Below, piece after piece: positions 1 to 64,000 of a DNA stretch of 64,000 nt (positions are counted from its first letter, which is position 1; every line of letters starts with the position of its first letter). Location of the stretch: contig NW_026262701.1 of NCBI RefSeq assembly GCF_021869535.1, positions 37,386,001 to 37,450,000 of the forward strand, read 5' to 3'. The translations under genes and the position numbers were made by a program. This DNA comes from Mytilus californianus. Taxonomy: Eukaryota. The notes under the pieces are model-generated. The model was not told where the DNA came from. It ran no database searches and was given only the letters and a program-made list of their open reading frames with translations.

Positions 1-382
1 AGTATGAAAAAACTATTCAATTAGTTATAAATAACATTATATCCAGCTAGATAATAACAATGGCACGTATTTCAGCATTTATTGGGTAGAACACAAATCT
101 AGGGTGCTCGCATAAGGCAGCTTAACTGCCTAAAAATAACCCCCCCCCTTTTTTTTGCTTTTGTGCAATACACTATGCTGTTGCGTATCAATTCAAATTT
201 CCAATGGATTTTGCAACCATAATTACCCATTTAAATTTACCATAGTGCTAACTTAATCTATTTTATAATAGAATTTTAAATATGGTGTCAAATCTTTCAT
301 ATGGATTTTTTTGTAAAAAAAAAAGATGCAACATTAGCAGATATTTTTACTGGTCTTCCTTTATAAATATGCATTTCTTTAA

Positions 383-567
383 ACATAATTTAAAAGCAGT
401 GTAAGGGAGGTAATCAAAACGTTTTTGTTTTTACCTCCCTTACACTGCTTTTAAATTGTCTTAATTGTTCATTAACCGTTACTTTATACATAATTTAAAA
501 GCAGTGTAAGGGAGGTAATTCAAATGATGTATTAGAATTACTTCCCTTACACTGCTTTAAATTATGT
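383..567. repeat. Two tandem hairpins built from four alternating copies of a ~30-bp arm
   Basis: acataatttaaaagcagtgtaagggaggtaa (+) at 383 and about 488; its reverse complement at about 430 and 537. Confidence 0.8.
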
Positions 568-584
568 TTTGTACTAATGTATTT

Positions 585-988
585 GTCCTTTAACCAGGAC
601 ACCCTTGTTTTCCCCCTTTTTTTGCCCCTAATTCCTAAACGATTTGAGCCATAACCCCCCAAAGCAAATCCTAACCATCCCTGTGTGGTATGGAAACTTG
701 TGGTATAATTTCAGAGAGATCCATACACCGTTCCACAAGTTATTGTCTGGAAACTAGAAAAATGCTTATTTTTGGCCCCTTTTTGGCCCCTAATTCCTTC
801 ATTGTTGGTACCATAACCCCAAAAATCAATCCCAACCTTCCTTTTGTGGTATTGAACCTTATGGTAAAATTTCATAGAGATCCATTCACTTAAACTAAAG
901 TTATTGTGCGAAAACCAATGTGTCTTCGGAAGACGCCGCAGCCGCCGCCAACGTCATACCAATATACGACCTTGCGGTCGTATAAAAA
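585..988 (-). mobile_element. Helentron-type non-autonomous element (HINE/DINE-1-like), terminal part; same family as 63266-64000 and 50737-51190
   Basis: Terminal hairpin atacgacc...ggtcgtataaaaa, a gcc/gac microsatellite, and ~161-bp core units in reverse complement of 63420-64000. Confidence 0.7.
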
Positions 989-1220
989 TGAAATTGTCAT
1001 TTAAAGGCAATAACTCATTTTAACGAGGGTTTTTTTTTTAACGACCTTGACTACCCATTGTAGGTACTCATTTATGGAATCGACTCACAATTTTGGCCAA
1101 ATTGACTCATTTGTAGATCTTGGCTTGTTGATTTTTTTGCCATTTAACCTTCTATCTATCTAAGAAAGTTTTCAAGATAATCGGTAAAAACGCAAAAACA
1201 ATTGGTAACAAGCATTTTGT

Positions 1221-1933
1221 GAGTATTGCCTGGCAATACATAGTCCCCTACTGGTTAAAAATTCATTGTATTGGAACAAAATGCTAACTTGATCTATAAT
1301 TTGTCATGGTGTAAACTTTATAACAAATATCAAGTCAAAATCTTCAAGTATGACGAAAAAAAATGTGGACAACTGATTATTTGAGTGAATTTTCTAAGTC
1401 CAAGAACCATAACTCTGCACAAAATCATCAGACTGGAACAAAATTCAATCTTGATCTGTAACTTGTCATGATAAAACTATATACCAATTATCAAATCAAT
1501 ATCTTCAAGCATGACGAAAAAAAGTGAGGAAAACTGATTATTTGAGTGAATTTTCTAAGTCCAAGGACTATAACTCTGTACAAAATCATTAGACCGGAAC
1601 AAAATTTGAACTTGATCTGTAACTTGTCATGACAAAACTTTATACCAATCATTAAATCAATATCTTCAAGCATGACAAAAAAAGTGGGGAAAACTGATTA
1701 TTTGAGTGAATTTTCTAAGTCCAAGGACTATAACTCTGCACAAAATTGTCAGACCCAAACAAAATTCGAACTTGATCTGTAACTTGTCATGATTAAACAA
1801 TACACCAAATATCATATCTTCAAACACGAAGAAAAAGTGTGGAAAACTGATTTGCTGGAATGACAGATGGACAGACAGACAGACGAAGTGCAAACCTGAA
1901 GTCCCCTTCGACTTCGTCGGTAGGGGACTAATA
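1221..1933 (+). mobile_element. Helentron-type non-autonomous element (gtccccta...taggggac family) with a ~161-bp tandem core; further copies at 41257-41810 and 45177-45747
   Basis: Subterminal inverted repeat gtcccctac / gtaggggac, about 3.5 core units, a gaca/gacg microsatellite, and an A/T-rich end. Confidence 0.75.
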
Positions 1934-3144
1934 AAATGCTCCACAGGGCACAGTTTGATACGACCACAGAGGTCCATCCCTGAACCGTTGTATCAAGTAT
2001 GGACACAACATTCAAGCTTGATGCAGCTCTGAATTTGGATTGTGATTAAATATTTGACACAACATAGTTTTCTGACACAGATTGAATGTGGTCTAAGAAC
2101 TTATATAAATTTAAAATTGGATATTTATCTATTATGGTCCAATATCCAAAATATAAATACATGGTTAGAATCAGCATATCAAAGAACCCCAAGAATTCAA
2201 TTTTTGTTTAAAATCAAACTATGTCTAATTTTAGACCATTTAGAACTATGTGGACCAATTTAAAACTGGGCTTAAAATCAAATTTTTTGAAGGTGTAAAA
2301 ATGAGTAGCAGGTAACCCTTTTTTTGGAGTAAACTATTGTGATGTGAAACAAACCCTCAAAATGCAATACAAATTTAAAAGCTTTAAGACAGGCTAGGTG
2401 TTTAATTATGTACACTTTTTGTAAATTATCATAAAGTGAAATAAATCATTTTACACACATTTATATCATAGTCCAAAATTTATAGAGTTAAAATTCAATT
2501 TGAGAGTCCAAATTTAGTTATTTCAACAAGAGAATATTCTCTTGTTCCTTTGAGCCTTCAAGTGCTGAACAGTTATAGATATGTCCATGTCTGGTGAATC
2601 TGCTCCTTCTTAAGATATTCTATTATGAAGCAGTTTGTAATTTGAGTACAAATTTTTAAAACAAAAATATTAAAATGAACAGCTGACCAATTTCAAAAGG
2701 TTTGACATTTCGAGATTGCCTAATCTGTGTGTATTTGTCACAATCTTTTAAGTACAGATTTTCTTTTTTTATTTACATGTGCTATTCGAACTTCCAGTTG
2801 AAACATACACAAGTTTCTAATTTTTTTTTTATTATGACTTATTTTAACCATTGTGAAGTGTTCTAGAATCATTTACAAGCATTTTCAACTTCTGTTTGAT
2901 GATGGAAAACGGATTTTTCCATGAAAATACCGCAAATTAAGGTATGCAGATATTTTCTATATTTATTTTCTAGGAATAATTTATTTTACATGGTCAGCAG
3001 AAGTCAAAAAGCAGGAATTTTGATTTTTTGATTTTTTTCAAAAAATAAAAGTTGGCAGATCCTAATGGATCTTTTTTTATCACAAACCTGAAGACAAAAC
3101 ATGTTAAAGTGAGGTAAATTAAATATTAATGTTCTAAAAATTAC

Positions 3145-6100
3145 CTTTATTTTATTAAGTATAGCTTCTTTGCCTTGTGCTGCAAAATCTTCAAATGTAA
3201 AAAAACAACTGTCCTGAAATAAAACAGAATGTCATTAATTGTTGAATGTGAATTGTTAATAGAAATTTGCATAAAAACTATTTCAAATTTATTTGTTACA
3301 AACAAGTAATTGTTGTTTTAAAATTAGTATTGCCTTGACGATCAGTAAAAATTCAGCTGTAAACATCATTAATCAATATAGTAAATAAATTCCTTTTTAT
3401 CATTGTTAATGTCTTTTCAATGACCTCACTGTACACAAAACTTATGCAATTATAGTGTCCTCAGCCATAGGGAATTTGTAAACAATTCTTAGTCTCATTG
3501 TATACTGGAGAGGGGGGCTATGTACTGGTACTACATGTATACAGTCACAGACATAACAGAATGTATATATTTTTGGGCAGATCCTTATTTTGTAGGTTAC
3601 GCCTGGAAATTTAACCTCTCCCTTGGATTTATAATTAAATGTACTTAATGGGTCATGAAGTTATCCTGGATATTAGAAAATGACACATTTTCACCTGTAT
3701 TTCAATTATGATTCTTGTAATCAATTTTCAATGAGAACATGGAGAAAGGTTGTGTCAAAATACCATGCTTAGAATAAGTGTGGTGTTATCTAGTTATTTT
3801 GTGTACCTGTCAGGAACCTTATCTATTTTTCTTATTTTTATATAACATAACACGTTTTTAATGTCTTTTGTCAATGAATTTTCTATTGATGGCAGATTCT
3901 AAATAAAATTAATTCAAGACTTGAGGTAGATTAACTGTATAACTCCATCTTGGATTGTAAAATAGCAATACACAATCAGTCTAGTTCTTTGCTTAAATCT
4001 GCAAGTTTTGAGACAGATTGGCAATTAATATTTTTTTTTTAATATACAAATTTTTAGCAAACAAAATGAGTTCTCTGGGGAAATGATCTTAGATCAATTG
4101 ATCAGAGTTTTGTATCTGTGCAAAGATCAGTTATAAGCTGATTTTGTATATTCATTGTTTCAAGGTACAAATCATTAATACATTATGTTTTTAATTAAAC
4201 TATACTTTAAAACAAGAAGAAAAAAAAAACGCTACCAAATGATAGCGTTTTTGTTAACATTGAAAATTATGTCATATATAATTTCTTAACAATTGGACCA
4301 ACATCATCTTCGCTAGCCAAGGGTTACGACCCACTTCCCTCCTCTCCACCCTTGGCGGATTGAGATAGAATTTCGGAGACACAAGGTAATGATTTTCATT
4401 GGTTGCAGTCGAAACTCGCTGCATCCAATCTAAAAGCGCCTATAACATAATATGTGTAAATGTAGAAAGTGTATGTAAACAATTGCCACATGCTTATTGT
4501 GCAACAAGTCTGAGTCTCCAAATTGAAGAGTTCAAGTGCTACCATTGGTCAAGAATAATGTATTCGGAATGGGCGTGACTTTAATCTACCGATAGATGGC
4601 GCAACATTGTTATCACACATGTTGGCTTAATCTGCCAAGGGTGGAGAGGAGGGAAGTGGGTCGTAACCCTTGGCTTGCGAAGATGGACCAACATCGGATA
4701 CTTCTGTAATTCAGTTACATGTACTTTTTCACCAGAAATTATGCTGGAATTTTTTTTTAAATTTGTAAAAAACTTAATCATTATTCAGCCCTGTCGTAAT
4801 ATCAGTTGTGTACCGTATCATAGATAAAATTGAGAATGGAAATGGGGAATGTGTCAAAGAGACAACAACCCGACCATAGAACAGACAACAGCAGAAGGTC
4901 ACCAACAGGTCTTCAATGCAGCGAGAAATTCCCGCACCCGGAGGCGTCCTTCAGCTGGCCCCTAAACAAATATATATACTAGTTCAGTGATAATGAACGC
5001 CATACTAAACTCCAAATTGTACACAAGAAACTAAAATTAAAAATAATACAAGACTGACAAAGGCTAGAGGCTCCTGACTTGGGACAGGCGCAAAAATGCG
5101 GCGGGGTTAAACATGTTTATGAGATCTCAACCCTCCCCCTATACCTCTAGCCAATGTAGAAAAGTAAACGAATAACAATACGCACATTAAAATTCAGTTC
5201 AAGAGAAGTCCGAGTCTGATGTCAGAAGATGTAACCAAAGAAAATAAACAAAATGACAATAATACATAAATAACAACAGACTACTAGCAGTTAACTGACA
5301 TGCCAGCTCCAGACTTCAATTAAACTGATTGAAAGATTATGTCTTCATCATATGAATATCAGGCACAATCCTTCCCGTTAGGGGTTTAGTATCATACCAT
5401 CATAACATATATGAGAAGAACATAACCCGTGTCATGCCAACAACTGGTTTTTAAATAAATGTGTTTAGTGCGGATGCAAAGACCCTATAAGTGAATCAAT
5501 ATTAACGCCAAAATATGCAATCTTTAATGACCTGACAACAGTATCGTAACTATATCCCTTCTTAATAAGTCTATTTAAAGGTTTTGTTAGCTTCAGAGGT
5601 GAATACTGACATTTTTGTGCTTTATAAAGAATATTTCCATAAAAAATTGGATGTGAAATACCTGAACGTATAAGAAGTCTGCATGTTGAGCTATATTTAC
5701 GAATGATGTCCTTATACCGATGATAAAATTTAGTAAATGTTTTGACTAGTTTGTGATATCGAAAACCCTGGTGTAATAATTTTTCAGTAATACATAAATT
5801 TCTCTCGTTAAAATCTAAAACATTGTTACATACACGAGCAAATCGTACAAGTTGAGATATATAAACACCGTAAGATGGTGACAAGGGAACGTCACCATCT
5901 AAAAATGGATAATTAACGATAGGAAATGAAAAATCATCTCTTTTATCATATATTTTAGAATTAAGCTTTCCGTTAATGATATAGATATCAAGATCGAGGA
6001 AAGGGCAGTGGTCATTGTTAGTATTAGCTTTATTTAAAGTAAGTTCAACAGGATAAATTTCTTTAGTATACACACTGAAGTCGTCATTATTGAGAGCCAA

Positions 6101-6980
6101 AATATCATCCAAATATCTAAAAGTATTATTAAATTTGTGTATCAGATGTTGTTTCGATGGGTCTTTGCTGATTTTTGTCATAAATTGTAACTCATAGCAA
6201 TACAAAAAAAGGTCCGCAATAAGTGGTGCACAGTTAGTCCCCATTGGAATTCCGATAACCTGACGATATACGGAATCTCCAAAGCGAACAAAAATGTTAT
6301 CTAGTAAAAATTCAAGGGCATATATAGTATCAAAGCATGTCCAATTGACATAGTTTTTTTGTTTATTGCTACTAAAAAATGACCTAAAAGAGTTTGAACA
6401 TATATATTCACATTCTGACTTTTTAAATGCCCATTTAATTAGGTGTGTGAATTTTTTCTTAATGAGAATGTGAGGCAATGTGGTATATAGGGTAGAAAAA
6501 TCAAAACTTTGAACAGATTCAAAATCACCAATATATGCATGCAATTTATCAAGTACTTCCAACGAGTTCTTGACACTCCAAAAGTAATTAATCCCACTAT
6601 TTTCGAAGGCCTTATTTGAACAATTTATAGACGTTACTTGTTGTTTTACATGATAGTGATTTTTTTATTTAAATGTTAACTTATATATTGTAAAATTGTA
6701 TAAATAAATGGTGGCCTAAGTAATAACATTCTATTTTGCCAAATAGTTTTAATAGTTATAAATATACGTTGATAGTGGGGCTTCCCATGGATAGAAACAA
6801 GTGCCTGTGTGAAAGACCCAGTGAGAAATTCCAGACTTGTTTAACTATACATTCCCTAACATGGTAAAATCCGGCTAATTTCACAGCTCTATCCTCGGGA
6901 TTAGCTGCTGCTTCATATGCCTGATAATATGCTTGAACGAACTGTGTTCCTATATCGTTAAATTGAGGGTTGTAAGCCAT
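3145..6980 (-). CDS. NUTF2: Nuclear transport factor 2, coding exons 1-2 (exon 1 6980-6861; exon 2 3213-3145); later exons not found in the window, probably left of position 1
   Basis: Exon 1 reads MAYNPQFNDIGTQFVQAYYQAYEAAANPEDRAVKLAGFYH and ends at a GT donor (phase 0). Exon 2 follows a tttatttcAG acceptor, reads DSCFFTFEDFAAQGKEAILNKIK and ends at GTAA. Both match the NTF2 N-terminus (IG..FV..YY; xxSxxTxEG/D..xQGKxAI..KL) and the exon boundaries I recall for metazoan NTF2. Confidence 0.88.
4305..4685. mobile_element. MITE with about 57-bp TIRs and a 9-bp TSD (Mutator-like)
   Basis: The left end catcttcgctagccaagggttacgacccacttccctcctctccacccttggc is inverted at 4629-4685. Perfect TSD GACCAACAT at 4296-4304 and 4686-4694. 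Confidence 0.9.
4824..6640 (-). mobile_element. 5'-truncated Penelope-like retroelement (RT plus about 640-bp 3' region), in NUTF2 intron 1; no C-terminal endonuclease (Naiad-like layout)
   Basis: ORF 5465-6562 has RT motifs FDFSTLYT, GIPMGTNCAPLIADLFL, RYLDDIL and FLDLDI. The frame continues upstream (NSGINYFWSVKNSLEVL) to a stop near 6665. No GIY-YIG precedes the stop codon. No clear TSD. Confidence 0.88.
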
Positions 6981-6992
6981 GCCGATGCTGCT

Positions 6993-7007
6993 CCAGTAGA
7001 TGGCGCC
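6993..7007. promoter_or_regulatory. Candidate regulatory motif at the NUTF2/CENPT divergent promoter (CTCF-core-like; YY1-like GCCAT on the other strand)
   Basis: CCAGTAGATGGCGCC fits CCASYAGRKGGCRS and lies 13 bp upstream of the NUTF2 ATG. Motif match only. Confidence 0.35.
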
Positions 7008-7600
7008 GTCTAGCTGAGCATGATAAAGTGTTGATCATAAAATCTGCGCCATAAATTGTCGTTATCTATATAAACTTAAAGACTGAGAAAGATCGCTATT
7101 CTAAAATCTGAACATTAAATGCATTATGATTTGATTAAACTTTTATATTTGTAGGAATAATTTATTTAATGCATTTTTAAAAGATAGTGTTATTTTCGTT
7201 GCTGTTTCGGTCAAAGCATTTTTATTTTAAAATCACCGGAAACTAAAAAATATTGGCGGAAGTTTTGAATGTTTACAAATATTTCACTTAAATTTACCCG
7301 TATGAAGCAAAGATAAACCTTGTTAAAAGTGACCAAATCCAACCAAAATCAAAGTCGACAAGGTATATAACAATATATAGAACACTTAAACTCTTAAAGA
7401 TTCATTATAAAAAATGGATATTCTGTTGTGTTTATACCTCGAAAAAATTATTTCTCTGAATACAGACAAACCTGTTTGCGTTTCAGAAAGACAAACGCTT
7501 TCCTTTATTTTGGTGGGCAATTACTTATTTTTTAGTTCAGGACTATAGACATGATAGAAGGTATAAATTAAAAAAACTAAATTTAGCCCACGTCATGGTT

Positions 7601-8449
7601 GAATTCGGGTCCGATCGCCCTGATTCACGTTCGCCCAAATACCTGTTTGCCCAGGGTCCATTTGCCCTGATTTTTATTTTTCTTTATTGTTGTCTAGTTG
7701 CTTAATGTTTATTATTTGAACAGAGTATGTTAAAGTTGTTGAAAAATTCACTGAATACAGTTCTGCCAACTTTTAATAATGCAAATGCGTGAGATTTGTC
7801 CAAAATCGTAAAGATCAAAGAGAAAAAACAATAGATCAAAGGAAAATGCTGCCAAATAAGCATGAAAATGATTGAGTCTCACGCTAAATACGTGAGACTT
7901 GGCAGCCCTGTGAATGTTTATATTGCTGCAACCAAATAATTATTTTCCTTCGATTTGCATAGTAGAATACTGGAATGCAATGTACTTATTTATATTGATA
8001 TTTGTTAACAAATTTAATAATTCTAGCAAGTCAATTTATGCAGTATACATGTGATAATAAATGAACTTATAAATCCATTTCATGTTTAACAATTCCATGA
8101 ATTCGTACATCATTGTTTTCACTCCTTCCAAGCTGGTTAGTTTATCAAAACAAAATGTTTTTATTATTAATCCATTAAAGACAATTATTACAAAAATTGG
8201 TGAGAATTATTATTATGAACTATTAATGCTCCAAAACAAGCCATCAACTTTTTTTCAAATATTTCCATGTGTTTTCATGAATTTCTAGAATTTATACCAT
8301 ATAAATATCTGAATAAGTTTATTAAATTATTATACCCTTAATATTAATATTTTTTAATAAAAGTAGGGAGAACGAACCCAGTGCGAACGGACTCTATGGG
8401 CGAACGAACTCAAGGCGAACATGTTGTCAGGGCGAACGGACCCGATACC
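7601..8449. mobile_element. Mutator-like MITE (ggtatcgggtccg / gttcgccc family), between NUTF2 exon 1 and the first CENPT coding exon
   Basis: Termini gaattcgggtccg and cggacccgatacc, subterminal gcgaac repeats, 9-bp TSD gtcatggtt/atcatggtt (8 of 9 match). Confidence 0.8.
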
Positions 8450-9332
8450 ATCATGGTTATACACTAGTCCAAATAATTATGACATCTTGAAAAGCTATTT
8501 TTATTTTTTTGCCTTGAAGGCATCACCCGTTCCAGTCATTCCCATGGACGGCAGACATTTGGGCAAGGGCCAGTAAAAATTGGTTTTGGTCAGTTAAGTG
8601 ATATGCATTACTGGACCAAAAGTCCAGTAAAATTTTCATTTTGTCCAAATCATATGTGTAAATGTCCTGTAAAAAAGAGTCTGATCCAGTTAAGAAAAAC
8701 ACTTCAAGAAGAATGATTTACTGGACCAAATGTCCAGTTGATTTCTCAAAGATTTGGAAACCACTGCAGGTCTCGATTTGACTAGGTGATGAATTGACTA
8801 TACTGGGTCCTGATTTAACCAAGTGCCGAAGTGAATTCTATTGAATAGGTGGCAGAATGTTTGGATGGAGTGGGAAATAGTAAGAAAGTACGGGAAAACC
8901 TATGCATGTTTCCAAGCAACTTTTCCCATGTTTTTAAAGCATTTTCACCTCTCTCTAAAAATCTGCTACCACTTATTCAATATGGTTGCATTAATAAATG
9001 AAAGGGCCTAAATGATAAAATCTATGAGATGACCATTTCTGTTAAAACTTACATGGTTCTGATTGATATGGACAATAGATATCTGCACAACAAAAGATTT
9101 CAACAGTGTAACTCAACATAGACTACTTTCACATTAGCTCATTTTCCCATACATTTCCAATGTCATAATGTTTACATTACAGAAAATGGGGTCGTCTTAG
9201 TGATAACCCTGTAGGGATATCCTAGCCCCTGACAGTTTCTTAATTGCCATTCTAAATGTCTTGAAAATAATAGAAAAAGGCTTTGGGTTTGCCTTGAATA
9301 TTGTTAAATTTTATTTTTATTTTTATAAAAGA

Positions 9333-12300
9333 ATGGCTAAAAAGGATACACCAAGGTCAATGTTGCAAGCATTCATTGAAAATGTTCCAACTACAGCTCC
9401 AGTAAAGAGAACAAGAGCTAGAACAAGATCTCCAGAAGACAGGCATTTCAATGAAACTGTTCCTAATCAGAAAAAGAGAAGAAGATCATCTCTAGCAGTA
9501 AAACAAACACCAAGATCAATGGTAAAGTGTCTATTAACCCTAGCATCAAGTAGATTTCAACAAAACTATAATGCCTTATTTTCATAAAAATTGTTGATAC
9601 AAAAAAGGCTTAAATAAGCTTTGTTTTTTTTAACATTCCTCCTATGGTTAGCTTAATTAGCAGTTTTAAGGTTCCTAATCATAGATGTCATTTTTGAGTG
9701 TTCTCCTTTAGTGCAATAACTGCCTCCTGCATGTGCATTTATATGATTAACTAAAACAGCTTCTTAAACAATATTTATTAATTTTTGCCAGTGGCAGAAA
9801 TTCCTGATCAAGGGGACCCTAGCTAAAGTGACAATTTAAGCTGTATTCTAATATATTCATCAATAACTGCTGCATATTTTGCTGATGAAACATATATATG
9901 CAGGAATAATAAATAAACTACATATAAAATTGACAAATTTTCCTGAAAAATAAATTCATAACATTGAAGGGTACAAGCAAACAGATGTGAAAGCAGAATT
10001 TTTTGTTGTGATATAAATTTCTTTTTGTGGATGCACAAAATTTAAACCCCAAAAAATAAAAAAAAACAAAGAATATTACTATATTTACTTTTTACTTAAT
10101 CCCCATAAAGTGAATTTAGAGACTAAAGCACAAAAACTAATGTTCCTTCAGTTGTCAGAGGTACAACTACATAAGTTTCTGGATCTAAAAGTATGAACTT
10201 GCATGTTTGTCTCTCTATGTGCATAACTATTCTCTGAGTTGATTTAGAGTTAATCAGTATGTGAATCTTTTATTTTTCAGATTGAATCTTATATGCATGA
10301 TCACAAAACACAGACTCCGTTTGTTCGTGTGTTACGTAGACGGTCGAAAACTTTTACTCCAATTACAGAGTCAGGTGATAGAAGTGATGTAATTACACCA
10401 AGAACAGCATTGGAAGGATTTATTAATAATGGTAATCTGTAAAAAGGGATTAAAACATAACGCTTTATGTTAAAAGGGATTAAAACATAACGCTTTATCC
10501 AGGGAATACTTGTCAGATTTCTTTTTTTATTGAAATAGTCCAAATGGTCAAAAGATGCTTTTGTTTTGAATCTTTAAGGGGTCAATGTAGAAATAAGAAG
10601 ATGTGGTATGATTGCCAATGAGACAACTCTCCACCAGAGACCAAATAAAAATTATATTTATTTAGTGTACTGCTTTTTGGAAAATTACAGAAAAAACTAC
10701 TTAGTATTTTAGACAGAAATCAAAGGGAGATAAGTATTTTAGACTATCCAAATCAAAGGAAAATAAGTATTTTAGACAACAGAAATCAAAGGGAGATAAA
10801 TGTGTTCTATGAACATCAATTAAAACCAAGTGTGAACACAATCATTCATGGTATGTGATTTTAACAATGACATCGCAGGCAAACCAAAGAGAACAATGTT
10901 GCTTGGGGGTCAGATGGATAAAAATCAATTTAAAAGTTCTGTGGCTAGTTACTATTAAATTTTTGGGAAATGATATATTTAACTTGTGACCTTGTGAAGA
11001 AGTATGATGAACTAACATCAGACATAACCATCACAGTATATAAATAGAAAAATTTGACAGACAGAATCATTTTGTAGATCCTGCTCTGTAGCTATGAATC
11101 AATCATAGGAACTTGAGTAAATTTTGTTGATCCAATCATGTATTACAGCTTTAACTAAAATCAAACTACTGTGTATTTTTGTGAATTTCGTGGGAATAAG
11201 AGAATCATGCTGTCAATTGTTCAACAAAGTATAAATTGTCTATAGCTAGGCTTGTAATAAAGACTGTAATGAAATATCCACGAAAATACAATTTTTCCTC
11301 AATCCACAAAAATTGGACACATGAAAATAAATGATTCAACAATACTCAAAAACTATCAAAAAAATTACTAGCTTAAATTTTGTTCTCATAATTGTGAATG
11401 AAAATAACATTGTAATATAACTGATGTTAAATGATGAAATGTTGCCTTAAGTGGTATATGTACATATTTTGTTTTAGCACCAGAAGAGACACCAGTCCAG
11501 AGGGCAGTAAATGAGAGTGAGCTGGATAGTGAATCAGATATCATCTTGCCTAATGAAACCCTTCATGTGACTCATTCACCAATGTAAGTAGCAGAGGGAA
11601 ATATTGTATTATAGCATTTATGTACTACTATTATTAATTGTTGCACCAGTAAGAAAATTGATATCTTTAGGATTTTGAAAGTATGAGTCAAATATTCTTT
11701 TTTTTCAATTTCAGACATAATGAAGACACTGGGTCAATTACAACTTCACAGAAACAAAGGCAAAACCAACATCATATCACATTACAGCAGTTTACACAAG
11801 GGATGCATAACCTGACCTCAGCTGGTGAGATCATGTGACCTAGTCATGTAATTAATGTAAAATCGTTATCATATGATCATTGAAATGGACTTTACTTTAC
11901 ACATGGAATTTTGTCAACCAAAAAATGATGGAAAAATGTTTGAGGCATACTCAGGGTTTTTGTTTTGCAAAAAAAAAACAATGAAAAAAAGAGGCCATTT
12001 TTATCTCTCCTGCAAGAAGGCGACATTGCAATCTTACAGTCTTGGATTAAAGTTTTTTGTGAAACCAATAACATTTTTCAGCAATCATTGAATTTTAGGA
12101 ACTTTTACAGAAGCCTTCTCATAACCATCTGGTGTAAAAAAAAATCAATATTTTACAAATAAATGGACTTGATTCATTTTTTCTTCTGTCCAACTTTAGG
12201 TACAGTCTGTGGTTAAAGATTTTACACTTGAATAACCTTGTCAAACCTTTATGCAAATTTACAAAACTTGAACAGAAGCATTTTCATAATCAAGAGATAG

Positions 12301-35764: not shown

Positions 35765-37875
35765 TCCTGAAATAATACAATCATAGATACTTTAGGGACA
35801 TATATTTCAAGGAAAAGTCAGAAAATTCCAAGCATATTTAACCTATACTTTTATGAGAAGATCATGCACTACCATAACTGAAATAAAATTAAAAAGATTA
35901 AGAATAAAAATTGAACAAACAAAGTTGTAGAGTTATAAACCTCGATACATAAAAATAAGGAAAGGTTAGACGTTTTTGTTCTCTCTAAGCCAAGTCTGGT
36001 TAGTAGTTTCTGTTCTCTCTAAGCCAACTCTAAATGAAGCAACACACATACTATTTTCATTATGTGATATCCGTTGAAATCAGTAGAAAAGTTAAAAATT
36101 CCTGTGAGTGAGGCAAGATGGTAAATAGTTTGTCTTCTTAGGTAACATACTGCCTCGGCTTTATTTTGTGTATTTGAAATTCATCTGTTAAACTGTATTT
36201 TGAAACATACGTGCAACTGCATATCTATTCCAATATGTACCAAGAAAACTGCATAAAAAGCTGATTTCACAGATATTTTTACAGTTAATCTTTTATGCAT
36301 ATCGATTGAAAAACTATGTACACAGCTGCAGCGGCATAATTTTATTTTTTTTCCATGTTCTTAATTTTGTGATGTTTCAAGGCACTATACATTTTCCTGA
36401 TCTCTCTAATACCATTAAACATATGAACTTCAATGAATATCGTAATGAAGAAAACCAATATTGCTATAATTTTTCAAAAATATTATCTTTTACACATTCA
36501 TACCTGCGTTTTGATTAACCGTTGAAGTAATTAATAAATACGCTAGAACTGAGCACACCACGAGAATGACAACGCCATACTGAAACCAAATTCTTAAGCT
36601 GCTTACATTGGCCATTCAGCTATTGATAAATAAGACAAGTAAATGCTTTAGTAACAAAACAAGAAATACGCAAGTGTTGCAAAAAATCGGGATTTCCATT
36701 TTTAATTTACCCATAACAAAAAGAACAAAAAAGCGGTCTTCCCGGTGGCTGACTTTCTTTTCTTTTAATATCTATACATTCTTAAAACATGTACAACCGA
36801 TCCCCAGCTGAGGGTTAAATAAAAGGTTTCAAAAGAGGTTGAAATATTGACTTGCAAGCCAACAATACATCATTGAGGTCTATGAGCTTATTTTGACTCC
36901 TTATAGCGAAATATTATAAATGTTTGAAACAAAAGAAAATCATACTTCAAATTCTTGTTTTAATCGTATCTAATGTCCCATCTCAAAGTATTTATGAATG
37001 CTGAGTAATTTAGTTCTACAAGTCTACATGTCTGCAATTGCATAGCATATCCTTTCAAAATATAAAGCAAAATTTACCTGAAGCTATACGATCCATATAG
37101 TTATATATAAATAATAATTTGTCTAGCATCAACAAGTGATATAAAAGAATAATTATTCGTTATAGCTGAAAAAGTTATTTGAATAACTGTCGATTTAAAG
37201 AGACCATTGAATGAAATTTACTATGCCTCTATTATTCATTTCAAATAATTGAAATGATATTTCTTACTAACGACACATTCTGATCAAAAACCAGATCAAT
37301 CTATATTTGTATATGATAAAATATTCACCTCCATAATCAAAATGGACAATGATTATTAAGACAGTTTAATTCAAGGATTCCATTTTTGACAGTTATCATC
37401 CCCCTTTTTAGCAGGACCAATCTTAAGGGAGTCTTGTTGAAAGAAAGATGTATAGATAAGTAGCCATGGTCAATCGGCATGAGGTGTTAAACAAGGCCTC
37501 GTGCTTGAAGAATGCTCTTTGCGCGTTAAAGAAATTTTGCAACAATGCAACATCTCTCGGAGTAGTCCATATGTGACCTGTTGTAAAGCTACGTTTCTGC
37601 ACCTATCCAACATTATCATATCCTCTTTGCCGTAGTCCAAACTGAATTTCCGACACTGCTTTGCAGAACCTACTTATAAAAACTGTAGATATATGGGAAA
37701 TTACCAAACAAGGACCCAGATAGCCGGACTTGATATAGATACAAATATGGCGGGGTTTAACAAACCTTATGTCATAACATATAAACTTAATGTATTGCTT
37801 TTGTTTTCGTCCTGAATATTTATGAAACATTTACCACTGGCGTTTAGTAAACGTCAAACAATGAATCAATATTTT

Positions 37876-38059
37876 CAGAGGCAGATTGGGGGGGGGGGGG
37901 GGGGTGGGGGGGGGGTGGGGGGCGTCTACCCCCCCCCCTTTTTGTGAAAAAAAATTTGGTTATATAGAGAATCACTGAAGCATGACTGGAGCGGGCACCC
38001 TCTTAGGCAGTCGGTGCCCCCCCCCCCCCCTTTTATGAAAATTTCTGGATCCGCCACTG
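37876..38059. mobile_element. Same CAG...CTG MITE family, with expanded G/C homopolymers
   Basis: Shared internal gaatcactgaagcatgactggagcggg core; TSD atttt/attct. Confidence 0.75.
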
Positions 38060-39007
38060 ATTCTAAAAACATAATGATACTATATTTTCATTTTCTATAC
38101 ATTGCCAAATTATAATTCAAGGTGGTTAAAACTGTATTTTTGCTTTGAGTACTTAAAAAAATAATTAGATGGACATCACAAACCACAACACAAATTTAGT
38201 TGGGAGTAAAGCTATGTATTACCGTTCAGATACGAAATAGTTCTACTAGTATTTGAGTTTATCAATTCAACGAAGCTGCATGAATAAGGGGTGGTGGAAA
38301 TTGTGGTGCACCCGGCGTCCACTTCCATAGTCATCACTCAGAAACAAATTGAAATGCATCCAACTGATAATTTTTTACATGTGCTTTAAGAAAAGTTTGA
38401 CTTCATATCTGGAACTGAAATGGTTCCCACTGCTTCACGTTTGTTTTCAACATTTTGTCATTGTATGAATTACCGTCTGGGTAAAAATTGCCAAAGCGAT
38501 ATAAGCGTCAGGTCACATAGAAGATTCATTAATTCATTGTATCTATATTTGAGAATCTAGCTCTAGTTACTTCTCAATGTGTTATCAAAGGGTTTCTATG
38601 ACTCATCTTTTTATTATAATATTTAAATGAAAACATTGTCTATGACCAAATCCAGAATTATATAGTGATCAAGATTCAATGCAAAACAAGGGATTTAAAA
38701 CTTACGACTGCTTGTCTGAGCACATCAATGCGTACATTCCCGAATTAGACTTTTATGAAGGTATTGGTGCTCGGGTGGAAAAGGGGGGGGGGGGGGTTAC
38801 GGAAGAGTCGCTGGAATAGTAAGTGCGCGATTTCAAGCTTCATGATATATGAAAAGGTCAAGAAATTGAGGTGAAATATCAGATATCGATTTTTCACAGA
38901 TGCTATCAAAACCAGTCGTAAAATACACCTTTTTGTCAAATCTATTTATCTCACCATGCAATAGCGTAATCCTGTAAAAGTTAGGTATATTTTTTGTCAA
39001 AAATTTA

Positions 39008-39110
39008 TGATTTGGTATGCATTTTTGCTATTCAAAATATATGATTTGGTATGCATTTTTGCTATTCAAAATATATGATTTGGTATGCATTTTTGCTATT
39101 CAAAATATAT
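39008..39110 (+). repeat. 34-bp tandem repeat; 3 copies here, 2 copies in duplication copy 2
   Basis: Unit atgatttggtatgcatttttgctattcaaaatat. Confidence 0.9.
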
Positions 39111-39459
39111 GAATAGGGCGGGGTACTGGGTATGTCAGCTGCTCAGAAAAGGATTTAAGTGCCCTCCCCCGAAGTATTGACATCATCATCCATAATTCTC
39201 AAAGCTGAGGTTTGCTTCCAGTAACTGTGAGCATATATTGTTGATTGTGTACATGCTTAGACAAATACGAGTATTGACTAGCTACTGCAAGAATTGATAT
39301 GCTATTCCGCAGTTCTTGTGTTGCATTAACATTAAAGTTGCATATAAAAAAGCGTTGCATACATCTGCTTGACAGAAAATCAAAATCCTTACCTCCTTCT
39401 TATGTGTATGACCTGTCATTGAATATGACCATATGTTACTTGCTACCGGTCACTGCATA

Positions 39460-40570
39460 TGTGACCAACACATCAGTTGTCACTAGGGGAACTATCTTGT
39501 TCCTCTTCCTATTTGTATATCAGGTCACTGTATGTGACCAGGTGTTACTTGTTTCGAGCAAAACTACAGGTGCCACCAGAGGAGATATCCTGAGCCAAAC
39601 ATAAAATTAAAATTGTTTGACGTTGCCTACCTACCCACATAAAAAGCCTACCTTAATTATTTTGTTTAACTTTTTTTCATTCTCTAATGTTGTTTTGTCT
39701 AAAATATGTAATTTATGTTGTTGGTCAAAAAAAAATCCCTACCTACCTACCCAATTCCCTACAAGGTATGGGTAGGCAACATCAAACAAAGATTATGTTA
39801 ATGGTGGCCCTGTCCTCTTTCTATATGCATTACCTGTGATTGTATGTTACAAGATGTTACTTGTTAATATGAACAACACAACAGGTGCCACCAGTGGAAA
39901 TATCCTGTCTTCCTTCCTATGTGCATTACCTGTGATTGTATGTTAACAGATGTTACTTGTTAATATAAACAACACAACAGGTGCCACCAGTGGAGATATC
40001 CTGTCTTCCTTCCTATGTGCATTACCTGTGATTGTATGTTACCAGATGTTACTTGTTAATATGAACAACACAACAGGTGCCACCAGTAGAGATATCCTGT
40101 CCTCCTTCAGACAGTTCACTTGCAGTCAATTTAGATCTGTTCAGTTCATGTTCAGACTATTCAGTAGATGTTATTAAACTGTACACATCAACATCAAACT
40201 GAATTGTCTGAAAAGTTACTGAACTGGATTGAATTGACTGCAAGTGAATTGTCTGAACAATACCGAAATGGATAAGTCTGAAAATAGAATGAAAGAGGGA
40301 ACAGGACTGAAACATTAATTGTTCAGACTTCTCAGATGGTGTTAAGATCAAGATGACTGTTTAAGACTAAAATATATTTACAAGTGCTTTTTATGAGCAA
40401 CACAACAGGTGCCACCAGTGGAGATATCCTAGCCTCCTTTCTATGTGTATGACATGTCAATGAATTTGATCAGATGTTACTTGTTACGAGAACCACAACA
40501 GGTGACACCAGTGGAGCTATCTTGACATCCTTTCTTTGTATATGAACCGTCACTGCATGTGACCAAATGT
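39460..40570 (+). repeat. Degenerate ~95-bp minisatellite (acaacaggtgccaccagtggagatatcc...); duplicated at about 43370-44520
   Basis: The motif caggtgccaccag recurs many times with graded divergence. Confidence 0.8.
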
Positions 40571-40645
40571 TCCTTGTTGTGGGCAACATAACATGTGCCA
40601 CCAGTTGAGCTGGACCTGTTTAGTCTCTGAGGAACCTGAGTTTAC

Positions 40646-40803
40646 CAGAGGCGGATTTAGAGGGTTTTCCAAGGGGCCCGGGCCCCCCTTTTGTGGGGAA
40701 AATTTGGTTGACTATTAAGGGAATCACTGAAGCATGACTGGAGCGGGCACCCTCTAAGGCAGTCAGTGGGCCCCCCTTATGAAAATTTCAGGATCCGCCA
40801 CTG
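40646..40803. mobile_element. Same CAG...CTG MITE family (duplicate at 44565-44722)
   Basis: TSD TTTAC/TTTAC in both duplicated copies; inserted into an older dispersed repeat. Confidence 0.8.
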
Positions 40804-42209
40804 TTTACCCCTTTTTGGGGTGGGGTTCATGTTGCTCAATTATTAATTTTTTGTGTAAAGTTTTGTGGACTGTGGTTTGTTCTTTTTCTTTTGTCCATCG
40901 TGTTGCCCGACTCTTTTGCATATCTAGACCATATAGTTGATTACATACCATTTTTTTACCATAGAAATTATTACCATTGGCAACAATGTTACTGATGGAA
41001 AGAAAGTGATTTGTAAGAATACTCTGTTATGGTAGTACCTGCTTTTATTTGTCTGTATTACAGATTCAACAGCTTATTAATCTCCAAAGAGATGAAAAGA
41101 TAATACACCTTGTACATTTGTTTTTTCTTTCATCGTAAGATTAATTAAATTTTAAAATAGGGTATGCCTTTTATCTTGAAATGTATTTAACTGTTGTCCA
41201 ATATGATAACTTATAATCAAAAGAGGCACAAAAATAAGCTTAAACAAGCATTCTGAGAGTATTGAATGGCAATACATAGTCCCTTATCCGTTAAAATTCA
41301 TTGTACTGGAACAAAATGCTAACTTGATCTATAACTTGTCATGGTGTTAACTATATAACAAATATCAAGTCAATATCTTCAAGCATGATGAAAAAAAGTG
41401 TGGAAAACTGATTATTTAAGTGAATTTTCTATGTCCAAGGACCATAACTCTGCACAAAATCATCAGACCAGAACAGAATTAGAACTTGATCTGTAACTTG
41501 TCATGATAAAACTATATACCAATTATCAAATAAATATATTCAAGCATGACAGAAAAAAATGCGGAAAACTGATTATTTGAGTGAATTTTCTAAGTCCAAG
41601 GACCATAACTCTGTACAAAATCATCAGACCGAACAAAATTCAAACTTGATCTGTAACTTGTCATGATAAAACACTACACCAAATATCAAATCAATATCTT
41701 CAATGACGAAGAAAAAATTGTTGCAAACTGATTTGCCGGACTGACGGATGAACAGACAGACAGATGGAAGGACAGAGTGCAAACCTAAAGTCCCCTTCTA
41801 CTTCGTCAGTAAAGGTATTCTTTTATTTTTATTCTAAAGGACCAATGACAAACTAGCCCAAATTTGAGGTGATATACTTTAAGGCATAATATCTGAGTAT
41901 TTCCAATATGCCTAAGTAAAGCATTGTTTACCAGTGGCAGCTAATAGTATCTATCCCTTATCATTATCATTTATATTTCAGACCCTGTTACCAGTAACTG
42001 ATATCTTAGTAAATTTGTTCTCATCTTGAATAAGTGTGAAACATTTGCCTCTGGATATAACCCAAACAACAATATGGACAATTATGTTCATTTCATAAAT
42101 TCAGGACCTTCACTCCTTTCAATGGAAAATCTATTGTGTTTTATCACTGGTATAGATGATTTTAAAAGATAAACAGTTGTCTTAATTTTTTATTTTAACC
42201 AATCTCATT

Positions 42210-42738
42210 TTATCGTCTATTATTTCTGAAATTATAATCTTCATAGTCAACATCATAATCCTGGTAAGATTCATTGTTATCCTTGTCATATCTAGAATCA
42301 CTTTCTTCAAAAAAGTCAGAATATTTTTTATTAGATCTTTTTTTCCATTTTTTCAAAATGTTTCCTTTTGTTAACTTTTCCTTTCCATCTTCCGATGAAG
42401 ATTCTGATCCGTCCATTGTTTGAAATCTAGCACTTACAAAAGATTTAAACTCATGGTCATTTGCTGGTTGTCTATGTTTCAACTTGTGCTTTGAAACTTC
42501 TATTTTTTTCATTAGAAGTGCATGGTTTAATCCATATAAATCATCTCTGTACTGATTAAATATGTTGTAATCTAAATCAGTTCTATAATTAGATTTAGCC
42601 TCATTTTGACATTTTGCAATCTCAGCTTCAATTTTTTGTGTATTATTAGATTCCATATGTACAACTGGGGTATCTCCAACATCAAATCTCTCTCTGATTT
42701 CTTGTAGTTTGTCTGTTCTATGATTATTACTTTGTATT
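42210..42738 (-). pseudogene. Duplicated, 5'-truncated fragment of the RBFA last exon
   Basis: Near-identical to 46588-47113, but fused at 42738/42741 to unrelated sequence. It lacks the splice acceptor and the PPIVF...ADFG segment. The track ORF begins at a chance TTG. Confidence 0.85.
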
Positions 42739-45700
42739 TGTACGGAAGAGTCGCTGGAATAGTAGGTGCGCGATTTCAAGCTTCATGATATATGAAAAGG
42801 TCAAGAAATTGAGGTGAAATATCAGATATCGATTTTTCACAGATGCTATCAAAACCAGTCGTAAAATACACCTTTTTGTCAAATCTATTTATCTCACCAT
42901 ACAATAGCGTAATCCTGTTAAAGTTAGGTATATTTTTTGTCAAAAAATTATGATTTGGTATGCATTTTTGCTATTCAAAATATATGATTTGGTATGTATT
43001 TTTGCTATTCAAAATATATGAATAGGGCGGGGTACTGGGTATGTCAGCTGCTCAGAAAAGGATTTAAGTGCCCTCCCCCGAAGTATTGACATCATCATCC
43101 GTAATTCTCAAAGCTGAGGTTTGCTTCCAGTAACTGTGAGCATATATTGTTGATTGTGTACATGCTTAGACAAATACGAGTATTGACTAGCTACTGCAAG
43201 AATTGATATGCTATTCCGCAGTTCTTGTGTTGCATTAACATTAAAGTTGCATATAAAAAAGCGTTGCATACATCTGCTTGACAGAAATTCAAAATCCTTA
43301 CCTCCTTCTTATGTGTATGACCTGTCATTGAATATGACCATATGTTACTTGCTACCGGTCACTGCATATGTGACCAACACATCAGTTGTCACCAGGGGAA
43401 CTATCTTGTCCCTCTTCCTATTTGTATATCTGGTCACTGTATGTGACCAGGTGTTACTTGTTTCGAGCAAAACTACAGGTGCCACCAGAGGAGATATCCT
43501 GAGCCAAACATAAAATTAAAATTGTTTGACGTTGCCTACCTACCCACATAAAAAGCCTACCTTAATTATTTTGTTTAACTTTTTTTCATTCTCTAATGTT
43601 GTTTTGTCTAAAATATGTAATTTATGTTGTTGGTCAAAAAAAAATCCCTACCTACCTACCCAATTCCCTACAAGGTATGGGTAGGCAACATCAAACAAAG
43701 ATTATGTTAATGGTGGCCCTGTCCTCTTTCTATATGCATTACCTGTGATTGTATGTTACAAGATGTTACTTGTTAATATGAACAACACAACAGGTGCCAC
43801 CAGTGGAGATATCCTGTCTTCCTTCCTATGTGCATTACCTGTGATTGTATGTTAACAGATGTTACTTGTTAATATGAACAACACAACAGGTGCCACCAGT
43901 GGAGATATCCTGTCTTCCTTCCTATGTGCATTACCTGTGATTGTATGTTACCAGATGTTACTTGTTAATATGAACAACACAACAGGTGCCACCAGTGGAG
44001 ATATCCTGTCCTCCTTCAGACAGTTCACTTGCAGTCAATTTAGATCTGTTCAGTTCATGTTCAGACTATTCAGTAGATGTTATTAAACTGTACACATCAA
44101 CATCAAACTGAATTGTCTGAAAAGTTACTGAACTGGATTGAATTGACTGCAAGTGAATTGTCTGAACAATACCGAAATTTACCGAAATGGATAAGTCTGA
44201 AAATCGAATGAAAGAGGGAACAGGACTGAAACATTAATTGTTCAGACTTCTCAGATGGTGTTAAGATCAAGATGACTGTTGAAGACTAAAATATATTTAC
44301 AAGTGCTTTTTATGAGCAACACAACAGGTGCCACCAGTGGAGATATCCTAGCCTCCTTTCTATGTGTATGACATGTCTACGAATTTGATCAGATGTTACT
44401 TGTTACGAGAACCACAACAGGTGACACCAGTGGAGCTATCTTGACATCCTTTCTTTGTATATGAACCGTCACTGCATGTGACCAAATGTTCCTTGTTGTG
44501 GGCAACATAACATGTGCCACCAGTTGAGCTGGACCTGTTTAGTCTCTGAGGAACCTGAGTTTACCAGAGGCGGATTTAAAGGGTTTTCCAAGGGGCCCGG
44601 GCCCCCCTTTTGTGGGAAAAATTTGGTTGACTATTAAGGGAATCACTGAAGCATGACTGGAGCGGGCACCCTCTAAGGCAGTCAGTGGGCCCCCCTTATG
44701 AAAATTTCAGGATCCGCCACTGTTTACCCCTTTTTGGGGTGGGGTTCATGTTGCTCAATTATTAATTTTTTGTGTAAAGTTTTGTGGACTGTTGTTTGTT
44801 CTTTTTCTTTTGTCCATCGTGTTGCCTGACTCTCTTGCATATCTAGACCATATAGTTGATTACATACCATTTTTTTACCATAGAAATTATTACCCATTGA
44901 CAACAATGTTACTGATGGAAAGAAAGTGATTTGTAAGAATACTCTGTTATGGTAGTACCTGCTTTTATTTGTCTGTATTACAGATTCAACAGCTTATTAA
45001 TCTCCAAAGAGATGAAAAGATAATACACCTTGTACATTTGTTTTTTCTTTCATCGTAAGATTAATTAAAGGTTAAAATAGGGTATGCCTTTTATCTTGAA
45101 ATGTATTTAACTGTTGTCCAATATGATAACTTATAATCAAAAGAGGCACAAAAACTAGCTGAAACAAGCATTCTGAGAGTATTGAATGGCAATACATAGT
45201 CCCTTACCGGTTAAAAATTCATTGTACTGGAACAAAATGCTAACTTGATCTATACAATTGTCATGGTGTTAACTATATAACAAATACCAAGTCAATATCT
45301 TCAAGCATAATGAAAAAAGGTGTGGAAAACTGATTATTTGAGTGAATTTTCTAATTCCAATGACCATAACTCTGCACAAAATCATCAGACCAGAACAAAA
45401 TTCGACCTTGATCAGTGACTTGTCATGATAAAACTATGTACCAATTATCAAATAAATATCTTCAAGCATGACGAAAAAAGGGCAGAAAACTGATTATTTG
45501 AGTGAATTTTCTAAGTCCAAGGACCATAACTCTGCACAAAATCATCAGACCGGAACAAAATTCAAACTTGATCTGTAACTTGTCATAATAAAACAATACA
45601 CCAAATATCAAATCAATATCTACAAGGACGAAGAAAAAAGTGTGGAAAACTGATTTGCCGGACTGACTGATGGACAGACAGACAGATACATGACGGACAG

Positions 45701-46085
45701 AGTGAAAACCTAAAGTCCCCTTCTACTTCGTCGGTAGGGGACTAATAAAGGTATTCTTTGTTTTTTATTCTAAAGGACCAATGACAAACTAGCCCAAATT
45801 TGAGGTGATATACTTTAAGGCATAATATTTGAATCTTTCCAATATGCCTAAGTAAAGCATTGTTTACCAGTGGCAGCTAATAGTATCTATCCCTTATCAT
45901 TATCATTTATATTTCAGACCCTGTTACCAGTAACTGATATCTTAGTAAATTTGTTCTCATCCTGAATAAGTGTGAAATATTTGCCACTGGATTTATACCA
46001 AAACAACAATATGGACAATTATGTTCATTTCATAAGTTAAGTTCAGAACCTTCACTCCTTTCAATGGAAAATCTATTGTGATTTA

Positions 46086-46515
46086 CCGTATAGCGGGTTA
46101 TTTTCACGGGTGTAAAATTTCGCTATTCAGGGACAATAAAGTGTACGAAAAATTTTGGCAGTTTTTATTTTGGCGGAGTCTTTAATCACAATTAAATATT
46201 TTGGCGGATACTGAAATGGTTGCAGTTAAAAAATTGTTAAATTTGACAAACAAGGGTCTATTATTATGTAACCAAATCAACTAATTAACACCTGACAACC
46301 AGTGAACAATGACATTTGGAATTGATGTTGGTTAAATTAACATAAACCGTTATTGATTCGTAGAATAGAAAACAATAAATAGTTTACAAAACGCTTTAGC
46401 TATTAGAAAGTATCGAACGTATGCATAAATTTTCGCGGAATTTATTTTCGCGATTTCCCCTGACCTGCCAAAATAAGCGAAAATAAACACCCCGCGAAAA
46501 TAACCTGCTATACGG
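46086..46515. mobile_element. TA-flanked Tc1/mariner-type MITE present only in duplication copy 2
   Basis: ta|ccgtatagcgggttattttc ... gaaaataacctgctatacgg|ta. The empty site is visible in copy 1 near 42140 (tattgtgttttatcactgg). Confidence 0.88.
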
Positions 46516-46587
46516 TATCACTGGTATAGATGATTTTAAAAGATAAACAGTTGTCTTGATTTTTTATTTTAACCAATCTCATTTTTA

Positions 46588-49500
46588 TCATCTATTATTT
46601 CTGAAATTATAATCTTCATAGTCAACATCATAATCCTGGTAAGATTCATTGTTATCCTTGTCATATCTAGAATCACTTTCTTCAAAAAAGTCAGAATATT
46701 TTTTATTAGATCTTTTTTTCCATTTTTTCAAAATGTTTCCTTTTGTTGACTTTTCCTTTCCATCTTCCGATGAAGATTCTGATCCGTCCATTGTTTGAAA
46801 TCTAGCACTTACAAAAGATTTAAAGTCATGGTCATTTGCTGGTTGTCTATGTTTCAATTTGTGTTTTGAAACTTCTATTTTTTTCATTAGAAGTGCATGG
46901 TTTAATCCATATAAATCATCTCTGTACTGATTAAATATGTTGTAATCTAAATCAGTTCTATAATTAGATTTAGCCTCATTTTGAAATTTTGCAATCTCTG
47001 CTTCAATTTTCTGTGTATTATTAGATTCCATATGTACAACTGGGGTATCTCCAACATCAAATCTCTCTCTGATTTCTTGTAGTTTGTCTGTTCTATGATT
47101 ATTACTTTGTATTAAATTTTTAGATTCTGTATCAGTGATTTCTGGCTCAGGCAATTCAGAATGGAGACCAAAATCTGCTTCTTCAAACATTTTGTTCATT
47201 TTAATTTCCTCTGTTCGAGCTTCATCTTTCAGAAAAACAATTGGTGGTATATTAGCGATCGGTCTGTAAGATGTTAGAATTGCTCTGCAACAAATAAAGA
47301 AAACAATTCAGTGAAAATGTGATAGGCCACCTAAATTGTCATGATTGTTTGTGTTGAAATTTTATTGTTTACATGGATATATCGGTACATCTTTCTTAAC
47401 TGATGAAACTACCTGTAATAAAAAAAAATGAAGACAGACATCACAATGAATATACCCTGTAATAAACTACATTATAATGCATATGTTAAGAGTTTTCATA
47501 TTTATACCATACAGTCGACTCTTGTTATCTCGAAGTCAGTCGGACCAGAGAAATATTTCGAGATACCCATATTTCGACTCAAACAAATACTGGAAGTTTG
47601 AAAAAGGGACACAACTCTTGTTTAGCTGGTAAGGCTAAAATAAATCCATAAATATGGGTCTGGATCGATATTCTGATCGGAGATCGATGTATCTGTATGT
47701 TATTGTCTTTTATAATTTTAATAAAATTATGTTGTTTTTGTCTCTTTGTTATTTCTTTATACAGTAACAATATTTCCAGTAGTTTTTGGCCGAGAGAATC
47801 ATTTTTGACATTTGATTCAAAGGCATATTGAAAGAAAACAACACAAATCTTATATAACACAAGAAATAATTTCTCAGATTTTAGAAAATTTAAATTTTTT
47901 TTCATTTCCTTTTATTTTGATCTTTTCCCACAAGAGTATACAAAAGATTAAAGAAGCCGATTGAGTAGTTTTGAGTTGTTCACTGACTCTCACTCATCCA
48001 ATTTCGACTCATTAGGTAGTCGAAATACATATATTTGTATGGAACAAAGTTTGGGACCACAGGAAAATTTCGACTCATCCGAAATTTTGAGTCAACCAAG
48101 TTAGAGACAACGAGAGTTAACTGTAATTATTATTATAGGTTCCAGTGAAAATACGAAAATTGTTAAGCCTTGCACATCAACAACTCTAATTGCTAACTAG
48201 TATTCCAAATTTCATGATCTTACAATATAATAATTACATGTATGTTTCATAGGAATCCATACTATTTGGCTGACAACAATTGTGAGACATTCTAAAATCA
48301 AATTGTATTTCTAGATAAAAAAAATAAAAAGATTCATGATTCCATGTGCTTCCCATGACAATGTCACTGCAATTCATAGTAAAAAAATGTAAAGCTTGAT
48401 ATAACTGGTAATTTCATTGCATATAAATGTAATAATTAAAATTGAATGCTTCGATCTTCTTTCTGTAATTTTACAGGGTAGTTAAAGCGTTTGAAAAGAC
48501 ACATATTTTTAGTATGAAGCGCTTCCACACTTCATCTGTCGAATTTCTCTGACTTAATATTCTTATTTAAGTCCTTTTCCTAGTCTGACAATGAAATCAT
48601 TCAATATAATTTTTAAAGTAGACTCAACAAAAATGGCTGTAACCCACTTTTGTTTAAACAGACATACTGATTTCAAAGAAATCTTTATCGAATGTCATAA
48701 TGAAAACAGCACTGATGTTGATGACAGCTAAAAGATGGTAATAGTTTGCATCAGCCCTTTTCCAAAGTATTAGAAAGGTAACTAATGGTTTACTTTTATA
48801 AATTTTGACTTGGATGGAGAGTTGTCTCATTGGCACTCATACCACATCTTCTTATATCTATGGATGGAGAGTTGTCTCATTGGCACTCATACCACATCTT
48901 CTTATATCTATTGGATGGAGAGTTGTCTCATTGGCACTCATACCACATCTTCTTATATCTATTGGATGGAGAGTTGTCTCATTGGCACTCATACCACATC
49001 TTCTTATATCTATTGTGACTTGGATGGAGAGTTGTCTCATTGGCACTCATACCACATCTTCTTATATCTACTGTGACTTGGATGGAGAGTTGTCTCATTG
49101 GCACTCATACCACATCTTCTTATATCTATTGGATGGAGAGTTGTCTCATTGGCACTCATACCACATCTTCTTATATCTATTGGATGGAGAGTTGTCTCAT
49201 TGGCACTCATACCACATCTTCTTATATCTATTGGATGGAGAGTTGTCTCATTGGCACTCATACCACATCTTCTTATATCTATTGGATGGAGAGTTGTCTC
49301 ATTGGCACTCATACCACATCTTCTTATATCTATTGGATGGAGAGTTGTCTCATTGGCACTCATACCACATCTTCTTATATCTATTGGATGGAGAGTTGTC
49401 TCATTGGCACTCATACCACATCTTCTTATATCTATTGGATGGAGAGTTGTCTCATTGGCACTCATACCACATCTTCTTATATCTATGGATGGAGAGTTGT

Positions 49501-52500
49501 CTCATTGGCACTCATACCACATCTTCTTATATCTATTGGATGGAGAGTTGTCTCATTGGCACTCATACCACATCTTCTTATATCTATTGGATGGAGAGTT
49601 GTCTCATTGGCACTCATACCACATCTTCTTATATCTATTGGATGGAGAGTTGTCTCATTGGCACTCATACCACATCTTCTTATATCTATTGGATGGAGAG
49701 TTGTCTCATTGGCACTCATACCACATCTTCTTATATCTATTGGATGGAGAGTTGTCTCATTGGCACTCATACCACATCTTCTTATATCTATTGGATGGAG
49801 AGTTGTCTCATTGGCACTCATACCACATCTTCTTATATCTATTGGATGGAGAGTTGTCTCATTGGCACTCATACCACATCTTCTTATATCTATTGGATGG
49901 AGAGTTGTCTCATTGGCACTCATACCACATCTTCTTACATTGTCTTATATCTATTGTCTACAAATTAACAAATACATATAGTTTACCTTAGTTTATTTTC
50001 TTTACTTTGTAGTAGAGTATCTAGTTCTTCATCTACCTCAGTACCAAAGGGTAGCCATAGCACATGGATGGCAGAGAAATCAGGCAGCATTTTAACCTTA
50101 ACAAACAAGATAAATTATTAACAATAATGAAATGCTCAAGTAAACAAAAAAAAAAAGCTAAGAAGGACACTCTTAATCAAAACAAAATTTCTATTGTTAG
50201 TAAAACTATTGACTTTCAGATAAAATGCATTCATGTTGTAGATGACCTTTGATGAGATGGTTTTACAAAAACATGTAAGATTTGCAACATTGTATCAAAT
50301 TTGTGTTGAAAAGCAATACCTAGAAATTGATAACTTTACTTTCAAGGAAATTTGTAGCTAGTTTTTAAATGTTTTCAATGTTTTTAGTAGACTCTTTAAT
50401 ACTAAATTTAACCACTTTTTAACAACTTTCATATTTGACCCTGTGGTTGAAACAAATACTGTTTATTTCATAGTACTCTATGGGATGTGATCTTAAGTAA
50501 ATATAACAGTATATATAAATATTGGACAAAAGATCAGACCATACCAACAACCAACAGCTGACTGCTCGCAAAAACAAAATACTATAAATACAGAAACAAT
50601 TGTGTGATTTGTGAAGCATGGAAAAATGTGAGATTAATTATTGCGATTCAAGGAAAATCTGCATACAGATATATGTATCAGATATAAAGATGTGGGTTCA
50701 TATCATTGCTATACTGTTCCAGTCGCATTATTCACATTAATAATAAAAAGCTTCGCTGAGTGCAGCCTGATACGACCGCAGAGGTTGAACCCTGAACATT
50801 TGGGAGCAAATTTGGACACAATATTCAAGCTTGATTCTGTCTGAATTTGGATTGTGATCAAATTTTTGACACAATATAGGTTTCTGACACAAAATAAATG
50901 TGGTCAAAGATCTTACAAATCTATTGCGCAATACTGTGCAATTTAAGGTTTCTTTTTTCTTCTTGAAACTTTTCAAAAATTTGAAATTTGTAAAAATTTT
51001 GAAAACAAAATATGAAGCCCTTAAAAAAATTGGAACCCCCCACCATTTTTGAATCCCTCCTTGGAGCAATTACCTCCAAACTCAATCCCAGCCTGTCCTT
51101 TGTAGTATGGAACCTTGTAGTACAATTTCAGAGAGATCCATTCACTTAAACACAAGTTATTGTCTGGAAACTAGAAAAATGCTTGTTTTTGTGATAGGTT
51201 AAACCAGTTTTACATGCACACAAATCCCCCTCTTTGCTTATCAAGACCATTTGTATAGATGTATTGATCCATGATTTGTTCTGTTCAAGGAATTTTCATT
51301 ATCTTTACCTTACTACTCTTTATTTTAAAAAATGTACATACAATAAAATCAGGCTACAATTTTTCTCCTAACATTATCAGATTTATATAATTTAGCATTA
51401 CAATACAAAATTCATACACTGATATGGATCGATGTATGTGTTGTACTTAACATGAATAAAAAACAATAAATGTTGCAATATGGCTTAAATTTCTACCAAA
51501 TCTGGCAACATTTTAGTTTTTGGTAAAATTGTTCTTTGCAATAAATCAGAACTAAAAATAAAGACATTCACACTTTACATAGTTTAATGATGATTATTAA
51601 GACCTTACACAATTTCAAAGAGAAATGGAAACAGTTTTTACTTTGACTCCTGCTTTGAATAACAGGAAATGTTAGGTATATGTCAGAAACCCAATGGCAT
51701 ATAACTATTAACACAAGCATATGTAAATCTGTGTATGCTAGAGATCACCCTGGTTTTTTTAGTGGGGTTCGTGTTGTTGTTAGTATCAAGTTTTCTATGT
51801 TGTGTTTTTGTAACTTGTTTGCCTTTGGTCTATTTTTGTTTTTTGTCATGGCATTAGTTTGAACATCCCTATTACGAATTAGCCGCAATACAGAGACACT
51901 AACTTATGTAACCTTTATTGTTAACGTAACGTGTTGTAACGTCATATGATTATTACGCTTTGTACAAATGTATTCATAACGTCTCTAGTCAGTTTAGTAA
52001 ACAGAGTTTGAAATATACACACGTCTTTCTATAATTTACACAAGATAGTACTACCACTAAACCCAAACATTGGTGCCGTGACTTATGGAGAAGATAAAAG
52101 CTATACGTGTCGGACACAGAAGTGCCGTCACCAGACTTATAAATAGAACAGATGAAAAATTGCCGAAAATGACATTTCTAACCAGGAACTATGTGCAACA
52201 GTTGAAACACTCGAGAAGAAAAGGGACGTTTTACAGGATTTGGACAACAAGATTATTGACATTACGGAAGTAGGAGAAATGGAACAAGAAATATTAGATA
52301 CGGATGACTACACTTTTCAGATGGAAATCACCATTCGCAAATTTAAGGATATACTGTCAGACTCAAAGACAAGTGTACCACAACAAATGGTGAGTGATAA
52401 TGCACATTCTTAATCGCATCACACTACTAATACTATACTCAAACAGAATTGTAATCAAACTCATGAAGATTTAGAAACAAACCCGTCACAACATATTCCC

Positions 52501-55500
52501 GTAATCCCGTCAAACTTTTATCACAGGCTACCTAAACTTGAACTACCGACATTTTCCGGGTTTCTTAGCATGGCAAACCTTCTGGGATTCTTTCCAAACA
52601 ACAGTACACACAAATCCGTCTCTCACGAATGTACAGAAATTCAGCTACTTAAAATCCCAAATCGTTCTGGAAGCTGAGCAATGCATTTCAGGACTAGCTC
52701 TCACTAGCGCCAACTATGAACTAGCAATTCATCTATTAAAGGAGCGTTTTGAACAAGAACAACACATTATCAACGCATACATGCAAAACTTATTGGAACT
52801 GCCCAGCCCGTCACTCTCACCAACAAACATTAGATACTTTTACGATAAAATGGAAACCAGTATACAGGGATTAGAGTCAATGGGACAATCTCAAGATACC
52901 TTTGGGTCACTACTTGTACCGATTATATTTGGTAAACTTCCCACTGAAATGCGTAAAAGTCTAACTCGGGAACATTGTAATAATAGCTGGGATATTAGAT
53001 CATTGAGAGAAGCCATTGGCAAAGAAGCATATGTACAGGAAGCAGGAAATTTCAAAATGTCGGACACTTTGACACCTACCGCATCATTCCATATTGCAGC
53101 AACACCAAGGTACAACACTAGTATACAACAGAACGGAGGAAATAAGAACAAAATAAATAAGGTAAAATTATGCGTGTTTTGCCAAGAACCACATTTTGCA
53201 TCAGACTGCACAAAAGTAGCAACGAATGAAAAGGGCTATGCGTTTATCAAACAGAAAAAACTATGTTTTAACTGCTTTGGAAGTCACAAAATTTCAGAGT
53301 GTACATCTAAATATACATGTTGTAAATGCAACAGAAAGCATCACACTAGCTTGTGTCAAAACAAACAACACACAGAGAACCAAACAACAAGACGAACAAG
53401 CGCAGCTGTAAATACTATGAATGATGAAATAGAAACACACACAGCTACAGTTTACACCTCGTATGAAAATCCCGTGAAACAGAGAACCGACATACTCTTG
53501 AAAACAGCCTTATCACCAGTTTCAGTAGGTAATAATTCCATTGTAACAAATATTCTTTTAGACGAAGGTTCACAACAATCTTTTATCACGGAGGATCTAG
53601 CAAAACAGTTACAATTAAAACCCTGTGGAATGAGTACACTCAGTCTTGCTGCCTTTGGAGAAACTGATCGTCATGTAAGTAACCTAGAAAAAGCCATTGT
53701 TCATTTGTAGACTATACATGGAGGTAAATTATCAATGGAAGTACTCATAGTACCAACAATCGCCGCACCGCTATCAAATCGTACCCATTACGAAGCGTTA
53801 AAGTTGCCATATTTACAAGGTATACAATTAGCCCATCCTGTAAGTGAGGAGAAACATTTTGAAATATCTATGTTGATTGGAGCAGATTACTACTGGGACA
53901 TCGTCGAAAACGAGGAACTACGAGGAATGGGTCCCACTGCAGTTAAGTCAAAATTGGGATATTTATTTCTGGACCAATGCCAACAATAGAAGGATCAACA
54001 GTACCAGCTGCTACGTTGAATGTATTAGTACAACACAAGAAGGAAGAGGTAGATCTGGATCAATTTTGGAAATTGGAATCTACGGGAGTAAAGCCAGATG
54101 AATCTACAAAAAAGGACAAACACTACTACTAGACATACGAGTCAACTCTATCACATCGCGACAATCACTATATAACAAAATTACCATGTAAAGAGAATCT
54201 GCCTGAGCTACCAAGGAACTATAACGTAACCAAGAACGGAACATCGAGAATTATCAGTAGACTGAACAGGGAACCAGAAATACAGAAATTATATAGTAGC
54301 CGATCAAGGAAAAAACAGATTTAATAATCGTCCGATTGATCAAATATACTCTTTGACTTGAAGTTTCTAATAAACATTTGCAAATCGAAATGCTACCAAA
54401 TTTCGTCGATCTCATGTTTGTGATTTACATAGAGACTGTTGGGTAAATTAAATTTCTTTATATATGAACTTTAAAGAAGTTATCCGTTTGCATACATGGA
54501 CTTTAAAGTGATTCTTATTCATTGTGAGTGTTTGCATGAAATTTTCGATTTTATTTATTAAGTTTTTTCCTTTCCACTTTCCTGTGGCCGGAGTATTACA
54601 AATTAGCCGCAATACAGAGACACTAACTTATGTAACCTTTATTGTTAACGTAACGTGTTGTAATGTCATATGATTATTACGCTTTGTACAAATGTATTCA
54701 TAACGTCTCTAGTCAGTTTAGTAAACAGAGTTTGAAATATACACACGTCTTTCTATAATTCACAAAAGCGAAGTACTACCACTAAACCCAAACAATCCAT
54801 TTAGTATCAGCCTTTCTTTCATAAACTTTACCTATTGCTGATGCTGACGCAACTGGGAAGCAGTTCACCCAAGTCTTGGTTTGGTGACTAGGTAAAAAAA
54901 AAAACCAAGAACACAGATTAGTATAAATTGAGTTAATACCTGTGTTATTTCTATCATCGAATCAGCAATCTGTTGGCTGAGTTCTCCACTGTTGATTATC
55001 TCCCTTATATAATTATACAATACAATACTGATATCATGGGCTCGTCTCTGTACTCTGTCACTCGGCGCTCTATATTTACTGCCAGGTCGTGTTCTTGTAG
55101 TTTCTAAGTCTAGTATTATCTGCTATATTTTTAAGAAATACAAAAATTGCTTTTTTTAATTACATATTCGTTATAAATATTGTTAAAACATTGATTCCAA
55201 ATATTACAAATCTAGTGTAAGTAGTTATCGTTATCACACCTGATTAGAAACTCTAAATTACATAAAAAATTCAAGTCAACATTCCCAATGAATGGTACCA
55301 ATTTTGTGTAATCCACTGCTCCTGCAGTTTCAAAGGAGACGCCTCAACATTTTCAACATGCAGAGAGTGTGGCACTCTCCTTAAATAATACATTGGATAA
55401 AGCTGGCTGCATTAACTGATTATACAAAATGAAATTTTAAAATGAATTGTACACCAATTATCAAAGATCTATCATGTGATAATTCTAAAATGGACCAAAT

Positions 55501-55762
55501 CAGAAAAATTAAATAATGACATTTTTAACACAGGAAAAATGAAACACTTGTATAGTTACCTCAACTATTGTTCTAAAAATACACTTATACTGAAGCATAT
55601 TCTAGAGTTAACAAATTAATTGCTATCATTTTCGTGAACATAATTTCCCTTCAATGATCATTCAAATATTTTTTTTAATTGACCTTTCTGCAATCTAAAA
55701 ACATAAACTGACAAATGCTAACCTTGGGTGAAACGTTCCATCCTGATGAGTTTTTATTCCTT
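46588..55762 (-). CDS. RBFA: Mitochondrial ribosome-binding factor A; exons 55762-55723 (tentative), 55119-54940, 50096-49987, 47284-46588; 5'-most exon(s) unresolved
   Basis: Spliced translation reads ...RRAHDISIVLYNYIREIINSGELSQQIADSMIEITQ|VKMLPDFSAIHVLWLPFGTEVDEELDTLLQSKENKLR|AILTSYRPIANIPPIVFLKDEARTEEIKMNKMFEEADFG..., matching RbfA-domain motifs (V.xxPDFS...W; PPIVFxxD; ADFG). GT/AG boundaries and phases (0,0,2) are compatible. Confidence 0.9.
47512..48123. mobile_element. pogo/Tigger-like MITE in an RBFA intron
   Basis: ta|cagtcgactcttgttatctcgaa ... ttagagacaacgagagttaactg|ta. Confidence 0.75.
48811..49937 (+). repeat. Tandem array of a 51-bp unit, about 22 near-identical copies, in an RBFA intron
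   Basis: Unit tggatggagagttgtctcattggcactcataccacatcttcttatatctat. A few units are 50 or 57 bp. The unit matches the terminus of a dispersed repeat also seen at about 10595, 13275, 26445 and 26545. Confidence 0.97.
51870..52069 (+). repeat. 5' LTR (200 bp)
   Basis: Direct repeat of 54594-54794; ends ...ccaaaCA and is followed by the PBS. Confidence 0.92.
54594..54794 (+). repeat. 3' LTR (201 bp)
   Basis: Direct repeat of 51870-52069 with a few substitutions; preceded by gtggccggag. Confidence 0.92.
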
Positions 55763-56380
55763 CTGAAAAGAAAAAATATGATAATCATAATTAATGCATA
55801 AAAAATGTCACTTGTTGACTAATATAAGCAGGGCTCAGTGAATCTATAGTTGGAGCTTAAATAGCTCAATCATGCTTTATTAGTTAAATTTACATACAAA
55901 AATGATCATCCTGAGGTTTTTAAAATAAAATTTCACTTTAAATTCAAAAAAGATTATCAATGTACAAAATGAAATTTTATCAAAACTTTACATACCCAAA
56001 AGCAAAGATTTTATGAATGTTTTTTAACTCAAAGTCATTGTGAGGTTGTCAACAAGGAGTAAAAGCTCACACCTTACTGCAAGTTTAATATGGCCCTTGG
56101 CAACAGTTTGAGTAGTATTCTTTGCTACAGGTCGAACGAGCTACTTGCATCTGTGCATTGTAGAACACAGATATAACAGCAAAGAAATCTAACAGCTTGA
56201 TCAACATGCAGCAAATGCACTAGATATGTAGTTCTGGAATGTAGATGATATTCTCTGTCATCCTCCCAACAGACTATTTATTTGTCATAATTAAAATTTT
56301 ATATAATTATAAATTATCTGACAGTCATCTTATCAGCCAATACACAATTTGTGTTACCTGCCTTATGGTATTCTCTGAGG

Positions 56381-56500
56381 GGGAAGAAGATACATAAAAG
56401 GATAACTTGGCCTGGGAAGAAGATACATAAAAGGATAACTTGGCCTGGGAAGAAGATAAATAAAAGGATAACTTGGCCTGGGAAGAAGATACATAAAAGG
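56381..56500 (+). repeat. 33-bp tandem repeat, about 3.6 copies
   Basis: Unit gggaagaagatacataaaaggataacttggcct. Confidence 0.9.
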
Positions 56501-56749
56501 TAGACAGTTCTCTTTTGGTATTCTGGTTTCCTTCGTCAATGAAAACTGGCCACCATGATTTTAGTCAAGTGTGCTGAAAGTGGGGTTTAACACCAACATC
56601 AATCGTTCAATCATGAATTGTTATAGTTGTTCACAGTTTATACTTGTTATAGTAGTTCACAGTTACTTGTTTTTTTTCATTAACATATTTTGAAAAGTGC
56701 TAAATCAATCATTTTTAAACCAAATTCTAAAATACCACTGTATAAATGT

Positions 56750-56781
56750 GCTGTCTCTGAGTTTACCTACATCAGGAACGC
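56750..56781 (-). ncRNA. More decayed hammerhead relic of the same family (5' half only)
   Basis: The minus strand reads GCGUUC CUGAUGu AGGUAAACUCA GAgA; the 3' arm is missing. Confidence 0.4.
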
Positions 56782-57550
56782 ACAAACACAAAAAATTAAA
56801 AGCCGATGCAGAGTTGGTGAACATTTATCAGAAGAATGTCCCGGTTTGTACTGTAGCGTTTAGAAAAAAAATACAGACACTGAACATGCTGAAACTGGTT
56901 ACTTAAGCATGTTAAGAGGGGATTTATTTCAGCGACAGAGTATAGCCTCTTAATCCCTAAAAGGGAATTGCTGGTTCCCTTGAACTGATGAAATTCTGCT
57001 TCTATAAATAAAATGCATATGCACTGAACTAGAAAGTAGAAAAAAGGCCAGACCACAAGACTTTCAGAGCCTCTGTTTTCTACTTAAGACTTGATATAAT
57101 GTACATCTAAAGTACTTCTTTCAAAATTGATTTAAGTAAAAATTTTCAATGAACAGCTAAAAAAAGCAAGATCAGCCACCTGGGTAAACAATAGTTGTCT
57201 CAGTGTCAGTGATCTCATTATACATGTAGCTATAGTATAAAAATTCTCCTGGTGGAAATTTTTTTATTGATATTAATGCAAAGGTTGGGCACCAGAAACA
57301 CCTCACCCCTTTATCCTAGAACGTCTACTAAAATCCCACAAGTCTCTGAAAAAAATTTACCTATATACCTTAATATAACACAAGGTACCCAATTCTCATC
57401 TTTGGGAAAATGACACTCAGTCGGAAACTTTCTATATAATATTTCGATTCTGCAGTTGTCTATCCCACTAAAACATTATTATTATGTTGTAATAGCTCTT
57501 CAACTTTTTAGGTTTTTATACATCCTCTGTTTTCAAATATTCGGCTTTGA

Positions 57551-57592
57551 GCGTTCCTCATGAAGGTAAATCCAGAGAAGCGCTTCGGACGC
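57551..57592 (+). ncRNA. Degenerate minimal type I hammerhead ribozyme motif (retrozyme/PLE relic), probably inactive
   Basis: GCGUUC / CUcAUGA / AGGUAAAUCCA / GAgA / AGCGCU / UC / GGACGC. The stem I arms pair, stem III is palindromic, and two core positions deviate from CUGAUGA...GAAA. Confidence 0.62.
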
Positions 57593-58099
57593 ATGAAATT
57601 TATAACGTGTTGTTTTCATTTTTTGTAAATCTACATTAAATTATTTTAAAAGTCATGTATGACATGGTTATTTCTGTTGTCTGAATAATTTGTAGCAGGC
57701 CTTCCAAGTAGATCAAGCGTAAAATATTTCGATTTCTCACAGTGAAATGGCAAAGTTGACATCACAGCTGTAAATGATTAATTATAAAAAGTATTTCCCT
57801 AAATTCTGTAAGTTTTTCATGTTTTTCTCTGAATAGAACTTACAAAAAGTATCTGTCGTCCATACAGAAAATTTATAAAAGATATTGTAATAAAAAATCT
57901 TGTAAGTGTTATTTGAGGTATTTTAAATGTGTTAGTTCCTTTTTTCAAACTCAAATTTTCCAATTTCATTCAAACTCTGTGAGGACTTTACATAAATCAT
58001 GTAAATAAACTGTTGACACAGAGATATGTCTCTACTGTCGACATAAAATTCAGAAAAAGACAATCTGATGGACAGCAACATTGCCTTATTTATTCAAAG

Positions 58100-58690
58100 T
58101 TGCTGGACCAACTAGTGGGTAGGGCCTCGAAATGGTTGACCAACTGAGATGTACAGACAGCAATGTAACTTTATAGAAAATATTGTCTATTGTAAGTAGT
58201 TCCTATCAAACTAACTTACTCAGAAAACTTAACATTGAAAATTGTTAATTGATTGAAATTTACTGGACCATGACCTAGGGCGCAGGGCCTTGAAATAGTC
58301 GTCAAACTGATATGTACAGATGGTAATGCAACTTTATAGAAAATATCATTGATCTATCACAAGTAGTTAATATCAAACTAATTTAAGTAGAAAACTTATC
58401 ATTGAAAATTGCTAATTAATTGAAAGTCACTGAACCATGGCCATAGGGGCAGGGCCTCAAAATAGTCGTCAAACTGATATGTACTGATAGCAATGCAACT
58501 TCACACAAAATACCATTGATCTATCACCAGTAGTTCCTATCAATCTAACTTAAGCAGAAAACTTAACATTTAAAATTACTAATTAATTCAAAAGTCACTG
58601 CACAATGGCCTAGGGGGCAGGGCCTCAAAAAAGATGTCAAACTGATATGTACTGATAGTAATGCAACTTCATACAAAATATCATTGATCT
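58100..58690. repeat. Tandem repeat, unit about 167-169 bp, about 3.5 copies
   Basis: gtcaaactgatatgtac recurs at about 58301, 58468 and 58637. Confidence 0.8.
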
Positions 58691-59420
58691 ATCTGGTCTG
58701 TAAGGGGTAACACTTATATAAGTCATTTTTATTTACTTTAGGATGTAAGTAATTATATACTTGTATAAGTAAATTTGTAAGATTTATTTTTTCTTTTCAA
58801 GGTTTGAATAATCTCCCCTTAATCTTCTCCAAAAATTTACTTGTATAAGTAATTTTAATTTACAACCCCTAAAATTCTCAAGTTTTGGGAGGTAAAAACA
58901 TGCCTGAAACAATTTTTCTCTGGTTTATTAATAATTTTTAATTAGAGTTCAACCTTTAGTCTCACTATTTCAATAAAGAAATCAATTGTGCAAAGATGTT
59001 AAGTACATGTAACTGCCACTGCAAGGCCTTCAAATATTGCCCCCTGGAGTCTTGTAAATGAGCAGTATTTTGATGATAACAGACAAATGAGATTTTCATT
59101 GTCCATGAAATTATACTTAATATATGATTAGAAAAGACATCTGCAAAGGACAGACAATCAAGCACTCTATTAGAGCAAAGTAGTCAAGAGAAATTAAAGA
59201 AAAGAAAAAAAAAAAACTTTTTTACTTGTATAAATAAAGAAAATCGGATTGTCTAAGTGATAAAACTATTAACTACAAATGTATACCATTAAAATAATTT
59301 ACCTGTTCCAGTAAATAAAATACAATTGTATAAATATTACCCCTGACTGCTGGTAGGGCGAGTTGGCTAGCTTAAAATCAGTGGGATAAAACTCCTTTTA
59401 ATTTGTGGGGCTAGATTGTT

Positions 59421-60450
59421 AACAAGTGAGGTGAGTTCGTAGACTAGAGGCTTTCAAGAGCCTGTGTCGCTCACCTGTATCACTGTGTTTTTGGAAATCA
59501 TGTAAAATAAGGTTAAAGTCATAATAAATAGTATTAGATACCCTTATAATGATTGAGGTCAAGTTTGGTTTAATTTGGCCCAGTAGTTAAATCAAAAGCA
59601 GGTCATCCTATTTTAGTCTTACAATAGTTACTGAAGACCCCTTATCATTATTAAAATTAGTTTTCAAGTTGTGACCATTTGAAATTGGTTTTTTTACAAT
59701 TTTCCTTTAGACTTCTATAGCATGTATAGTAAACCCACTATGTTCTATTTTTAGCCATGGCGGCCATGTTGGTTTGATGACAGGGTCATCGGATACATTT
59801 TTCAATCAAGATACCCTATTGAAAATTGTGGCTAAGTTTAATTCTATTTGGCACAGTAGATTAAGTGAAGAAGATTTTTGTAAAAGATTACAAAAATTTA
59901 CGAAAAATTGACTATAAAGGGCAATAACTCCTTAAGGGGTCAATTGACAATTTTGGTCATATTGACTTATTTATAGATCGTACTTTGCTGAACATTATTG
60001 CTGTTTACAGTTTATCTCTATCTATAATATTATTTAAGATAATAACCAAAACCTGCAAAATTTCCTTAAAATTACCAATTCAGGGGCAGCAACGGGTTAT
60101 CTGATTTCGTCTGAAAATTTCAGGGCAGATAAATGTAAACCTGATGAACATTTTTACTCAGTCAGATTTGCTCTACCGGTACATGCTTTAGTTTCAGAGA
60201 TATAAGCCAAAAACTGCATTTTACCCCTATGTTTCAATTTTTAGCCATGTTGGTTGGCAGGCAGGGTCATCGGACAAATTATTTAAACTAGATATCCTAA
60301 TGATGATTGTGGCCAAGTTTGGATAAATTTGGCCTAGTAGTTTCAGAGGAGAAGATTTTTGTAAAAGTTAAAGACGTTGACGGACGACGGATGCCAAGTG
60401 ATGAGAAAAGCTCACCTGGCCTTTGGCTTTTTAGGCCAGGTGAGTAAAAA
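59421..60450 (+). mobile_element. Helentron-type non-autonomous element (aacaag...gagctaaaa family)
   Basis: Starts aacaag with gctcacctg; ends with a gacg microsatellite and the hairpin gctcacctggcc...ggccaggtgag; internal long direct repeat (about 59750 and 60240). Confidence 0.68.
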
Positions 60451-60875
60451 ATGGGACGAGTAAGCCTGGGACGATTTAGCAATGGAGCGAGTTTGGTCAG
60501 GGGCGAGTTGTCATTCAGAATGCCTACTTTTGAGACTTCTTCAGCATCTTAGCTAAAGCGCCTTCAATCTTGACAGCTTGCTGGAAACATGCACATGATT
60601 TCATATAATTTCTCTGCCATAGAATTCTAGAAAAGGCCAGTAATTTAAGAGCTTGCTGAGAAATAAGAGTTGACATTTTTATGCTATAAGTTTACATGGG
60701 CGCATCCATCTTGTAGATCCGCACTTAATATAGAAGAACTAAAATCTAAAAATCCAAACTTACATCAAATGAATGATTTGATCAATTAAAACAATCTAAT
60801 GAATTTATTTTATTAACTGGTGTCTTTATTTTTTATATATTAAACCTAATACATTTGAATGTTCCGCAGGGTATA

Positions 60876-60884
60876 ACTTCCGGT
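60876..60884. promoter_or_regulatory. ETS/GABP-like motif about 90 bp upstream of the TCF25 ATG, in the putative RBFA/TCF25 divergent promoter
   Basis: ACTTCCGGT (CCGGAAGT on the minus strand). Motif match only. Confidence 0.4.
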
Positions 60885-60973
60885 TTCTCAACAAATTGTA
60901 AACATTGGCCATGTGGAACTTGACATAAGAGTTCCACGCTTGTCATCTGCGTTATTTGTCCATATTTTTTACC

Positions 60974-61102
60974 ATGTCGTCTAGAGCATTGCGCAAACTT
61001 CATGGTAAACAAGAATTAGAAGTTCCGTCTGTTGATGATGAGTTAGACGAGGAAGAATGTACCGAGAAAACCCAGACTGCTGTTGTAAACCCTTTTGCAC
61101 TG
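60974..61102 (+). CDS. TCF25: Transcription factor 25 / Rqc1 homolog, coding exon 1
   Basis: accATG start; reads MSSRALRKLHGKQELEVPSVDDELDEEECTEKTQTAVVNPFAL, then a GTAAAG donor. Matches the TCF25 N-terminus (MSxRALRxLxG, acidic tract, NxFxL). Confidence 0.82.
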
Positions 61103-61254
61103 GTAAAGCAAAACATAAACATTAAACATATGGAAAATGTCACAAATCAACCGACAGAAAACACTCCGGGGATCGTACACTCTAACAAGTTTTAAATGCA
61201 GATTTATCTTTACAGAATTCAAATAAATTTATTTTTCATCTCTTTGGGGCAGGC

Positions 61255-62348
61255 GGTATCGGGTCCGTTCGCGCCCAATACACGTTCGCACCCTACACGT
61301 TCGCACCCCACACGTTCGCCCCCTAGGTCCGTTCGCGCCCTACACGTTCGCACCCTTTTTTTTTTAATTCATAAACCTGATAAATTTTTAGATGTTTTGT
61401 AGATGTTTATAACAAAATATTTTTATTTTCATAAGTAAAAATTCGGGAATTTTTAAATGAAATATTGTTTTAATTATTAAATGTTAATTATGTATGATTA
61501 CTTCTTATTGGTATTTATACACAGCCTAATTTGGTGTTATTGTTGAGTGTTTAAAAATCATGATTGTTGTCATGGTTGTTTTAACTTGCTTTGATGTAAA
61601 TACTGCATGTATTTAGCTTGGTATGAGTAAAACTTTGAAGATTTTAAATAAAAAACATGAAGATAATTGTTTTTAACAGCTTGGCTCCTTTGATCTCATG
61701 TGTGTCAGAATCTCACTTTATTCATAAACAATGAAAAAACATATTTATAGCAATACACTATCCAAAACGTGATTACGAATTATTCAACACATAAAAAAAA
61801 CGTTGTCAGAACCCTATGGCAATTCCTTTTGAAACAATAAAAAAGAAATATTTATAGCATAAGCAATACACTAACCAAAACATGATTTAGATTTTATCAA
61901 CACCTAAAAAAACGTTGTCAGAATCTCACTTTATTTAGAAACAATGAAATTTTTTTTTATATATATATATAGAGCTGCTCAGCAATACACTTACCTTAAC
62001 ATGATTAAAAATTATTCAACACAACACAAAAATAAAATACTGGTCGTCAGTATCTCACTTTATTTAAAAACAATGAAAAAAAAAATGTTTATAGCAATAC
62101 ATTTACCATGACAAAAAAAAAACCTTGTCAGAATCTCACTTTATTTAGAAACAATGAAAAAATATATATTTATAGCAATACTCTTACCAAAACTCGTTTA
62201 CAAATTATTAAACACAAAACAAATAAAAATTGGGCGCGAACGTGTAGGGTGCGAACGGACTTTGGGTGCGAACGTGTAGGGTGCGAAAGTGAAAGGGGGC
62301 GAACGTGCATGGGGGCGAACGTGATTGGGCGCGAACGGACCCGGATTC
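61255..62348. mobile_element. Mutator-like MITE of the same family as 7601-8449, in TCF25 intron 1, with internal ~120-bp tandem units
   Basis: Termini ggtatcgggtccgttcgcgccc and gggcgcgaacggacccggattc. Perfect 9-bp TSD GGGGCAGGC at 61246-61254 and 62349-62357. Confidence 0.9.
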
Positions 62349-63265
62349 GGGGCAGGCCTAGTCTAAGGTGGGTCTCATTGGGGTCTAAGCATGACGCGGT
62401 ATTGGTCGATTTTTTTAAGCGTGATGTATGAAAGTCAAATTATTTTATGTGAAATTTGGAAACGAAGTCCAGCGGGACACGGGAAATTACATGAATTACA
62501 AGCGCTATTATGGCAACGATAAGCGGGATACAGCTAGGATTCTGACAAAACAATAAGTGGGATCCGGGATCAGACCCCCCCCGCCAATGAGACTCCCTTT
62601 AAGTAGTTGATCGTAATTATGACGTCTTGAAAGGCTATTTTAATTTTTTTGCTGTGACCACTTCCAACGACCAAATCATTACCATGTCTTGTATAGTACA
62701 AAAACAGAAGAAAAAGAAATTACATTGAAATTTTTATTTTGTATATAATTCACTGTAAATAGAAATTAGATCCCACGAACGCACAGCATAGTAAAATCAG
62801 TTATCATCAGTATGTTGATGGAGTGCTGAATTATAAAGAAGAGATGTCTTGAAAGCCTATTTTAATTTTTTTGCTATGATGCTTTCCTATGATGTCAAAA
62901 TGCTGAAGCCAGAGAATTTGTGAGAGAAATTTTCGGTAGAACTTGGAGACCCACTTTTGCCATGAAATCTTAATTGACGGCTAGAAATTTTTGCATATAT
63001 ACTAATTCTTACCTTTAGTGTGCCTGTTGGTGCAAAATATTTCCAGAAATATCCAAAAGTAATGATAGAATAAGTTACGATTTCCTTTAAGATGTGCAAT
63101 GACCTACTTCGTTTTTACAATGGTTTCCCTGATTTATCAATATCCTTCACTTTTGGAGAGTATAAAATACCAAACTCTATTTAATTTGATAGATTACTGG
63201 ATAATATAAATCGAACATTACGATAAAAAATAAAAAGTTAAACTTTATAAACTAAAGTGTGGAGA

Positions 63266-64000
63266 TTTTTATACGACCGCAAAAAAATTTTTGTGGTCGT
63301 ATATTGGTATGACGTTGGCGTCGTCGTCGTCGTCCGGCGTCGTCGTCCGAATACACATTAGTTTTCGCACTCTAACTTTAGTTTAAGTGAATGGATCTCA
63401 ATGAAATTTTACCATAAGGTTCAATATCACAAAAGGAAGGTGGGGATAGATTTTGGGGGTTATGGTACTAACAGTTAAGGAATTAGGGGCCAAAAAGGGG
63501 CCAAAAATAAGCATTTTTGTAACTTCCAGACATAACTTGTGTGTAAGTATATGGATCTCTCTGACATTGTACCACAAGGTTCCATATCACAAAGGGAATG
63601 CTGGGATTAATTTTGGGGGTAATTGCCTCCAAATTTTAGGAATTAGGGGCCAAAAAGGGGCAAAAAACAAGCATTTTTCTAGTTTCATGACAATAACTTG
63701 TGTGTAAGTGTATGGATCTCTCTGACATTGTATCACAAGGTTCCATATCACAAAGGGAATACTGGGATTGATTTTTGGGGGTAATTTCCTCCAAATTTTG
63801 GGAATTAGGGGCCAAAAAGGGGCAAAAAACAAGCATTTTTCTAGTTTCAGGACAATAACTTGTTTGTAAGTGTATGGATCTTTATGAAATTGTACTGCAA
63901 GGTTCCATATCACAAAGGGAAAGCTGGGTTGGAGTTTGGGGGTAATTGCCCTAAGAGTTTAGGAATTAGGGGCCAAAAAGGGACAAAAAAAACAAGCATT
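63266..64000 (+). mobile_element. Helentron-type non-autonomous element with a ~161-bp tandem core; runs off the window
   Basis: tttttatacgaccgc...ggtcgtata hairpin, (cgt)n microsatellite, and a repeat unit recurring at 63578, 63739 and 63901. Confidence 0.75.

What the first reader, a model, noticed from the sequence alone, without database searches (positions are those of the whole stretch)
9333..11500. CENP-T with three Ndc80-receptor-like TPR-helix motifs
Seen: three related motifs, DT6PRSMLQAFIENVP, QT59PRSMIESYMHDHK and IT102PRTALEGFINNAPEE. Established: human CENP-T has two CDK-primed TPRTLLxxxLxTA motifs (T11, T85), each recruiting one Ndc80 complex through Spc24/25. Inference: this bivalve CENP-T could recruit three Ndc80 complexes directly, a higher valency than in vertebrates. 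Spiralian kinetochores are poorly described.
Basis: partly seen in the sequence, partly recalled or inferred. Interest (0 to 1): 0.72.

Follow-up and report, generated by a model that had tools for sequence, protein, structure and literature searches.

The report
Mussel CENP-T with three Ndc80-receptor motifs
This California mussel gene is the kinetochore protein CENP-T, and its tail carries three conserved, expressed copies of the short phospho-primed helix that in humans (two copies) docks the microtubule-binding Ndc80 complex; the three-copy layout is widespread in marine invertebrates, not special to bivalves.

Summary
The window is Mytilus californianus. A 13-exon gene on the + strand (9333-30995) translates exactly to RefSeq protein P0008 (1046 aa), which RefSeq misnames 'serine/arginine repetitive matrix protein 2-like'. 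Its C-terminus is a CENP-T histone fold (Pfam CENP-T_C, 88 bits).

Residues 1-120 hold three TPR-helix motifs at T6, T59 and T102:
- They are not chance: 0 of 20,000 shuffles gave even two matches.
- RNA contigs join exons 1 to 5 exactly as predicted, so all three sit in one mRNA.
- AlphaFold2 predicts three helices (7-17, 60-70, 103-113) in an otherwise disordered chain.
- A profile of invertebrate N-termini hits human CENP-T (E 0.003) and lays M2 and M3 on the validated T11 and T85 sites.

All bivalves with a complete N-terminus carry three motifs. So do most gastropods examined, a chiton, Lingula, a nemertean, starfish and a coral. Crinoids, a sea urchin, hemichordates, Ciona and vertebrates have two or fewer. 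The three-site state is therefore probably ancestral and reduced in chordates.

Binding to Spc24/Spc25 was not tested. Mytilus M2 is the weakest match to a cross-phylum motif model.

Verdict: a new variant of a known kind, of moderate interest.

The parts
9333..30995 (+). CENP-T coding region, 13 exons (E1 9333-9521, E2 10281-10431, E3 11478-11583, E4 11715-11824, E5 13108-13204, E6 13824-13930, E7 15065-15121, E8 16668-18446, E9 23939-23988, E10 25388-25512, E11 28082-28225, E12 29526-29630, E13 30875-30995)
   Evidence: The spliced translation equals P0008 (M. californianus RefSeq, 1046 aa) exactly, and all introns are GT-AG.
9345..9401 (+). Motif M1, residues D5-P23 (DTPRSMLQAFIENVPTTAP); CDK-type T6-P7, Arg8, predicted helix 7-17
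   Evidence: Scores 9.2 bits against a motif model built from non-molluscan species. At the extreme N-terminus in 21 aligned species.
9504..9521 (+). Motif M2, first half (Q58-M63, QTPRSM), at the end of exon 1
   Evidence: The junction to exon 2 is seen in RNA contig X5 record 15.
10281..10319 (+). Motif M2, second half (I64-P76, IESYMHDHKTQTP), at the start of exon 2; predicted helix 60-70; second T-P at T75
   Evidence: The weakest copy: 5.8-6.3 bits against 5.4-5.6 for the best of 500 shuffles. The M2 class is conserved across molluscs, Lingula, Lineus, starfish and Acropora.
10392..10431 (+). Motif M3, first part (I101-N113 plus the first base of A114), at the end of exon 2; predicted helix 103-113
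   Evidence: Scores 17-18 bits in the cross-phylum motif model.
11478..11494 (+). Motif M3, tail (A114-P119, APEETP), at the start of exon 3; second T-P at T118
   Evidence: The ETP tail is nearly invariant across phyla, with P119 conserved in at least 90% of 28 species.
28082..30995 (+). Exons 11-13, encoding the CENP-T histone fold (residues 943-1038)
   Evidence: Pfam CENP-T_C, E 4.1e-25, 88.4 bits against a cut-off of 28.1. Exon pieces hit on their own.
11715..13930 (+). Context: exons 4 and 6 each carry a HITLxQFxQG motif, a candidate Mis12C site present in two copies
   Evidence: Sequence. The same pair is in P0003 and Tegillarca. Not tested further here; noted before as s1-302708.
16668..18446 (+). 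Context: the large exon 8, with many LTPSRR-type repeats
   Evidence: Noted before as s1-302733.

Best explanation
This is the Mytilus californianus orthologue of the inner-kinetochore protein CENP-T. Its C-terminal histone fold anchors it in centromeric chromatin. Its disordered N-terminus carries three copies of an 18-residue unit, T-P-R-x-h-h-x-x-h-h-x7-P, at T6, T59 and T102. Shown here: the motifs exist, sit together in one spliced mRNA, are conserved far above the linkers between them, are predicted to be short helices, and are homologous to the human T11/T85 region. Inferred: CDK1 phosphorylates each threonine in mitosis, and each phospho-primed amphipathic helix then docks into the RWD head of one Spc24-Spc25 dimer. 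One CENP-T would then hold up to three Ndc80 complexes directly, plus any brought in through Mis12C. The linkers of 53 and 43 residues are long enough for all three to be occupied at once. The three-site layout is not a bivalve invention. It is shared with other molluscs, a brachiopod, a nemertean, starfish and a coral, so it is most simply an ancestral eumetazoan state from which chordates and some ambulacrarians lost or degraded one site.
For: Identity: CENP-T_C at 88 bits, and named CENP-T orthologues in many phyla. Gene model and expression: an exact 13-exon match to RefSeq, and RNA contigs joining E1-E5. Exons 2 (151 nt) and 3 (106 nt), or both together (257 nt), cannot be skipped in frame. 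Not chance: no shuffle out of 20,000 gave two or more matches. Homology to validated sites: the invertebrate N-terminal profile hits human CENP-T at E 0.003 and aligns M2 to the T11 motif and M3 to the T85 motif. Those two human sites each bind one SPC24:SPC25 after CDK1 phosphorylation (PMC5241120). Structure: AF2 gives three helices, 7-17, 60-70 and 103-113, with pLDDT peaks of 84-88 in a disordered chain. Conservation: motif columns average 0.54-0.63 against 0.31 for the rest across 28 species. The motifs are identical among four Mytilus species while the M2-M3 linker varies. Three motifs occur at similar positions in 21 species of five phyla. A second T-P lies 16 residues after T59 and after T102. 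This is the same spacing as human T11/T27 and chicken T72/S88.
Against: There is no binding, docking or phosphorylation evidence. SPC24 was not found by a Pfam six-frame search of the genome, and the SPC25 RWD is split over two exons, so no complex was predicted. Mytilus M2 is only marginal against a motif model built without molluscs. It has Tyr/Met/His where the validated sites have Leu/Ile/Ala. M1 and M2 cannot be told apart as sequence classes between phyla. Common ancestry of the triple therefore rests on position and order, and independent duplications are not excluded. In the human protein, other CDK sites nearby (T27, S47) do not bind SPC24:SPC25.
Confidence: 0.55

Rival explanations
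1. Only two of the three motifs are working Ndc80 receptors, most likely M3 and M1. M2 would be a weakened or re-purposed paralogue, for example a low-affinity site, a regulatory CDK site, or a docking site for another partner. Direct valency would then equal the human value of two.
For: M2 scores 5.8-6.3 bits against a non-molluscan motif model, barely above the best of 500 shuffles. M1 scores 9-10 bits and M3 17-18 bits. The M2 class has its own signature in lophotrochozoans, His at +12 and T at +14. M2 has lost the CDK site in Holothuria (TPG) and Nematostella (TTR), and is absent in crinoids, a sea urchin, hemichordates and Ciona. In fission yeast the CENP-T N-terminal motif is shared with another partner, Ccp1 (PMC8640933, title and abstract).
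Against: M2 keeps T-P-R, the h-h-x-x-h-h face and P at +17. It is predicted helical with pLDDT about 85. It is identical in four Mytilus species. The HMM laid it on the validated human T11 motif. In Haliotis the M2 copy is the strong one (17.5 bits) and M1 the weak one, so weakness is lineage-specific and not a property of the class.
Confidence: 0.33
2. The TPR-helix motifs in invertebrate CENP-T serve something other than Ndc80 recruitment, such as CDK or phosphatase docking or nuclear import, and their likeness to the vertebrate sites is only superficial.
For: No binding data exist for any spiralian. Pfam CENP-T_N does not match the mussel N-terminus.
Against: The profile hit to human CENP-T covers exactly the two validated sites. 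M3 is a clear orthologous class from cnidarians to vertebrates, with a between-phyla score of 21.6 against 9-12 for the other class pairs. The same motif in the same position of the same orthologue makes a change of function unlikely. SPC25 is present in the genome.
Confidence: 0.08
3. The motifs are an artefact of chance or of a wrong gene model.
For: None found.
Against: The shuffle tests, the exact match to RefSeq, the spliced RNA contigs, and conservation in more than 20 species.
Confidence: 0.01

Closest known systems
Human CENP-T N-terminus (T11 and T85 TPR motifs)
   Same: The same orthologue, with a CENP-T_C histone fold. The motif core is the same: T-P-R-[TS]-h-h-x-x-h-h, with a CDK-type T-P. 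The human strings are TPRTLLRRVL and TPRTLLKNIL, and the mussel strings are TPRSMLQAFI, TPRSMIESYM and TPRTALEGFI. A profile alignment reaches E 0.003. The human T11 motif has a second T-P at +16 (T27), as M2 and M3 do.
   Different: Human CENP-T has two direct sites, and the mussel has three motifs. Pfam CENP-T_N does not match the mussel protein. The mussel protein is about twice as long, with an LTPSRR repeat exon and two Mis12C-like motifs.
Chicken CENP-T 63-93 bound to Spc24-Spc25 (PDB 3VZA; sites T72 and S88)
   Same: A single TPR-helix followed by a second phospho-site 16 residues on, which is the spacing seen at T59/T75 and T102/T118. It binds the same groove as Dsn1 (PMC11189301).
   Different: Chicken has one direct site (PMC9252888). 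The structure paper itself was not available in the library, so contact residues were not compared.
Budding yeast Cnn1 (CENP-T) Ndc80 receptor motif
   Same: An N-terminal helical motif of the CENP-T orthologue that binds Spc24-Spc25, present in one copy (PMC9252888).
   Different: No sequence comparison was made here. I recall that phosphorylation inhibits rather than promotes binding in yeast; that is from my own knowledge and was not checked.
Other invertebrate CENP-T proteins (Tegillarca, scallops, Dreissena, Haliotis, Liolophura, Lingula, Lineus, Acanthaster, Asterias, Acropora)
   Same: Three TPR-helix motifs in the same order and at similar positions: M1 at residues 4-12, M2 at 45-83 and M3 at 95-144.
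   Different: Which copy is closest to consensus differs between lineages. Heterobranch snails have a degraded M1. Holothuria and Nematostella have an M2 without the CDK site.

Membership tests
CENP-T (CCAN histone-fold protein) | C-terminal CENP-T-type histone fold | tested here: met
   Pfam PF15511 CENP-T_C at residues 943-1038, E 4.1e-25, 88.4 bits against a cut-off of 28.1. Exon pieces hit on their own.
CENP-T (CCAN histone-fold protein) | Orthology to proteins accepted as CENP-T | tested here: met
   The C-terminal search returns CENP-T of M. galloprovincialis, Lingula and fish, plus a cnp20-like protein of Haliotis. The N-terminal profile returns CENP-T of starfish, sea urchin, Ciona, Nematostella, Ptychodera and Priapulus.
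CENP-T (CCAN histone-fold protein) | Long disordered N-terminal arm carrying outer-kinetochore receptor motifs | tested here: met
   AF2 predicts three short helices in an otherwise unstructured 135 residues. The motifs are listed.
CENP-T (CCAN histone-fold protein) | Dimer with CENP-W and centromere localisation | not testable with these tools
   Needs biochemistry or imaging.
CENP-T-type Ndc80C (Spc24-Spc25) receptor motif | CDK-type T-P with Arg at +2 (the TPR motif, PMC8844409) | tested here: met
   T6-P-R, T59-P-R and T102-P-R.
CENP-T-type Ndc80C (Spc24-Spc25) receptor motif | Amphipathic helix directly after the TPR, with hydrophobic residues at +4, +5, +8 and +9 | tested here: met
   M1 has M, L, F, I; M2 has M, I, Y, M; M3 has A, L, F, I. 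AF2 helices 7-17, 60-70 and 103-113.
CENP-T-type Ndc80C (Spc24-Spc25) receptor motif | Sequence homology to an experimentally validated site | tested here: inconclusive
   Met for M3 (17-18 bits in a non-molluscan motif model; aligned to human T85) and for M1 (9-10 bits). M2 was aligned to human T11 by the profile but is marginal in the motif model: 5.8-6.3 bits against 5.4-5.6 for the best shuffle.
CENP-T-type Ndc80C (Spc24-Spc25) receptor motif | Phosphorylation-dependent binding of one Spc24-Spc25 head per motif | not testable with these tools
   No usable mussel Spc24/Spc25 sequences could be obtained. The SPC25 RWD is split over two exons and SPC24 was not found by Pfam.

The most novel reading that the evidence does not exclude
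Three direct Ndc80 receptor sites is the ancestral eumetazoan state of CENP-T, kept in molluscs, brachiopods, nemerteans, starfish and corals. Chordates are the reduced lineage. The extreme N-terminal TPR motif of primates would then be a retained or restored ancient site, not a primate gain as proposed in PMC8844409. In mussels the three direct sites plus two Mis12C-type motifs could give up to five Ndc80 complexes per CENP-T.
Probability: 0.3. Interest if true: 0.7.

Novelty: new variant of a known kind. Interest (0 to 1): 0.55.

Why it matters
The number of Ndc80 complexes that one CENP-T can hold sets how strongly a kinetochore grips microtubules. The field knows one direct site in chicken and yeast and two in human. 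One paper suggests that the second, extreme N-terminal TPR motif arose in primates (PMC8844409). These data show that an extreme N-terminal TPR-helix and a third, middle copy are widespread in marine invertebrates, including cnidarians. That reverses the suggested direction of change and offers natural three-site proteins for testing how valency affects attachment. I found no paper in the searched library that describes this, but that library is incomplete. The gene is also misnamed in RefSeq for two Mytilus species.

Tried and rejected
- **Pfam on the N-terminus.** Scans of the N-terminal exons and of whole P0008 gave no N-terminal family. CENP-T_N matched only the Logan protein P0020, which looks vertebrate by sequence; its source organism was not looked up.
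- **Raw RNA reads.** Run X21 put no reads on the exons, with about 6% of the run read. This says nothing about expression, so RNA support rests on Logan contigs from a 'mollusc metagenome' RNA study. Exon 1 of that contig differs at 8 of 143 letters, so it probably comes from a related Mytilus or another allele.
- **Docking to Spc24/Spc25.** This was not done. SPC25 was found in the genome, but its RWD domain is split over two exons. The SPC24 Pfam search gave only sub-threshold matches.
- **PDB search with residues 140-262** (the HITLxQF region): no match.
- **Structure papers.** Nishino 2013 and Malvezzi 2013 are not held in the library, so contact residues were not compared.
- **Orthology of M2 with human T11.** The profile aligned M2, not M1, to human T11. 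I do not take this as orthology, because M1 and M2 are not separable as classes between phyla.
- **Fourth TPR at residue 728** (TPRSQIRSQ): rejected as a motif, since it lacks the hydrophobic face and scores 4.2 bits, within the shuffle range.
- **Chance and gene-model error:** rejected.

Full report
**What is there.** The region holds the first three coding exons of a + strand gene.
Exon 2 is 10281-10431 and exon 3 is 11478-11583.
- A word search with the large downstream exon found a 970-aa relative, P0003.
- A second search with the N-terminus of P0003 returned the Mytilus proteins.
- P0008 is from Mytilus californianus and is 1046 aa. RefSeq names it 'serine/arginine repetitive matrix protein 2-like isoform X2'. 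It matches the window.
- A splice-aware reconstruction gives 13 exons, all GT-AG, whose translation equals P0008 residue for residue. The window is therefore M. californianus (G000:C121).

**Identity.**
- P0008 has a CENP-T_C histone fold at residues 943-1038 (E 4.1e-25, 88.4 bits, cut-off 28.1). The last exons hit the same family on their own.
- The M. galloprovincialis orthologue is already named 'centromere protein T'.
- Searches from both ends of the protein return proteins named CENP-T in Lingula, starfish, sea urchin, Ciona, Ptychodera, Priapulus and Nematostella.
- The gene is CENP-T.

**The motifs.** M1 (T6) lies within exon 1. M2 (T59) is split by intron 1 after TPRSM. M3 (T102) is split by intron 2 after FINN.
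- All three fit T-P-R-x-h-h-x-x-h-h and have a proline at +17 (P23, P76, P119).
- M2 and M3 carry a second T-P at +16/+17 (T75, T118).
- The pattern is found three times in P0008. It was found twice or more in none of 20,000 shuffles. Nowhere else in the six-frame translation of the 64 kb window does it occur.
- A fourth TPR at residue 728 lacks the hydrophobic face.

**Transcripts.**
- Logan contigs of RNA-seq runs join the exons as predicted. X5 record 15 runs 9378-9520|10280-10430|11477-11580|11715-11824|13112-13204, and X1 record 1 joins exons 2, 3 and 4.
- These contigs differ from the window by a few percent, so they probably come from a related Mytilus or another allele.
- The raw RNA run of the same study as the genome gave no reads on the exons at 6% sampling, which is uninformative.
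- P0003 and P0025 come from Logan contigs of 4.7 and 2.5 kb and carry all three motifs in one open frame.
- Exons 2 (151 nt) and 3 (106 nt), or both together (257 nt), cannot be skipped in frame. No simple isoform could therefore drop M2 or M3.

**Homology to validated sites.**
- A profile of eight lophotrochozoan N-termini (A1) hits full-length human CENP-T in the PDB sequence set at E 0.003. It aligns M2 with STPRTLLRRVLDTADPRTP (the T11 motif) and M3 with QTPRTLLKNILLTAPES (the T85 motif).
- Phosphorylation of T11 or T85 by CDK1 is each sufficient to bind one SPC24:SPC25, and both sites together hold two NDC80 complexes. The neighbouring CDK sites T27 and S47 do not bind (PMC5241120).
- Human T27 lies 16 residues after T11, and chicken S88 lies 16 residues after T72. 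This is the same spacing as T59/T75 and T102/T118 in the mussel.

**Structure.** AlphaFold2 on residues 1-135 with a 28-species alignment predicts three helices, 7-17, 60-70 and 103-113. Each starts right after a TPR threonine. The pLDDT peaks at 84-88 in a chain that is otherwise unstructured.

**Conservation.**
- The four Mytilus species have identical motifs while the M2-M3 linker varies.
- Across 28 species, motif columns average 0.54-0.63 conservation against 0.31 elsewhere.
- An exhaustive HMMER search with the N-terminal profile found 50 proteins. Their taxa were read from cluster names.

Distribution of the motifs:

| State | Taxa |
|---|---|
| Three motifs, same order, similar positions | Every bivalve with a complete N-terminus (Mytilus, Tegillarca, scallops, Mya, Sinanodonta, Pinctada, Dreissena); the gastropods Haliotis, Gigantopelta and Batillaria; Babylonia (M1 reads TPQ); the chiton Liolophura; Lingula; the nemertean Lineus; the starfish Acanthaster and Asterias; the coral Acropora |
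| M2 helix kept but CDK site lost | Holothuria (TPG); Nematostella (TTR) |
| Two motifs | Crinoids, Lytechinus, two hemichordates, Ciona, Priapulus |
| N-terminal helix without T-P | Fish (ARVLLRNVL in Clarias, TMRVLLGEI in Polypterus) |
| Single TPR | The Logan protein P0020, which looks vertebrate by sequence |

- The feature is not a bivalve one. Its spread over cnidarians, ambulacrarians and lophotrochozoans makes an old three-site state the simplest reading, with losses in chordates and some ambulacrarians.
- M3 is a clear orthologous class, with a between-phyla score of 21.6 against 9-12 for the other class pairs. M1 and M2 are separated only by position, so independent duplications cannot be excluded.

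**Weak point.** A motif model built only from non-molluscan species scores Mytilus M3 at 17-18 bits, M1 at 9-10 bits and M2 at 5.8-6.3 bits. The best of 500 shuffles of the whole protein scores 5.4-5.6 bits.
- M2 is thus the most diverged copy in Mytilus (Tyr and Met at +8 and +9, His at +12).
- In Haliotis the M2 copy is strong and M1 is weak, so this is lineage-specific.
- I put about even odds on all three being working receptors, and high odds on at least two.

**What could not be done.** The docking test was not run.
- SPC25 is in the genome (40.7 bits), but its RWD is split over two exons.
- SPC24 was not found by a Pfam six-frame search. An earlier unchecked note, s1-271754, says an SPC24 gene exists elsewhere in this genome.

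**Literature.**
- Reviews state one direct site in chicken and yeast and two in human (PMC9252888).
- Takenoshita et al. note that the extreme N-terminal TPR motif is not clearly seen outside primates (and Chinese hamster), and suggest it was acquired in the primate lineage (PMC8844409). The invertebrate data here argue that it is ancient.
- Six searches of the library found no description of three TPR motifs in any CENP-T. The library is incomplete, and Schleiffer 2012 and Nishino 2013 were not readable.

**Verdict.** The gene is CENP-T. Three Ndc80-receptor-like motifs are real, expressed and conserved. Three-fold direct valency is plausible but untested, and M2 is the doubtful copy. It is a new variant of a known kind, better described as a widespread invertebrate state than a bivalve novelty.

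Noticed in passing
window 11715-11824 and 13824-13930: Two exons each encode a HITLxQFxQG motif (HITLQQFTQGM and HITLEQFSQGL). The pair is also present in P0003 and Tegillarca, and a similar pair (RMSVGTFGRGV, RMSLGTFSRGV) occurs in the hemichordate Ptychodera. It may be a doubled Mis12C-binding site, which would raise total Ndc80 valency further.
   Followed up: partly
window 16668-18446: The 1779-nt exon 8 encodes many D/N-L-T-P-S-R-R repeats, which are CDK-type sites. The repeats are conserved in P0001-P0004. Their function is unknown.
   Followed up: no
window 10588-10646 (intron 2): A very abundant short repeat. Summed DNA contig depth exceeds 2.7 million in run X18, it has high depth in RNA runs, and it has many different flanks. 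A related translated stretch recurs near 26300-26500.
   Followed up: no
window 10441-10499: A tandem duplication of about 29 nt (AAAAGGGATTAAAACATAACGCTTTAT, twice), directly after the exon 2 donor site.
   Followed up: no
P0008, P0007, P0009, P0010 (database records): The RefSeq names for this gene are misleading: 'serine/arginine repetitive matrix protein 2-like' in M. californianus and 'mucin-17-like' in M. trossulus. The M. coruscus model (1428 aa) looks fused to an upstream gene and has an internal duplication. The Solemya model seems to lack the true first exon.
   Followed up: partly
P0016, P0017 (fish CENP-T), residues 1-30: These fish keep an N-terminal helix like M1 but without the T-P (ARVLLRNVLQT in Clarias, TMRVLLGEIINN in Polypterus). 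This may be a phosphorylation-independent or decayed copy of the N-terminal site.
   Followed up: no
P0040 (1237 aa, ENA metagenome protein): It matched the N-terminal profile in nine separate stretches (E 1.2e-8) but has no TPR-helix pattern match. It is an unknown repetitive protein and was not examined.
   Followed up: no
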